A stretch of DNA of 44,147 nucleotides from positions 1 through 44,147 of the forward strand of contig JBKBKS010000002.1 in assembly GCA_046294565.1 (NCBI GenBank). Reading direction: 5' to 3'. Made by a program: the position numbers and the translations under genes. A model generated the notes under the pieces. The model did not search any database. It was given only the letters and a program-made list of their open reading frames with translations, and was not told where the DNA came from. Shown in pieces: positions 1-44,147 of the stretch; position 1 is the first letter of the stretch; every line of letters begins with the position of its first letter. The DNA comes from Fimbriimonadales bacterium. Lineage in GTDB: Bacteria; Armatimonadota; Fimbriimonadia; Fimbriimonadales; GBS-DC.

Positions 1-380
1 GCGCGACCTTCGAGCGCGACCTGCGCCAGCTGCCCGAATCGGAGCAAGCCGAGTTCCTGCAGATGATGGGCGTCGCCGAGCCTGCCCTGCCGCGCCTCGT
101 GCGCGCTGTGTATGAACAGCTGAACCTGCTCACTTTCTACACGATTGGCGACGACTCGCGGGCGTGGCTGCTGCCCAGAGGCGGAACCGCCTTAGACGCC
201 GCCGCGACCATCCACTCCGACCTCGCGCGAGGGTTCATCCGCGCCGAAGTGTGCCACGCCGACGACGCCATCGCCGCTGGCGGCTGGAAAGCCGCCCAGA
301 AAGCCAACAAAGTCCAACTCGTGGGCAAAGACTATGTGATGCGCGACGGCGAGGTCATCTATGTTCGGTTCAATGTGTAA
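1..380 (+). CDS. ychF: Ribosome-binding ATPase YchF, C-terminal part (5' end lies outside the window)
   Basis: The frame is open from the window edge, and track ORF 63..380 is its tail. The ending 'LLTFYTIGDDSRAWLLPRGGTALDAAATIHSDLARGFIRAEV...VQLVGKDYVMRDGEVIYVRFNV' is the conserved YchF/OLA1 TGS-like C-terminus. Confidence 0.9.
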   Translation, partial: ATFERDLRQLPESEQAEFLQMMGVAEPALPRLVRAVYEQLNLLTFYTIGDDSRAWLLPRGGTALDAAATIHSDLARGFIRAEVCHADDAIAAGGWKAAQKANKVQLVGKDYVMRDGEVIYVRFNV

Positions 381-405
381 GTGGGGGGGTGAAGGAGCGG
401 CGCTC

Positions 406-1308
406 TCACTCCAGCGGCTGCGATGAATCTTCGGCGTGGTCGCGTAGGTGGGGCTTATTCAATCCAGCAAGTCGGCGGGCGCGTTGCAGCTCCGCGCGGT
501 CGTAGCTGTCCAGGGCGCCTGCCTGCTGGTAGGCTCTGTCGGCGGCGTGGGGTTCGTCGAGCAATCCGTACACATCGCCCAGCAGCGTGAGGTAGAGCGC
601 GCTGTTCGGCTTCAGCTTCAAGGCGCGTTGGAAGCACTCAAGGGCTTGCAGGAACTGCTCGTTCTCGATGCACAGTAGCCCGTAGCGGAAGTGGTAGTAG
701 TCGTCTTCGGGATTGAGCAGGGTGGCGATTTCCATCTCCTGCATCGCTTCCTGCACCTCGCCCACTTGCTCCAGCAGGTCGGCGAGCCAGAATCGGTAGA
801 AGCCGTTGCTCGGTTCGTGGTTCACGGCGGCGCGCCCTGCCTCCACCGCTTTAGCGTACTGTTGCCCCATCGCCAGCGCTTCGGCGTATTTGAACTGCAC
901 GAAAGCGTTGTCCGCGCCGTAGTCGATAGCGCGTTTGAAGTGGGCAATTGCGGCGTCGTAGCGTCCGTAGCGTCGGTAGATTTCGCCCAGCGCGAAGTAG
1001 GGTTCGGGGTCGCGCGGGTTCATCTTGCGCGCGCGATGGTAGTAGGCTAAGGCGCGTGCGGGCTGGTCGGCGTAGGCGTAGGCGTCGCCCAGCTGCATAT
1101 AGCGCGCGCTGTTCGCGCCGTCCATCCGAATCGCGACCTTGTAGTAGCGGAACGCCTCTTCGAACGCGCCCTGACGCAACGCCGCGTCGCCCCGTCGCCG
1201 CGCCTCCTCCGCCGTCGCTGGCTGATACTGACCGTCCGCCTGAGGTTCGACTGGCTCCGATTCTAAACCCTCGCGCAAAAACGCGAACGAATCGCCCATC
1301 GCCATCAA
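406..1308 (-). CDS. Tetratricopeptide (TPR) repeat protein
   Basis: 300-aa ORF with repeated 34-residue A/Y/G-patterned units (e.g. 'AFRYYKVAIRMDGANSARYMQLGDAY', 'ALAYYHRARKMNPRDPEPYFALGEIY', 'ALECFQRALKLKPNSALYLTLLGDVY'). Confidence 0.8.
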   Translation of the reverse strand: MMAMGDSFAFLREGLESEPVEPQADGQYQPATAEEARRRGDAALRQGAFEEAFRYYKVAIRMDGANSARYMQLGDAYAYADQPARALAYYHRARKMNPRDPEPYFALGEIYRRYGRYDAAIAHFKRAIDYGADNAFVQFKYAEALAMGQQYAKAVEAGRAAVNHEPSNGFYRFWLADLLEQVGEVQEAMQEMEIATLLNPEDDYYHFRYGLLCIENEQFLQALECFQRALKLKPNSALYLTLLGDVYGLLDEPHAADRAYQQAGALDSYDRAELQRARRLAGLNKPHLRDHAEDSSQPLE

Positions 1309-1388
1309 GGGTATTATACCATAGCGGTTGACTCAACGCTCGCCGCAATCCGTATTGGCGTTGTGGCAAGACCGTCGGGAGGCTTGCT

Positions 1389-2066
1389 ATGGCTCGCACC
1401 ATCGAACGAATCGTCTGGCACACCGCCGCGCACGGGCGCGACGGGCAAGCGTTTGACACGACCGCCGCGCAGATCGACCAGTGGCATCGCGAGCGCGGCT
1501 GGAGCGAAATCGGCTACAATGTGGTCATCCGCTTCGACGGCAGCATCGAGAAGGGGCGCGACCCGCGTAAAATCCCCGCAGGCGTCGCAGGCATCAACGA
1601 GACCACCTACCACATCTGCTTCTCCGGGCACGGCGACATCGTCCCGCTCACACCCCAGCAACTCGAAAGTGGGATTCGCCACACCATCGAGATGCTCCAC
1701 AAATACAAGTTGACCGAGAAGTTTCTCAAAGAGCCGGACGGCTTGATTGTGATGGGGCATCGCGAGGTGAACGAGTTGGTGCGGCGCGGTTTAGCACCTA
1801 CGCCCACCAGCAAGACCTGTCCGGGCAAGTTCGTCGACATGGATGCTGTGCGTCTGCTGATACGGAGTCGGCTTGCGCCTGCGCCAGACGCCCCCTATGT
1901 ATACGATGCACAGGCGGCAGGCGAGTTGTATGCAGGGTTGAGGCAGGTCTACGCCGCGGCTGCCAAGCTCCAGCTCCCTGAGGAGGCGATGCGCTTCCTG
2001 AACCAGTTCCGCAAGCAGCCTGAGGTGGACGCTGTGATTGCGCGTTGGCGGAAGGAGCATAGTTAG
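1389..2066 (+). CDS. N-acetylmuramoyl-L-alanine amidase (Amidase_2/PGRP fold) with a C-terminal extension
   Basis: Motifs 'IVWHTAAH', 'GWSEIGYNVVIRFDG', 'HICFSGHG' and 'GHREV...KTCPG' are typical of zinc amidase_2 enzymes. Confidence 0.8.
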   Translation: MARTIERIVWHTAAHGRDGQAFDTTAAQIDQWHRERGWSEIGYNVVIRFDGSIEKGRDPRKIPAGVAGINETTYHICFSGHGDIVPLTPQQLESGIRHTIEMLHKYKLTEKFLKEPDGLIVMGHREVNELVRRGLAPTPTSKTCPGKFVDMDAVRLLIRSRLAPAPDAPYVYDAQAAGELYAGLRQVYAAAAKLQLPEEAMRFLNQFRKQPEVDAVIARWRKEHS

Positions 2067-2097
2067 CCCCGATTGCTACCTATCCGTTTTGAGCGGG

Positions 2098-2179
2098 CGA
2101 GATTCCTCGCTCCGCCCGAAATGACAAAGCGGTTTTTGCACAAGTAAGCGTGTCATTCCGAGCCGAAGGCGAGGAATCT
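2098..2179. repeat. Inverted pair of the dispersed 'TGTCAT(T/G)CCGAGC..GCGAGGnnTCTC' element (family 1), lying between convergent gene ends
   Basis: 2098..2125 'gagattcctcgctccgcccgaaatgaca' is the near reverse complement of 2150..2179 'tgtcattccgagccgaaggcgaggaatctc'. The same unit recurs at 8735-8876, 24314-24381 and 41966-41994. Confidence 0.75.
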
Positions 2180-2203
2180 CATAGAGACAGCAAATTGGGT
2201 TAG

Positions 2204-4864
2204 TTATCCCCGCAACTGTTCCTCTACAAGTTTGGGGGTAAGCGCAAGCGCGTCGGCGAGTTTTTCGGGGTGTTTGCCGCCTGCCTGCGCGAAGTCGGGT
2301 CGCCCGCCGCCGGAACCGCCCACCTGCTGGGCGATTTGCCGAATCAGGTTGCCGGCGTGCAGCCCCCGCGCGATGTAATCGGGCGCGACTTTGACCACCA
2401 GCATGGCTTTGCCGTCCTGCGCGGTTCCGAGCGCCGCCACGCCCACGCCTGTTTGAATCAGGCGGTCGGCAATCGCGCCGAGCGCTTTGGCGTCCACGCC
2501 CGTGAGCGCCTGCGCCGCCACGGGGACGCCGTTCACCTCTACGGGGGTAATTTGCTCCAACGCTTGGGCGGCTGCGCGCTGTTTGAGCTGCTCCAGCTCG
2601 GTCTGGAGCGCGTCGAGCTGATGTTGCAGGCGTTCGACGGCGCGTGGCAGTTCGGGTACAGGCGTTTGCAAGCGTTCCGCCGCTTGGCGCACGGCGTGTT
2701 CGCGTTCGCGTAGCCACTGATACAGAGCGCGTCCCGTGAGCGCTTCGATGCGTCGCACGCCCGCCGCCACACTGCCTTCATGCACTATCTTAAATAGTCC
2801 CGCCTCTACTGTGCTGCGCAGGTGCGTGCCGCCGCAGAGTTCGAGCGAGAAGCCCGGAATCTCCACCATGCGCACGCGCTCGCCGTATTTCTCGCCGAAC
2901 AGCATCATCGCGCCGCGCCGACGCGCTTCGTCGATGGGCACATCGGTGTACACCCGCACTTCCAACTCTTGGAGCAGCTTCTCGTTCACCAGCGATTCGA
3001 TGCGTTCGAGTTCGTCGGGCGTCACGGCGCGTGGGTGCGTGAAGTCGAAGCGCAGTCGGTCGGGCGCGACCAGCGAGCCTGCCTGCGCCACATGGGTTCC
3101 CAACACCTGCCGCAGCGCGGCGTGGAGCAGGTGCGTCGCCGTGTGATTGCGCTGGATATCGAGACGGCGTTCGGCGTCCACCCGCGCCTCTACGGTCGCG
3201 CCCCAGCGCAGCGTCCCTTCCAGCACTTTCGCGTGGTGGAAGTAGTAGTCGTTCGCTTTTTGGGTGTCCAGCACTTGGGCGCGCCCGCCCTGCCACTCGA
3301 TGACGCCTGCATCGCCCACCTGTCCACCTGCCTCGGCGTAGAATGGGGTGCGGTTCAACACGATTTCGACGGTCTCGCCTGCGTGGGCTTCGGGGACGAG
3401 GTTGCCCTCGCGCACAAGACCGACCACCTGCGCCTCGCCTTCCAGATGCTCATAGCCGATGAACTGGGTGGGGGCGGTTTGTTGCGCCAGTTCCGCCAGC
3501 GCCGCGCCTGTTTGCACGAAGAGTTTCTCGGAGATACCGCTCGCCTCGCGGGCGCGCTGGCGTTGCGCCTCCAACGCCTGCTCAAAACCCTGCAAGTCAA
3601 CGGCGACGCCGCGCTCGGCGGCGATTTCGCGTGTCAGCTCCAGCGGGAAGCCGTAGGTGTCATAGAGCATGAACACGCGCTCGCCTGAGAGTTGTCCCTG
3701 CTGGCGCGTGTCGGGGTCGGCAAGCATCTCCTCCAGTCGCGCCAAGCCCGTCTGCACTGTGTGGCGGAACCGCGCCTCCTCGTAGCGCAGGGTGGTCTGG
3801 ATGTAGTCTTGGCGTTGCACGATTTCGGGATACTGGTCGCCCAGCGCTTCGACGACGGCGGGCGCGAGGTCGGCGAAGAAGGGTTTCTCGAAGCCCAGCA
3901 CGCGCTGCCCGCGCAGGATGGCGCGTCGGATAATGCGCCGCAGCACATAGCCGCGCCCCTCGTTCTGGGGGATGACGCCGTCGGCTATCGTGAAGGTCGC
4001 CGTGCGGATGTGGTCGGCAATCAGGCGGATGGCGGCGTCGGTCGGCTCGCTGCTCTTGTAGCGCACGCCCGCCAGCTCCTCAATGCGACGCACGATGGGC
4101 GCGAACACATCGGTTTCAAACGGGCTGTCGAAGCCCATCAGCACGGCGGCGGTGCGCTCCAGCCCCATGCCTGTATCGATGTTCTGCTTCGGCAGCGGCG
4201 TGAGCTTGGGCTTGCCGTGCTCCTCGCTCCGCTCGTACTGCATAAACACCAAGTTCCAAATCTCCAGCCAGCGTCCACAATCGCACGCAGGACCGCAATC
4301 GCGGTTTGTGCAGCCCGTGTCGATGCGCGTGTCGTAAAAAATCTCCGAGCAGGGACCGCAGGGACCGTTGGGGCCCTCGCTAATCGCGTTCGCGGGCCAG
4401 AAGTTGGTCTTCTCGCCCAGTCGCCAGATGCGGTTTTCGGGGACGCCCACCTCGCGACGCCACACCTCGAACGCCTCGTCGTCGTCTTGGAACACGGTGA
4501 ACTGCAGGCGGTCGGTGTCCACCTGCAGCCGCTCGGTGAGGAACTCCCACGCGAACAGGATAGCCTCGCGTTTGAAGTAGTCGCCGAAGCTGAAGTTGCC
4601 CAGCATCTCGAAGAAGGTCAGGTGCGACAGGTCGCCCACCGATTCGATGTCGGTGGTGCGCAGGCACTTTTGGACGGTGGTCACGCGCGGGGCGGGCGGC
4701 TGCGCCACGCCCAAAAAGTAGGGCTTGAACTGCACCATCCCCGCGCTGGTGAACAGCAGCGACGGGTCTTTCGGCACGAGGCTATCGGAGGGCAACAGCA
4801 AGTGCCCTTTCTCCTGAAAGTAGCCCAAAAACGCCTGTCTTAGCGCACGCGCGTTCCAGTGCAT
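2204..4864 (-). CDS. alaS: Alanine--tRNA ligase
   Basis: 886 aa. N-terminus 'FLGYFQEKGHLLLPSDSLVPKDPSLLFTSAGMVQFKPYFLG', editing-domain 'HTATHLLHAALRQVLG...QAGS' and 'CGGTHL' motifs. SD AAGGAG lies upstream of the ATG at 4864. Confidence 0.97.
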   Translation of the reverse strand: MHWNARALRQAFLGYFQEKGHLLLPSDSLVPKDPSLLFTSAGMVQFKPYFLGVAQPPAPRVTTVQKCLRTTDIESVGDLSHLTFFEMLGNFSFGDYFKREAILFAWEFLTERLQVDTDRLQFTVFQDDDEAFEVWRREVGVPENRIWRLGEKTNFWPANAISEGPNGPCGPCSEIFYDTRIDTGCTNRDCGPACDCGRWLEIWNLVFMQYERSEEHGKPKLTPLPKQNIDTGMGLERTAAVLMGFDSPFETDVFAPIVRRIEELAGVRYKSSEPTDAAIRLIADHIRTATFTIADGVIPQNEGRGYVLRRIIRRAILRGQRVLGFEKPFFADLAPAVVEALGDQYPEIVQRQDYIQTTLRYEEARFRHTVQTGLARLEEMLADPDTRQQGQLSGERVFMLYDTYGFPLELTREIAAERGVAVDLQGFEQALEAQRQRAREASGISEKLFVQTGAALAELAQQTAPTQFIGYEHLEGEAQVVGLVREGNLVPEAHAGETVEIVLNRTPFYAEAGGQVGDAGVIEWQGGRAQVLDTQKANDYYFHHAKVLEGTLRWGATVEARVDAERRLDIQRNHTATHLLHAALRQVLGTHVAQAGSLVAPDRLRFDFTHPRAVTPDELERIESLVNEKLLQELEVRVYTDVPIDEARRRGAMMLFGEKYGERVRMVEIPGFSLELCGGTHLRSTVEAGLFKIVHEGSVAAGVRRIEALTGRALYQWLREREHAVRQAAERLQTPVPELPRAVERLQHQLDALQTELEQLKQRAAAQALEQITPVEVNGVPVAAQALTGVDAKALGAIADRLIQTGVGVAALGTAQDGKAMLVVKVAPDYIARGLHAGNLIRQIAQQVGGSGGGRPDFAQAGGKHPEKLADALALTPKLVEEQLRG

Positions 4865-5078
4865 CGGTTCCTGCTCCTTCTGTAGGGTGATGACTGAGCA
4901 AGTATACCTAACGGCGCAGCGCAGCCCAAAGCAAAAGGGTGGGACGACTTATACCTGTTTCACGGACGCGCGCTCTTCAGGAGTCTGGACTACGAAGGCT
5001 TCTGACAGGCAAAGGGTTGTGTACGCACTGTAGGGGGTTGCTCTCCGTGTCTGCCCGCCTCGCGTGGGAGTCGCATAG

Positions 5079-6455
<1,377 letters not shown>

Positions 6456-6461
6456 CCCCAA

Positions 6462-6491
6462 ACAGGACGCCCCGCGCACGGGGCGTCCTGT
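6462..6491. terminator. Bidirectional stem-loop between convergent metY and the MCP gene
   Basis: Perfect 12-bp stem 'acaggacgcccc' (6462..6473) / 'ggggcgtcctgt' (6480..6491) with a 6-nt loop. There is no clear U-tract, so its function as an intrinsic terminator is inferred from position. Confidence 0.6.
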
Positions 6492-6497
6492 CGGAAC

Positions 6498-8609
6498 TTA
6501 CGCCGCGCGCGGCAACTCCACAACCTCGCCGTACTCCGGCGTGCTGCCCCCCTCGGCAAGTTTGAACCGCGCAATCTGCTGCATGAGGGTCTCCACATCC
6601 GCGCGCACTTGCTCCATCTGACGGTTCAACTGCTGGATGGCGCTTGTCTGCTCCTGCACCGTGGCGCTGACCTGCTGCGAGCCTGCCGCGACCTGCTGGG
6701 CGATGGACGCCATCTGGTTCAGCGTGCTGGAGGTCGTATCCACGCTTGCGGTCATCTCCTGCGTGCCCGCGCTGGATTGCTGGGCTATCGCCGCAATCTG
6801 TTGCAACGCCGTGGAGGTCGCCTCCGCGCTCGCCAGCATCTCCTCGCTCGCCGCGCTGGACTGTTGGGCTATCGCCGCAATCTGCTCGATCTCGTGCATA
6901 GTGGAGTCCGCCGCGTTCTGCACGGTGTTCATCGACTGCGCCGACTGCTCCACCTGCTGGGTGATGGTCTCCACCGCTTGCAAAATCGCACCCAGCCCGT
7001 TGGCGACCTCTTGCGAGACCTGCGCGCCCGACTGCACCGCGCTGAGGCTCTGCTCCATCGCCTGCACGGTCTGTTCGGTCTTGCCCAGCACTTGTTGGAT
7101 AATGCTCTGGATTTCGCGTGTGGCGACTGCGCTCCGCTCGGCGAGGCGGCGCACCTCTTCCGCGACGACGGCGAACCCGCGCCCTGCCTCGCCCGCGCGC
7201 GCGGCTTCAATCGCGGCGTTGAGCGCAAGCAGGTTCGTCTGACGCGCAATCTCCTCGATGGTCTGCAGGATGCCGCCGATGGAGGCAGACAGGTTGGCGA
7301 GCTCCTGCAGTTCGGCAGCCACATGGCGCGTCTGGCGGTCGATGTCTATCATCACTTGCTGCGACTGCTGCAGCGCGCTGCGCCCCTGCTGAGCGACCTC
7401 GCTGGCTCGGCTCGCCGAGTGCTGCGTCTGTTGCAGTTGTTGGAAAGTCTCACGGATACGCGCCGTGATGGCGTGCATGCGCTCCACGCCTGTGCTGGCG
7501 GCTTGGGCGGTCTGCTCCGCGCCTTGGGCGACCTCGCGCACCACACGAGCGACCTCGCCCATCTGTTGCACGCCGCTCTGGGCGGCTTGGGCGGTCTGAT
7601 CCGCGCCGCGCGCCACCTCCTGCACCACCGCGCGCAGTTGCGCCATCATCTCGTTAGAGCGTTGGGTCTCCTGCGCCATGCGGTTCACGCCGCGCGCCGA
7701 GTCGTCCACCGCGCCGCTGACCTGCTGGGCGCCCGCCGCCATCTGGGCAAGGCTGTGCGTCGCCTCATTCACTTGCTGGCTTACCTGCGCCGCCACGCGC
7801 TGCGCCTGCAGCAACACCCCGCCCAGCGACCGAATCGATTGGTTAATGCTCTGCGCCAGCTGCCCCAGTTCGTCGCGCCCCGCAATCGGCACTTGGGCGG
7901 TCAAATCGCCTTGCGCGAGCTGGCTCGCCGCGCGCTGCACGCTTGCAACCACGCCCAGAATCTGACGCGCTACCAAGAAACTCAGCGCCGCCACCGCCGC
8001 CAACACCCCAAAAAAGACCGCGCCCATCAACAATGTGCGCGAGCGCACCAACGCGGCGGCACGTTGCCCATCCTCTTCTATCTGCTTTTGGATGGCTTGC
8101 TCGCTCTCGACGATAAAGTCGTCGTACTTCTCTATGTAAGCGCGACGCCTATCGCCAAAATTCGAGGCGGTTTTCCAGTCCGACCGCTCCACGGCTGGAA
8201 TAAACTCATCATCCAGCAGTTTGAGGTACGCTAGGGTCTCAGGTTTCTCAAAGGGCATCTCTTGATAGATTTCGGGATGCTTTTTCCAGCGTTCCTGCGC
8301 CTCAGCATATTGTTCACGCGCTTTTTTCAGCGACGCGAGCAGCTGGCGCGCCCGTGAATATTCATTATGGTCGATGGCATAAGAAATACGAAGCGCCCAC
8401 CAGTCTAAGTCGAGAATGCTGGCAGCAGGTGGAGCAATATCTGCCAGCGCGTCTCTGTGGCACTCAATCGTGTTATCTTCCTCGCCTCCAATCTTCACTG
8501 TGTTGAGCGTCGAGTAGGCTGTCGCGCCGAACACCGTCAGTCCGATGACCGCAATACCTGCAATCAGCCCCAACTTCGCCTTTAAGCTGAGGTTGTTGAG
8601 CCAGTTCAT
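6498..8609 (-). CDS. Methyl-accepting chemotaxis protein with an N-terminal two-TM sensor, HAMP and an unusually long signalling hairpin
   Basis: 703 aa. TM '[20 protein letters not shown]', second TM plus HAMP ('[26 protein letters not shown]'), hairpin tip '[42 protein letters not shown]'. SD GGAGG precedes the ATG at 8609. Confidence 0.95.
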
Positions 8610-8734
8610 AGTCGTCCTCCGTCTGTTTGCGTTGCAAGGGATATTATCGGCATCGGGCGGATGTTTTTTAGCCCTTACATTCCCGCTCCTCTATCTCGGA
8701 GGCTGTCTTAAGCCCCTCATTAAAAAGCCCTGTG

Positions 8735-8876
8735 GAGACGCCTCGCTGCGCTCGGCATGACAGTAGTCGCTCACCAAAAGCAAGCCCTGTCATTCCGAGC
8801 CGCAGGCGAGGAATGACAGACTTACGGCTCGGAATGACAGGGCTTGCTTGTCATGCCGAGCGGAGCGAGGCATCTC
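8735..8876. repeat. Nested palindromes built from four or more family-1 repeat units
   Basis: Outer arms are 8735..8762 'gagacgcctcgctgcgctcggcatgaca' and 8849..8876 'tgtcatgccgagcggagcgaggcatctc'. Inner arms form a perfect 22-bp inverted repeat: 8781..8802 'caagccctgtcattccgagccg' and 8825..8846 'cggctcggaatgacagggcttg'. Confidence 0.85.
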
Positions 8877-8916
8877 AAACACTGACGCTCCCGATTTTTC
8901 GAACACGCTCCCCCCA

Positions 8917-8944
8917 TTGACAATCCGCAAAGATGTTGTATAAT
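8917..8944 (+). promoter_or_regulatory. Consensus sigma70-type promoter for the downstream secreted protein gene
   Basis: TTGACA (8917..8922), a 16-nt spacer, then TATAAT (8939..8944). This is followed by AGGAGG (8961..8966) and the ATG at 8973. Confidence 0.6.
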
Positions 8945-8972
8945 ATATGTACCTTTGGAAAGGAGGTTGACG

Positions 8973-9767
8973 ATGACGAGATCGATGAACCGTTTCTTGG
9001 GATTGGTTGCTCTTGCGGCGATGATTGGCGTCGCATCCGCGCAAACGCTTGCCCAACGCCTGCAAGCTGCAGGCAGCATGTCGTTCAAGATTAATAACGC
9101 TCAATACGAAATCAGAGCTGATGGAGACTGCGCTAATTCCTTCGCCTCGGGCACGACAGGCGCACAGAACACGCTGACTATCAACTTCCTGCCGAACTCG
9201 CTGGATTTCGAGGCGACCATCAACGAGATTGTGAACTCAATTGGCAGCAATCAAGTCGTGCGCTTTACTGCCCAAGTGAGCGACGACGGCACGCGCGTCA
9301 CTTGGACAGCGCAGAATATTCCAAATCCCGTGTGCGCCATTGTGAGCATTAGCGGTAGTGATACGCCTTTCCGCATCGATCAAGTGTATGGCACGCTGAT
9401 TGCGGACTTGTCGGAGGTAGGTTGCGCCGTCGACCCGCTCGGCGCGCTCAATCGCAAAGTGGACATCAGCCTATCGCTTGCCGCAGGCAGTGAGATTGGC
9501 TTCAACGGCTGGGTAGCAGACGGGACTTGTGAAACTCTGTACATCCCTGCGTGTGCGCGCGCGTTCAACATCGACTTTGATGGCTACGGCGGTCGCTGTC
9601 CTGCAGGCGATGTGGACGGCAACGGCTGCGTAGACGACGCCGATTTGCTGCAGGTGCTGTTCAACTTCGGCGCGACAGGCGCGAACGACGCCGATGTGAA
9701 CGGCGACCACATCGTCGACGACGCGGACCTGTTGATTGTGCTGTTCAACTTCGGCGCAGGCTGCTAA
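8973..9767 (+). CDS. Secreted protein with a C-terminal double dockerin-like (EF-hand type) repeat
   Basis: Signal peptide 'MTRSMNRFLGLVALAAMIGVASAQ'. C-terminus 'DVDGNGCVDDADLLQVLFNFG...DVNGDHIVDDADLLIVLFNFG'. The start was moved from the TTG at 8955 to the SD-preceded ATG at 8973. Confidence 0.8.
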   Translation: MTRSMNRFLGLVALAAMIGVASAQTLAQRLQAAGSMSFKINNAQYEIRADGDCANSFASGTTGAQNTLTINFLPNSLDFEATINEIVNSIGSNQVVRFTAQVSDDGTRVTWTAQNIPNPVCAIVSISGSDTPFRIDQVYGTLIADLSEVGCAVDPLGALNRKVDISLSLAAGSEIGFNGWVADGTCETLYIPACARAFNIDFDGYGGRCPAGDVDGNGCVDDADLLQVLFNFGATGANDADVNGDHIVDDADLLIVLFNFGAGC

Positions 9768-9789
9768 ACGAAGCACTGTCTGTTCTCTT

Positions 9790-9878
9790 TAGGGTTCCTC
9801 CTACCCCATAGGGGGAACCCTACCCCTGTGGCTTGGACAGTCTTGTCCAAGTGCGGTTCGTCGGCGGGGACGCCGACG
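9790..9878. repeat. Three consecutive GC hairpins (family-2 repeat units) between convergent gene ends
   Basis: 'tagggttcc'/'ggaacccta' at 9790..9822. 'gtggcttggacagtcttgtccaag' at 9828..9851. 'cgtcggcggggacgccgacg' at 9859..9878. The last two unit types recur at 13289..13497. Confidence 0.7.
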
Positions 9879-9953
9879 GTAAGAAGTTTGGATGCATCGG
9901 TGCACCAAAAGATTCCGCAGCGCACGCACTGCCTTCCAATCTGTAAAGTGTAA

Positions 9954-11342
9954 TCAATCCGCGCGGGCTATCGGCTCGAAGTGGCAGCTGAAGTGGCGCA
10001 GGAACGGCGTTTGCCAAGTGATTCGGTAGCCTCCCAACTGCTCGCGGCGACGGTACGCCTCCAGTATCACTTCCACCACATAGTCCACATGGCTTTGCGT
10101 ATAGACGCGGCGGGGGATGGCAAGGCGCACGAGTTCGCGCGGGGCGGGCGTCTCTATACCTGTGTCGGGGGCGCGCGCGGCGAACATCACCGAGCCGATT
10201 TCGCAGCTGCGCACGCCGCCCAAACGATACAACTCCACCGCCAGCGACTGCCCTGGAAACTGCAGCGGCGGGATGTGGGGGAGCATGCGCCCCGCGTCGA
10301 TGTAGATTGCATGTCCGCCCGGCGGCTGCACAATCGGCACGCCCTCGTGGGCGATATGCTCGCCCAAGTAGCGTGTGGAGGCGAGGCGATACTCCAAGTA
10401 ATGCTCATCCAACACCTCGCGTAGCCCCACGGCAACCGCTTCCAAATCGCGCCCTGCCAAGCCGCCGTAGGTGGGGAAACCCTCAGTGAGGATGAGCAAC
10501 TCCTTCTCCTGCTGCGCGAGCTGGTCGTCGTTGGTGCATAAGAAGCCCCCGATATTAGCTAAGCCGTCCTTTTTGGCGGACATCGTGCAGCCGTCGGTGT
10601 AGGAGAAGATTTCGCGGGCAATCTCCAGCGGGGTTTGGTGAGCGTAGCCCGGCTCGCGCAACTTGATGAAGTAGGCGTTCTCGGCGAATCGGCAGGCGTC
10701 GATATAGAAGGGAATGCCATGGCGGCGACATACGGCGCTCACCGCGCGAATATTCTGCATCGAGGCGGGCTGACCACCGCCTGAGTTATTGGTGAGCGTC
10801 ATCATCACCAGAGGAATATTCTGCGCGCCTACCTCTGCAATTAGCCGTTCCAGCCCCTCCACATCCATGTTGCCCTTGAACGGGTGCGGAGCAGCAGTGT
10901 CGGCAAGCTCGGCGCATGGTAGGTCGACCGCGCGTCCGCCGCGATACTCGATATTCGCGCGGGTGGTGTCAAAATGCGTGTTGTTCGGGATAACGCTGCC
11001 AGGTTTGCACAGCAGGGCGAACAGGATGCGCTCCGCCGCGCGACCTTGATGCACAGGAATCACATGTTTGAAGCCGAAGATGTCGCGCACGGTCTCCTCG
11101 AACAGATAGAAGCTGCGGCTCCCTGCATACGACTCGTCGCCGCGCATGACGCCTGCCCACTGCGCACTGCTCATCGCCGATGTGCCCGAATCGGTGAGCA
11201 AGTCAATCATCACATCCTCGGCGGGGATAAGAAAGAGGTTATAGTGTGCGCGTTCCAAGATTGCCTCGCGCTCGGCGAGCGTCGTGAGGCGTATCGGATC
11301 CACTGCCTTGATTTTGAACGGCTCGATGATGGTGCGAAACAT
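9954..11342 (-). CDS. tnaA: Beta-eliminating lyase of the tryptophanase / tyrosine phenol-lyase family (more tryptophanase-like)
   Basis: 462 aa. 'EPFKIKAV', 'DLLTDSGTSAMS..QWAGVMRGDESYAGSRSFY', PLP-lysine region 'DGCTMSAKKDGLANIGGFL', 'FPTYGGLAGRDLEA', 'LPHIPPLQFPGQSLAVELY', 'RLAIPRRVYTQSHVDYV'. Substrate specificity was not resolved. Confidence 0.85.
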   Translation of the reverse strand: MFRTIIEPFKIKAVDPIRLTTLAEREAILERAHYNLFLIPAEDVMIDLLTDSGTSAMSSAQWAGVMRGDESYAGSRSFYLFEETVRDIFGFKHVIPVHQGRAAERILFALLCKPGSVIPNNTHFDTTRANIEYRGGRAVDLPCAELADTAAPHPFKGNMDVEGLERLIAEVGAQNIPLVMMTLTNNSGGGQPASMQNIRAVSAVCRRHGIPFYIDACRFAENAYFIKLREPGYAHQTPLEIAREIFSYTDGCTMSAKKDGLANIGGFLCTNDDQLAQQEKELLILTEGFPTYGGLAGRDLEAVAVGLREVLDEHYLEYRLASTRYLGEHIAHEGVPIVQPPGGHAIYIDAGRMLPHIPPLQFPGQSLAVELYRLGGVRSCEIGSVMFAARAPDTGIETPAPRELVRLAIPRRVYTQSHVDYVVEVILEAYRRREQLGGYRITWQTPFLRHFSCHFEPIARAD

Positions 11343-11435
11343 CCCTCATGTGCAGTGTACCCCAAATGTCATGCAGATTTTACTTGCTGGGGGCGTCGGC
11401 GCGTGTGGAAAGTACCTGCGGGGAGGATGCGACCT

Positions 11436-13193
11436 ATGAATCGAGCGTGGGGATTGTTGTGCGCAACCTTAGGCATATGGGGAGTTAGTGTAGCCGATGT
11501 GCCCAACAGTGCGATGCGTACGCCAAATGGTATGCTGTGGGCTGGCACGACCTTTCAGTTGCAAGCAACGGCAAGCATGGGCAATCAGCTGGCAGCGATT
11601 TCCGACGGGGCGCAAGTGCGCGTGGGTCAGGTGGTGCGCTGGAAGTGGCAGGTGGAGTCGCCTGCGGGGCAGTCCGTAGTGTCGGGCGTCAACTCGGAAG
11701 CCATCTTCCGCGTGCGCGTCATCAACGACGGCAACGGTTGGGACCAGCTGGGTGTGCACTTCGCGGCGTTGGAAACAGTGGAGACGCCTACATGGACAGT
11801 GGAGCTGCGCGAGAGCGCGACCGGCGCTTGGCAAAGCAGCAGCGCGCTGACCAACGGGCTGGGTAGCCCGATTGAGCCAGGCAGCGACATCTTCTACTTG
11901 ATGCGTATGCGTCCGCCGGGAAGCTCCATCCCGACCGACGGCGCATGGGCGCAGATGCGCGCCACGACCAGCGACGCCAGTCTCGATGCTGTTCTGGGCG
12001 AGTTTGTGGCGGGTGTGGTGCGCCCAGCACATGTGCCGACTCGCGCCTGGTGTTGGCGCGAACATACGCAGTTCGTTGCGCCGATACTTTATGATGGGCG
12101 TCTCATCTGGATGGGAACCGACCCAAACACAAATAACACCGTTGTCTTCCACACGCGCGACGCGCTCCACGCGACGACAGGTGGTACCTTAGGCAACGAG
12201 CGGCTGACGGGGCGCATATTGCGCGGCTTCCGCCCCACAGGCTTCAGCGTCGCGCTAGGGAATAACTGGTTCGTGGGGAGTGGGAACCAGCTTGTGCGTC
12301 TGGATATCGCCGAAGCGCTGAACGCCACGGCGACAACGCCGGTGGTGTTCCCTGTGGAGTTTCCGTCGGGCGTCGCGCCGCGCTTGGATGTTGAGCCTGT
12401 GGTGTTCAATCGGCGTCTGTATGTGGCAGGCAACGACGGCAGGCTTTATGCGTTCCGTGAAGACGGGCAACGGTTGGGTAATAGCGCTGCGATACCTGCC
12501 CGCTATGGCGCCATCAGCACTAACATCGCGCTGATAGGACGCCTGTTCTATGTGGGCACCCAAGAGGGCTGGCTGGTGCGGATAGACGCACTGACAGGTA
12601 GCTTGCGCACGGCGCGACGACTTGCTACGCAGCCCCTTCATAGCCTCGCGCCGACCGCTCTGGGACGCGCCCTCGTCGTGCGTGCGGGCAATCGTACCGT
12701 GCTGGGCGTCAATCCCAATCAGATGAGCGTGCTATGGCGACGCACAATCAACGAGGATATCGTCTCGCCTGTGAGCGCATCACCCCATCAGGAAGTCGCC
12801 GCGTTCCTGACACAATCAGGTGTGCTACACGCGATACATACGCGCATGGGCGTCAGTCTGGGGCACTATCCGCAAAGCATCTTTGGCAATCAGGCAGTGG
12901 TTCGCCGCGCGACTATCGGCTTCGCTCGTCGGGAAGACCGCAAGACAACCTATGTCTATGTGTTGGCGCAGCGCGAAACAGGCGACGAGAACCTGCACCA
13001 AGGATTGTTCCGCGCTGTGACGCTGGAGAACCCCTATAACCGTCTGGAGTTCGGCGAGTCGACGCTCCATCTCGGCTCGGAGTATCTGCCCGTGATGGGG
13101 TTCACAGGCAACTCCGTTAGAGATTATTGCCTGATAGCCTCGCGTCGCGCCGATACGAATGGGGGCACAGTTGCGGCGATTCCGCTGCGATAG
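11436..13193 (+). CDS. Secreted protein with an N-terminal Ig/CARDB-like region and a PQQ-like beta-propeller region
   Basis: Track ORF 10974..13193 overlaps tnaA antisense. The real start is probably the ATG at 11436, which follows GGGAGG (11421..11426). Signal peptide 'MNRAWGLLCATLGIWGVSVADV'. Propeller-type blades 'LYVAGNDGRLYAFREDGQRL' and 'LFYVGTQEGWLVRIDALTGSL'. Confidence 0.7.
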   Translation: MNRAWGLLCATLGIWGVSVADVPNSAMRTPNGMLWAGTTFQLQATASMGNQLAAISDGAQVRVGQVVRWKWQVESPAGQSVVSGVNSEAIFRVRVINDGNGWDQLGVHFAALETVETPTWTVELRESATGAWQSSSALTNGLGSPIEPGSDIFYLMRMRPPGSSIPTDGAWAQMRATTSDASLDAVLGEFVAGVVRPAHVPTRAWCWREHTQFVAPILYDGRLIWMGTDPNTNNTVVFHTRDALHATTGGTLGNERLTGRILRGFRPTGFSVALGNNWFVGSGNQLVRLDIAEALNATATTPVVFPVEFPSGVAPRLDVEPVVFNRRLYVAGNDGRLYAFREDGQRLGNSAAIPARYGAISTNIALIGRLFYVGTQEGWLVRIDALTGSLRTARRLATQPLHSLAPTALGRALVVRAGNRTVLGVNPNQMSVLWRRTINEDIVSPVSASPHQEVAAFLTQSGVLHAIHTRMGVSLGHYPQSIFGNQAVVRRATIGFARREDRKTTYVYVLAQRETGDENLHQGLFRAVTLENPYNRLEFGESTLHLGSEYLPVMGFTGNSVRDYCLIASRRADTNGGTVAAIPLR

Positions 13194-13224
13194 CGAGAAC
13201 TCGGCGGAGTGCGACCAGCAAGCG

Positions 13225-13497
13225 GGGGAACCGTGAAGCGTTCTCGGTTCCCCATGCTTGCAAGGGTAACCTGAAGGATGGGGGCAGTGTGGCTTGGACA
13301 TTCCTGTCCACAAAGGGCAACGCATCTGCGCATGCGCACGGACAGGAGTGTCCGTGCCACAGTGGCTTGGACATTCCTGTCCAAGCATACTTTAGCGGGG
13401 ACGCCGACGCTACGAGGGCTTGGGGGTTCGTCGGCGGGGACGCCCACGCTACGAGGGCTTGGGAGTTCGTCGGCGGGGACGCCGACGCTACGCACAC
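13225..13497. repeat. Cluster of family-2 hairpin repeats including a 39-bp tandem repeat (about 2.6 copies)
   Basis: Hairpin 'ggggaaccg'/'cggttcccc' at 13225..13253. 'gtggcttggacattcctgtcca' at 13289..13310 and 13362..13385. Inverted variant 'gcacggacaggagtgtccgtgccac' at 13336..13360. Units beginning 'ggggacgcc(g/c)acgctacg' start at 13397, 13436 and 13475. Confidence 0.85.
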
Positions 13498-13566
13498 GAC
13501 GCCAAGAATGGCAGCGCACCCGATTGGCGACCTGTGAACTCAAGAACAGCTCCACTTTCGAGGAAC

Positions 13567-15171
13567 TTAGCCTCGCCGCACTGTTTGCCACACCGCCTCG
13601 TAGAGCGGTGCGAGTGGCTGAGCGGGCACAGTTATCTGTGCGTGCAAATCCGCCGACCAAACAGACAGTTGACGGCGCACATGCTCGTGATAGAGCGCCG
13701 TCATCGCCTGATGGGCGGCGCTTTGCGTCAGTTGCGCTCGTGCATGCGCTGAGTCGAGCAGGTAGAGTGCAATCAGCGCGTCGGCGAGCGGCTCGACCAG
13801 CAGTTGGGGCGGCTCGGCGTGTGATTGCATCGCGTCCAGCGCGGTTGCGGTGAGGCGTCGCAGCGCCACGAGCGTTCCCTCCACCGTGTCGGTCTCGCCT
13901 ATGTGCTGCGCAGCGGGCGTCCAAAGCCCCTTGCGTCGCGCGTAGAGGAGCCGCTCCACCAAGTTCAAGCGGTTGATTTCGTTGGTGCCCTCGTAGATAC
14001 GGTTCACGCGCGTATCGCGATAGAGCGCGGCGATGGGGTATTCCTCGCTATAGCCGTAGCCGCCGTGGATTTGCAAGGCGTCGTCGACCACTTGGTGCAG
14101 GGCTTCGGTGGCGGCGACTTTGAGCAGGGCGCACTCGGCGGCGTAGTGCGCCGCCGCCTCTTGCCAAACCGCCTGACGCGATGCGCCTTCCGCATGGAAC
14201 GCACGCTCCAAATCGTCGGCAAGCCGATAGAGCGCGCTCTCGACGGCGTAGATGAGCGTCGCGCCCCACGCCAACTTGCGCCACACCAGCGGATACTCGA
14301 TGATCGCGCGTCCGAACTGCTTGCGCTCGGCGGCGTACTCGTAGCCGATGCGCCACGCCTCTTTAGCCACCCCTAACGCCGCCGCGCCAATCTTGAACCG
14401 CCCCAAGTTCAGCGTGTAGAGCGCCACATGCGCGCCCTCGCCCTCCGCCCCCAGACGGTTCTCGGCAGGCACACACACCTTGTCAAACACCACACGGCAA
14501 GTCGAGGAGCCGTGCAGTCCCATCTTATGCTCCTCGCGTTCCACCAGCAAGCCCGGTCCGCGTTCCACCAAGAACGCCGTGAACCGCTCGCCGTCCACTT
14601 GGGCGAAGGTCACGAACAGGTCGGCGAAGCTGGCGTTGGTAATCCAGATTTTATTGCCCGTGATGAGGTAGGCCTCGTCGTGTCGTTCGGCGCGGGTGCG
14701 TCCAGCGAGCGCGTCGGAGCCTGCCTCTGGCTCGGTGAGGGCATACGCGCCGATACACTCGCCGGTGGTGAGCTTGGGCAGGTAGTGGTGTTGCTGCGTC
14801 TCCGTGCCGAACAGCAGCAAGGGCATACTGCCCACGCTGGTATGCACGGCGTGCGAGACAGCGAAGGAGGGTTGCAGGGCGGTCTTCTCGGTAATCAGCG
14901 CGGAGGTGGTCTTGGGCAAGCCCAGCCCGCCAAACTCGGCAGGCACATCGATGCCGAGCAATCCCAACATCGCGGCGTCGATGAGGAGCTCGCGCATCTG
15001 CGCAGGCTCGCCGTGTTCCAGACGCTTCACATACGGGTTCACCTGCTCGCGGACGAACCGCTCAACAGCGTCTGCCATCTGGCGCGATTCGGCGTCGAAC
15101 TGCTCCGGCGTGAAAATCATAGCAGGAGTTTCCGTCAGGAACGCTCCGGTATGGCGCATCGTCGCTTCCAT
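13567..15171 (-). CDS. Acyl-CoA dehydrogenase, long form with a C-terminal helical extension
   Basis: 534 aa. 'IGAYALTEPEAGSDA', 'KIWITNA', 'GLHGSSTCRVVFD', 'ERKQFGRAI', 'QIHGGYGYSEEYPIAALYRDTRVNRIYEGTNEINR'. Confidence 0.9.
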   Translation of the reverse strand: MEATMRHTGAFLTETPAMIFTPEQFDAESRQMADAVERFVREQVNPYVKRLEHGEPAQMRELLIDAAMLGLLGIDVPAEFGGLGLPKTTSALITEKTALQPSFAVSHAVHTSVGSMPLLLFGTETQQHHYLPKLTTGECIGAYALTEPEAGSDALAGRTRAERHDEAYLITGNKIWITNASFADLFVTFAQVDGERFTAFLVERGPGLLVEREEHKMGLHGSSTCRVVFDKVCVPAENRLGAEGEGAHVALYTLNLGRFKIGAAALGVAKEAWRIGYEYAAERKQFGRAIIEYPLVWRKLAWGATLIYAVESALYRLADDLERAFHAEGASRQAVWQEAAAHYAAECALLKVAATEALHQVVDDALQIHGGYGYSEEYPIAALYRDTRVNRIYEGTNEINRLNLVERLLYARRKGLWTPAAQHIGETDTVEGTLVALRRLTATALDAMQSHAEPPQLLVEPLADALIALYLLDSAHARAQLTQSAAHQAMTALYHEHVRRQLSVWSADLHAQITVPAQPLAPLYEAVWQTVRRG

Positions 15172-15189
15172 ACCCTAAGGATACCTCAC

Positions 15190-15657
15190 TTACGGTTGCC
15201 ACAGTGCGAACCGTATCACCCCGTGCGCCAGCCACAGCGACAGCAATAGGGTGAGTATCCAGTTGAAGCGCGACAGCTCGATGCGCAGGCTACGCCCCGC
15301 GCAGAGGGCGACAAGGCTGTTGAGCGCGACGGCGGCGGCTGACGCCACGATTAGGAAGCCGATGGGGTTCGCCCGCCACGCCAGCGCGAACTGCCCGTGC
15401 AGAATCGCGCTGACGCTGGTGGTCAGCCCGCACGAGGGGCACGGACGCCCCGTGAGGTGATAGATGGTGCACGGCGGCAGCCCCAGCTGCTGGTGCGTGC
15501 CGTGCCCAGCAGGGTCAGGCGTGAGGTACAGCCCAATCCCAACCAGTGTCGCCGCGCCCAGCAGCAGCAGCGCATGACTCCAACGTGCCCAGCCCCGCAC
15601 ATGCGTCCACTGTAACCACTCCCCATTTCGCGACACTATGGGGTTCAATCCGCCCAT
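15190..15657 (-). CDS. DUF2752-family integral membrane protein
   Basis: 155 aa with four hydrophobic spans. The family hallmark is 'PPCTIYHLTGRPCPSCGLTTS' (C..C-P-x-C-G). It overlaps the upstream gene by 13 nt. Confidence 0.7.
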   Translation of the reverse strand: MGGLNPIVSRNGEWLQWTHVRGWARWSHALLLLGAATLVGIGLYLTPDPAGHGTHQQLGLPPCTIYHLTGRPCPSCGLTTSVSAILHGQFALAWRANPIGFLIVASAAAVALNSLVALCAGRSLRIELSRFNWILTLLLSLWLAHGVIRFALWQP

Positions 15658-16262
15658 AACCGTATCATGATACTCCAGCTTGTGCGCCCGCGAATCACCG
15701 CGCCGCGCAGCTCCACTTGATTATTCGGTCGCCACGCCAAGGCGGCGTTAATCTGCTCGCCCGTATGCTCTGCCCGCAGGAAGAGGTGATTATTCAGGGG
15801 CACATCGAAGCCGAGAAAGAATCTCGACAGGCTCCCCCCGCCGAAGCCGAGATGCACGCGCAGGTCGTGGTCTAACGGCGTCTCGCCCAGCGCGGCGATG
15901 CCATACGAGATTGCCACGAAGTAGCCTCGCCCTTGCGCCGTGCGGTCGGCAACATCCACTATGCCCACCGAGACGCCTGGCGCGTAGCCCGGAATCTCAG
16001 GATAGAGGCTGTATTGCAGGTTATAGACCTCCAGACGCGAGTCGAAGCCCGTGCGTGCGCCCTGCACCTCCCAGAGGTTGCCGATTCGGAAGTTGAGCAG
16101 TATGCGCTCGCGTTCGGGCGCGCCTGCCAGCACGCCTGCCTCGATGGCGATGCGCTCAGGATAGAGCAGCTTGCCTGTCGGGATTTCAATCAGGCGGTCG
16201 GCGTGGGCGGTTCGCGCCGCGAGGCACAAGCAACCGATTGATAGCAGACGCGCGAGGCTCAC
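15645..16262 (-). CDS. Small secreted beta-rich protein, possibly an outer-membrane beta-barrel (hypothetical)
   Basis: Signal peptide 'MSLARLLSIGCLCLAARTAHA'. Alternating hydrophobic strands ('GYFVAISYGIAAL', 'LRVHLGFGG', 'FFLGFDVPL', 'INAALAWRP', 'SWSIMIRLW'). Its start overlaps the cytochrome gene stop by 4 nt. Confidence 0.6.
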   Translation of the reverse strand: MSLARLLSIGCLCLAARTAHADRLIEIPTGKLLYPERIAIEAGVLAGAPERERILLNFRIGNLWEVQGARTGFDSRLEVYNLQYSLYPEIPGYAPGVSVGIVDVADRTAQGRGYFVAISYGIAALGETPLDHDLRVHLGFGGGSLSRFFLGFDVPLNNHLFLRAEHTGEQINAALAWRPNNQVELRGAVIRGRTSWSIMIRLWAD

Positions 16263-17251
16263 CAGTTCACCTGTGCTTCGTACAGCACGCGGGCTTGATC
16301 GTCGGGCAGGTCGCGATTGCGCTTATGGAGCACGCGCACGGTCGCTGCGGTCGCGCCGTCGGGGATAGGCGCGCGGATGACCCTGCGCTCGCCCGGTTTG
16401 AGGCGCGTATCGTTGCCGTCGATGGCGCCGTTATCCGCCAGCAGCGTCTGGTGCTTGCCCACCTCCGCCTCGCCTTGCCAGAAGCGCGCCTCCACTATCA
16501 CGACCACATATTCGGGACCTGTGGGCACGGTATGCCCGACCTCGACGCTCTCCAGTTTGATTTGGAGGTAGTCGTTGCGTCGCTCGTGCGCCATCTTGAC
16601 GCCTTTTTGGAACATGGCGGGCGTCGCGCCCTCGAACTTGTGGATGCGCGCTTTGCGGGGGGGCAAACCGTCGCCTGTGGCAATCGGTCGCTCCACCATG
16701 GGCATGTGGCAGTTCACGCAGCCGTTGGGGTCGTTGCCCCACTCGCTCTGCTTGTACCAATCCACCGTGCCGAAGATTTCGTGGCAAGTGGCGCACATGT
16801 CGACGGTTCCGAACTTCTCGTTTTTCACGGTGGCGTGCGCGTCGGTTTTTGTGCCCAGCGCGCCGTGATAGGCGCCGTTGGCGTCTTGGTGGCAGCTGAT
16901 GCAGTCGATGGCGTGGGCGCGGTCGGCGTCGCGCAGGTTCGGATGCTCGCCGAAGCCTTTCGCCAGAATCGGTTCGGGCGCGTGGCAGGGCAAACACATC
17001 TTCAGCGTGCGGTTGCGCGAGGTCTGGGCGAAGGTCTCGCTCTCCCACGCGGCGGCGTGGCGCGATTCTGCCCAATCCCTTGCCTCGTTGGGGTGGCAGG
17101 TTTGGCAGTCGCCGCGTGTTCGGGGCAGCGCGGCGCTCGGTTGCGCGGGCTGATCTTGCACCGTGCGCGCCGCGCCCGCCAACATCAGCGTCAGCGCTGT
17201 CAGGGAAACACTCCATCCGACGAAACTCTGCATAGCGTCGGATAGATTCAT
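16259..17251 (-). CDS. Secreted pentaheme c-type cytochrome with a non-heme C-terminal domain
   Basis: 330 aa. N-terminal hydrophobic signal. Five CxxCH motifs (CQTCH, CLPCH, CISCH, CATCH, CVNCH), all in the first ~190 residues. The remaining ~130 aa have no heme motif. Confidence 0.85.
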   Translation of the reverse strand: MNLSDAMQSFVGWSVSLTALTLMLAGAARTVQDQPAQPSAALPRTRGDCQTCHPNEARDWAESRHAAAWESETFAQTSRNRTLKMCLPCHAPEPILAKGFGEHPNLRDADRAHAIDCISCHQDANGAYHGALGTKTDAHATVKNEKFGTVDMCATCHEIFGTVDWYKQSEWGNDPNGCVNCHMPMVERPIATGDGLPPRKARIHKFEGATPAMFQKGVKMAHERRNDYLQIKLESVEVGHTVPTGPEYVVVIVEARFWQGEAEVGKHQTLLADNGAIDGNDTRLKPGERRVIRAPIPDGATAATVRVLHKRNRDLPDDQARVLYEAQVNW

Positions 17252-17372
17252 CGGATGAGGCGCGACTCCTGCTGGTACTTGTGGAGTGGGGTCAGGCGCC
17301 GGCTCGTCGGTCGGCAGCGTGGGCTATGAGCGCGGGACGCGGTTGCGCCCCGCGTGTCCCCTGAAGAGGCGT

Positions 17373-17840
17373 CTACTTGCTGCGTTCACATAGCCCCACA
17401 TTGATTTCCAAGTCGCCCATCTCGGTCTGTAGCGGCACCACCAGAGTCGGTATCTCCAGCGTGCTGATGCGCACATTCGTGCCGCGGATGAGGCTGGGCG
17501 GCGAGAGGTTGCACTGGATGCCCAGCGACGCGAGCTCGGTCAGCGCCGCGCCCGAAATCATATTGCCCAACTCGGCAATCGCGCTGGCGGCTAACTCGTC
17601 GAAGGTGCGAATCGTCGTGCCCAGCATCTTGGAGGCGATTTTATCCGCCGTGAAGACCGACATGCCGATGATAATCTGCCCCTCCAGTTGACCTGTGACG
17701 CCCAGCACGATATTGCACTGTTGTGAGGTGAAGATGCCTTTGCGCGCGCTGAGTTGCCCCTTCTGTGGCGTGACGCCCAGCATCATCTGGAAGACATTGA
17801 ACGCCGCGCTGATGAACGGATTGATGTATTCTGCCTTCAC
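17373..17840 (-). CDS. cheX: CheX-type CheY-P phosphatase
   Basis: Track ORF 17373..18458 runs through cheY in another frame. The credible gene starts at the GTG at 17840, after AGGAGGGGGG, and gives 155 aa: 'VKAEYINPFISAAFNVFQMMLG...AIAELGNMISGAA...'. Confidence 0.8.
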   Translation of the reverse strand: MKAEYINPFISAAFNVFQMMLGVTPQKGQLSARKGIFTSQQCNIVLGVTGQLEGQIIIGMSVFTADKIASKMLGTTIRTFDELAASAIAELGNMISGAALTELASLGIQCNLSPPSLIRGTNVRISTLEIPTLVVPLQTEMGDLEINVGLCERSK

Positions 17841-17854
17841 GCTTGTCCCCCCTC

Positions 17855-18214
17855 CTAAGCCGCTTTCTGCACGGCTTCCATGATTCGTTCGGGCTGGAAC
17901 GGCTTCACGATGAAGTCCTTTGCGCCCGCCTGTATCGCCTCCACGACGATTTGCTTTTGTCCCATCGCGGTACACATCACCACTTTGGCGTTGGGGTCTT
18001 TGGCGCGGATGGCTTTGAGCGCCTCCAGCCCGTCCATTTCGGGCATGGTGATGTCCATGAACACCAGGTCGGGTTTGTGTTGCTCGTAGAGTTCGACGGC
18101 TTCGCGCCCGTTGGACGCTTCGGCGACCACTTCGAGTCCGTTTTGCGTCAGGATGTTTTTGAGCGTCACGCGCATAAACAGCGCGTCGTCTGTAATCATG
18201 ATGCGTTTCGCCAT
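17855..18214 (-). CDS. cheY: Chemotaxis response regulator CheY
   Basis: 119 aa single REC domain. 'IMITDDALFMR', phospho-acceptor 'VFMDITMPEMDG', 'VVMCTAMG', 'DFIVKPF'. Confidence 0.95.
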   Translation of the reverse strand: MAKRIMITDDALFMRVTLKNILTQNGLEVVAEASNGREAVELYEQHKPDLVFMDITMPEMDGLEALKAIRAKDPNAKVVMCTAMGQKQIVVEAIQAGAKDFIVKPFQPERIMEAVQKAA

Positions 18215-19059
18215 CGTTGAACCTCCTGTTGTGGTTTCTGATAGAAGAACGCGCTGGGGTTCTCGAACCCAATCTGCGCGTAGTTGAAGATGCGCTCCGT
18301 GTTGCCCAAGAACAGATAGCCGCCTGGGCGGAGCGACTGGTGGAACTCTCGGAAGATGCGCTCCTTCGCCTCGTCCGAGAAATAGATGACGACATTCCTG
18401 CAGGCGATGAGGTCGAACCCTTTGGGATACGGGTCGGCGAGCAGGTTGTGTCGTTCAAACTTCAGGTAGCGTTTGAGCGCAGGGTCTGCCTCGTACTGGG
18501 TGCGCCCGTTCTCTTGGAAGGCGCGGAAGTATTTCTGTTTGTATTCGGCGGGCGCGCTGCGCAGGTCGCTCTCGGCGAAGACGCCGCGCCGCGCACGCTC
18601 CAGCACCTCTTGGTCGATATCTGTGCCCAGTATCTGGTGCGAGCGGTTCGGCGCCAGCTCATGCAGCAATATTGCCAAACTATACGCTTCCGCGCCGTAG
18701 GAGCTGCCCGCGCTCCAGAGCTTCAACTGCATGCTCCCTCTGAGCAGCTCAGGCAGCACCTGTTTTCGTAGGATTTCGTACTGCTCAGGGTTGCGGAACA
18801 GCTCGGATACATTAATAGCGAGTCGGTCGATGAAGCCGCGTAGGCGCGTCTCGTCCGCCGCCAAGTGCGCGAAGTAGTCGGTGAACTTCCGATAGCCTGC
18901 ACGCTCCATCATCGTGTAGATGCGCCGATAGGTCTGCTCGAACTTGTATTGGTCAAGGTCGAGCCCTGCGCGTTTTTTGAGCAGCTGTTTGAACTGCTCG
19001 AAGTCGCGCAGCAGTTCGGGCGTTTTGGGAATGTTCAGGCTGCCTGGGATTTGTTGCAT
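18196..19059 (-). CDS. cheR: Chemotaxis protein methyltransferase CheR
   Basis: The start was moved to the ATG at 19059 ('MQQIPGSLN...', SD GAGGGGGTGA). 'INVSELFRNPEQY', SAM motif 'LKLWSAGSSYGAEAYSLA', 'FDLIACRNVVIYF'. It overlaps cheB by 25 nt and cheY by 19 nt. Confidence 0.9.
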   Translation of the reverse strand: MQQIPGSLNIPKTPELLRDFEQFKQLLKKRAGLDLDQYKFEQTYRRIYTMMERAGYRKFTDYFAHLAADETRLRGFIDRLAINVSELFRNPEQYEILRKQVLPELLRGSMQLKLWSAGSSYGAEAYSLAILLHELAPNRSHQILGTDIDQEVLERARRGVFAESDLRSAPAEYKQKYFRAFQENGRTQYEADPALKRYLKFERHNLLADPYPKGFDLIACRNVVIYFSDEAKERIFREFHQSLRPGGYLFLGNTERIFNYAQIGFENPSAFFYQKPQQEVQRWRNAS

Positions 19060-20102
19060 AGTTCTTTCACCCCCTCGGTGATGGCTTCTGCGATTTGGTG
19101 GAGCGGCGCGACGCGCTTGACGCAGCCGGTCTGGATTGCGGCGCGCGGCATGCCGAACACGACGCATGTGCTTTCATCTTCGGCGATGGTGTACGCGCCT
19201 TTGGCGTGCAGCGTGCGCAATCCCGCCGCGCCGTCGCTGCCCATGCCTGTCAGGATGGCGACCGCGATTGCGCCTTGATAGTTCTGGGCGAGCGAGAGCA
19301 GGGCGACATCGACCGCTGGGCGCACCCCATGCACAGGCGGGTCTTGGGTCAGCGTGAGCTTGCCGCCGCGCTCCACTTTGAGGTGTTTGCCGCCCTGCGC
19401 CAAGTAGGCGACGCCGGGTTGCAGCACTTCGCCGCCCTGCACCTCGCGCACCGTGAACGCGCTGCTGCGGTCTAACCGCTCCGCCAACGAGCGTGTGAAC
19501 CCCTCTGGCATGTGTTGGATGAGCAACACTTTCGCATGTAATCCGGGCGGTAGGTTGCTCATCACCACATTCAGGGCGCGCGGACCGCCTGTGGAGGAGC
19601 CGATGACGACCAGCGGCGCATCGTGGGAGGGTCGCCCCACGAGCGGGCTGGGCTTCAGCGGCGCAGACGCGGGGCTGACCGCCGCCGGCGTAGCCGAAAG
19701 ACGCGCCTTGGCGACCGCCTTCACCTTCTCGATAATCTGCGACGAGATTTTGTAGATGTCCAGCGAGATGGAGCCAGACGGCTTCGCCACGAAGTCCACC
19801 GCGCCCAAATCCAGACACTTCAGCGTGACCTCTGCGCCCTCCGTGGTGAGGCTGCTGAGCATCAGCACAGGCGTCGGCTGCTCCCGCATCAGCTGCTGAA
19901 GCATCGCAACGCCGTCCATCACAGGCATCTCCACATCGAGGGTAATCACATCGGGCTTGAGCTGACGCGCCATAGTGAGTCCCTCTTGCCCATTACGCGC
20001 TGCGCCCACCACTTCAATCGCGGCGTCTTGATTCAGCAGGTCGCTGATCATCCGCCGCATAAACATCGAGTCGTCCACCACCAACACTCGGATCTTACTC
20101 AT
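19035..20102 (-). CDS. cheB: Chemotaxis response regulator protein-glutamate methylesterase CheB
   Basis: 355 aa. REC domain ('IRVLVVDDSMFMRR', 'VITLDVEMPVMDG') plus an esterase domain ('VVIGSSTGGPRAL', 'LLIQHMPEGFT', 'ILTGMGSDGA'). Confidence 0.95.
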   Translation of the reverse strand: MSKIRVLVVDDSMFMRRMISDLLNQDAAIEVVGAARNGQEGLTMARQLKPDVITLDVEMPVMDGVAMLQQLMREQPTPVLMLSSLTTEGAEVTLKCLDLGAVDFVAKPSGSISLDIYKISSQIIEKVKAVAKARLSATPAAVSPASAPLKPSPLVGRPSHDAPLVVIGSSTGGPRALNVVMSNLPPGLHAKVLLIQHMPEGFTRSLAERLDRSSAFTVREVQGGEVLQPGVAYLAQGGKHLKVERGGKLTLTQDPPVHGVRPAVDVALLSLAQNYQGAIAVAILTGMGSDGAAGLRTLHAKGAYTIAEDESTCVVFGMPRAAIQTGCVKRVAPLHQIAEAITEGVKELCNKSQAA

Positions 20103-20115
20103 GGCGTTTCCTCCC

Positions 20116-20640
20116 TTAGGCGGCTCTGCGCAAGATGCCCAGCGCCGCCGCTAAATCGCGTTCAATCGCCGCTGCGCCAACCGCGCGCACTCGTATCCAG
20201 CCCGTGGCGACATCGAACTCAAACGAGCATCCTGTCGCGCCGCGCGTATGTTCGAACGCGATGCCGATATGTAGCTCGCGCAGCAGCCGATGGAGTGTTT
20301 CCACATTGCGTTCGCCGATTCGCAGGGCTTGGCTGCGATTCTGAAACAGTTCGCCGCCGCCGATAAGCACTGCGCGTAGGCGCGAGGCGTTGGCAGGCGA
20401 GGCGTCCAGCAAGCGCAGCAGCGTCGGCACCGCCGTGGTCGCGTACTTGCCAGGCAAGCGCATCGCGTCTTGCTCGTGCGCTTCAGGCAGCATCACATGG
20501 GCCAGCGCCGCCGCGTGCGTGCGCGGGTCAAATAGCAACGTGCCCACGCAGGAACCCAAGCCGATACAGCCAATCGTCCCTGCGCCGCGCGCCTGCACAA
20601 TCTCGCCCATGCCTGCTAACTGCAACTCCGCCCGCGTCAT
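20116..20640 (-). CDS. cheD: Chemoreceptor glutamine deamidase CheD
   Basis: 174 aa. 'IGCIGLGSCVGTLLFDPRTHAAALAHVMLP', 'PGKYATTAVPTLL', 'AVLIGGGELF..IGERN'. Confidence 0.9.
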   Translation of the reverse strand: MTRAELQLAGMGEIVQARGAGTIGCIGLGSCVGTLLFDPRTHAAALAHVMLPEAHEQDAMRLPGKYATTAVPTLLRLLDASPANASRLRAVLIGGGELFQNRSQALRIGERNVETLHRLLRELHIGIAFEHTRGATGCSFEFDVATGWIRVRAVGAAAIERDLAAALGILRRAA

Positions 20641-20651
20641 CCTCTGCTCCT

Positions 20652-21257
20652 TCAGATGCCCAACACGCTAAACAACTTCTCCAGATTGCCCGTCTCGGGC
20701 AGGTACAAAAAGTAGCCCTTGAACTGATGTTCAGGGGTCTTGAACGCCGTCTCGATGGCTAACAGTTCGCGATTCCCGTACATGGCTTCCACCATGATGG
20801 AGCTCAAGACGGCTTGCGCCATGTCGGCGGCGAAGGCGGGCGGCTCCATCTGTAGGGTGAAGCCCGTCATCTGGCTAATCGCCTGCAGATAGTTGCCCAG
20901 CATGATGTTGCTGACCTCGTTGATGACCGACCGATAGAGCTCGTTGAGTTCCGCCAGCTCGCTGGGCTGCATCTGGATGAGCATCTGCCACAGCACGCAC
21001 GCGCTCTCCCAAGGGAATAAGAACGCGCCTTCGCCGGGCCACTCGCCGTTCACGCGCGAGACTGTGCCCACCACCAACGATTCAGGCGTCTCGCAGAGTT
21101 CGGGCAAGGTCGCCGTGTCGGTGCGGTGGACTTGCGGCGCTTCCAAAGTGAACAACACGCCCGTCAGGTCGGAGAGCGCGGTCACCGCGCCGCCTAACCC
21201 GATGTTGCCTATCTCGCGCAGGGCGTCCGTGCGCAAATCGCTCAGTGAAGTCATCAT
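20652..21257 (-). CDS. cheC: CheC-family CheY-P phosphatase
   Basis: The start was moved from track 21461 to the ATG at 21257 (AGGTGG 5 nt upstream). 'LSDLRTDALREIGNIGLGGAVTALSDL' plus the second half-repeat 'LYRSVINEVSNIMLGNYLQAISQMTG' matches the duplicated CheC motif (E-x2-N). Confidence 0.8.
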   Translation of the reverse strand: MMTSLSDLRTDALREIGNIGLGGAVTALSDLTGVLFTLEAPQVHRTDTATLPELCETPESLVVGTVSRVNGEWPGEGAFLFPWESACVLWQMLIQMQPSELAELNELYRSVINEVSNIMLGNYLQAISQMTGFTLQMEPPAFAADMAQAVLSSIMVEAMYGNRELLAIETAFKTPEHQFKGYFLYLPETGNLEKLFSVLGI

Positions 21258-21514
21258 CGTAGCCACCTGCCTACCTATTCTTGCCATATTTAGCCCCACG
21301 AGGTTATTGTAAGGATACGAGGTTTTACACCGAACGCCCCATAAGCGGCTCCATGGAAACTTCGATACGCCTGTGCGGGGTCTCTCTAAGCGGAGCAGCC
21401 AGGTATCGAGCGTCGCGAGGTACACTTTATCGGGGCGTTCAGCGATGTTTTCCTGTCGCAAGCCCCCACAAAGAGAGCAAAACTCTCACGCGCGGTTCCT
21501 TCGAGGCTTAGGCG

Positions 21515-22462
21515 ATGCAGACGCTTTTTGCTGCTACTTGGTGGTTCGGACGGATAGGCGTCGAGTCGGCGTATCGGCGTTGGCAGGAGTCGCGTTTGGA
21601 CGATTCGGCGGCGCGTTTGCTGGATGCGGTGGTAGAAGGCGCGGCGGCGGTGGAGCGCGACCCGGCGGTGTTATCGGTGGGCTACGGCGGCTTGCCGAAC
21701 CGCGACGGCGAGGTGGAGCTTGACGCCGCGGTGATGGAGGGGGCGCGGCTCCGCGCGGGGGCTGTCGCGGGCGTGCGCGGCATTGTGCCCGTCGTCTCCT
21801 TAGCGCGCACAGTGATGGAGCGCACCCCTCACCTGATGCTGGTGGGCGAGGGGGCGGTGCGGTTCGCGCTGCAGCACGGCTACGAGACGCAACAGCTGCT
21901 GAGCGCCGAGTCGCTGCGCCGTTGGCAGCAGTGGCGCACGCAGCCAGCCGCGCCGACGGAAGTCTCCGCAGCACGCAGCGACGACCCCGACGATGTGCGC
22001 GTCAGCCAGCAGTGGCACGCACAGCAGCTTAGCGAATCGCACGACACGGTGGGCGTACTGGGCTGGCACGCAGGGCACTTAGTCGTCGCTTGCACCACCA
22101 GCGGACTGGCGTGGAAGCTGCCTGGCAGAGTGGGCGATTCGCCAATCGTGGGCGCAGGGCTGTACGCCGACAACGAGGCGGGCGCGGCGGTCTGCACAGG
22201 CGTCGGCGAGGAGATTTGGCGGTTCGCCTTAGCCAGTCGCGTGGTGGAGGCGATGCGGGCAGGCGACACGGCGCAGCAGGCTTGCCAGCGCAGTATCGAG
22301 TTTATGCGACGCCGCCTGCCCGATGTGGTCGCTCATCAGTGCGCTGTGATAGCCATCCGCGCCGACGGCGACTTCGGCTTAGCCGCCACCCAGCCCGATA
22401 AGTTCGAGGCGTTTATCTGTCGCGACGGCGAGGTGCTGCGTCTCGCGCCGCCCGACGCCTAA
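21515..22462 (+). CDS. Ntn-hydrolase of the asparaginase_2 family (glycosylasparaginase / isoaspartyl peptidase)
   Basis: 315 aa. 'SVGYGGLPNRDGEVELDAAVMEG', autocleavage site 'HDTVGVL', 'GRVGDSPIVGAGLYADNEAGAAVCTGVGEEI'. Confidence 0.85.
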   Translation: MQTLFAATWWFGRIGVESAYRRWQESRLDDSAARLLDAVVEGAAAVERDPAVLSVGYGGLPNRDGEVELDAAVMEGARLRAGAVAGVRGIVPVVSLARTVMERTPHLMLVGEGAVRFALQHGYETQQLLSAESLRRWQQWRTQPAAPTEVSAARSDDPDDVRVSQQWHAQQLSESHDTVGVLGWHAGHLVVACTTSGLAWKLPGRVGDSPIVGAGLYADNEAGAAVCTGVGEEIWRFALASRVVEAMRAGDTAQQACQRSIEFMRRRLPDVVAHQCAVIAIRADGDFGLAATQPDKFEAFICRDGEVLRLAPPDA

Positions 22463-22468
22463 CGCCCT

Positions 22469-24280
22469 TCACACGCCGACCGCCTCGCGCGCTGCGCCCG
22501 TCGCCGTCCACACGCGCTCGTGCTGCAACACATACGCGGCGACCTGACGGCGCAACGCCATCGTGTTCGGCTCCGCCGTGCGCCGCATGAAGCGTTTGAG
22601 CGCGGTCAGCAGGATTTGCGCCATATCGCCCTCGGCGAAGCTGTGGATGGCGCGTCGGGCGTGCGCCTCGATGGCGTCCATCGCGTCGTAGGCGAACACG
22701 CGCGTCATCGCCAGTGGCAGCGTGATGTCGTAGCCCTTCTGCTGCAGCTTGCGCGTGCGCAGGTACGCGCTCTCCATCGCGTAGAGCTGTATCAAGCAGT
22801 CCGCCAAGTGCCCCACAATCTCCTGCTTCTCTTCCAGTTCCGTGCCGACCTGCTCGGCTGCCATGCCTGCGACGGCGAGCACCGCCTTCTTCGCGTTGGC
22901 GATGTAGCGTTCGATAGCCTCCAGCGGGTCTACAGGGTCGGGCGTGGGCATCTGCGGGGTGTTGAGCTCGCTGCGAATCGCGCCCATCGCCTCCATTAGC
23001 CCTGGCAGCTTGCCCTTGAGCGCACGGCGCATCAGCTGATCCAGCATCAGCAGGCGGTTGATTTCGTTCGTGCCCTCGAAGATGCGGTTGATACGGCTGT
23101 CGCGGTAGATTTGCGCGGCGGGGAACTCCTCGGTATAGCCGAAGCCGCCGTGGATCTGCATCGTCTCGTCGGCGACATAGTCCAGCACTTCCGAGCCGAA
23201 CACCTTGAGGATGGCGCACTCGACGGGGTACTCCTCGTCTGCCTCGCGGTACTGGGCGTTGGCGTCGGGCGCGAGTGGATCGACGCCGTGCGTGACCTCT
23301 TCCAACATCCCCGCCGTGCGATAGACCGCGCTTTCCAGCGCGTAGAGCTGGATTGCCATCTCCGCGAGTTTGTGCTTGATCATGCCGAAGTTGGCGATGG
23401 GCTGTCCGAACTGCTGGCGGTCTTTGGCGTAGCGTGTGGCGATGGTGAGGGCTTCTTTCGCGCCGCCCAGCGCCGCCGCCGCGAGCTTGAACCGCCCGAT
23501 GTTCAGCACGCCAAACGCCACATGATGCCCCTTGCCAATCTCGTGCAGCACATTCTCGACGGGCACTTGGGCGTTGTCTAAGAGGACGCGGCGCGTGCTG
23601 GAGCCTTTGATGCCGAGCTTATGTTCCTCGCGTCCCACCGACACGCCGGGGAAGTTGCGCTCCACGATGAACGCGGTGAACTTGTCGCCGTCGATTTTGG
23701 CGAACACGATAAAGAGGTCCGCCCAGCCGGCGTTGGTGGTCCACATCTTCTCGCCGTTGAGCAGGTAATGCTTGCCGTCGGGCGCGAGGACGGCTTTGGT
23801 GCGGGCGGAGAGCGGGTCGGAGCCGCAGTTCGCCTCGCTGAGCGAGAAGGCGGCAATCATCTCGCCTGTGGCGAGTTTGGGCAGGTACTTTTGCTTCTGT
23901 TCGGGCGCGCCGAAGAAGAGGATGGGCAGCGTGCCGATGCCCACATGCGCGCCCCACGAGACGGCGAACGACGCCTGCAGGCTCATCTTCTCGGCGATGA
24001 GCGTGCTGGTGGTCTTGGGCAGGTTCAGCCCGCCGAACGCTTCGGGCAGGTCCGCGCCGAGCAGTCCGAGCTGCCCTGCTTTCTTGAGCAGGCTTACGGT
24101 CAGACCCTCTTCTTGATGCTCAATCGCGTCGTTGCGCGGTTGCACCTCGCCGCGCACAAACTCTTCCGCCGCTTGCGCTAATGCAAGGTCTTCAGAAGTG
24201 AAATCTTCAGGGGTGAACACCTGCGACGGCGCCACCGCTTTCAGCAAAAACTCGCCTCCACGCAGAGTTATCTCTCGCAT
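22469..24280 (-). CDS. Acyl-CoA dehydrogenase, long form (paralogue of 13567..15171)
   Basis: The start was moved to the ATG at 24280 (GGAGG upstream), because the track's 5' extension is encoded by a family-1 repeat. 'AAFSLSEANCGSDP', 'KMWTTNAGWAD', 'GIKGSSTRRV', 'QIHGGFGYTEEFPAAQIYRDSRINRIFEGTNEINR'. Confidence 0.9.
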   Translation of the reverse strand: MREITLRGGEFLLKAVAPSQVFTPEDFTSEDLALAQAAEEFVRGEVQPRNDAIEHQEEGLTVSLLKKAGQLGLLGADLPEAFGGLNLPKTTSTLIAEKMSLQASFAVSWGAHVGIGTLPILFFGAPEQKQKYLPKLATGEMIAAFSLSEANCGSDPLSARTKAVLAPDGKHYLLNGEKMWTTNAGWADLFIVFAKIDGDKFTAFIVERNFPGVSVGREEHKLGIKGSSTRRVLLDNAQVPVENVLHEIGKGHHVAFGVLNIGRFKLAAAALGGAKEALTIATRYAKDRQQFGQPIANFGMIKHKLAEMAIQLYALESAVYRTAGMLEEVTHGVDPLAPDANAQYREADEEYPVECAILKVFGSEVLDYVADETMQIHGGFGYTEEFPAAQIYRDSRINRIFEGTNEINRLLMLDQLMRRALKGKLPGLMEAMGAIRSELNTPQMPTPDPVDPLEAIERYIANAKKAVLAVAGMAAEQVGTELEEKQEIVGHLADCLIQLYAMESAYLRTRKLQQKGYDITLPLAMTRVFAYDAMDAIEAHARRAIHSFAEGDMAQILLTALKRFMRRTAEPNTMALRRQVAAYVLQHERVWTATGAAREAVGV

Positions 24281-24313
24281 GCTTGCCTCCTGTGTTCGTG
24301 CGTTCGCTGGCGC

Positions 24314-24381
24314 GAAGACGCCTCGCCTGCAGCTCGGGATGACAGCGTGTTTTTGCCATGCCGAGCGGCGCAAGGCGTCTC
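24314..24381. repeat. Inverted pair of family-1 repeat units
   Basis: 'gaagacgcctcgcctgcagctcgggatgaca' (24314..24344) and 'tgccatgccgagcggcgcaaggcgtctc' (24354..24381), flanking 'gcgtgtttt'. Confidence 0.7.
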
Positions 24382-24485
24382 CGCGCGCCTGCGACGCCCT
24401 TATTATACCTTGAATTTTGACTCGCTGTTCGAAAACCTATGTGGAGAGAGCCGCTGCGCTCCCTGAATACGCAAGGTTTCACCCG

Positions 24486-26156
24486 TCAACTGTACGGTGT
24501 TTCGTCGGCGGTTCCTGCTTGAGGCAGGAAGTGTTCCATCCGTTCGCGTCGCGCTTTGTGCTGCTGGTAGAGTTCGCGGAACAGTTCGAACTTGAGGGCG
24601 TGGTAGTCGGCGGTAGCGGGGTTGGGTTCCACGACGAGTTCGGGTGCGGTCATGGCGTGCATGGCGCGTGGGATGTCGGGGTACGCGCCCGCCGCGACGG
24701 CGCCCAGGATCGCGCTGCCCAGCAGCACGGCTTCAGGTTCGCGGTTCACAATCACGCGGCAACCTGTGATGTCGGCGGTCTCGCGTAGCCAGTAGCGGTT
24801 CTTCGCGCTGCCGCCCGTAACATAGATGGCGTCGGTGTGATACCCCGCCTCGCGCATGGCGCGCAGCACATCACGGAGGTTGTAGGCGAGCGCTTGCAGT
24901 GTCGCGTAGTAGAGCCGCGCGAGCGCGTGCAGGCTGGCGTCGAGCGTAAGTCCGTCCACGACGCCGCGCGCGTGGGGGTCGGCATAGGGCGCGCGGTTGC
25001 CGTAATGGTCGGGCAACACATGTAGGCGGCGCGTGAGCAGCGCAGGATAGGGCAACCCCTGCGCCAGCTCGTCCACGATTCGGTTCGCCGCCTCGTAGAT
25101 TGAGACGCCTTCGCGCTCGGCTTTCATCTCCAGCGCGGGGTACTGACGATGATGTTCCAGCGTGTAGTCGATAAGCGCGCCTGCTGCGGACTGACCGCCC
25201 TCGTTCATCCACAGCGTGGGCAGCACCGCGCCGTAGTAGGGACCCCACACGCCCTGCACGAAGCGAGGCTGCTGCGAGAGCGCCATCAGGCACGAGGAAG
25301 TGCCTGCAATCAGCGCGACGGCGCGTTCCAGCGCGTCGAGGCGCGGCTTGCTCTGACCCGCCCACGCAGCGCCCAGCAGCCCAATCGCGCCAGCGTGCGC
25401 GTCCACGATGCCGATAGCGACCTTCGTTTGGGGGGTTAGCCCCAGCTCGCTTGCGGCTTGGGGCGTGAGGTTGCCCGCCGCACTGCCCAACGGCAGTATC
25501 GCCTCGCCGGCGCGCCCACGCTCCAGAATCGACTCGATGCCCAAATCGTGCAGCAGGCGCATATCCCAGCGACGCTCGGCAGGCAGGTAGGTCCACTTAC
25601 AGCCCATCGTGCATTCGCTGCGCAAGTTGTTGCCCGTGCTGCGATAGACCAGGAAATCGGCGAGGTCGAGGAACTTGCTGGCGTTGGTGAAGGTATCGGG
25701 CAGATGGGTACGCAGCCATGCGAGTTTGGGCGGCTCCATTTCCGGCGAGAGCGCGCCGCCCGAATAGCGCAGGGCTTCGTAGCCCCCTGCGTTCGCGCGC
25801 TCCGTCTCGGCAATCGCGCGATGATCCATCCACATAATGATGTTCCACTGGGGGTCGCCTGTGGGGGAGACGGTGATGGGCTGGTCGTTCGCGCCCAACG
25901 CGACCAGCGAGCAGGTGGCGTCGTAGCCGATTCCAATCACAGTTTCGGGAGACACACGCGCCTCGCGCACCACTTGGCGCACTACCTGACACACCGCGCG
26001 CCAGATATCCTCGGACGACTGCTCGGCATATTCGGGCTGCGGACGGTGGATCTGGATGGGTTCCGAAGCCATCGCATGACGCACACCCTGCAGGTCGAAC
26101 AGACCTGCCCGCGCACTGCCTGTGCCGACATCCACGCCGATTACATATCCGTGCAT
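24486..26156 (-). CDS. FGGY-family carbohydrate kinase (pentulose/ribulokinase-like)
   Basis: The start was moved to the ATG at 26156 (GGAGG upstream). 'YVIGVDVGTGSARAGLFD', 'IGYDATCSLV', 'GIVDAHAG', 'IYVTGGSAKNRYWLRETADITG'. The 5' part of the track ORF (to 26699) is antisense to the antiporter gene. Confidence 0.9.
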   Translation of the reverse strand: MHGYVIGVDVGTGSARAGLFDLQGVRHAMASEPIQIHRPQPEYAEQSSEDIWRAVCQVVRQVVREARVSPETVIGIGYDATCSLVALGANDQPITVSPTGDPQWNIIMWMDHRAIAETERANAGGYEALRYSGGALSPEMEPPKLAWLRTHLPDTFTNASKFLDLADFLVYRSTGNNLRSECTMGCKWTYLPAERRWDMRLLHDLGIESILERGRAGEAILPLGSAAGNLTPQAASELGLTPQTKVAIGIVDAHAGAIGLLGAAWAGQSKPRLDALERAVALIAGTSSCLMALSQQPRFVQGVWGPYYGAVLPTLWMNEGGQSAAGALIDYTLEHHRQYPALEMKAEREGVSIYEAANRIVDELAQGLPYPALLTRRLHVLPDHYGNRAPYADPHARGVVDGLTLDASLHALARLYYATLQALAYNLRDVLRAMREAGYHTDAIYVTGGSAKNRYWLRETADITGCRVIVNREPEAVLLGSAILGAVAAGAYPDIPRAMHAMTAPELVVEPNPATADYHALKFELFRELYQQHKARRERMEHFLPQAGTADETPYS

Positions 26157-26222
26157 CGTCGCCTCCGTATCGCCAGCGATTGTACCTCGATTGGCGATAT
26201 TCAGGTACAATTTTGCGCTCTT

Positions 26223-27950
26223 ATGACGCAAACTCATGTTTCCCACTTGGCGGAGAGTATCCTGCTGGTGATTGGCGTCAGCATCGTGATTGTGGCGCTG
26301 TTTGCGCGGTTGCGTCTGCCGTCGATAGTGGGGTTCATTCTCACGGGCGCGGTGATTGGTCCCTATGGGCTGGGCTTGGCGGGCGAGGCGGAGGCGATAA
26401 AGCTGCTGGCGGAGTTGGGCGTCGCGCTGCTGCTGTTCTCGTTGGGGGTGGAGTTCTCTATAGACAAGTTGATTCAGTTGCGCACCTATGTGTTGCGTGC
26501 GGGGGCGGCGCAGGTGGGGTTGACGGCAGTGTTCAGTGCGCTCGGCGCGGGGTTGCTCGGCTTCCGCTTGGAACAGGCGATAGCGCTGGGGATGATTATC
26601 AGCCTCAGCAGCACCGCCGTCGGGGTGAAGTTGCTCAAGCAGCGCAACGCGTTGGACAGCACGCACGGGCGGTTCGCGGTGGGGGTGCTGCTGTTCCAAG
26701 ACATTATGGCGCCGATTTTCATGGCGGTTCTGCCGTTTTTGACGCAGTTGCAGGGGCGCGGGGCGTCACTGGTGGGCGTCAAGCTGCTGATTACGGTTGT
26801 GGGCGTGGCGAGCGTTTACGGCTTGGCGCGGCTGATTGTGCCCACGCTGCTGCGCTGGATGACGGCTTCCGACTCGCGCGAGATCCCCGTGTTAGGCTCC
26901 ATCTTTATCGCGTTGCTGATGAGCTACATCACGCAGTCGCTGGGGCTGTCGCCTGCGTTGGGGGCGTTCGTGGCGGGCGTGATTATCTCCGAGACGCCCT
27001 ACAGCCATCAGATTACCGCTAACATCACTCCTTTCCGCGACAGTTTCCTCGCGCTGTTTTTCATTTCCGTGGGGATGCTGGTGGACTTTCAGGCGTTGCA
27101 GACGGCTTGGTTGTCGACGCTGTTGTGGACGGTCGGGCTGATGGCGTTCAAGTGCGCGTTGGTGCTGGGGGTAGCGTTGGCGATACGGCGTCCGCTGCGG
27201 GTGGGCTTGCTCGCGGGGATGACGCTGGCGAACATCGGCGAGTTCTCGTTCGTGCTGATGGAGCAGGCGCGTGGGACGAACCTGCTGCCGAACGACTTAG
27301 TCAACGGCATCGTGGCGGGCACTTCGCTCAGCATCCTGCTCACGCCGATACTGCTGGCGGGAACCTACCAACTGCTGGCGCGGGCGACCCGACGCGCCCA
27401 CTGGCTCGCCCACACACGCGCGAAACACGAGAGCCATCCCGAGCTGAGCGACCATATCATCATCGTGGGGTTCGGGTTGAACGGGCGCAACTTGGCGAGC
27501 CTGCTGCGCGAATTGAACGAGCCGTTCGTGGTGGTGGAGATGAACGGCGCGCTGGTGCGTGAGGCGCAGAAGCAGGGCATCCCCGTGGTGTACGGCGACG
27601 CGGCGTACCCCGAAATTATGCATGCCGCGGGCATCGAGCGCGCCCGCGCCGTCGTGATTGCTATCTCCGACCCCATCAGCGCACGCTACACGATGCACAC
27701 CATTCGCGCGATAAACCCCGAAGTGTATGTCATCGTGCGCACGCGCTACATGGCGGAGATCGAGCCGCTCTACGCCACCGGCGCCACCGATGTCGTGCCC
27801 GAAGAGTTCGAGACCTTCATCGAAATCGCAGGCAGGATTATGCGCTTGCTCGGCGTGGAGAACGAGCGACGCCTGCACCTCATGAACCAGTGCCGCGCTC
27901 GACACTATCAGGCGTTGCAGGACACCAAAGAGGGCGTGTTCGCCAACTGA
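26223..27950 (+). CDS. CPA2-family cation:proton antiporter with a C-terminal RCK/TrkA-N domain (Kef/YbaL-like)
   Basis: The start was moved to the ATG at 26223. About 12 hydrophobic helices ('PSIVGFILTGAVIGPYGLG', 'LGVALLLFSLGVEFS'), then a Rossmann motif 'HIIIVGFGLNGRNLA' and 'VVYGDAAYPEIM'. Confidence 0.9.
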   Translation: MTQTHVSHLAESILLVIGVSIVIVALFARLRLPSIVGFILTGAVIGPYGLGLAGEAEAIKLLAELGVALLLFSLGVEFSIDKLIQLRTYVLRAGAAQVGLTAVFSALGAGLLGFRLEQAIALGMIISLSSTAVGVKLLKQRNALDSTHGRFAVGVLLFQDIMAPIFMAVLPFLTQLQGRGASLVGVKLLITVVGVASVYGLARLIVPTLLRWMTASDSREIPVLGSIFIALLMSYITQSLGLSPALGAFVAGVIISETPYSHQITANITPFRDSFLALFFISVGMLVDFQALQTAWLSTLLWTVGLMAFKCALVLGVALAIRRPLRVGLLAGMTLANIGEFSFVLMEQARGTNLLPNDLVNGIVAGTSLSILLTPILLAGTYQLLARATRRAHWLAHTRAKHESHPELSDHIIIVGFGLNGRNLASLLRELNEPFVVVEMNGALVREAQKQGIPVVYGDAAYPEIMHAAGIERARAVVIAISDPISARYTMHTIRAINPEVYVIVRTRYMAEIEPLYATGATDVVPEEFETFIEIAGRIMRLLGVENERRLHLMNQCRARHYQALQDTKEGVFAN

Positions 27951-27952
27951 GC

Positions 27953-29389
27953 CTACAGCGCGTGCTGAGTCACACTGTTGCCGTCGCAGGTAATCAGGAC
28001 CTGCTCGTCGTCGATGACGGTCTCGATATGCACAGGTCGCCCCCAGAGCTTCGCTAAGTAGCGCATACAACGGGTGGCGCGCTGCATATCGAGCGGCTTG
28101 CCGTCGTAGTGGTGCTTGAGGTAGAGCTCGCCGCGGTGCTCCCAGTCGCCGTCCTCCACTGTCAAAACAGGCATGCCGAAGTTGGTCATGTTATCGACCA
28201 GCGTGTTGCGCACCTTGCGCCAGTCGGTCTCGTCTACCACCCACACCAGCTCGCCGTTGCGCTCTTCCACGCGGTAGGTGTAGAGGTCTAACTCGCGTAC
28301 GAGCCGCTCGGTGAGGTACTTGTGCAGGAAGGTCTGGTCGCACTCCAACGTGCGCACCTCGAAGAGTTTCTGCATGCCCTGCCCGACGGGGCGCTCGATG
28401 CGGTAGCCCATCCAGTCGGTCTCCTGCTCGTCGGGGTCCACCTCGCCGTTCCAGCGACGCTCGATATCGCGCAACACCTTGTAGCCCACATAGTAGGGGT
28501 TCAGGCTGGTGCGCGAGCCGGGCTGCACCACCGACGAGTGCATCTTGCGGAACTGCACATGCTCGTCTGGGGTCAGCGGCAACGCTTCCAAAATCCGCTC
28601 GTGCCAGAAGGTCGCCCACCCCTCGTTGAGGGTCTTCGTCTTAATCTGCGGTAGGAAGTAGAGCATCTCCTCGCGTATCATGCTGATGATGTCGCGTTGC
28701 CAGTCATCCAGCACGCGCGAGTGGTCGCGTAGGAACAGCAGCAGGTCTTTCTGTGGCTCCTCGGGGATTTTGCGCGGCTTGGGTTCGGGTTTGGGCTTGG
28801 GCTGCGCCATGTAGAACAGGTCTTCATAGGTGTCGCCCAGGGGTTTCGGTTCGTCGGCTTCCGCTTTGCGTGGGGGCGCGCCGTAGGTGGGCAGCACAGG
28901 GTCGATATGCTCCTCAATCGACAGCACCGCGTCCAGAAACTGCTCCACCACCAGCGGTCCGTAGCGCATTTCGTAGTCGCGAATGCGCTCGGCGTGGAGG
29001 CGTGTGCGCTCGATCATCCGACGGTCAGTGTGTTCGAAGTAGATGTTGTTCTTGAAAAAGTCGGAGTGCCCGTACACATGCGCCACGACGAGTTTGTGCG
29101 CGAGCATATCGTTCACATCGAGCAGGAACGCTTGGGAAGGGTTGCTGTTGAACACGAGTTCGTAGATTCGGCTCACCCCATACTCGTACATCGTCTTTTG
29201 CACATGGTAGTCGCGTCCGAAGGTCCAGTGCGAGAAGCGCGCGGGCAAGGCATACGAGCCGAGTTCGTAAATCACATGCGCGGGCGCCACCTCGAAATGC
29301 ACGGGGAACGGGTCTAAGCCCATCGCCAGTGCCTGCTCGTAAATCATCTCGATCCAGCGTTCCAGTTCGGCGCGTTCAGCCTGCGTCAT
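27953..29389 (-). CDS. spoVR: SpoVR/YcgB-family protein
   Basis: 478 aa. 'GLDPFPVHFEV', 'RFSHWTFGRDY', 'RIYELVFNSNPSQAFLL', 'HVYGHSDFFKNN', 'EGWATFWH', 'VEDGDWEHRGELYLKH'. Confidence 0.9.
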   Translation of the reverse strand: MTQAERAELERWIEMIYEQALAMGLDPFPVHFEVAPAHVIYELGSYALPARFSHWTFGRDYHVQKTMYEYGVSRIYELVFNSNPSQAFLLDVNDMLAHKLVVAHVYGHSDFFKNNIYFEHTDRRMIERTRLHAERIRDYEMRYGPLVVEQFLDAVLSIEEHIDPVLPTYGAPPRKAEADEPKPLGDTYEDLFYMAQPKPKPEPKPRKIPEEPQKDLLLFLRDHSRVLDDWQRDIISMIREEMLYFLPQIKTKTLNEGWATFWHERILEALPLTPDEHVQFRKMHSSVVQPGSRTSLNPYYVGYKVLRDIERRWNGEVDPDEQETDWMGYRIERPVGQGMQKLFEVRTLECDQTFLHKYLTERLVRELDLYTYRVEERNGELVWVVDETDWRKVRNTLVDNMTNFGMPVLTVEDGDWEHRGELYLKHHYDGKPLDMQRATRCMRYLAKLWGRPVHIETVIDDEQVLITCDGNSVTQHAL

Positions 29390-29622
29390 AGGTACCCCCT
29401 GCAGTGATTAACGCAAATTATTGTCGGCAGGTTCCTGTATTTTCAGCAATCGTCTCACAGCGACTCTATCTGTCGTCTTTGAGTGCCTCAACAGTCAGGG
29501 CGTCCTATCGGCTTTGCGCTCCCTTCCCGCGTGCGGGGCGGGCTGGGGAGAGGCTGACTTCATTGCTCAGCCCCTTGTAGCATTCTGGGTGTGGAAAGAG
29601 TCGGGGCGAGCGCCTCTTCACC

Positions 29623-29841
29623 TTAGAGGCACTTATGTAGTGTGCCTGAAATCCAGAGCGTACCGTCGTCTGCAAGCACGCGGACACACTCGCGGATCCA
29701 AGCACGATTGAACTCGTGCAGATTCTGAATTTGGTCCCACTCGCCTTTGTTGCAGGCGACAGGTTTACCGCCGCGACAGGTAAGGAAGCCTTGCCCTGAC
29801 AGATTGTAGGGTGGGTCTGCGAAAATGTTGTGCTTACTCAT
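29623..29841 (-). pseudogene. Remnant of a beta-class (CcrM-like) N6-adenine/N4-cytosine DNA methyltransferase
   Basis: 72-aa ORF 'NIFADPPYNL...EWDQ...FNRAWIRECVRVLADDGTLWISGTLH' covers only the motif IV (DPPY) region. Full enzymes are ~270-360 aa, with a further N-terminal segment and a C-terminal FxGxG SAM motif, neither of which appears in any frame downstream. Local GC is visibly lower. The ATG overlaps the galE stop. Confidence 0.7.
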
Positions 29842-30814
29842 AGCCGTTGGGATGGTTTACGAACCACTGATAGGCATGCTCGATCATCGTTGCCAGTTGG
29901 GGGTAGCGGGGTCGCCAGCCGAGTTCGCGTTGGGCTTTCTCGCTGGAGGCGACCAGTCGCGCGGGGTCGCCAGGGCGGCGCGGAGCGTACACCGTTGGGA
30001 TGGACTTGCCCACCACCTGCTCCGCTGTGCGTATCACCTCCAGCACCGAGTAGCCCTGTCCGTTGCCCAAGTTGTAGACATCGCTGGGCGCGCCCGCGCG
30101 CAGACGCTGCAACGCCAAGTAGTGCGCCTCACATAGGTCCCACACATGCACATAGTCGCGAATGCAGGAGCCGTCGGGCGTGTCGTAGTCCGTGCCGAAC
30201 ACCGCTATCGACTCGCGCCTGCCCAGCGCAGTGAACAGCGTGAGCGGTATCAGATGCTCTTCAGGGCGGTGGTCTTCGCCCAGCTCGCCGTCGGGGTCTG
30301 CCCCCGCTGCGTTGAAATAGCGCAACGCGACCGAGCGCACCCCATACGCTTGTCCGTACCAGCGCAACATCCCCTCCATCACGCGCTTCGTCTCGCCGTA
30401 GGTGTTGGTGGGATCCAGCGGGTGCGTTTCGGGGATGGGAACCTCCACAGGCTCGCCGTACACCGCCGCTGTAGACGAGAAGATAATCTGCGACACGCCG
30501 TGCTGGCGCATCGCCTCCATCAGGCGCAGACACCCCAGCACATTATTGTCGTAATACTTAGCAGGGTCGCGCATCGATTCGCCCGCGAAGATGAACGCCG
30601 CGAAGTGGAGAACGCACTCGATATCGTGGGTGCGGAAGACTCGATTCAGCGTTTCAGGGTCGCGCAGGTCGCCCTGCTCAATAACGCCTCCTGTGAGCGC
30701 GCCCTTGTGCCCTGTGGCGAAGTTGTCCAACACCACCACGCGCTCGCCCTTCTGAAGTAGATACTTCACCATGTGCGAGCCGATATAGCCCGCGCCGCCG
30801 ACTATCAGAAGCAT
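29834..30814 (-). CDS. galE: UDP-glucose 4-epimerase
   Basis: 326 aa. 'MLLIVGGAGYIGSH', 'SSTAAVYG', catalytic 'YGETKRVME', 'RYFNAAGA', 'DYDTPDGSCIRDYVHVWDL'. Confidence 0.95.
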   Translation of the reverse strand: MLLIVGGAGYIGSHMVKYLLQKGERVVVLDNFATGHKGALTGGVIEQGDLRDPETLNRVFRTHDIECVLHFAAFIFAGESMRDPAKYYDNNVLGCLRLMEAMRQHGVSQIIFSSTAAVYGEPVEVPIPETHPLDPTNTYGETKRVMEGMLRWYGQAYGVRSVALRYFNAAGADPDGELGEDHRPEEHLIPLTLFTALGRRESIAVFGTDYDTPDGSCIRDYVHVWDLCEAHYLALQRLRAGAPSDVYNLGNGQGYSVLEVIRTAEQVVGKSIPTVYAPRRPGDPARLVASSEKAQRELGWRPRYPQLATMIEHAYQWFVNHPNGYE

Positions 30815-30824
30815 ACACCCAAGT

Positions 30825-33092
30825 CTACCTCATGCGCCTGCGCATGAGAGTTAATCCGCTCATCGACACGACGCCCAAGCCGCTCATAAGTGCGCCGATG
30901 ACGATGCTTCGCGGCAGGAACCACATCTCCACTATCGCCTCGCCTGCAGGCACGGGCACAGCGCGGAACGCGCCGTTCGCACGCAACACCGGAACAGGCT
31001 CGCCGTTCACAGTCGCCCGCCAGCCGGGATACCAAGCGTCGGTAATCAGTAGCCAACAGGTCTGTGAGGTTGGGTTCACCACGCGCAGGCGTATGAAGTT
31101 CGCACGGTAGGCTTGCCATTCGGGGTCGGGCTGGGGAGCAAGCGCACCTTGACCGTATTGCTGCAGGGCGCGCTGCGCGTCCGCGCCACAGACGGGGATT
31201 GCCTCTGGGAAAGGGTTCTGCTGCAGGCGCGACCACACGGCTTCCTCGTTCGGGAGCAGCTCCAGCGGTTGCAGTCGCGCGGGCGCAGGGGGCAGGCTCA
31301 TCCAGCCGTCAGGCGTGAGAACCGCACGCACGCGCAGGTGGGCAAGCGCAGGGTTCAGAGCCTTCACAAAGAGCATGTTGCCGTTCTCAGGCGGCGCGCT
31401 ATCCTGACCGTTCAGCAGGTCTAAAAAGCGTTTGTAGTGGCGCGTGAGCAGCGAGTCGTAGCCGCCGACGTCGTGGAGGCGATAGGCGACGGGCGTGTTG
31501 GGGGGCATTCGGGCAGGCGGCGGCTCGTAGAGGCTCCAGCGCGTGTTCAACACGGCAATCCGCTCGCCTCTGCGCAGCGCAGGCAAGTCGGGCAAGGGCG
31601 GATAGACCGCCTCCAGCGGCGCGCTGCGCGGAAGGCTCGCCCAAATCATCAGGGGCGCCGACGCCAACGCCACAGGCAGCCAATCCGAGCGGAACGCCGA
31701 TGCCCGACTCGCCACGCCGAAGAGAACCGCCGTCACGCCCAGTCCCAAATAGAGTGCGAGGTCGTGCAATACGCCTTCCCAGAGCGCGTTGAGGGGCGCG
31801 CCCTGCGGCAAGGTCAGCCCTGTCAGAAGCGCGGCGAACGCCAACAGCCCCGTCCAGACGGCAAGCGCACGCTTCCAGTCTCCCGACGCCTGACAGCCGT
31901 GCGCCGCCAAGATCGCCGTGCTGAACGCCCACAGGCACAGCACACGAGCAGGCGAGCCAGTCGCGCTGTAGCCCGGCAGGTAGAAGTAGAGCAGTTTCGT
32001 CAGGGGCGTTCCGAGCGCAATCAGCAGCGCGAGTAGCCCCACGCCCAGCCAGAACGCGCCTTGCCCGCGCCGTCGCACGCCCATCAACGCCAGCAGCAGC
32101 CCGAACGCGCCCACCGACACCGCAAGTTCCGCATAATGCACCGCGCCCCAGTAGCCGCCCTCGCGCAACACGCCATATGCGTTCGGGAACCACGCCGTGA
32201 GTAGATGAAACAGCGGCAGCGCGTTGCGCACATAGGCTGCGTACCCCGCCTCTGTCGGAGCCGCCTGCCGATGGCTGTAGCCCGACAGCTCCAGCGTGGG
32301 CAGCAGCTGCACTCCTGCGAGCATCGCGCCGCCGATGTAGCCGACGCCGAGCGCCAGCGCATAGCGCGCCCCCATGCCCTGCGCGCGTGTCTCGTATCCC
32401 CAGTAGAGCGCGTAGAGCAGGCTCATCAGCAGCCCGTAGAGCGCGAACTGCAAGTGCCCCGCCAACAGCATCATCCCGACTGGCGACGCGAACGCCCACG
32501 CGCCCCGAAAACCGCGCTCGCGCACCCGCTCCACCCCCAACAGCAGCCACCCGAACCAGCTCAGCGTCGCAGGCACAGAGCTCAACGGCAGCCACGCGAC
32601 CATAAAGAGGCTCAGCGTCCAAAGCGCCATCCCGACGAGTACCGCCGCGGCGCGTAGCCCGCGCCCGTGCAGCCACAAGCCCAGCCCCAGCCCCGCCCAG
32701 AACAAGTGGAACCACGCCAGCACGCCCACCGCCGCCCAAGAGGGCAACGGCAGCACAAGCAGATGCGGCGGATAGAACGGCGCAGACTGACTGTTGGCTA
32801 ATAGCGGGGTTCCACAGAGCGCATATGGGTTCCACAACGGCAGCTCGCCGCCGAGCCAGAGCGTGCGCACAAGGTCGCGCCAGATGTAAAACTGCGCCGC
32901 GCCGTCCCAAATCAGCACATCCCAACCGGGCGGCTCCACAGCCGTCGGCAGGCTACGCCACGGCTCAAAATGAAACAGCAACCGCAGCGGCGCGAACGCC
33001 CACTCGCCTCTCGCCCATCCACCCAGCAACGGAAACAGCGCAAGAACCGCCGCCGCCAACGCGCAAAAACCCCAACCGGGGAGCCGACGCAT
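30825..33092 (-). CDS. Large polytopic membrane protein, YfhO-like putative glycan/lipid-linked sugar transferase
   Basis: About 755 aa from the ATG at 33092, with many hydrophobic helices followed by a ~250-aa extracytoplasmic C-terminal domain and a terminal TM. The family name rests on architecture only. TATAAT (33105..33100, minus strand) sits 7 nt upstream of the ATG, so the mRNA may be leaderless. Confidence 0.6.
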   Translation of the reverse strand: MRRLPGWGFCALAAAVLALFPLLGGWARGEWAFAPLRLLFHFEPWRSLPTAVEPPGWDVLIWDGAAQFYIWRDLVRTLWLGGELPLWNPYALCGTPLLANSQSAPFYPPHLLVLPLPSWAAVGVLAWFHLFWAGLGLGLWLHGRGLRAAAVLVGMALWTLSLFMVAWLPLSSVPATLSWFGWLLLGVERVRERGFRGAWAFASPVGMMLLAGHLQFALYGLLMSLLYALYWGYETRAQGMGARYALALGVGYIGGAMLAGVQLLPTLELSGYSHRQAAPTEAGYAAYVRNALPLFHLLTAWFPNAYGVLREGGYWGAVHYAELAVSVGAFGLLLALMGVRRRGQGAFWLGVGLLALLIALGTPLTKLLYFYLPGYSATGSPARVLCLWAFSTAILAAHGCQASGDWKRALAVWTGLLAFAALLTGLTLPQGAPLNALWEGVLHDLALYLGLGVTAVLFGVASRASAFRSDWLPVALASAPLMIWASLPRSAPLEAVYPPLPDLPALRRGERIAVLNTRWSLYEPPPARMPPNTPVAYRLHDVGGYDSLLTRHYKRFLDLLNGQDSAPPENGNMLFVKALNPALAHLRVRAVLTPDGWMSLPPAPARLQPLELLPNEEAVWSRLQQNPFPEAIPVCGADAQRALQQYGQGALAPQPDPEWQAYRANFIRLRVVNPTSQTCWLLITDAWYPGWRATVNGEPVPVLRANGAFRAVPVPAGEAIVEMWFLPRSIVIGALMSGLGVVSMSGLTLMRRRMR

Positions 33093-33099
33093 ACACCCC

Positions 33100-33145
33100 A
33101 TTATACCGAGCTGTGGAACTCCGACCGCGCCGAATGGTGTATAAT
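33100..33145. promoter_or_regulatory. Divergent -10 boxes in the 82-bp gap between the YfhO-like gene and the Pup-ligase-family gene
   Basis: TATAAT on the minus strand at 33105..33100 and TATAAT on the plus strand at 33140..33145 (preceded by TG). GGGGGAG (33162..33168) precedes the ATG at 33175. Confidence 0.35.
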
Positions 33146-33174
33146 AAAGATATGAGCCGTAGGGGGAGCCTGAA

Positions 33175-34650
33175 ATGATAGGGCGTCGTGTATTCGGCAT
33201 CGAGACTGAGTTCGGGTGCTTCGTGCGGGACGAGCGCGTGGGTACCTCCGAGACTGTCGTGGAAGCGGTCAAGAACTATGTGTTCAGCAAGGCGCGGCTG
33301 GGACTGATTGACCTGACGGCGCGCGATGAGGCGTTCGAACCCGCGCGCAGCGGCGGCTTCCTTGTCAACGGCGGACGCCTCTATATCGACGCCGTCGGCA
33401 GCCACTTGGAGTACGCCACGCCCGAATGCGCCAGCCTGTTCGATATCGTGGCGCACGAGAAGGCAGGGCAGCGCATCGTCTATAACACGCTCAAACAGAT
33501 GCACTGGGACGAGCGCGTGAGCTTCCACAATAATAATGTCGACCACTTCGCCGGGCACACTTTCGGTTGCCACGAGAACTACTTGGTGCGCACGGACGAC
33601 CGCCTGCCCAGCGATTGGCACAAGCTGGTGCTGCCGTTTCTGACCACGCGCCAAATCTTCGCGGGGGCAGGGCGCGTCGGCGGACATCGCCTCGAACACG
33701 CCGGGTTCCGACCCTCGCTCTCCGAAGTCGCCGACCACCCTATCGATTTCATCTGGGTCTCGAATGTCTATAATGTGGAGCCTGACCCGACTGTGCAGTA
33801 TCAACTTTCGCAACGCGCCGACCACATCGTGCGCGAGAACGCCTCGCGCGTGCGCTTCAACCGCGCGATTATCAATCCGAAGTGGGACAGCGTGTACGGC
33901 TACCAGAACTATCAACGGCTGCACCTGCTGTTCGGCGAGGGCAACATGAGCGAGTACGCCGCCGCGCTGAAAATCGGGACCACCTGCTTGGTGTTAGACC
34001 TTGCCGAAGCGCGCGCCATCCCCAACTGGCTGCGCCTGCAGGACGCCCTACACACCCTCAAGAGCATCTCACGCGACGCCACCCGCAAATGGATTGTCAC
34101 ACTGCTCGATGGCAGCACCATCTCCGCCATCGACCTGCAACGCGCCTACCTGCAACTCGCCCAGAAACGCTTCGCCGGGCGCGACCCCGAAACCGACTGG
34201 GTGCTACACGAGTGGCAGTATGTGCTGGACACCTTAGAGACCGACCCTGAGAAGTTGGAAGACCGCCTCGACTGGTTGATTAAGCTGCGTATCCTGCGCG
34301 AGTATATGGAAGATACGGGCGCACAGTGGGGCGACGAGGCGCTCCACTCCATCGACTTGGAGTATCACAATATCAACCCTGAGCAGGGCCTCTACTACGC
34401 GCTGCAGCAGATGGGCGAGGTGGCGCGCGTCATCGACGATGTGCAGATTGAGGCAGGCGTGACCACGCCGCCCGCCGACACCCGCGCCCACGCGCGCGGC
34501 TATGTCATCAAGAAGCTCGCCGAGCGACGCTACAACCGCTACTACATCGACTGGGACATCGTGTATGTAGACCGCAATCGTCAGGTGGACATGCGCGACC
34601 CGTTCAACACCTACACGCGCGAGGCGGAGCGGTTCGTGATGATGTTGTAG
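33175..34650 (+). CDS. Pup-ligase/deamidase family protein (PafA/Dop homologue, carboxylate-amine ligase fold)
   Basis: 491 aa. 'RRVFGIETEFG', 'NGGRLYIDAVGSHLEYATPEC', 'GCHENYLV', 'LPFLTTRQIFAGAGRVG', 'QLSQRADHI', 'RLHLLFGEGNMSEYAAALKIGTTCLVLDL', 'PPADTRAHARG'. These are the conserved blocks of actinobacterial PafA/Dop. Confidence 0.85.
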   Translation: MIGRRVFGIETEFGCFVRDERVGTSETVVEAVKNYVFSKARLGLIDLTARDEAFEPARSGGFLVNGGRLYIDAVGSHLEYATPECASLFDIVAHEKAGQRIVYNTLKQMHWDERVSFHNNNVDHFAGHTFGCHENYLVRTDDRLPSDWHKLVLPFLTTRQIFAGAGRVGGHRLEHAGFRPSLSEVADHPIDFIWVSNVYNVEPDPTVQYQLSQRADHIVRENASRVRFNRAIINPKWDSVYGYQNYQRLHLLFGEGNMSEYAAALKIGTTCLVLDLAEARAIPNWLRLQDALHTLKSISRDATRKWIVTLLDGSTISAIDLQRAYLQLAQKRFAGRDPETDWVLHEWQYVLDTLETDPEKLEDRLDWLIKLRILREYMEDTGAQWGDEALHSIDLEYHNINPEQGLYYALQQMGEVARVIDDVQIEAGVTTPPADTRAHARGYVIKKLAERRYNRYYIDWDIVYVDRNRQVDMRDPFNTYTREAERFVMML

Positions 34651-34657
34651 CGGGGGT

Positions 34658-36094
34658 TCAGCCGCCGCGCGACCATCGCTCCAGCATCTCCAGTGCGCGG
34701 TCGCGGCTCTTGTCCAGTCGCTCTTGGGGGTGGGGGTAGGTCTTGCGCAGCGTCACGCCTGCCTGCTGCAACACATGCTCGGGGGCTTCCCAAGGCGCGT
34801 GGATATACTCCGTCGGCAGGTTCGCCAGTTCGGGAACCCACTGACGCACATACGCACCGTCGGGGTCGAACTTGCGCCCCTGAATCACTGGGTTGAAGAT
34901 TCTAAAATACGGCGCAGCGTCCGCGCCGCAGCCCGAGGTCCACTGCCAGCCCAAGATGTTGCTGGCGGGGTCGGCGTCGACCAGCGTGTCCCAGAACCAC
35001 GACTCGCCCAGTCGCCAGTGAAGCAAGAGGTTCTTGGTGAGCCACGAGGCGACAATCATGCGCGTGCGATTGTGCATCCAGCCGATGCGCCAGAGCTGAC
35101 GCATGCCTGCATCGACCATCGGGATGCCCGTGCGCCCCTTTGTCCACGCTTTGTAGGCGGGCGTCTCCACTTCCGTCCACGGGAAGGTCTCGAACTCGCG
35201 GCGCAGGGCGCGCTCTTGAGTGTAAGGATGATGATACAAGATGTGATAGCCGAACTCGCGCCAACCGACCTCGCGCAGGAAGTGTTCCACGCCTTTCTTC
35301 CACTTGCCGAGGCTGTGGCGCAAGGTCGCATGCCAAATCTGGCGCGGGGTAATTTCGCCGTGATGTAGGTGGGGCGAGAGGCGCGAGGTAGCGTCCAAGT
35401 CGGGGCGGTCGCGCAGGGTGTGGTAGTCCTCCACAGCGTTGCTCAGGAACCATTCAAGTCGTTTCTGCGCCGCCGCCTCGCCGACTTGCCAAGTCTCACG
35501 GAGCCCCGCCGCCCAGTCGATAGTGGGCAGCAGCTTCAGCGAGTCCAGCGGCTCGGAGTGGGGCATACGCTCAGGCGCGTGCAGCGGTTCGGGTTCGGGC
35601 AGCGGTTCGGGCACTTGCACGACCTGCAACATTCGCTTCCAAAACGGCGTGAATACCCCGTATGGCTGCCCCGCGTCGGTGCGCACGGCGTCGGGGTCGT
35701 GCAGCAGGTAGCTGGGGTACTCGCGTACCTCGACGTCGCGCGCGCGGAGCGTCTTACGAATCTGCTCATCGCGCGTCCAGAGCTGCGGTTCGTAGCGCGT
35801 GTTCCAATAGAGCGCGTCCGCGCCCACTTCGGTCAGGATCTGCTCCAGCACGGGCAGGCTCTGCGGCGCGCGGCGAATCACGAGTTTCAGCCCGCGCCGC
35901 CGCAGCGACTGATCCAGCGATTGCAGCGAGTGGTGCAGCCACCACTTCCGCGCTGCGCCCGGCGCACGGCTACCTTGCTCTTCTGGCGCGTAGATGTAAA
36001 CGGGCACGACCGCGCCCCGACGCGCCGCCTCATACAGCGCAGGATTGTCCGACAAACGCAAATCGTTATGAAACCATACAACCGTCGTTTTCAT
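34658..36094 (-). CDS. phrB: Deoxyribodipyrimidine photolyase (class I CPD photolyase/cryptochrome family)
   Basis: 478 aa. 'VVWFHNDLRLSDNPAL', 'LSPHLHHGEI', 'WREFGYH', 'TGIPMVDAGMRQLWRIGWMHNRTRMIVASWL', 'DADPASNILGWQW'. Confidence 0.95.
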   Translation of the reverse strand: MKTTVVWFHNDLRLSDNPALYEAARRGAVVPVYIYAPEEQGSRAPGAARKWWLHHSLQSLDQSLRRRGLKLVIRRAPQSLPVLEQILTEVGADALYWNTRYEPQLWTRDEQIRKTLRARDVEVREYPSYLLHDPDAVRTDAGQPYGVFTPFWKRMLQVVQVPEPLPEPEPLHAPERMPHSEPLDSLKLLPTIDWAAGLRETWQVGEAAAQKRLEWFLSNAVEDYHTLRDRPDLDATSRLSPHLHHGEITPRQIWHATLRHSLGKWKKGVEHFLREVGWREFGYHILYHHPYTQERALRREFETFPWTEVETPAYKAWTKGRTGIPMVDAGMRQLWRIGWMHNRTRMIVASWLTKNLLLHWRLGESWFWDTLVDADPASNILGWQWTSGCGADAAPYFRIFNPVIQGRKFDPDGAYVRQWVPELANLPTEYIHAPWEAPEHVLQQAGVTLRKTYPHPQERLDKSRDRALEMLERWSRGG

Positions 36095-36133
36095 AGATTC
36101 TCCTCACATAATCTATATGAGATTGTACCCCAG

Positions 36134-36910
36134 TTACTCACTGAGTCGCTTTTGAAGCCTCTGGATGCCCAACGCTTTGCCGGTAGTTCGGTCTAAGTCT
36201 ACCAACACGGCGCAGACGACTGCTGCGCCTTTCGCCACATCGCTTTTGGCGGGCATCCCTGTCAAAAATCGCTGGATGGACGGTTCCAGTTCCATTCCGA
36301 TGGAGGAGTGCAGCGCGCCGCACATGCCTGCGTCGGTGAGGTAGGCAGTGCCTTTGGGGAGGATTCGCTCATCGGCGGTCTGCACATGGGTGTGCGTGCC
36401 GATGACCGCGCTGGCGCGTCCATCCGCGTAGTAGCCGAAGCAGGTCTTCTCGGAGGTCGCCTCCCCGTGAAAGTCCACGAACACGAACGGCGTCGTCAGC
36501 TGAGCGCAGATGTCGTCGAACTTACGGAAGGGGCAGTCGGCGTTGTCCATAAACACGCGCCCCGCCAGCGAGATTACCGCCAACTGCCGATCCAGCACTT
36601 CCAGTATCGTGTAGCCTTTGCCAGGCGACAGAGGCGAATAATTCGCTGGGCGCACAAGGCGTGGGTCGGAGTCCAGCGCGGGGTAGATTTCCTTTTTATC
36701 CCAGATATGGTTGCCGCTGGTGAAGGCGTGGATGCCGAGTTGCGCGAGTTCGTTCAGGGTCTGGGGTGTAATGCCTTTGCCGCCTGAGGCGTTCTCGCAG
36801 TTCGCCAGCACCACATCGGGCGCGTAGCGTGTGCGCCATTCGGGCAGCGTCTTGGCGACGGCGTTGCGCCCTGTGCGCCCCACGATGTCCGCCAGAAACA
36901 GTATCCTCAC
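36134..36910 (-). CDS. ymdB: YmdB-type metallophosphoesterase (TIGR00282 family)
   Basis: 258 aa. 'MRILFLADIVGRTGR', 'NCENASGGKGIT', 'FTSGNHIWDKKE', 'VDFHGEATSEK', 'IGTHTHVQTADERI'. Confidence 0.9.
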   Translation of the reverse strand: MRILFLADIVGRTGRNAVAKTLPEWRTRYAPDVVLANCENASGGKGITPQTLNELAQLGIHAFTSGNHIWDKKEIYPALDSDPRLVRPANYSPLSPGKGYTILEVLDRQLAVISLAGRVFMDNADCPFRKFDDICAQLTTPFVFVDFHGEATSEKTCFGYYADGRASAVIGTHTHVQTADERILPKGTAYLTDAGMCGALHSSIGMELEPSIQRFLTGMPAKSDVAKGAAVVCAVLVDLDRTTGKALGIQRLQKRLSE

Positions 36911-36950
36911 AGTACGAGTGTACCCCGCGTGGCAGGTATACTTTGCAGGA

Positions 36951-37727
36951 ATGGACTGGGTGAAGTTGTGGATGCCTGCTCACCCGATTGCGCAGGGGCT
37001 GGCGGCAGGCGTTTTTATCGTCTCGTTGAACCTGCTCGGCGCGTTGGCGATACTGTTCCTGCGTCATCCTTCCCCACGCGCTCAGGACACGATGCTCGGC
37101 TTCGCCGCGGGGGTGATGCTCGCCGCAAGTTTCACTAGCCTGATTCTGCCTGCCATCGAGCGCGGCGGCGCGCTGCCCGCGCTTGTGGGCGTCGGACTGG
37201 GCGCGCTGGCGATGGACTTGGCAGACCATCTGATTCCGCACCGCCATCCCGTACTGGGGCGCGAGGGGCTGGACAGCAAGCGCGTGCGCGCCGTGTGGCT
37301 ATTTATCATTGCTATCACGCTGCACAACGCGCCCGAAGGCTTAGCGGTTGGCGTGGCGTTCGGCGCGGGGCAGTTTCGCGAGGGCGTGCTGCTGATGCTG
37401 GCGATAGGCTTGCAGAACATTCCTGAAGGGCTGGCGGTTGCGCTCACGGCGGCGTCGGCAGGGTACGGCAAGCGGTTCTACGCCGTGTTTGTGGCGGCGC
37501 GCTCCGGGCTGGTGGAGCTGCCCGCCGCCGCGCTAGGCGCCGCGCTGGTATACGCACTCGCGCCGATTGTGCCCTACGCGATGGGCTTCGCCGCAGGCGC
37601 AATGCTCTACATCATCAGCGACGAAATCGTGCCCGAAACCCACCGCAAAGGACACGAACGCTGGGCGACCTTGGGACTCATCTTCGGACTGATGGTGATG
37701 CTCTACTTAGATGTGGCGTTAGGCTAA
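36951..37727 (+). CDS. zupT: ZIP-family divalent metal transporter
   Basis: The start was moved to the ATG at 36951, because the track's 5' extension is antisense to ymdB. 'LGFAAGVMLAASFTSLILP', 'ITLHNAPEGLAVGVAFG', 'GLQNIPEGLAVA'. It converges on galT with overlapping stop codons. Confidence 0.85.
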   Translation: MDWVKLWMPAHPIAQGLAAGVFIVSLNLLGALAILFLRHPSPRAQDTMLGFAAGVMLAASFTSLILPAIERGGALPALVGVGLGALAMDLADHLIPHRHPVLGREGLDSKRVRAVWLFIIAITLHNAPEGLAVGVAFGAGQFREGVLLMLAIGLQNIPEGLAVALTAASAGYGKRFYAVFVAARSGLVELPAAALGAALVYALAPIVPYAMGFAAGAMLYIISDEIVPETHRKGHERWATLGLIFGLMVMLYLDVALG

Positions 37728-38692
37728 CGCGCCTCGCGCAGCGCACGCGCCGTCTCCTCTGGCAGGGTGTCGTTGATGAACACCCCCGCGCCCGACTCGG
37801 AGCCTGCCAAGTATTTCAACTTGTCGCGCGTGCGGTGTGGTGGGTAGAACTCGATATGGAACTGCCAGTAGGGGTGTTCCGCGCCATCGGTGGGGCGCGG
37901 GTGCTGCGCCATAATATAGGGCATCGGGAAGCCCCACAGCGCGTCGTAGCGTTGTAGGGTGTCCTTGAGGATACATGCCAGCCCTGTCAAGTCGGCGTCG
38001 GTAAGGTCTAATAAATCGCGGCGCGGCGCTTCAGGAACCAAGTAGACCTCGTAGGGGTATCGCGCAAAGAAGGGCACGAACGCGACCCATCCCCCCGCGC
38101 GTTGCACGATGCGCCTGCCATCTTCCAACTCGTGGCGCGTAATCTCCAACAGCAGGTTGCCCCCCGTAGATGCGTAATGGCGGCGCATCGCGTCCAACTC
38201 GCGCTCAAGTTTGGGCGGTACGAACGGGTAGGCGTAGATTTGCCCGTGCGGATGGCTCAGCGTCACACCGATTTCGCGCCCCTTGTTCTCGAAGATGAAT
38301 ACATACTGCACCTCGGGTCGTGCGCCGAGCTCTGCGTAGCGGTCGCGCCACACATCGATGAGCCGCTCAATCTGCTCTGGGGGCAAATCGGTTAGGGTTG
38401 CGTGGTGGTCGGGCGTATACAGCACCACCTCGCACACCCCATACGACGGCTGCACGGGCGAGAAGGGCGTGGGTTCGACGGCGGGCGCGGGCGGCTCGTG
38501 CAACAGCGACGGAAAACGGTTCTCGAACACCACAATCTCGTAGGTCGGCTCTGGTACCTCCGTCGGATAGCCGTCGGGACGAGTAGGGCACAGTGGGCAA
38601 TATTCGGGCGGCGGATGGAAAGTGCGCTCCTGACGATGCGTCGCCGTGATGACCCACTCCTGCAGCAGCGGATGCCAGCGCAACTCGGACAT
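37724..38692 (-). CDS. galT: Galactose-1-phosphate uridylyltransferase
   Basis: The start was moved to the ATG at 38692 ('MSELRWHPLLQEWVI'). Zinc site 'YCPLCP', 'VVFENRFPSL', active site 'SHPHGQIYAYPFVP'. Confidence 0.9.
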   Translation of the reverse strand: MSELRWHPLLQEWVITATHRQERTFHPPPEYCPLCPTRPDGYPTEVPEPTYEIVVFENRFPSLLHEPPAPAVEPTPFSPVQPSYGVCEVVLYTPDHHATLTDLPPEQIERLIDVWRDRYAELGARPEVQYVFIFENKGREIGVTLSHPHGQIYAYPFVPPKLERELDAMRRHYASTGGNLLLEITRHELEDGRRIVQRAGGWVAFVPFFARYPYEVYLVPEAPRRDLLDLTDADLTGLACILKDTLQRYDALWGFPMPYIMAQHPRPTDGAEHPYWQFHIEFYPPHRTRDKLKYLAGSESGAGVFINDTLPEETARALREAR

Positions 38693-38708
38693 GCGCCAAT
38701 AGCATACC

Positions 38709-39521
38709 TCAGCTGAACAACATCTGCTCGTACAGCGCGGCTTGCTGCTGCGCATGCGCCTCGATAGAGGCTCGTTCCTGCTCGCCTAAGTAGACCAGCG
38801 CGGCGACCTCCGCAGGCGCGCCGCCCCCATGCGACCACGCCTCCGCCTGAAGCACCGCCGCCAGTAATCGGCGATTCTCACCGTCGGGCAAGCAAGGCGC
38901 ATGGTGATGCGCTATCGCCTGCACGATGCGCTCAGGCAACCGCCAGTAATCCGCAATCATCGCGCCCACATCCGCATGGTCGCACCCAAAAAGTTGCACC
39001 TCGTGTTCCAGACGCTCCGCCTCGTCGGCAATCGCCGTCAAGGGCTGATAACGCGCTTGGTATCGCGTCATCAGAAACAGCGCGCCGATGTCGTGGAGCA
39101 AGCCGACGATGTAGGCGTCCTCCGCGACCCTGACGCCCCATTTGCAAGTCAGGGCGATTGTGCGCGCACACAGAGCCGTATAGAAGGCGTGACGCCACAA
39201 GCCGCGCTCCATAGCACTGACGCCACGACCTGTTTGGAGCGCGCCCACCGCCGCCACGCTCAGCGCGATGCCTTTCACTGTCTGACTGCCCAGCACTAAC
39301 AGCGCGTGATGAATCGTGCTTATCTGCCGCTCCAGCCCATAGTATGCCGAGTTGGCTACCTGCAGCACGCGACCGCACATCACAGGGTCAGCCGTCATCA
39401 CCGCTTCAATCTGCTCGGTTGTCGCTGTGTCGCTCTCCAGCAGCTCCACCAAGCGCATCACTACCTTCGGCAGCGGGCGCAGCTGCTTCACCGCCTCCGC
39501 AACCTCTTGTCTCATAGCCAT
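38709..39521 (-). CDS. HDOD-domain signalling protein
   Basis: 270 aa. 'LPKVVMRLVELLESDTATTEQIEAVMTADPVMCGRVLQVANSAYYGLERQISTIHHALLVLG', 'GLLHDIGALFL', 'FGCDHADVGAMIADYW'. Confidence 0.85.
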   Translation of the reverse strand: MAMRQEVAEAVKQLRPLPKVVMRLVELLESDTATTEQIEAVMTADPVMCGRVLQVANSAYYGLERQISTIHHALLVLGSQTVKGIALSVAAVGALQTGRGVSAMERGLWRHAFYTALCARTIALTCKWGVRVAEDAYIVGLLHDIGALFLMTRYQARYQPLTAIADEAERLEHEVQLFGCDHADVGAMIADYWRLPERIVQAIAHHHAPCLPDGENRRLLAAVLQAEAWSHGGGAPAEVAALVYLGEQERASIEAHAQQQAALYEQMLFS

Positions 39522-39570
39522 CGATGCTCTCTCCGCCCCTACAAGGTATTATGGTGAGCGGCTCGAAAAA

Positions 39571-40305
39571 ATGCACGCGCATATCGGCGACTGGCGGTTA
39601 TTCAATCAGACGGCGCGTTGGGGGTTGACCCTCAGCGACGCGCAGACGCAGCGGCTCATCGAATATCTGGAACGCCTGTATGAGGTCAACCAGCAGATGA
39701 ACCTGACGCGCGTGCCGCCTGAGCAGGCAGTGGGTCGCCATGTGCTGGATTCGCTCTGCCTGCTCGGCGTCTACCCCATCCCCGAAGGCGCGCGCGTGTT
39801 GGACATCGGCTCCGGCGCAGGACTGCCGGGGATTCCGCTCGCGATAGCCCGCCCTGACTTGCAGTTAACTTTGCTGGATTCTCACGGCAAAACGATACAG
39901 TTTTTGAAAGAAACTTGCACTCTGTTGGGGTTAGGCGCGCAATCGGTACAGGTTCGCGCGGAGGATTGGGCGCACGCTCCTGAGGCTCGTGAACGGTACG
40001 ATTGCGTTGTGGCGCGCGCGGTCGCCAAGATGCCCGTGCTAACGGAGCTGATGACGCCGTTTCTGAAAATAGGCGGCGTCGGGCTTGCGCTCAAGAGCAT
40101 TCACGAACTCGAGGCGATTGAAGCTTCGCACAGAGCGGCGCAGACGCTCGGCGCAACGCTGGAAGTGCGAACCGTAGAGTTCGAGATGGAGACGGGCACG
40201 GTGCAACGCGCCATCGCCATCCTGCGCAAGCAGCGGTCGACGCCTGCACCGTACCCACGCGCGTGGGCGCAGATGCTCAAACGCCCCTTGGGAGGCAAGG
40301 CGTGA
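39571..40305 (+). CDS. rsmG: 16S rRNA (guanine527-N7)-methyltransferase RsmG (GidB)
   Basis: The start was moved to the ATG at 39571, because the track's 5' part is antisense to the HDOD gene. 'MNLTRV..EQAVGRHVLDSL', SAM motif 'VLDIGSGAGLPGIPLAI', 'LLDSHGKTIQFL', 'VVARAVAKM'. Confidence 0.9.
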   Translation: MHAHIGDWRLFNQTARWGLTLSDAQTQRLIEYLERLYEVNQQMNLTRVPPEQAVGRHVLDSLCLLGVYPIPEGARVLDIGSGAGLPGIPLAIARPDLQLTLLDSHGKTIQFLKETCTLLGLGAQSVQVRAEDWAHAPEARERYDCVVARAVAKMPVLTELMTPFLKIGGVGLALKSIHELEAIEASHRAAQTLGATLEVRTVEFEMETGTVQRAIAILRKQRSTPAPYPRAWAQMLKRPLGGKA

Positions 40306-41423
40306 ATATCGGCGTCGACGCGCGCTTGCTCACAGGCGCATATACAGGCGACCGCACCTACTGGCGCGGACTGCTGAAGCAGTTCGCCGAGTTGCTGAAC
40401 CCTACCGAGTACCGTCTGACGCTGTTCGCCACGCGCCCCATGCCCAGCGACGCGCTACCCGAATCGTCGCTGTATGCGTTCGTGGTCGCCCCCGCCCGCA
40501 ACGAGCGCCTCTGGAGCCTGTTCCAACTGCCCAAACTTGCCCAAGCGTACGCTTGCGACTTCATCCACACGCAATACACGGTGTCCCCGTTCTTCAAAAT
40601 CCCCGCCGTGACCACCGTGCATGACATCTCGTTCCTGATTGGACCGCAGTGGTTCCCTTTGAAAGATAGGATTTTGCTCAGGCTCACGGTTCCTGCGTCG
40701 TGTCGTCGGGCGCGGCGCGTATTGACCGTTTCGGAGACCTCGCGCGAGGATATGATTCGCGTGCTTCGCCTGCCCCCTGAGAAGATTATCGCGACTCCGA
40801 ACGGCTTGCCCGAGGGGTTCCACCCGATTCCCCGTGCGCAGGCGCAGGCGTGGGCGCGTGCGCATTACGGGCTTGAGCCGCCCTTCGCGTTGGCGGTCGG
40901 CGTGTTGCAACCGCGCAAGAACTGGGAACTCGCGCTGCTGGCAGTGCAGATGGCGCGTTCGCAGTACGAACTGCCGATACGGCTCGCGCTCACAGGCAAG
41001 TCGGGCTGGGCAAGACGTTCTCTCCAACGCGCCAAACGCGACCTGAACGCTCACGAGTGGCTAATCGAGACGGGTTATGTGCCCGACGAGCATCTCGTGT
41101 GGCTCTATAACGCCGCTGATGTGTTTTTGTATCCCTCATTTTACGAGGGGTTCGGTCTGCCTCCCTTAGAGGCGATGGCGTGCGGAACGCCAGTGATTGC
41201 CTCCAACGGCGGCGCACTGCCCGAAGTGGTCGGCTCAGGGGGCGTCCTGCTCCCGCCCGATGAACCGGGCTTGTGGGCGAACGCTATTCGGAGCATCCTC
41301 GTCTACGACGATTTCCGCGCGAGCCTCTGCGCGAAGGCGCGTCAGCAGGCAACGCGCTTCTCGTGGCGCAACACCGCCGAGCGCACTCTCCAAGCGTATC
41401 AGCAAGCCCTGCAGCACGACTGA
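40302..41423 (+). CDS. GT4-family (GT-B fold) glycosyltransferase
   Basis: The GTG at 40302 follows GGAGG (40291..40295) and overlaps the rsmG stop (GTGA). '[35 protein letters not shown]' is the E-x7-E retaining-GT signature. Confidence 0.9.
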
Positions 41424-41426
41424 GAG

Positions 41427-41752
41427 TTTTCCACATCGATTGTGGAAAACTCTGTGGAAAACCCTGTGGAAAACGCCGCAACGCCGAGTTTTCCACAGAG
41501 TTTTCCACATGGTTTCCACAGTTTTCCACAGAGTTTTCCACATCGAACCCCCCCATTCTTAGCGTAGCTAATTAACTTGTGGGTTAGTAGACAAAAGTTT
41601 CAATTTGAGTTCAAAATTAGGGCTTCAGAGGGGCAAATTTTGTCGACCGCGCGGTCGAAGTAGACAAAGTTTTCCACATTTCCACATTGACCTATTAATA
41701 CCATGGATTCCTTAAATGCATGGAGATTCGAAATTCGATCGCGTGTGGAAAA
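41427..41752. other. Candidate chromosomal replication origin (oriC): 12 DnaA boxes flanking an AT-rich tract
   Basis: TTTTCCACA on the + strand at 41427, 41489, 41501, 41512 (gTTTCCACA), 41522, 41534, 41670 and 41678 (aTTTCCACA). TGTGGAAAA at 41441, 41453, 41465 and 41744. Hand count gives ~39% GC over 41561..41740. rsmG lies 1.1 kb upstream. Confidence 0.75.
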
Positions 41753-41965
41753 CTTTTACGCGCGTGCATTCTCACAAGGGGGCCGTGGACATCTATCAAG
41801 AGGTGCTATGTAGATTACGCGTCAAAACTGCAACTCTGCATCAGCGGTTGTCAAGAGGAGTTCGGGTTCGCGCGGCGCGTTGGCGCGTGATGATGCGAAC
41901 CAGTGCCAGGCGCGTACCCGCCGCTCAGTGGTAGCCTTAACAGCCTTTCTCGCTTAGCAATAGCC

Positions 41966-41994
41966 TGTCATGCCTCGTTTCGCTCGGCATGACA
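41966..41994. repeat. Single self-complementary family-1 repeat unit
   Basis: 'tgtcatgcctcgtttcgctcggcatgaca', with a 9-bp perfect stem tgtcatgcc/ggcatgaca, followed by 'aattttt'. Confidence 0.7.
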
Positions 41995-42224
41995 AATTTT
42001 TGGTGTGGACAGGCGTCAAGTCAGGCAATGCGCCTGTTCAATATACTGTGTACGGCGGCAACGCGAACGGCTGGCTTTGGACACGGACAGGCACGATTGC
42101 TTCCGGTGCAGGTCAGTGGTTCCGCGTATCTATCGAAATGCCGTACCGTACCGAGTGTTTGCGGATTGCGGTTTCAGGTGCGCCACAGCTGCTTCGAAGC
42201 AAGATTGTAGGGGTAAAGGGATGA
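41970..42224 (+). CDS. Small hypothetical protein, paralogue 1 of an unrecognised ~75-aa domain family
   Basis: 84-aa ORF 'LVWTGVKSGNAPVQYTVYGG...GQWFRVSIEMPYRTECLRIAVSGAPQLLRSKIVGVKG', similar to the next two genes. Its stop overlaps the next ATG (ATGA at 42221). The first 9 codons lie inside a repeat unit, so the true start may be the TTG at 42000 or the GTG at 42003. Confidence 0.55.
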   Translation: MPRFARHDKFLVWTGVKSGNAPVQYTVYGGNANGWLWTRTGTIASGAGQWFRVSIEMPYRTECLRIAVSGAPQLLRSKIVGVKG

Positions 42225-42745
42225 ATGATAGACATGACCCGATACGCATTACACGGCGTGAGTTGCTCAAGTGTGTACTGACCCTGCCCTTGAGTGTTGC
42301 GTGCGTAGGGTTGACGCCGCCGCGTGCACACGCCCAGCAGGATGGATTTGCTCCGCCTGAGTGGGAGTGGCTGTTATTGTGGGAAGGGCGTGCGCTTATC
42401 GGGCAACGCGCGTCCGAGTGGCGCGACATCACAGGCAATAACGCGAACGCCTTCGCCACATTACAACACGCCCTCCACTACTCGCAGCTGGTCTGGATGG
42501 GCTACACGATGCGAGGAGGGTATCTGGAATATCGTGTGCTGGCGCGCTCTGTCGGGTTCGAAGGCGTGCCATTGGGTGTCGGATGGTTTCAGGTCGCTCG
42601 GGGCACTCTTACTGCGCCAGCGCAACGCTGGTTTCGCGTTGCGTTCGACGCAGCGCACTGGGACGAGTATCGGGTCGAAGTGCGCAGCCGCTCCCCTCAG
42701 GTGCTGCATAGCCGCCTCTTAGGACGGCGCAACTATATGCCGTAG
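42221..42745 (+). CDS. Tat-signal-like secreted hypothetical protein, paralogue 2 (N-terminal extension plus the same C-terminal domain)
   Basis: The start is the ATG at 42221 within track ORF 42005..42745. 'RITRRELLKCVLTLPLSVACVGLTPPRAHAQQ' resembles a twin-arginine signal. The C-terminal domain is 'LVWMGYTMRGGYLEYRVLARSVGFEGVPLGVGWFQVARGTLTAPAQRWFRVAFDAAHWDEYRVEVRSRSPQVLHSRLLG'. Confidence 0.65.
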   Translation: MNDRHDPIRITRRELLKCVLTLPLSVACVGLTPPRAHAQQDGFAPPEWEWLLLWEGRALIGQRASEWRDITGNNANAFATLQHALHYSQLVWMGYTMRGGYLEYRVLARSVGFEGVPLGVGWFQVARGTLTAPAQRWFRVAFDAAHWDEYRVEVRSRSPQVLHSRLLGRRNYMP

Positions 42746-42772
42746 ATCTAAGCTGCTGCAGGAGGATACACG

Positions 42773-43071
42773 ATGCCAATACGCTTCTTGAAGCAGGACA
42801 GTACCACACCCTCCTCTGGACAGGCGTCAAAACAGGCGCCGCCGACATCAACTACATCATCCTCGCACGCACGACAGACCTCGACGGCAACCCGCTCTGG
42901 ACAGGATGGCTCCAAATCGCCACAGGAACCATCACAGGCGCACCGTACTCTTGGTTCCGCATCGCCGTCACTGCCCCCGAAGGGCTTTACTTCGACCAGT
43001 ACCGCATCGCCGTCAGCCAAGCCTCAGGCTCCCAAGCGCTCTACAATAAACTCGTGGGGGTGCGCCGATGA
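42773..43071 (+). pseudogene. Paralogue 3 of the same family; the domain is in a different frame from its only SD-preceded ATG (frameshifted or recoded)
   Basis: AGGAGG (42760..42765) plus the ATG at 42773 open frame A ('MPIRFLKQD', then S/T/P-rich off-frame-looking sequence). The homologous, GC3-rich sequence 'LLWTGVKTGAADINYIILARTTDLDGNPLWTGWLQIATGTITGAPYSWFRIAVTAPEGLYFDQYRIAVSQASGSQALYNKLVGVRR*' is in the -1 frame (open 42712..43071), which has no ATG/GTG/TTG before the domain. Confidence 0.5.
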
Positions 43072-44147
43072 GCGTTCTCGTCGCATCGGCTGACACCGCC
43101 ACTTGGTTCCCCATCGAACGCACGCTCCGCGCGCTCGGTATCCCCTTCACACGCGCGCTTATCACTGGGGGCGGATTCGCAACACCCACAGGCGTCATCG
43201 GTTGGAGCGACACCACCAATATGCGCAACTACCTGCGCCAGTTCCAAGCCGTGCTAATCTACGATAGACCAGACAACCTCAGCCAAGGCGACCGCGCTTC
43301 ACATCGCACTTGGGCGTGGCTCGCTTGGAACAACCCTGAAGACCCGCCCATCGCCTACTTCAATGTCAACATCCACAGCGCGCTCGCAGGTGCAAACCTC
43401 CCCACCGATTTCCCGCTCATCCGACCGAACATCGCCGACTTGGACAACACTGCGTTCCGCATGCAGCCCAACACCGCCAATGCAACTGCGGAACGGCACG
43501 GCGGCTGGCGCATACGACTGGAACGCGAGCGCGAGGAACTTTATACCCCTGCATACAGCACGCGCGTCTCCAACGGCGCGCTCTACGCCTACCTGTTAGA
43601 TGAAGCGAAACACAACGCGCTCGACGCAAACGGCGAGATAATCGCTCGCCCCATCGGCGAGGATATGACCGCGCCAAACAATGCCATCCTCGCCCACCGC
43701 TACCGCAAACACTACCTCATGCCGATGTTGGATACAGATTCCCGAGCAGGGTCATTCTGGCTCTTGTACGCGCTCAAGCTCTTGGGCGTCGCGCCCCAGC
43801 GCGCGCTCCCCGGTTTCCTCTGCATGGACGACGCGCTCACCGTCCACAACTTCGCAGGGCAAGCAGGACAACCCACACGCGCCCAGTTCGCCCATATCGC
43901 CCACGAGACCTACCGCTACCTCGCCTCAGAGCTCTACCCGCGCACGGGGTGCGCGATGGTCTGCGGGCTTTTTACTGGCGGACGCTATGGCAGGCAACCC
44001 GAACCAACCACAACAACCCTCCAGAACCACTGGGAACTGGTTATGCTCGGCAAATACCGCTCCGCTCCCGACACGCTTGCCGACTTGGAACCCGAAGCGC
44101 ACGCCAAGATTGTGGACTGGCACAACCTGCTCTTGCGCCATCACTAC
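43068..44147 (+). CDS. Hypothetical protein, 360+ aa, 3' end outside the window (absent from the supplied ORF track)
   Basis: Hand translation from the ATG at 43068 (ATGA overlap with the paralogue-3 stop) runs without a stop to the window end: 'MSVLVASADTATWFPIERTLRALGIPF...FLCMDDALTVHNFAGQ...DWHNLLLRHHY'. Third codon positions are strongly G/C. No family was recognised. Confidence 0.7.
   Translation, partial: MSVLVASADTATWFPIERTLRALGIPFTRALITGGGFATPTGVIGWSDTTNMRNYLRQFQAVLIYDRPDNLSQGDRASHRTWAWLAWNNPEDPPIAYFNVNIHSALAGANLPTDFPLIRPNIADLDNTAFRMQPNTANATAERHGGWRIRLEREREELYTPAYSTRVSNGALYAYLLDEAKHNALDANGEIIARPIGEDMTAPNNAILAHRYRKHYLMPMLDTDSRAGSFWLLYALKLLGVAPQRALPGFLCMDDALTVHNFAGQAGQPTRAQFAHIAHETYRYLASELYPRTGCAMVCGLFTGGRYGRQPEPTTTTLQNHWELVMLGKYRSAPDTLADLEPEAHAKIVDWHNLLLRHHY

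Follow-up and report, generated by a model that had tools for sequence, protein, structure and literature searches.

A PafA-type ligase gene probably relocated from its UBact-proteasome operon in Fimbriimonadales

Results

A PafA-like gene without partner genes in a 44-kb contig

The stretch of DNA analysed here, referred to as the window, is 44,147 nucleotides long and derives from a Fimbriimonadales (Armatimonadota) MAG, of which this single 44-kb contig is the portion examined. Positions 33175..34650 on the forward strand, stop codon included, encode a PafA-like (UBact/Pup-type) carboxylate-amine ligase of 491 amino acids. The protein matches the Pfam profile Pup_ligase (PF03136) over positions 1-440 of 441 with 421.6 bits (E 5e-126, cut-off 25), in agreement with the preliminary description, which had assigned the gene to the PafA/Dop family on the basis of its conserved blocks. 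The AF2 model of the ligase (pLDDT 89.7, pTM 0.92) shows the PafA/Dop fold, with Foldseek TM scores of 0.78-0.82 to 4BJR, 7OYH and 4B0R. The neighbours are the ones described before, a divergently oriented gene for a YfhO-like membrane protein (30825..~33090, reverse strand) and a convergent photolyase gene (34658..36094, reverse strand).

GC content is uniform. Moreover, a second MAG (L015) has the same gene order and is syntenic over window positions 24492-36653 at ~92-95% nucleotide identity, which shows that the ligase locus is not an assembly chimera. The ligase of the syntenic MAG CALGZO01 is 99% identical. Homology to relatives stops abruptly at the borders of the ligase gene, at positions 33128 and 34652, and its flanks vary even between close relatives. 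We rejected the idea that the gene lies on a mobile cassette, as direct and inverted repeats flanking it do not exceed chance. Two other candidate traces of a rearrangement were also discarded: a ZIP transporter gene adjoins the operon in L063/L064 only, and this adjacency is therefore taken as coincidence, and a methyltransferase fragment at 29623-29841 shares only 33% identity with the operon-side methyltransferases. PADLOC finds no match to a defence system for the ligase and its neighbours, and Rfam and tRNA scans across the window return nothing.

Searches for partner genes were likewise negative. In tblastn searches of the window, nothing besides the ligase is recovered with the Mpa, Dop-like, UBact, 20S beta and 20S alpha sequences of five related operons as queries. 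A UBact HMM run on all six frames of the window has a best E-value of 0.19, compared to 1.6e-34 for the positive control, and no small ORF in the window ends in G-Q or G-E. The 44-kb contig thus contains no UBact or Pup, no proteasome, no Mpa-type ATPase and no second Pup_ligase paralogue. Within the window, the gene is the orphan it had been said to be, and the reported lack of small ORFs with a Pup/UBact-like end is borne out.

The catalytic set is complete and the discriminating residues are mostly of the PafA type

The GIETEFG motif (residues 8-14, 33196..33216, forward strand) is invariant in the ligase alignment and provides E10 and E12, the counterparts of the Mg-binding Glu8 and Glu10 of Dop. 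The catalytic strand NGGRLYIDAVGSHLEYATPE (residues 65-84, 33367..33426, forward strand) carries R68, Y70, the catalytic D72, S76, E79 and A81. E10, E12, R68, Y70, D72, E79, H133, R214, R248 and H250 are all kept, and E8, E10, Y92, D94, E99, H155, H241, R90 and R205 of AcDop, whose Mg-binding and catalytic roles have been described (PMC8599861), correspond to E10, E12, Y70, D72, E79, H133, H250, R68 and R214 of the ligase. R227 of AcDop, which is equivalent to the phosphate-binding R207 of CgPafA (PMC8599861, PMC10465538), is replaced by K236; a lysine is found here in 49 of the 51 PafA-like proteins sampled, which are mostly from Armatimonadota. K236 lies in the region comprising the alpha-loop and the diverged nucleotide/phosphate loop (residues 217-243, 33823..33903, forward strand), which also contains H217 and has IINPKWDSVYGY in place of IINTRDEPHAD. 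The alpha-loop sequence departs from those of PafA and Dop, and DSSP assigns residues 211-230 of the ligand-free AF2 model to coil and a short strand, without a helix at the alpha-loop.

Positions that discriminate PafA from Dop have been defined by Hecht et al., 2020 (PMC7947786); the PafA type has G/S behind the catalytic Asp, EYAT, a His where the alpha-loop starts and Asp in xDW. In the ligase S76, A81, H217 and D459 are PafA-type and only P83 is Dop-type. D459 (codon 34549..34551, forward strand) is the Asp of the xDW motif, a position that holds Asp in PafA and Ser in Dop (PMC7947786) and N, T, G or S in the Dop-like paralogues discussed below. VGS inserted behind the catalytic Asp, together with the equivalents of A81, H217 and D459, has been shown experimentally to turn Dop into a ligase (PMC7947786), and the ligase has D-AVGS-H in place of the D-H-A-H motif of Dop. 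In addition, the Dop loop is absent, the ETEF-to-NGGRLY spacing being 51 residues as opposed to 79-82 in Dop-like paralogues; the short PafA-like segment noted earlier is thus confirmed. Among the equivalog models, the ligase scores 302.6 bits with the PafA model TIGR03686, below the cut-off of 551.3, where in-operon orthologues reach 301-320 bits, and 287.9 bits in two fragments with the Dop model TIGR03688, below the cut-off of 492.3.

Actinobacterial PafA (TIGR03686; 4B0T, 4BJR) has the same fold as the ligase (TM 0.78) and also lacks the Dop loop. The two agree in residue type behind the catalytic Asp, where the alpha-loop begins and in xDW, and all Mg, ATP and catalytic residues are present. 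PafA differs in sharing only ~30% identity, in lacking a 39-residue insertion before the alpha-loop, and in having TRDEPHAD, Arg207 and GDANM where the ligase has PKWDSVYG, Lys and GEGNM. With Dop (TIGR03688; 4B0R, 7OXV) the ligase shares the superfamily, the fold (TM 0.81), the catalytic Asp and the Mg ligands, but not the Dop loop of ~30-40 residues, the D-H-A-H motif, the Phe/Tyr with which the alpha-loop begins or T217.

The insertion GHRLEHAGFRPSLSEVADHPIDFIWVSNVYNVEPDPTVQ (residues 170-208, 33682..33798, forward strand) lies directly before the strand with R214 and the alpha-loop. It had been suspected from the sequence, at the risk of being an alignment artefact. Alignment to CgPafA (165->178 versus 169->207 in the ligase) and AcDop (190->200 versus 169->209), in both of which it is missing, excludes this and shows that it is real and 39 residues long. 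In the AF2 model this arm extends strands 167-174 and 200-210 and contains helices at 182-193, with a pLDDT of 63-73. The segment measures 37-39 residues in 50 of the 51 PafA-like proteins, including in-operon ones, and the insertion is therefore not special to the orphan ligase. It is 9-12 residues long in Dop-like proteins and shorter, with 17 residues, in a homologue from Latescibacterota.

Orthologues are the last gene of UBact-proteasome operons

Orthologues with 55-89% identity form the final gene of an operon with the order Dop-like, UBact (PF20513), 20S beta, 20S alpha and PafA-like, which is found in Chthonomonas calidirosea, HR15, HR16 and many MAGs. In these operons many UBact genes end in Glu. 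The ligase of the UBact cluster is orthologous to that of the window, the Chthonomonas calidirosea protein being 59% identical, and the two are alike in length, in the 39-residue insertion, in the Lys-for-Arg replacement and in the catalytic set; the site table shows catalytic and discriminator sites identical to those of in-operon orthologues. Unlike the UBact-cluster ligase, however, the ligase of the window is encoded outside the cluster.

The detached arrangement is limited to a recent sub-clade with ~88% identity or more, which comprises about 20 species-level genomes, all with intact 491-codon genes. One of these, the complete sister genome AP024673.1, encodes a 95% identical ligase at 602-624 kb. 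At 1,814-1,835 kb, ~1.2 Mb away, it carries genes for a Dop-like protein (509 aa), UBact (NF033388, 88 bits), beta and alpha; the ligase is missing and has left no remnant after alpha. The same clade yielded two more operons without a ligase (L065 and L066-69), so that every Dop-like operon recovered from the detached clade lacks exactly the ligase. The paralogue at the start of the operon scores 456-473 bits with TIGR03688 (cut-off 492) and has both the Dop loop and the D-H-A-H motif. This true Dop-like paralogue opens the operon, whereas the ligase of the window is an orthologue of its last gene. Since it is clearly Dop-like, the window-type protein is the only ligase candidate. The preliminary description had considered that a canonical cluster with a closer pair of PafA and Dop might exist elsewhere. 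The cluster does exist in the sister genome, but of the pair it holds only the Dop-like paralogue, and the ligase is thus the sole candidate rather than a spare copy.

Phylogenetic trees, which had been proposed as a check, were inferred by neighbour joining (NJ) with bootstrap. The ligase nests within the clade of last-gene PafA-like proteins from UBact-proteasome operons (200/200). All detached genes cluster together (213/300), their sister being the in-operon group L027/28/30/31 (union 300/300), and the Dop-like tree mirrors that of the ligase. Grouping with actinobacterial PafA over Dop is recovered in 92/200 replicates, in an NJ analysis of 356 columns that included one PafA and one Dop as references. 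Within the detached clade dN/dS is 0.03-0.07, compared to 0.013-0.026 for in-operon genes. The detached ligase is under strong purifying selection.

The detached gene has a conserved upstream module

The -10 box and Shine-Dalgarno (SD) sequence previously proposed for the gene were both recovered. The TATAAT hexamer lies within GGTGTATAAT at exactly 33140..33145 (forward strand); it is invariant in the detached-gene clade and missing from the alpha-to-ligase junction of in-operon relatives. The SD sequence AGGGGGAG (33161..33168, forward strand) is located 6 nt upstream of the ATG at 33175, within the conserved block ATGAGCCGTAGGGGGAGCC. This TATAAT/SD module is kept in every detached copy compared and missing in in-operon relatives.

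Comparison of the upstream regions of 20 orphan loci revealed a GGAAC box as well (33115..33119, forward strand), 20 nt upstream of the -10 hexamer and kept by most of the detached-gene clade. The window contains a single GGAAC-N18-22-TATAAT, where 0.03 would be expected. The box may be functional, and its distance from the -10 hexamer exceeds that of a standard sigma-70 -35 element. A consensus scan finds no full sigma-70 promoter here, because a match to the -35 element is lacking.

Discussion

UBact gene clusters belong to Gram-negative phyla; Lehmann et al. (BBRC, 2017) reportedly described UBact in Nitrospirae, Verrucomicrobia, Armatimonadetes, Nitrospinae and Planctomycetes. The UBact family is covered by Pfam PF20513 and NCBIfam NF033388, and the PafA-homologous ligase of the cluster carries the NCBI name 'proteasome accessory factor PafA2 family protein'. 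A literature search on UBact returned review mentions only and did not find an experimental study of its conjugation; the biochemistry outlined here is therefore extrapolated from Pup.

We consider it highly probable that the gene product is the PafA-type ligase of the UBact-proteasome system of Armatimonadota, and that the gene has been relocated from the operon and is expressed from its own promoter. The operon with UBact, the Dop-like gene and the 20S genes, shown for the sister species, would then be found elsewhere in the genome from which the window comes. Judged by its homology to PafA, the ligase would bind the disordered UBact tag (about 62 aa, C-terminus ...YRQRSG-E/Q), which is its presumed tag in place of the Pup (...GGE/Q) of actinobacterial PafA. 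With ATP/Mg it would phosphorylate the C-terminal Glu of UBact on its side-chain carboxylate and then move UBact onto a lysine in the target protein. If a UBact gene codes for a terminal Gln, its product would be deamidated by the Dop-like paralogue beforehand, and this paralogue might also be able to take the tag off again. The 20S proteasome encoded beside UBact would be the destination of the tagged proteins. Ligase activity, UBact as the substrate and the route of delivery to the proteasome are all predicted on these grounds.

The preliminary description had offered two interpretations, a stand-alone enzyme with a different substrate or tag, and one component of a pupylation-like system that is dispersed and lies outside Actinobacteria. 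The latter has held up, as AP024673.1 has an orphan ligase at ~0.61 Mb and an operon without ligase at ~1.82 Mb, besides the two other ligase-less operons. A stand-alone enzyme would imply that the UBact, Dop and proteasome genes were lost in the window's lineage and that the ligase now acts on something else, ligating for example another C-terminal Glu peptide or serving as a small-molecule carboxylate-amine ligase. Some actinobacteria do retain pupylation genes without a proteasome (PMC3511204), and the lack of partner genes within 44 kb, the variable flanks, the gene's own promoter and a dN/dS slightly above that of in-operon genes would all fit. We nevertheless think this improbable: the protein nests in all replicates among the operon PafA-like proteins, its catalytic and discriminator sites are unchanged relative to in-operon orthologues, selection on it is strong, the complete sister genome has both loci, and the operons of the clade lack exactly this gene. 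The same low expectation applies to a more specific version, in which the operon was lost in the window's species and the constrained, independently transcribed ligase conjugates a different C-terminal-Glu peptide, or modifies targets without degradation, with a specificity conferred by the clade-specific arm at 170-208 beside the alpha-loop.

It is also unlikely that the protein is a second hydrolase, resembling a deamidase or depupylase, instead of a ligase. Foldseek ranks Dop marginally over PafA (TM 0.81 versus 0.78), although fold similarity does not discriminate between them, the Dop HMM scores near the PafA HMM (288 versus 303), P83 is of the Dop type, the model shows no helix at the alpha-loop, and NJ places the protein with PafA over Dop in only 92/200 replicates. 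However, the Dop loop is absent, the VGS insertion, A81, H217 and D459 are the very residues that convert Dop into a ligase (PMC7947786), the operon already has a near-canonical Dop, and the many UBact genes that end in Glu require a ligase but no deamidase. Finally, the MAG origin of the contig and the loss of homology exactly at the gene borders could point to mis-assembly, mis-binning or a pseudogene decaying after a rearrangement. This explanation is effectively refuted by the same arrangement over 12 kb in the independent MAG L015, by the intact detached genes of about 20 species-level genomes and by their low dN/dS, as well as by the uniform GC content and the lack of flanking repeats.

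The apparent orphan is thus best read as the trans-encoded ligase of a known system, and it does not therefore merit being reported as a new modification pathway; the value of this result is mainly that of a correction. The ligase belongs, as an ordinary member, to a system that is known but biochemically uncharacterised and whose genes are dispersed. Such a layout is normal for the canonical pupylation system: in actinobacteria pafA is often split from prcBA by unrelated ORFs, and mpa has an operon of its own (PMC3511204). The separation of the ligase gene from the UBact operon appears recent and datable, in-operon genes being 89% identical and detached ones ~88% or more. A dedicated, conserved promoter would let tagging be regulated apart from deamidation and degradation. 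Moreover, the biochemistry of UBact conjugation must reckon with three features common to nearly all PafA-like proteins in the sample: the 39-residue arm by the alpha-loop, a Lys that replaces the phosphate-binding Arg, and the loss of TRDEPHAD.

An Mpa/ARC-type AAA ATPase gene adjoins the operon in Chthonomonas- and HR16-type loci, and no Mpa-type ATPase was seen beside the operon at any Fimbriimonadales locus examined. The Mpa proteins are 55-73% identical across lineages.

A PafA-like gene without partner genes in the window

The PafA-like open reading frame (ORF) at 33175..34650 (+) encodes a protein of 491 aa that matches Pfam Pup_ligase (PF03136) over its entire length with 421.6 bits. 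In the NCBIfam equivalog models it scores below the cut-off both for PafA (302.6 bits, cut-off 551.3) and for Dop (287.9 bits in two pieces, cut-off 492.3). The window is a complete NCBI contig of 44,147 bp, and when the proteins of five related operons (Mpa, Dop-like, UBact, beta and alpha) were searched against it, only the ligase gene itself matched. A UBact HMM of 27 sequences found no UBact in any frame of the window (best E-value 0.19, versus 1.6e-34 for the positive control), and no small ORF in it ends in G-Q or G-E. Thus, the preliminary description was right to call the gene an orphan within the window. Gene context also agrees with the neighbours it named, a YfhO-like membrane protein gene that diverges from the ligase gene and a photolyase gene that converges on it. 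Beyond these lie GalE, SpoVR, YmdB, a ZIP transporter, GalT and an HDOD protein; the remaining genes are housekeeping genes (AlaRS, chemotaxis genes, acyl-CoA dehydrogenases and similar). The nearest genomes are Fimbriimonadales (Armatimonadota) MAGs, mainly from hot-spring-type samples. In one of them, L015, the ligase shows 99% amino acid identity and the region is syntenic with window positions 24492-36653, so that another, independent assembly confirms the order YfhO/ligase/photolyase.

The mechanically predicted YfhO-like ORF (30825-33272, -), read from the other strand, reaches beyond the start codon of the ligase. Its first ~62 residues are nothing more than a reverse-strand reading of the conserved ligase 5' region, where they match the related loci L009 and L010; the true start of the YfhO-like ORF is probably a Met near residue 61 (~33092), giving a divergent intergenic region of ~85 nt. 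The Pfam YfhO match is confined to the C-terminal ~75 residues (35 bits). Moreover, ~390 nt between SpoVR and GalE (29437-29825) are missing in L015. Inside this segment, an ORF (29623-29841, -) encodes 72 aa that include the ADPPY motif of N6/N4 DNA methyltransferases; this fragment appears to be left over from a truncated gene and is just 33% identical to the operon-adjacent methyltransferase in the related locus L012.

Discriminating residues point to a ligase

The differences between PafA and Dop have been defined and tested by experiment (Hecht et al., 2020, PMC7947786), and their active-site residues have been listed (Cui et al., 2021, PMC8599861). The window protein has the full catalytic set (E10, E12, R68, Y70, D72, E79, H133, R214, R248 and H250). 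As had been noted from the sequence, it is PafA-like in lacking the long Dop loop: the ETEF-to-NGxRLY spacing is 51, versus 79-82 in the Dop-like paralogues. The catalytic Asp is followed by the PafA-type D-AVGS-H, whereas Dop has D-HA-H; A81, H217 and D459 are further PafA-type residues, and P83 is the only Dop-type position among the discriminators. The first gene of the operon is Dop-like (TIGR03688, 456-473 bits), with the Dop loop and the D-H-A-H motif, and many UBact genes already encode a terminal Glu. The fold comparison of the window-ligase model (TM 0.81 to Dop, 0.78 to PafA) does not separate the two activities, and the neighbour-joining (NJ) tree gives only 92/200 on whether the clade is closer to actinobacterial PafA or to Dop. 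Our assignment of the protein as a putative ligase therefore rests on the discriminator residues, on the fact that the system already includes a bona fide Dop, and on the many Glu-ending UBact genes.

The gene belongs to the last-gene clade of UBact operons

In 2017, Lehmann et al. reportedly described gene clusters of Armatimonadetes and further Gram-negative phyla in which UBact is combined with homologues of PafA, Dop, Mpa and the proteasome. PafA/Dop homologues in Armatimonadetes were also noted by Hecht et al. (PMC7947786), UBact has family models in Pfam (PF20513) and NCBIfam (NF033388), and NCBI already names the ligase-type proteins 'PafA2 family'. The cluster order is (Mpa-like AAA ATPase) / Pup_ligase of ~505 aa / UBact / beta / alpha / Pup_ligase of ~490 aa, with a UBact (PF20513) of 61-64 aa in the canonical clusters. 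The orthologue of the window ligase is the final cluster gene in Chthonomonas calidirosea, in a further genome of 4.86 Mb and in MAGs with 72-80% identical orthologues.

We mapped all system components across 48 genome loci, which showed a sharp boundary. The orthologues with 88-89% identity in L027, L028, L030 (HR15) and L031 are in-operon. All those with at least 90% identity, together with L029 at 88%, are detached, with no other component within 10 kb; they represent ~20 species-level genomes. In the NJ tree the window ligase lies inside the last-gene clade (bootstrap 200/200). The detached genes group together (213/300) as sister to the in-operon group of L027, L028, L030 and L031 (union 300/300), and the simplest history is one recent relocation. 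Given this nesting and the retained catalytic and PafA-type residues, the earlier suggestion of a stand-alone enzyme or a new tag finds no support.

Complete UBact operons with Armatimonadota-type PafA-like proteins (55-57% identity) also occur in MAGs labelled Chloroflexota or Candidatus Bipolaricaulota (L051, L054/L056), which would mean that this operon type is more widely distributed or has been transferred horizontally, unless the MAGs contain binning errors.

Ligase-less operons in the same clade

As a probe for the remaining operon we took the Dop-like protein from the nearest relative with an in-operon ligase. It matched a Dop-like protein of 509 aa on the 2,987,958-bp chromosome of the complete genome AP024673.1 ('Fimbriimonadales bacterium KatS3mg018'). 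The operon locus (1,813,674-1,835,203; L064) reads ZIP(-) / Dop-like / UBact / beta / alpha, its UBact matches NF033388 with 88 bits, and no second Pup_ligase or remnant was found there. The detached ligase of this genome, 95% identical to that of the window, lies at 602,216-623,688, ~1.2 Mb away, which bears out the idea of a dispersed system outside Actinobacteria. Ligase-less operons of the same Dop-like sub-clade occur in L065, with RuvX after alpha, and in L066-69, with Uma2 after alpha; the flanks differ between all three types. Because such operons exist in the clade and the trees of the Dop-like proteins and of the ligases mirror each other, the UBact system is dispersed, not lost, in the detached clade, and we infer the same for the window's own genome. 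That the operon was lost in the window's own species and the ligase repurposed is very improbable. Pairwise dN/dS of the ligase genes is 0.03-0.07 in the detached clade, versus 0.013-0.026 for in-operon genes at similar divergence. In actinobacteria, too, pafA often lies apart from prcBA, with unrelated ORFs in between, and mpa belongs to another operon (PMC3511204); a trans-encoded ligase is thus a variation in degree, not in kind.

In KatS3mg018, the place after alpha where a ligase would be expected is taken by an N6_N4 DNA methyltransferase, possibly a pseudogene, whose sequence is divided between two ORFs (225 and 129 aa; L064 13401-14464); a CCA-adding enzyme follows. The ZIP gene of this locus (L064 9166-9945, -) lies immediately upstream of the operon and divergent from it; the window ZIP gene (36831-37727, +), 2.2 kb from the ligase, is 78.6% identical to it in amino acids (77.5% in nucleotides). 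Since ZIP genes are absent next to all other operon loci, this is probably a coincidence, though it could be a footprint of rearrangement. No Mpa-type ATPase adjoins any of the Fimbriimonadales operons. In L066 (2668-5959), L067 and L068, the Dop-like gene is immediately preceded, at a distance of 42 nt and in the same orientation, by genes for a 388-aa protein without Pfam match and a 711-aa DUF87 protein (HerA-like ATPase); the two may form a NurA/HerA-like pair. Finally, the UBact C-terminus alternates between ...RQRSGQ (L064, L012, L035, L056 and L061) and ...RQRSGE (L065, L027-31, Chthonomonas and the HR16 group) in close relatives, mirroring the PupQ/PupE polymorphism of actinobacteria; examples of the genes are L064 11527-11715, L065 11530-11718 and L012 2614-2802.

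An insertion and a diverged loop shared with in-operon orthologues

The extra segment between AGAGRVG and QLSQRADH, previously put at ~30 residues, is a real insertion of 39 residues (170-208) relative to the solved PafA and Dop structures. It is well conserved (HP[IV]D[FY][IV]WVS...VEPDPTV), measures 37-39 residues in 50 of the 51 PafA-like sequences sampled and 17 in a Latescibacterota homologue, and is absent from the Dop-like paralogues. In the AlphaFold2 model (pLDDT 89.7 overall, 63-73 in the insertion) it is predicted to prolong the strands on either side of it, with two short helices as a cap. It directly precedes the strand with R214 and the alpha-loop. In PafA, this loop controls whether the enzyme acts as ligase or hydrolase, and also its contact with the target (PMC7947786, PMC10465538); the insertion may plausibly take part in recognising UBact or the target. 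Moreover, the near-universal IINTRDEPHAD...GDANMSE is replaced in the window-ligase clade by IINPKWDSVYGY...GEGNMSE, with Lys for the phosphate-binding, substrate-contacting Arg (AcDop R227 = CgPafA R207). Insertion, loop replacement and Arg-to-Lys exchange are all common to the in-operon orthologues, and therefore none is linked to the orphan status.

Putative promoter and breakpoints of the detached gene

The -10 box and Shine-Dalgarno (SD) sequence proposed for the gene stand up as parts of a conserved 5' module, with a perfect TATAAT at 33140-33145 and AGGGGGAG at 33161-33168. All detached copies share this module, (GGAAC-N20-)GGTGTATAAT-N9-11-ATGAGCCGTAGGGGGAGCC-N4-5-ATG, which is unique within the window; beyond its 5' end the copies differ, with at least four unrelated contexts, and the alpha/ligase junction of in-operon relatives has no relation to the module. 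Because a generic sigma-70 scan at the ligase found no -35 match and called no promoter, the putative promoter is assigned from conservation and the perfect -10 hexamer.

Compared with its 88%-nt relatives, the window is homologous in nucleotide sequence only from 33128 to 34652. No repeats flank 33128-34652, and the flanks of the truncated, ligase-less operons are equally variable; for these reasons the operon split looks like a by-product of the generally low synteny in the clade and not like the transfer of the ligase as a cassette. Several relatives in the detached clade have a squalene/phytoene synthase gene in convergent orientation whose 3' end overlaps the final ~40 nt of the ligase gene (synthase tail ...ITTNRSASRM; L009 1946-2209, L010 2075-2386 and L011 1466-1810). 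In the window, a spurious ORF (34611-34841, -) keeps just the antisense tail ...IITNRSASRV, directly followed by the photolyase gene, which places the downstream breakpoint essentially at the stop codon of the ligase.

Follow-up and report, generated by a model that had tools for sequence, protein, structure and literature searches.

A candidate chromosomal replication origin downstream of rsmG and a glycosyltransferase gene in an uncultured Fimbriimonadales bacterium (Armatimonadota)

Introduction

The window analysed here spans a whole contig (44,147 bp) from a Fimbriimonadales MAG, and towards its right-hand end lies a non-coding stretch of ~330 bp crowded with DnaA boxes. Is this stretch the chromosomal origin (oriC) of the bacterium, or a cluster of DnaA boxes serving some other purpose? 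A sequence-only reading had put it forward as a candidate oriC, and this was supported on examination of the 44-kb contig and of stretches of up to 21 kb from relatives, the evidence being conservation, the wobble pattern of the boxes, a module of boxes, spacer, DnaA-trios and AT-rich DNA, a synteny breakpoint and a weak sign change in GC skew. Segment 41427-41752 is thus likely to be the oriC of this uncultured organism, and presumably the only origin of its genome. The sole genome paper for the class did not pin down oriC and searched for TTATCCACA only (PMC4072686).

Genomic context

The features of the locus are given in Table 1. Orthologs of rsmG were found in all relatives and always precede the gene of the GT4-family glycosyltransferase (GT). 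On the left of the element rsmG, identified upstream as first read, is a conserved neighbour at a distance of two genes, and the GT gene forms the invariant left border. The first box begins 3 nt past the GT stop codon (TGA, 41421-41423), as had been stated. It had also been claimed that neither dnaA nor dnaN is nearby; this stands for the window, where tblastn detected neither gene and where gidA is likewise absent, while the 2.4-kb limit on the downstream side is the end of the contig and reflects the assembly. In the six relatives retrieved with 10 kb on either side (L002, L005, L006, L128-L130), dnaA, dnaN and gidA were not found within that distance, and in two of these (L130, L006) parA-parB lies 8-9 kb to the left of the element. 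The protein of 174 aa encoded downstream in the window had, on look-up, a match only on a 921-bp contig.

The description of this setting as unusual for an origin was an overstatement, since origins away from dnaA and dnaN are already known. The oriC of E. coli adjoins gidA-gidB(rsmG). DoriC records TTTTCCACA origins that are far from dnaA and dnaN (PMC6323995), while in Fimbriimonas ginsengisoli dnaA, dnaN, recF and gyrB are scattered (PMC4072686) and the published skew origin is at 5.13 Mb.

Table 1. Features of the candidate origin and its left flank, in window coordinates
Feature	Position	Strand	Remarks
rsmG (gidB), 16S rRNA m7G527 methyltransferase	39571..40305	+	Pfam GidB, E = 1.6e-41
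GT4-family glycosyltransferase, 373-aa product (P0001)	40302..41423	+	Pfam Glycos_transf_1 and Glyco_transf_4
Exact TTTTCCACA boxes (start, strand)	41427+, 41441-, 41453-, 41465-, 41489+, 41501+, 41522+, 41534+, 41670+, 41744-
One-mismatch boxes	41512, 41678		GTTTCCACA at 41512; ATTTCCACA at 41678
Outlying DnaA box TTTTCCACA	41427..41435	+	Position variable among relatives, some with extra reverse boxes
Three-box array, top strand TGTGGAAAA	41441..41473	-	12-bp phasing; repeat family D2
GC-rich 15-bp spacer dividing the opposed arrays	41474..41488		CGCC core conserved
Five-box array (41489, 41501, 41512 GTTTCCACA, 41522, 41534)	41489..41542	+	Repeats D1, I1-I5
TCGAA and C7 run	41543..41554		TCGAA invariant, run GC-rich in relatives too (sequence and alignment)
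AT-rich module, box-free, highly conserved	41555..41669		Invariant columns in 8-genome alignment; repeats D3, I9, I12
Dyad TTAGC-N3-GCTAA	41559-41571
GTAGACAAAAGTT	41587-41599
Dyad TTTGA-GT-TCAAA	41604-41615
AAATTTTGTCGAC	41635-41647		Inverted third copy
Palindrome TCGACCGCGCGGTCGA	41643-41658
GTAGACAAAG	41660-41669
Tandem DnaA boxes TTTTCCACA and ATTTCCACA, one base shared	41670..41686	+	Predicted basal unwinding system (BUS) pair
Spacer TTGAC	41687..41691		Sets first trio 13 bp past upstream box end
Three DnaA-trios, top CTA TTA ATA, bottom 3'-GAT AAT TAT-5'	41692..41700	-	Proposed ssDNA site of DnaA filament
AT-rich tract, 43% GC	41701..41743		Sequence poorly conserved; candidate DNA-unwinding element after trios
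Terminal inverted DnaA box	41744..41752	-	GCGTGTGGAAAACT invariant in all relatives

DnaA boxes

Ten exact matches to TTTTCCACA fall within the 326 bp of the segment, for a chance expectation of 0.10 in the whole window, and not one of 100 shuffles reached this number. Twelve boxes had been counted originally; ten are exact and the remaining two only near-exact, each carrying one mismatch. Together they make up a cluster of TTWTNCACA boxes far above chance, the other 10 one-mismatch matches in the window being isolated and scattered, and no further clustered 8-mers of such kind are present in the 44-kb contig. The arrangement described from sequence was borne out on measurement, with an exact 12-bp start spacing for the three reverse boxes, spacings of 12, 11, 10 and 12 bp for the five forward ones, the C7 run at 41548-41554 and an exact reverse box further downstream at 41744.

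All 8 aligned genomes have the three-box reverse array, the third box position wobbling between A and T, and the five-box array is likewise kept in 8 genomes, with TTTT, TTAT and TTGT variants. Nearly all box substitutions among the relatives are indeed of this kind (TTTT, TTAT or TTGT before CCACA), which is the usual degeneracy known for DnaA boxes. The two opposed arrays together constitute a predicted DnaA-oligomerisation region. TTTTCCACA is listed by DoriC as the cyanobacterial box (PMC6323995) and is bound in vitro by Deinococcus DnaA (PMC7988490).

Dense DnaA-box clusters outside oriC also occur in model bacteria, and the element resembles the datA, DARS and B. subtilis clusters in being a dense, intergenic group of consensus boxes away from dnaA. 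It could accordingly be a locus for DnaA titration or recharging, with the true origin elsewhere, for example near dnaA. The element differs from those clusters in its opposed phased arrays and in the unwinding module and clade-wide conservation dealt with below, and such a role is considered unlikely.

Conservation and synteny

The element was found after rsmG-GT in seven more genomes (L002, L005, L006, L095, L128, L129, L130) and in 19 metagenome contigs retrieved with the motif GTAGACAAA-N8-TTTGAGTTCAAAAT; in all 17 of these contigs that retain the left flank, rsmG and/or the GT gene lies there. Mean pairwise identity is 80% for the element. The corresponding values for the GT gene next to it are 48% at four-fold degenerate sites and 74% when every site is counted, the entire 317 bp, non-box sequence included, being more conserved than the neighbouring protein gene. 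To judge from these identities, the stretch is a non-coding element under purifying selection. Conservation of this extent, reaching beyond the boxes, speaks against a titration locus.

Counting against the oriC reading, rsmG-GT is kept with no box cluster there in the somewhat more distant L003/L004 and L007, and in L007 dnaN lies 6 kb away, also without boxes; the location of the element is therefore clade-specific. A de novo search for clustered 8-mers found no variant-box clusters in L003 and L007. Among distant Armatimonadota, Chthonomonas calidirosea and a 5.07-Mb contig are uninformative, as neither rsmG nor boxes accompany their GT homologs, while F. ginsengisoli is not among the best 120 RsmG homolog matches listed.

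On the right of the element, the genes vary from genome to genome (TAT-signal protein, DinB, pabB, carB, rplLJ), placing it at a synteny breakpoint. This bears on the idea that it is a DnaA-controlled promoter or operator for a neighbouring gene, or else a small RNA gene. DnaA serves as a transcription factor in many bacteria, and one sigma-70-like match does fall on invariant bases (TAGACA, 18 nt, CAAAAT, 41588-41617); promoter-like matches are, however, no more numerous than in shuffled sequence. With the left flank fixed and the right-flank genes variable, the element is unlikely to drive a conserved gene. The gene upstream terminates where the element starts, and those downstream, found on both strands, change from almost every genome to the next, leaving no conserved gene to regulate. 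As regards a small RNA, no known Rfam family matched the element at the gathering score, sub-threshold matches being to eukaryotic miRNA and snoRNA models on the inverted repeats of the boxes. Both forms of this explanation are highly improbable.

The same breakpoint could be taken to suggest the origin of an integrated plasmid, chromid or other secondary replicon, or a mobile-element remnant, as every genome shows rearrangement on the right and plasmid origins may contain DnaA boxes (PMC6323995). Against this, none of the relatives has a gene for a Rep protein, integrase or transposase next to the element, the left junction is identical in all genomes and contigs retaining it, and the element is embedded among housekeeping genes (rsmG, rplJL, carB, grpE, dnaK/dnaJ, parAB), with one copy situated ~133 kb into a 990-kb contig. 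A secondary replicon or a mobile-element remnant is therefore very unlikely, and a chromosomal oriC remains the favoured reading.

The predicted unwinding region

The AT-rich tract had been described as ending in two boxes, and these proved to be an exact TTTTCCACA at 41670 and a one-mismatch ATTTCCACA at 41678; across the 8 aligned genomes TTWTCCACAWTTCCACA is invariant. The orientation and format of trios, as well as the rule for box orientation, were taken from the supplement of PMC8287927. By these, a BUS comprises a single or tandem box with up to two mismatches, read as 5'-TTWTCCACA-3' toward the trios, then a spacer of at most 16 bp (mode 13) from the better box to the first trio, and at least three consecutive 3'-NAN-5' trios with GAT preferred in the box-proximal position. 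The pair at 41670-41686 has this form and orientation, a spacer of 13 bp (41679-41691) follows, this being the commonest length in predicted unwinding modules (PMC8287927), and three trios are present in the window. The trio consensus (GAT GAT GAT), CTACTACTA, occupies the trio position in 5 of the 8 genomes and, among metagenome copies, in 13 of the 17 that could be read, while L002 has CTAATAATA. Counting against an oriC, lineages L005 and L142 are without three canonical trios.

The box pair AAGTTWTCCACAWTTCCACA proved too general a pattern to single out Fimbriimonadales in a scan of genome contigs, the listed matches being mostly from Clostridia and Acidobacteriota with a single Fimbriimonadales locus (L095) among them. 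Of 120 listed matches from other phyla, 44 have dnaA or dnaN no more than 8 kb from this 20-mer, and the box pair is a hallmark of origins there. Trios at an equal offset were seen, for example, in Thermosynechococcus (L020, GCCC CTACTACTACTA) and in a Sphaerochaetaceae locus (L033). No titration site is known to combine a pair of boxes with a 13-bp spacer, trios of the GAT type and AT-rich DNA, as this element does.

Unwinding probably starts to the right of the 41670/41678 pair, at the trios, and not necessarily inside the tract 41555-41660. It counts against the proposed origin that the least stable duplex of the element (41568-41620) is not located after the trios. The predicted unwinding region is bracketed by a 13-nt inverted repeat (I7), formed by the terminal GCGTGTGGAAAACT box and AAAGTTTTCCACA at 41666-41678.

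From this anatomy a course of initiation can be proposed in which DnaA-ATP would fill the two opposed, helically phased high-affinity arrays of three reverse and five forward boxes, and the tandem boxes would nucleate a second DnaA assembly. The latter would spread onto the three bottom-strand trios, starting 13 bp past the upstream box, whereupon the adjacent AT-rich tract would melt as far as the inverted box at 41744, with loading of the replicative helicase as the last step.

The AT-rich module

The drop in GC content first estimated for some 180 bp is real, amounting to 38.9% over 41554-41733 compared with 62.3% for the whole window; in the element, GC falls to about 39-42%. The 16-bp palindrome was confirmed, as was the direct repeat (A)GTAGACAAA(A)GTTT, at 41586 and 41659. 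The box-free module of 115 bp that houses them possesses three GTMGACAAA(A)KTT motifs and three dyads and is exceptionally conserved. Nearest-neighbour analysis gave stability minima at 41568-41620 and 41670-41720, the former, the least stable duplex, lying inside the module. With the fall in GC content, these minima mark out a candidate AT-rich, easily melted DNA-unwinding element adjoining the boxes. A second set of trios following the five-box array (41555 onward) was considered and rejected, as a maximum of two consecutive NTN triplets occurs there in any frame.

The tract 41555-41660 shows more sequence conservation than would be expected of a simple AT-rich spacer. Most likely, the 115-bp module is bound by an origin protein with an accessory or regulatory role, and perhaps it doubles as a second easily melted zone. 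A bolder interpretation would make the locus a composite origin in which the module, out-conserving the boxes, docks an undescribed lineage-specific origin-binding protein, acting for instance in regulation, as an adaptor for helicase loading or as a second initiator, and in which the rsmG-GT-oriC cassette marks a recent relocation of the origin within the Fimbriimonadales. Relocation is proposed because close outgroups retain rsmG-GT without boxes; taken as a whole, this interpretation is doubtful. The segment is very probably a well-built yet ordinary bacterial origin that does not adjoin the initiator gene.

GC skew and strand bias

In all 12 relatives with both flanks available, GC skew is negative to the left of the element, while to its right it is positive in 11 and 0.000 in L095, a pattern that spans at least four different sets of right-flank genes. 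The values are small (0.01-0.07), near the noise level seen in this contig for windows of 10 kb. In the window itself, the 2.4-kb right flank has a negative skew (-0.09) and the left arm of 41 kb is negative only in part. No clear divergence of gene orientation from the element is seen, with rsmG and the GT gene pointing toward it and a mixed picture in the relatives; gene-strand bias gives no support either way.

A titration locus would be in keeping with this weak skew signal and with dnaA lying outside the contig and the stretches of the relatives to which the view was confined. Such a locus would lack an unwinding module and be situated away from a skew switch. The element, in contrast, has trios and an AT-rich unwinding tract, its 317 bp are conserved clade-wide, it sits at a synteny break that coincides with the weak skew sign change in 12 of 12 relatives, and it has rsmG alongside and, in relatives, parAB nearby. 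These features argue for an oriC.

Comparison with known origins

The closest parallel to the predicted unwinding region is the BUS of B. subtilis incC (Richardson et al. 2016; Pelliciari et al. 2021, PMC8287927), with which it has in common a tandem box pair, a 13-bp gap, at least three central-A trios of which the first is 3'-GAT-5', and an AT-rich tract beyond, the relatives carrying GAT-GAT-GAT. The window differs from B. subtilis in having only the minimal three trios, a second box that overlaps the first by one base, a conserved 115-bp module between the main arrays and the unwinding boxes, and a position that is not between dnaA and dnaN.

Cyanobacterial origins usually adjoin dnaN. The element matches them in box type and has no dnaN neighbour, and does not therefore qualify as a cyanobacterial-type oriC. 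The same box variant, TTTTCCACA, is found in the oriC of Synechococcus elongatus and Cyanothece (DoriC 10, PMC6323995), and the layout of box, box, spacer and CTACTACTA is nearly that of S. elongatus (PMC8287927 supplement) and of the Thermosynechococcus locus L020. S. lividus PCC 6715 is an example of a cyanobacterial origin far from dnaA and dnaN in DoriC (PMC6323995). In contrast to the cyanobacterial origins, the element belongs to the phylum Armatimonadota and follows rsmG-GT4, and its relatives interchange TTTT and TTAT boxes freely.

With E. coli oriC (gidA-oriC-mioC, with rsmG/gidB next to gidA), the element shares separation from dnaA, the closeness of rsmG and two opposed, closely phased box arrays. 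Such opposed phased arrays also make up the DnaA-oligomerisation region of E. coli, one in its left half and one in its right. Unlike E. coli oriC, the element has no adjoining mnmG/gidA or mioC, no GATC cluster and no 13-mer L/M/R repeats, its unwinding side being defined by trios.

Deinococcus radiodurans oriCI (13 boxes, T(A/G)TA(T)TCCACA; PMC7988490) is similar in box count (12-13 boxes within 300-500 bp), in its mix of TTATCCACA and TTTTCCACA, here seen across relatives, and in a GC content of ~40-46% in a GC-rich genome. It differs in adjoining dnaA/dnaN and in the irregular distribution reported for its boxes (PMC7988490), whereas the boxes here form regular 10-12-bp arrays with dnaA not nearby.

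Significance

The candidate oriC described here belongs to an already known kind and does not change the general picture of bacterial origins. What it provides is an origin specified closely enough to be tested, for one clade of a phylum that has received little study, and an Armatimonadota example to add to the box-trio unwinding modules. The element is usable as an anchor for contig orientation in MAGs and for read-depth estimates of growth rate (peak-to-trough ratio) in hot-spring Fimbriimonadales, and the conserved module outside the boxes offers a defined bait with which to look for origin-associated proteins.

Organization of the DnaA-box cluster

The sequence-only reading had proposed a candidate oriC with twelve DnaA boxes at 41424-41760. 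The cluster is real, with 10 exact copies of the 9-mer TTTTCCACA in 41427-41752 against approximately 0.1 expected per 44-kb window, a count reached in none of 100 shuffles. The other two are near-exact, GTTTCCACA at 41512 and ATTTCCACA at 41678 being gained when one mismatch is allowed, and at this setting just 10 matches, single and scattered, occur elsewhere in the window. That reading was accurate in its box spacings, C7 run, ~39% GC tract, direct repeat and palindrome, and the gene call agrees with it on the distance of the first box from the stop codon of the GT4-family glycosyltransferase (GT) gene. The AT-rich tract is bracketed by a 13-nt inverted repeat (arms 41666-41678 and 41744-41756), and duplex-stability minima are located at 41568-41620 and 41670-41720.

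Features of the candidate origin and its flanks in the window
Feature	Position	Strand	Basis or remark
HDOD, rsmG and GT genes	left of element	-, +, +	GT stop 3 nt before first box
Outlying DnaA box	41427	forward	TTTTCCACA match
Three DnaA boxes, exact 12-bp phasing	41441, 41453, 41465	reverse	TTTTCCACA match
GC-rich spacer, 15 bp	between three-box reverse and five-box forward arrays		sequence
Five DnaA boxes, spacing 12, 11, 10, 12 bp	41489-41542	forward	TTTTCCACA match; 41512 is GTTTCCACA
TCGAA, then C7 run	3' of five-box array		sequence
Low-GC tract, 38.9% GC (contig 62.3%)	41554-41733		composition
Repeat GTAGACAAA(A)GTT	41587 and 41660		inside low-GC tract; sequence
Inverted third copy of this repeat	41635-41647		sequence
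Perfect palindrome TCGACCGCGCGGTCGA	41643-41658		inside low-GC tract; sequence
Tandem box pair	41670-41686		after low-GC module; sequence
Last DnaA box	41744	reverse	sequence
Non-coding DNA, ~460 bp	right of element, before first right-flank gene		unremarkable
174-aa protein	42221-42745		right flank; TAT-type (twin-arginine) signal RRELLK
ORF, 360+ aa	43068-44147		right flank; runs off contig end

Conservation in related genomes

The loci compared were those of GT and RsmG orthologs, plus L095 (Fimbriimonadales bacterium KatS3mg016) from a scan of genome contigs. Among the matches listed, GT and RsmG homologs reach 94% and 90% identity respectively, the named ones being Fimbriimonadales or Armatimonadota MAGs. 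The element lies directly after rsmG-GT in seven further genomes (L002, L005, L006, L095, L128, L129, L130). Its invariant non-box motif, used as a metagenome query, identified 19 more contigs, each with 7-11 boxes; rsmG and/or GT is found to the left of the element in all 17 whose left flank is retained. In L002 (GCA_026003115.1, contig BPGQ01000011.1) the box cluster is separated from the GT stop codon by ~550 bp of additional sequence, past which the element is intact. Some 320 bp of this (11190-11510) consists of tandem, palindromic REP-like repeats with units resembling GCTTGGACAAAACTGTCCAAGCCACA and GTAGCAGGGACAGTCCTGTCCCTGCA, and a 226-aa gene called across the insertion, with no Pfam match, is probably spurious.

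The eight-genome alignment shows invariant box arrays, box pair and terminal box, as well as long invariant stretches outside the boxes. Over its 317 bp the element averages 80% pairwise identity, against 48% at four-fold degenerate sites and 74% over all nucleotides of the adjacent GT gene; constraint is thus stronger on this non-coding DNA than on the protein-coding gene beside it. Substitutions within boxes are nearly all TTTT, TTAT or TTGT before CCACA, which is the classical DnaA-box wobble.

Within the element, conservation is highest not in the DnaA boxes but in the module at 41555-41669, where GTAGACAAA-N8-TTTGAGTTCAAAAT and GACCG-N-G-N-GGTCGAAGTAGACAAAG are both invariant in the eight genomes. 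The motif GTMGACAAA(A)KTT is present in it three times, once inverted, together with three short dyads, these being TTAGC-N3-GCTAA, TTTGA-GT-TCAAA and the 16-bp palindrome. Its high conservation argues against a passive spacer, and this 115-bp module probably binds an accessory factor. A match to any known DNA-binding protein was not found for it. The stability minimum at 41568-41620 suggests that it could melt easily too.

Flanking genes and GC skew

Genes to the right of the element vary: the window has a TAT-signal protein, L002 has DinB/HgmA, L005 has pabB (-), carB (+) is shared by L006 and L130, and L128 and L129 both have rplL-rplJ (-). Synteny thus breaks at the element, which cannot serve as operator for any conserved gene to its right. 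A DnaA-regulated promoter would have no such gene to control, and as regards a small RNA, no Rfam family was found in the window; a role of either kind is very unlikely. The window has no tRNA gene.

The sequence-only reading had noted no dnaA or dnaN nearby. Neither was found in the window by tblastn, and both are absent within 10 kb either side in six relatives (L002, L005, L006, L128-L130); its 2.4-kb downstream limit, however, is the assembly edge, as the window is the whole contig: for the window's own GT protein the longest contig on record measures 44,147 bp. In L130 and L006, parA-parB lies 8-9 kb left of the element. The remaining contig genes are ordinary chromosomal ones (alaS, chemotaxis proteins, acyl-CoA dehydrogenases, SpoVR, a Pup-ligase homolog, photolyase and others), and the origin of a secondary replicon is scarcely to be expected here. 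The Pup-ligase family protein (33175-34650) is full-length and PafA/Dop-like (Pfam Pup_ligase, E = 5e-126), here in an Armatimonadota genome; the best-known cases of pupylation are those of Actinobacteria and Nitrospirae. A minus-strand chemotaxis cluster (17373-21461) encodes CheC/CheX-like proteins, a CheB methylesterase and another CheC/CheX, with an MCP gene at 6498-8609, and the relative L007 has flagellar genes near rsmG.

In all 12 relatives with sequence on both sides, GC skew is below zero to the left of the element and zero or above to its right (positive in 11; 0.000 in L095). This change spans four or more right-flank gene sets that are unrelated to one another, and the values are small (0.01-0.07). 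In the window itself the short right flank has negative skew and the 41-kb left arm is negative only in part, an irregularity in keeping with the skew described as 'jagged' in Fimbriimonas ginsengisoli (PMC4072686), and skew is thus taken as supportive but weak. Gene orientation around the element gives no information for or against an origin.

Neither right-flank protein of the window has a Pfam match, and none of the relatives examined showed a syntenic counterpart of this flank to the right. The segment, beside the candidate origin, may have been acquired recently or inverted. Its skew is unusually negative (-0.2 over 43-44 kb). Between the element and the first downstream gene lies a terminator-like, GC-rich hairpin (41967-41999) with an 8-bp stem (GTCATGCC, 11-nt loop, GGCATGAC) followed by AAATTTTT. 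Its loop exceeds the scan's rule, and it cannot be conserved at that position, since the right flank differs in relatives.

Putative unwinding module

In the basal unwinding system a single DnaA box or a pair is followed by a spacer of at most 16 bp (mode 13), at least three DnaA-trios (3'-NAN-5', GAT being favoured at the box-proximal position) and then an AT-rich region (PMC8287927). As modules in the supplement of Pelliciari et al. are written 3' to 5' (PMC8287927), the box strand runs 5'-box-box-spacer-(NTN)n, that of S. elongatus being TTTTCCACA TTTTCCACA GCCC CTACTACTACTG (PMC8287927 supplement). The box strand of the window reads TTTTCCACA TTTCCACA TTGAC CTA TTA ATA, giving three trios, the first exactly 13 bp after the upstream box and the box-proximal one GAT on the bottom strand. 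The consensus CTACTACTA is present in 5 of 8 aligned genomes and, among metagenome copies, in 13 of the 17 that could be read. The variant CTAATAATA occurs in L002 and in two metagenome contigs, L149 has CTACTACCA with only two intact trios, and the pattern is lost from L005 and L142. The trios are followed by ~43 bp of AT-rich DNA, whose low sequence conservation suits a melting region, and then the invariant inverted box at 41744.

The 20-mer box pair also occurs in many other phyla, sharing an 8-kb block with dnaA or dnaN in 44 of 120 among the matches listed, several with trios at the window's offset. A DnaA-titration site, similar to datA or a DnaA-box cluster, is an improbable alternative, as the layout of box pair, spacer and trios argues for an origin. 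In six dnaA/dnaN-linked Acidobacteriota/Pyrinomonadaceae loci (L009, L034, L046, L051, L082, L084) the pair AAGTTWTCCACAWTTCCACA appears twice as an inverted repeat with starts 40 bp apart, a symmetrical origin core compared with the element's single pair.

In an origin, the two opposed, phased arrays would resemble a DnaA-oligomerisation region, the tandem boxes and trios would be where DnaA engages single-stranded DNA, and the AT-rich tract bracketed by inverted boxes would be the site of opening and helicase loading.

Clade limits and comparison with known origins

The slightly more distant L003/L004 and L007 (GT 66-69% identical) keep rsmG-GT, with no DnaA boxes there nor anywhere in ±10 kb. 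L007 (GCA_037444405.1; 17151-18239) has dnaN 6 kb downstream of GT, where an 81-aa ORF and PEPCK come before it, with no boxes upstream and no dnaA beside it. Without boxes near rsmG-GT, the origin of the L003 and L007 lineages must lie elsewhere, which suggests a relocation of the origin within the order. Neither rsmG linkage nor boxes were present at the examined loci of Chthonomonas calidirosea and a 5.07-Mb Armatimonadota-like contig, and the rsmG-GT-element arrangement is thus specific to one clade.

In boxes and trios the closest likeness is to cyanobacterial origins. The context, called unusual in the sequence-only reading, does lack nearby dnaA and dnaN but has precedents. The E. coli oriC, at gidA-mioC with gidB (rsmG) next door, likewise lies away from both genes, and the origin of Synechococcus lividus PCC 6715 is far from them according to DoriC (PMC6323995). 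In F. ginsengisoli dnaA-dnaN-recF-gyrB are dispersed and oriC was not identified, the search having used TTATCCACA only (PMC4072686).

Conservation, box wobble and the box-spacer-trio module bear out the candidate, whose sequence fits a DnaA-dependent oriC that carries a basal unwinding module, and it is best explained as, very probably, the chromosomal oriC of a Fimbriimonadales clade. Such an oriC would not surprise a replication specialist; the element would be useful for MAG annotation and replication-rate estimates in Armatimonadota, and its non-box module deserves follow-up.

Follow-up and report, generated by a model that had tools for sequence, protein, structure and literature searches.

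An uncharacterised four-gene operon of Fimbriimonadales encoding small paralogous proteins and a putative Agd3-like carbohydrate deacetylase

Agd3 of Aspergillus fumigatus (CE18 + CBM87; PDB 6NWZ) is a galactosaminogalactan de-N-acetylase with the motifs CM1 (D377/D378, a DD pair), CM2 (H510/H514, HxxxH), CM3 (an Arg) and CM4 (H668), and both Agd3 and the exopolysaccharide deacetylases of family CE4 are active outside the cytoplasm (PMC7229062). Bacterial homologues of Agd3 are described as sharing their operon with genes for a glycosyltransferase, a membrane protein and a GH114 enzyme. The CE4 deacetylases (PgaB, IcaB, PelA-type) carry Asp/His/His motifs and remove N-acetyl groups from secreted amino-sugar polymers. 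A second point of comparison is the twin-arginine (Tat) 'hitchhiker' complexes of E. coli (PaoABC, HybOC, DmsAB), cofactor-containing redox enzymes in which one subunit bears the only twin-arginine signal of the operon; PaoABC is a natural example of the export of three subunits on one Tat signal (PMC4273604). A third is provided by the galactose-binding-like and carbohydrate-binding-module jelly rolls (F5/8 type C, CBM16, CBM22, CBM32), which are small all-beta domains.

The locus described here lies in a 44,147-nt stretch of Fimbriimonadales DNA, referred to as the window. Its features, with the neighbouring cluster of DnaA boxes, are as follows.

41427–41752, no strand: DnaA-box cluster (putative oriC) with 12 DnaA-box-like sites, 10 of them exact TTTTCCACA; context only, not part of the module
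41970–42224, plus strand: P1', an 84-aa, 5'-truncated copy of the P1 paralogue
42221–42745, plus strand: P2, 174 aa, with the full domain behind a Tat-type signal; the sole intact small paralogue in the window
42221–42334, plus strand: predicted twin-arginine signal peptide of P2 (aa 1–38), read from the sequence
42761–42793, plus strand: vestigial start of P3, with a Shine-Dalgarno GGAGG (42761–42765), an ATG at 42773 and codons for MPIRFLK
42794–43071, plus strand: remnant of the P3 domain, AGQYHTLLWTG...VGVRR then a stop; its frame is offset by -1 from that of ATG 42773
43068–44147, plus strand: P4, N-terminal 360 aa; the window end cuts the ORF, the full length of which is about 680–715 aa
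43824–43835, plus strand: MDDA motif of P4, its first D invariant in 13 divergent P4 sequences

The original prediction of three tandem paralogous small frames is borne out by BLASTP (P1/P2, E = 3e-10; P1/P3, E = 2e-15; P2/P3, E = 1.5e-19), and the predicted ATGA stop/start overlaps are present at 42221–42224 (P1/P2) and 43068–43071 (P3/P4). None of P1–P4 has a significant match in Pfam, NCBIfam or PHROG, and every source name encountered among their relatives is 'hypothetical protein'. Many Fimbriimonadales contigs show the order P1-P2-P3-P4, so that the suggestion of an undescribed conserved module is upheld: P1–P4 form a real and conserved operon, restricted to Fimbriimonadales (Armatimonadota) and without prior characterisation. 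The description of its products as unassignable holds for the small proteins, which match no family, and fails for P4, which is Agd3-like in its predicted fold. Read from its sequence, the window copy is partly decayed, with P1 and P3 damaged and P2 and the visible part of P4 intact.

The operon was found in at least seven genomic contexts other than that of the window. All four genes are present in contexts L003–L008, L011–L013, L015, L042 and L043, and one clade (contigs of 1.49 Mb and 136 kb) shows the syntenic order dnaG...Amidase_2-P1-P2-P3-P4-GT4. Overlapping stop and start codons and a Tat-type signal on P2 only are kept in the orthologous operons. An ORF with the small domain lies immediately upstream of P4 in all 30 related loci that show the P4 start, and the constant core across these loci is P3-P4. 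P1 and P2 are dispensable, being absent from L009, L014, L016 and L033, where no product carries a signal peptide, and the role of scaffold proposed for P2 is not supported by this distribution.

The position beside a putative replication origin was part of what had drawn attention to the operon. The cluster of DnaA boxes is real, and the whole window holds 22 DnaA-box-like sites against 4.3 expected by chance. No such cluster lies near the operon in any of the 42 related loci; linkage of the operon to the origin was accordingly rejected, and its origin-adjacent position in the window is incidental and has no conserved meaning.

P1 and P3 had been taken for bare-domain paralogues, which reflects damage to the window copy: orthologues are longer (P1, 115–124 aa; P3, 156–179 aa), and the two frames look bare because P1 has lost its 5' part and P3 has suffered a frameshifting deletion. 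Window P1 covers positions 37–115 of a 115-position profile made from P1 alone (hmmsearch, 117.5 bits) and positions 70–155 of the 155-position family profile, which was built on P3 orthologues. By this alignment the first third of the protein (about 36 family positions) has been lost together with the native start. A TAG stop stands at 41961–41963, two codons 5' of the frame, and the 5' side has neither a Shine-Dalgarno sequence nor a TATAAT such as precedes the P1 starts of orthologues. The GC3 of the frame is 0.55, compared with 0.74–0.76 in the adjoining genes. A stretch upstream of 41970 that resembled an out-of-frame remnant of the P1 N-terminus by eye (CEPVPG...GSLNSL) scored -2.3 bits with the P1 profile and was attributed to chance.

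Window P3 is not an ordinary small gene, as its domain frame has no in-frame ATG, GTG or TTG start. The sole P3 start in the window with a Shine-Dalgarno sequence (ATG 42773) is in a different frame. This vestigial start resembles those of P3 orthologues (aaGGAGGacacacgATGCC(n)(n)TACG(n)TTCTTGAA), and the MPIRFLK it encodes is their conserved N-terminus; in the window the ATG 42773 frame then enters non-coding-like sequence. Comparison with orthologues indicates a deletion of about 175 nt (3n+1) with its junction at about 42793/42794, by which codons ~8–65 of the ancestral P3 were removed. The remnant matches residues 62–157 of the L011 P3 at 69% identity and positions 57–155 of the family profile, and its GC3 is 0.75 in the domain frame versus 0.58 in the ATG frame. 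The deletion puts the P3 domain out of frame with its own start, and window P3 is thus probably a pseudogene. Three other explanations were considered and rejected. A programmed -1 frameshift was discounted, there being no X XXY YYZ site in 42773–42800 and the orthologues being single uninterrupted ORFs; for a non-canonical start, the only candidate was an ATA at 42766 that directly abuts the Shine-Dalgarno sequence. An assembly error was set aside on the evidence of an independent Logan assembly (L001, SRR31360861), which shows no difference across 921 nt that span the junction, though both assemblies are possibly from the same sample.

P2 is the best preserved of the small paralogues, matching positions 46–155 of the family profile and sharing 60% identity over 169 aa with the P2 of L011. 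Its N-terminus reads ITRRELLK, a hydrophobic region (CVLTLPLSVACVGL) and TPPRAHA, with predicted cleavage before Q. The protein is predicted to be a Tat substrate, as it fits the pattern S/T-R-R-x-F-L-K, a moderately hydrophobic h-region and an AxA site; P2 matched no family in Pfam or NCBIfam, and the Tat assignment is made on the motif itself. The original prediction that P2 alone carries such a signal is confirmed by the TRRELLK, the hydrophobic stretch and the AHA, and TRRE[ML]LK is found in nine of the nine P2 orthologues examined. Among about 20 large ORFs scanned in the 44-kb window there were no tat genes.

The domain shared by P1, P2 and P3 had been put at about 75 aa; orthologues show a length of about 115–120 aa. 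An exhaustive search with a profile of the truncated domain gave 50 matches, and one with a full-length P3 profile gave at least 831 sequence clusters. Giant repetitive proteins matched by the domain profile were excluded from the family; they consist of assorted Ig-like, PPC and discoidin repeats and match only part of the beta-strand pattern. Neither the small domain nor P4 has a match in Pfam, NCBIfam, PHROGs or PDB sequences. An AlphaFold model of the truncated window P3 (six strands, pLDDT 79, with only three sequences in the alignment) gave as its best Foldseek matches DUF1425, CBM16 and CBM22, all non-significant at E = 0.1–0.4, and a further weak match to Fbs1; no fold match of the small domain had an E value below 0.1. 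A weak profile match to hexosaminidase was likewise below significance, as were local matches within F5/8-type-C and PepX_C domains, and hhalign returned a probability of about 4% against proteins containing F5/8-type-C domains. The ends of these F5/8-type-C domains align locally with the C-terminal pattern GW..(I/V).(T/S)G(T/S)(I/L).G....W.R(V/I)......YR(I/V).V of the small domain. The weak Foldseek matches are in the main to carbohydrate-binding modules, and together these weak matches hint at a sugar-binding jelly roll. The domain is, however, shorter than typical discoidin domains, and it differs from the CBM families in that all matches are below significance and no binding-site residues could be mapped.

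The 360+ aa reported for P4 represent the cut made by the end of the window. Homologues are 655–714 aa long, and the nearest relative, from L019, shares 76% identity over the overlapping part and runs on into LPCTIHDH. P4 and its orthologues have no Pfam match and no link to Agd3 or CE4 at the sequence level, and a profile of 15 P4 sequences gave only one chance match (E = 1.2) among PDB sequences. The AlphaFold model of a P4 orthologue, P0056 (pLDDT 85, pTM 0.89), had a single significant Foldseek match in the PDB, Agd3 (6nwz_A; E = 1e-7, probability 1.0, 786 columns); despite this full-length match the TM-score was only 0.43–0.44. A Foldseek search against viral structures gave one unnamed and uninformative match (TM 0.23). 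The P0056 model has the three-domain Agd3-type arrangement of an N-terminal alpha/beta domain, a CBM-like beta domain and a (beta/alpha) barrel esterase, so that P4 matches Agd3 in predicted fold across all domains.

Polar motifs of metal-hydrolase-like character, namely xD[DH], HDH[ST], RH, RA[YF]RR and HP, are kept across 13 divergent P4s; one clade has D-H in place of D-D. In the P0056 model D260-D261, H364-D365-H366 and H612 each lie at or just after a predicted strand end. An acidic pair, a His cluster about 100 residues further on and a late His recall CM1, CM2 and CM4 of Agd3, an enzyme of similar size (P4 ~680 aa), and MDDA is a candidate counterpart of the 'DD' of CE4 MT1 and Agd3 CM1, which serves as catalytic base and metal ligand. 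P4 differs from Agd3 in having no detectable sequence similarity, no signal peptide and H-D-H (HxH) instead of HxxxH. Its operon partners also differ, since P4 is always accompanied by a small beta-sandwich protein. From CE4 deacetylases, with which metal-dependent de-N-acetylation of a secreted amino-sugar polymer and an Asp/His/His kind of motif layout may be shared, it is set apart by the absence of a Polysacc_deac_1 match, a much larger multi-domain architecture and other operon partners. P4 is therefore predicted to be an Agd3-like carbohydrate deacetylase at the level of fold, with its activity deduced from the model and motifs.

Taken together, P1–P4 are read here, tentatively and at a little short of an even chance, as a Fimbriimonadales-specific chromosomal operon that acts on an envelope or extracellular polysaccharide by binding, deacetylation and Tat export via P2, and of which the window holds a partly decayed copy. 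In this scheme P4, a three-domain protein related in fold to Agd3/CE18 and CE4, would probably be a metal-dependent enzyme that de-N-acetylates an amino-sugar polymer. P1, P2 and P3 would probably be beta-sandwiches of the galactose-binding-like or carbohydrate-binding-module kind and may bind P4, the glycan or both. P3-P4 would form an invariant, translationally coupled core and P1-P2 an accessory pair. The most economical route for the signal-less P3 and P4 would be export as a pre-folded complex on the signal of P2, by Tat hitchhiking. Unlike PaoABC, HybOC and DmsAB, P1–P4 contain no detected cofactor-binding domain, P2 is paralogous to two of the proteins that it would carry, and export is a prediction. 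Hitchhiking cannot be a general requirement for P3-P4, because loci L009, L014, L016 and L033 encode no signal peptide at all.

Several homologous loci adjoin phage genes, which suggests a different biology and argues against the polysaccharide reading. In this alternative, unlikely though the most probable of the rivals, the operon is a phage-derived adsorption module. P3 would be a short receptor-binding protein made up of a conserved anchor at the N-terminus (MPxRFLK...PLPV) and a jelly-roll head at the C-terminus, P4 would be a virion-associated enzyme that deacetylates the receptor, and chromosomal copies, that of the window included, would be prophage remnants or lysogenic-conversion genes. 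P3-P4 in L016 and L033 adjoin the gene for a minor tail protein (phrog_290 at E = 1e-20; Phage_tube_2 in Pfam), with two recurring large unknown proteins, a CHAP endolysin and a small holin-like protein (hydrophobic N-terminus, by eye; no family match) nearby, and it is the L016 copy to which window P4 is closest (51% identity) among the full-length P4s compared. In L009/L014 and L011/L042 the genes directly before the operon encode a protease/scaffold of the phage head, a cement protein and a major capsid protein like Mu gpT. Several copies of the operon carry frameshifts, truncations or in-frame stops, which would be expected of decaying prophage genes. P3 may also be likened to short phage receptor-binding proteins, presumably of the kind of BppL of lactococcal phage TP901-1 (~160 aa), in size, in its N-terminal anchor and C-terminal beta-sandwich head and in its tail-gene neighbours (L016, L033); it differs in having no sequence or PHROG match and in its absence from phage databases. 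No relative of P3 or P4 was found by tblastn in 50,697 sequenced phages or in IMG/VR contigs, PHROG matches are lacking for P4 as well, and phage genes lie near the operon in some MAG contigs only. On contigs of 342 kb and 1.49 Mb housekeeping genes surround the operon, and genes for an integrase, portal, terminase or tail are absent within 10 kb. The ORFs remain intact across ~30–60% protein divergence, which implies selection in the host, and the conserved Tat signal of P2 is a trait of cellular export, not of a virion.

The lack of a signal peptide on P1, P3 and P4 would also be explained if P4 were cytoplasmic, acting for example on a lipid-linked or nucleotide-activated sugar of envelope glycan synthesis, with the small proteins as regulators or adaptors and only P2 exported, in a separate role. 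A GT4 gene (40263–41423) adjoins the window operon, a convergent GT4 lies beside it in L015/L040/L043, and L019 has epimerase-like ORFs (by eye). This arrangement is considered distinctly unlikely: the enzymes that P4 resembles, Agd3 and the exopolysaccharide deacetylases of CE4, are extracytoplasmic (PMC7229062), and paralogy between exported and non-exported proteins, together with translational coupling, suits one complex better than two roles.

The head genes admit two further readings. In the first, which is highly unlikely, P3-P4 (with or without P1-P2) would be the partner of an orphan Mu-I-like protease/scaffold, cement protein and Mu gpT-like HK97 capsid protein in a domesticated particle retained by some Fimbriimonadales, with lectin-like subunits and a polysaccharide deacetylase carried in it or displayed on it; elsewhere, including the window, the set would have been freed from the particle through a Tat-bearing P2 that exports its paralogues and the ~700-aa enzyme as one folded complex. 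The last, an encapsulin-like system in which the orphan protease/scaffold, cement and HK97-fold capsid proteins enclose or display the P proteins and P4 as cargo or decoration, the conserved P3 N-terminus is a targeting or anchoring peptide and the window holds the cargo half only, is favoured by the strength of that N-terminal conservation, by the retention of protease-cement-MCP-P1-P2-P3-P4 (or the same without P1-P2) in two chromosomal contexts and by the absence of portal, terminase and tail genes within 10 kb, but is considered very improbable, as the capsid protein belongs by its match with genuine phage families (Mu gpT, E = 3e-59) and not with encapsulin families, the cement protein and protease are phage-head features, a Tat signal conflicts with cytoplasmic packaging, and head genes adjoin the operon only in L009/L010/L014/L017 and L011/L012/L042, most contexts (including the window, L004, L015, L040 and L043) having no capsid gene nearby and the three head proteins giving no tblastn match in the 44-kb window.

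The window copy is itself of less value, as two of its four genes are damaged and its origin adjacency is coincidental. The recurrence of an orphan phage head module beside the operon offers a lead of its own on how capsid genes become domesticated. If the reading of P1–P4 as a polysaccharide operon is true, the operon would define two new protein families. The first is a small beta-sandwich domain that comprises at least 831 sequence clusters and has no model in Pfam, the second a highly divergent branch of the Agd3/CE4 superfamily detectable by structure prediction only. The operon would offer an unusual case of Tat export, the subunit with the signal being paralogous to the proteins that it is presumed to carry. 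Very few genes have been characterised in the phylum Armatimonadota; the two families together would make up a conserved operon there, and would suggest that Fimbriimonadales produce a so far undescribed deacetylated polysaccharide of the envelope or of biofilms.

The distal end of the window carries three consecutive small genes (P1, P2 and P3) followed by a large ORF, P4. The relevant features are listed here.

Features of the operon and the adjacent region in the window
39352-40305, rsmG/GidB gene, ~1.1 kb upstream of the DnaA-box cluster
40263-41423, GT4 glycosyltransferase gene
41427-41752, both strands, DnaA-box cluster of 12 sites, 10 of them exact TTTTCCACA
41970-42224, + strand, P1, 84 aa
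42221-42745, + strand, P2, 174 aa
42796-43071, + strand, P3 domain reading frame (third copy of the shared domain)
from 43068, + strand, P4, leaving the window end after 360 codons
43824-43835, + strand, CMDDA, first conserved motif of P4

The three small proteins are paralogous (BLASTP: P1/P2, E = 3e-10; P1/P3, E = 2e-15; P2/P3, E = 1.5e-19), in agreement with the original prediction of a shared domain, and the two ATGA stop/start overlaps it described are present in the window sequence. The operon had also been described as origin-adjacent. The DnaA-box cluster between the GT4 glycosyltransferase gene and P1 is real (the whole window has 22 DnaA-box-like sites versus 4.3 expected by chance) and is followed by a lower-GC stretch (0.54 across 41001-42000); judged by these features it is likely to be oriC. 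No dnaA gene was seen beside it in the window. Among the related loci scanned, however, DnaA boxes occur near the operon in the window only, so that this position is incidental and carries no meaning. Elsewhere the window is typical chromosomal sequence with housekeeping genes. This apparent Armatimonadota chromosome also carries a Pup-ligase family gene (PafA/Dop-like, E = 5e-126, 33175-34650) and a SpoVR-like gene (27953-29389); pupylation genes beyond Actinobacteria and Nitrospirae may merit mention.

Forty-two related loci were gathered and scanned with profiles. The order P1-P2-P3-P4 recurs among them, and a P-domain ORF lies immediately 5' of P4 in every locus showing a P4 start (30/30). 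The P3/P4 ATGA overlap is the same in L004 and L011, orthologous loci in which the P4 start could be read directly. P3-P4 is the constant core, while P1-P2 are present in some contexts and absent from others.

Genomic contexts of the operon (L numbers are related loci)
Context A: dnaG...Amidase_2-P1-P2-P3-P4-GT4, on contigs up to 1.49 Mb (L015, L040, L043)
Context B: aspartokinase-AtpI-126 aa-protease/scaffold-cement-capsid-P1-P2-P3-P4 (L011, L012, L042)
Context C: RemA...protease/scaffold-cement-capsid-P3-P4 (L009, L010, L014, L017)
Context D: P1-P2-P3-P4-FtsW (L004-L008, L018, L022, L023)
Context E: three tail-like proteins, small holin-looking protein, CHAP endolysin, P3-P4 (L016, L033)
Context F: the window
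Context G: gyrase/topoisomerase gene, then P1-P2-P3 (L003)
Context H: P2-P3-P4, or fused P2-P3 followed by P4, on contigs from hot springs

Natural fusions of P2-type (Tat-signal-bearing) and P3-type domains were found in hot-spring metagenomes (proteins P0003, P0004 and P0005, 297-308 aa; L028 418-1278), and would be consistent with joint action of P2 and P3. In L011 (8625-8651) and L003 (515-541) a perfect TATAAT lies 7 nt upstream of the P1 start codon, with no Shine-Dalgarno sequence, which suggests that the first operon gene in these genomes may be translated from leaderless mRNA; the truncated P1 of the window no longer has this arrangement.

The window copy is degraded. The full domain is ~115-120 aa rather than the ~75 aa first proposed, as it includes an N-terminal segment (LL..x.TVD..RDLLGN....PTL..C..Y), and in the window only P2 is complete. 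P1 and P3 are not the bare domains they were taken to be. P1 matches only positions 37-115 of a profile of eight orthologues (115-131 aa), with a TAG stop two codons 5' of its ATG, and no out-of-frame remnant of the absent N-terminal part was detectable in the window with the P1 profile. Its third-position GC (0.55 across 41970-42221, versus 0.67 for P2, 0.75 for the P3 domain frame, 0.74 for P4 and 0.76 for GT4) fits relaxed selection on a truncated gene, in a sample of only 84 codons. The P3 domain frame has no ATG, GTG or TTG start and is absent from the window ORF listing. It is preceded, in a different frame, by a good Shine-Dalgarno sequence (GGAGG, 42761-42765) and ATG 42773, from which MPIRFLK is encoded; P3 orthologues conserve exactly this N-terminus (MP[IV]RFLKNASEIADVSW.SPLPV...). 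After codon 7 the window skips to ...AGQYHTLLWTG, corresponding to orthologue residue ~66. Compared with orthologues the missing stretch is ~175 nt and of length 3n+1, which shifts the domain into the -1 frame with respect to its start codon. In support of this reading, third-position GC at the P3 locus is 0.75 in the domain frame versus 0.58 in the ATG frame (neighbouring genes, 0.74-0.76); the ATG frame gives a low-complexity product of 106 aa ending at 43093. The junction is identical in an independent Logan assembly (L001, SRR31360861). Frameshift rescue was rejected, there being no slippery heptamer at the site, as was an alternative start, for which there was no usable candidate. The simplest reading of the window P3 is that of a deletion pseudogene and, with this core partner broken and P1 truncated, the module in the window is probably impaired.

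Damage is also seen elsewhere. Only the last 25 codons of P1 are left in L040 (9391-9480) and L041 (637-726) while the sister locus L043 is whole, L015 (9358-9998) has a frameshift close to the P3 C-terminus, and P4 is interrupted in L002/L024 and L034. The N-terminal ~55 aa of P0008, a P3 homologue, are probably an out-of-frame reading between two compensating shifts. In the small paralogues of these lineages the damage is independent, and part of the damage overall may be sequencing error. Positions 1-20 of L002, a public ENA contig, are an untrimmed Nextera transposase adapter (translated as ...DVYKRQ / MCIRDR) that truncates a P4 homologue.

P4 had been regarded as unassignable, which holds for sequence families but not for its predicted fold. 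The AlphaFold model of the P4 orthologue P0056 (15-sequence alignment, pLDDT 85, pTM 0.89) has one significant PDB match, over its whole length, to Agd3 (6nwz_A; Foldseek E = 1e-7, probability 1.0, TM 0.43). Agd3, the founding member of CAZy families CE18 and CBM87, is a metal-dependent enzyme that de-N-acetylates galactosaminogalactan. Its DD motif supplies the catalytic base and a metal ligand and its HxxxH motif further metal ligands; an Arg and, late in the sequence, a catalytic His complete the set (PMC7229062). Among P4 proteins, xD[DH], HDH[ST], RH, E....EM..LGF.D, RA[YF]RR and HP are conserved across thirteen divergent sequences; in the model, D260-D261, H364-D365-H366 and H612 lie at or just past the end of a predicted beta-strand. 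The later motifs fall outside the window but are present in L019, the closest relative (76% identity in the overlap). A P4 profile search gave no sequence-level link to Agd3, and P4 is therefore described as predicted to act like an Agd3/CE4 deacetylase, without being placed in CE18.

The small domain, modelled from the truncated window P3 (three-sequence alignment, pLDDT 79), is a predicted six-strand beta-sandwich. Its fold matches are non-significant and mostly to carbohydrate-binding modules; weak profile matches were to beta-N-acetylhexosaminidase chains, with weak local matches within F5/8-type-C and PepX_C domains. These are at most suggestive of a carbohydrate-binding-type domain. The twin-arginine-like signal noticed on P2 is a good match to the Tat consensus (TRRELLK, hydrophobic stretch, AHA then Q), and TRRE[ML]LK is invariant in nine of nine P2 orthologues spanning the family. 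Signal peptides are lacking in P1, P3 and P4.

Most likely, the operon serves to bind and deacetylate a glycan that is extracellular or part of the envelope. P4 would be the enzyme, P3 its obligatory partner made via translational coupling, and P1 and P2 accessory paralogues, with the P2 Tat signal carrying a pre-folded complex over the membrane by a hitchhiker mechanism. Paralogy, synteny, conserved motifs, the predicted fold and the decay of the window copy are observed, and enzymatic activity, sugar binding, assembly into a complex and export are inferred. PaoABC is a natural precedent, exporting three subunits on one signal (PMC4273604), and the P operon may likewise use the single signal on P2. 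Where a lineage lacks P2, P3-P4 must get to the substrate by another route; with the holin-like gene and endolysin of context E, cell lysis would be the obvious one. Here the model is at its weakest, and such lineages lend most support to the strongest alternative, a phage adsorption module or prophage remnant. Tail, endolysin and head-module genes do neighbour some loci, but relatives are absent from IMG/VR contigs and from 50,697 phage records, very long contigs show housekeeping synteny, the ORFs are conserved long-term, and P2 carries a Tat signal; we consider this origin unlikely. The prophage-like block flanking P3-P4 (L016 576-9542; L033 221-10734) differs in gene orientation between the two loci. 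It includes a minor tail protein (phrog_290 / Phage_tube_2), two large unknown recurring proteins and a CHAP endolysin; the small protein is holin-like in look only, with no family match. That P4 is instead a cytoplasmic enzyme working on precursors is less probable still.

An orphan head module (Mu-I-like protease/scaffold, Phage_cement_2 protein and Mu gpT-like HK97 major capsid protein) lies directly 5' of the P genes in two chromosomal contexts (L011 6364-8476, L009 7279-9467, L014 7047-9469, L042 6738-8886). No portal, terminase or tail genes occur within 10 kb, and by gene content it could be a domesticated capsid, a side lead from these neighbourhoods. Its recurrence in two separate contexts might argue that the operon belongs to a domesticated capsid or encapsulin-like system, but this is very improbable, as the head-module genes are missing from most contexts, the window included.

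P1-P4 and their full-length orthologues had no match in Pfam, NCBIfam or PHROGs, as the original prediction anticipated. When 1.84 billion representative proteins were searched exhaustively with a domain profile, ~30 small proteins with the domain and some unrelated repeat proteins were returned, and the full-length P3 profile matched 831 clusters. P4 relatives form at least 14 clusters (single-sequence search), a lower bound set by the word index and too low, since further P4 genes followed P3 in every new locus examined. Every source name seen was 'hypothetical protein', and wherever an organism was given it was a Fimbriimonadales or Armatimonadota MAG. Both families are thus uncharacterised and undetected by standard profile libraries, and an operon combining a signal-bearing protein, its paralogues and a predicted Agd3-like enzyme is undescribed as far as these searches show. 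The biochemistry is likely of an already known kind, namely deacetylation of exopolysaccharide or envelope polysaccharide together with Tat export. Though the window copy itself is degraded, the finding offers a solid starting point for Armatimonadota-specific biology.
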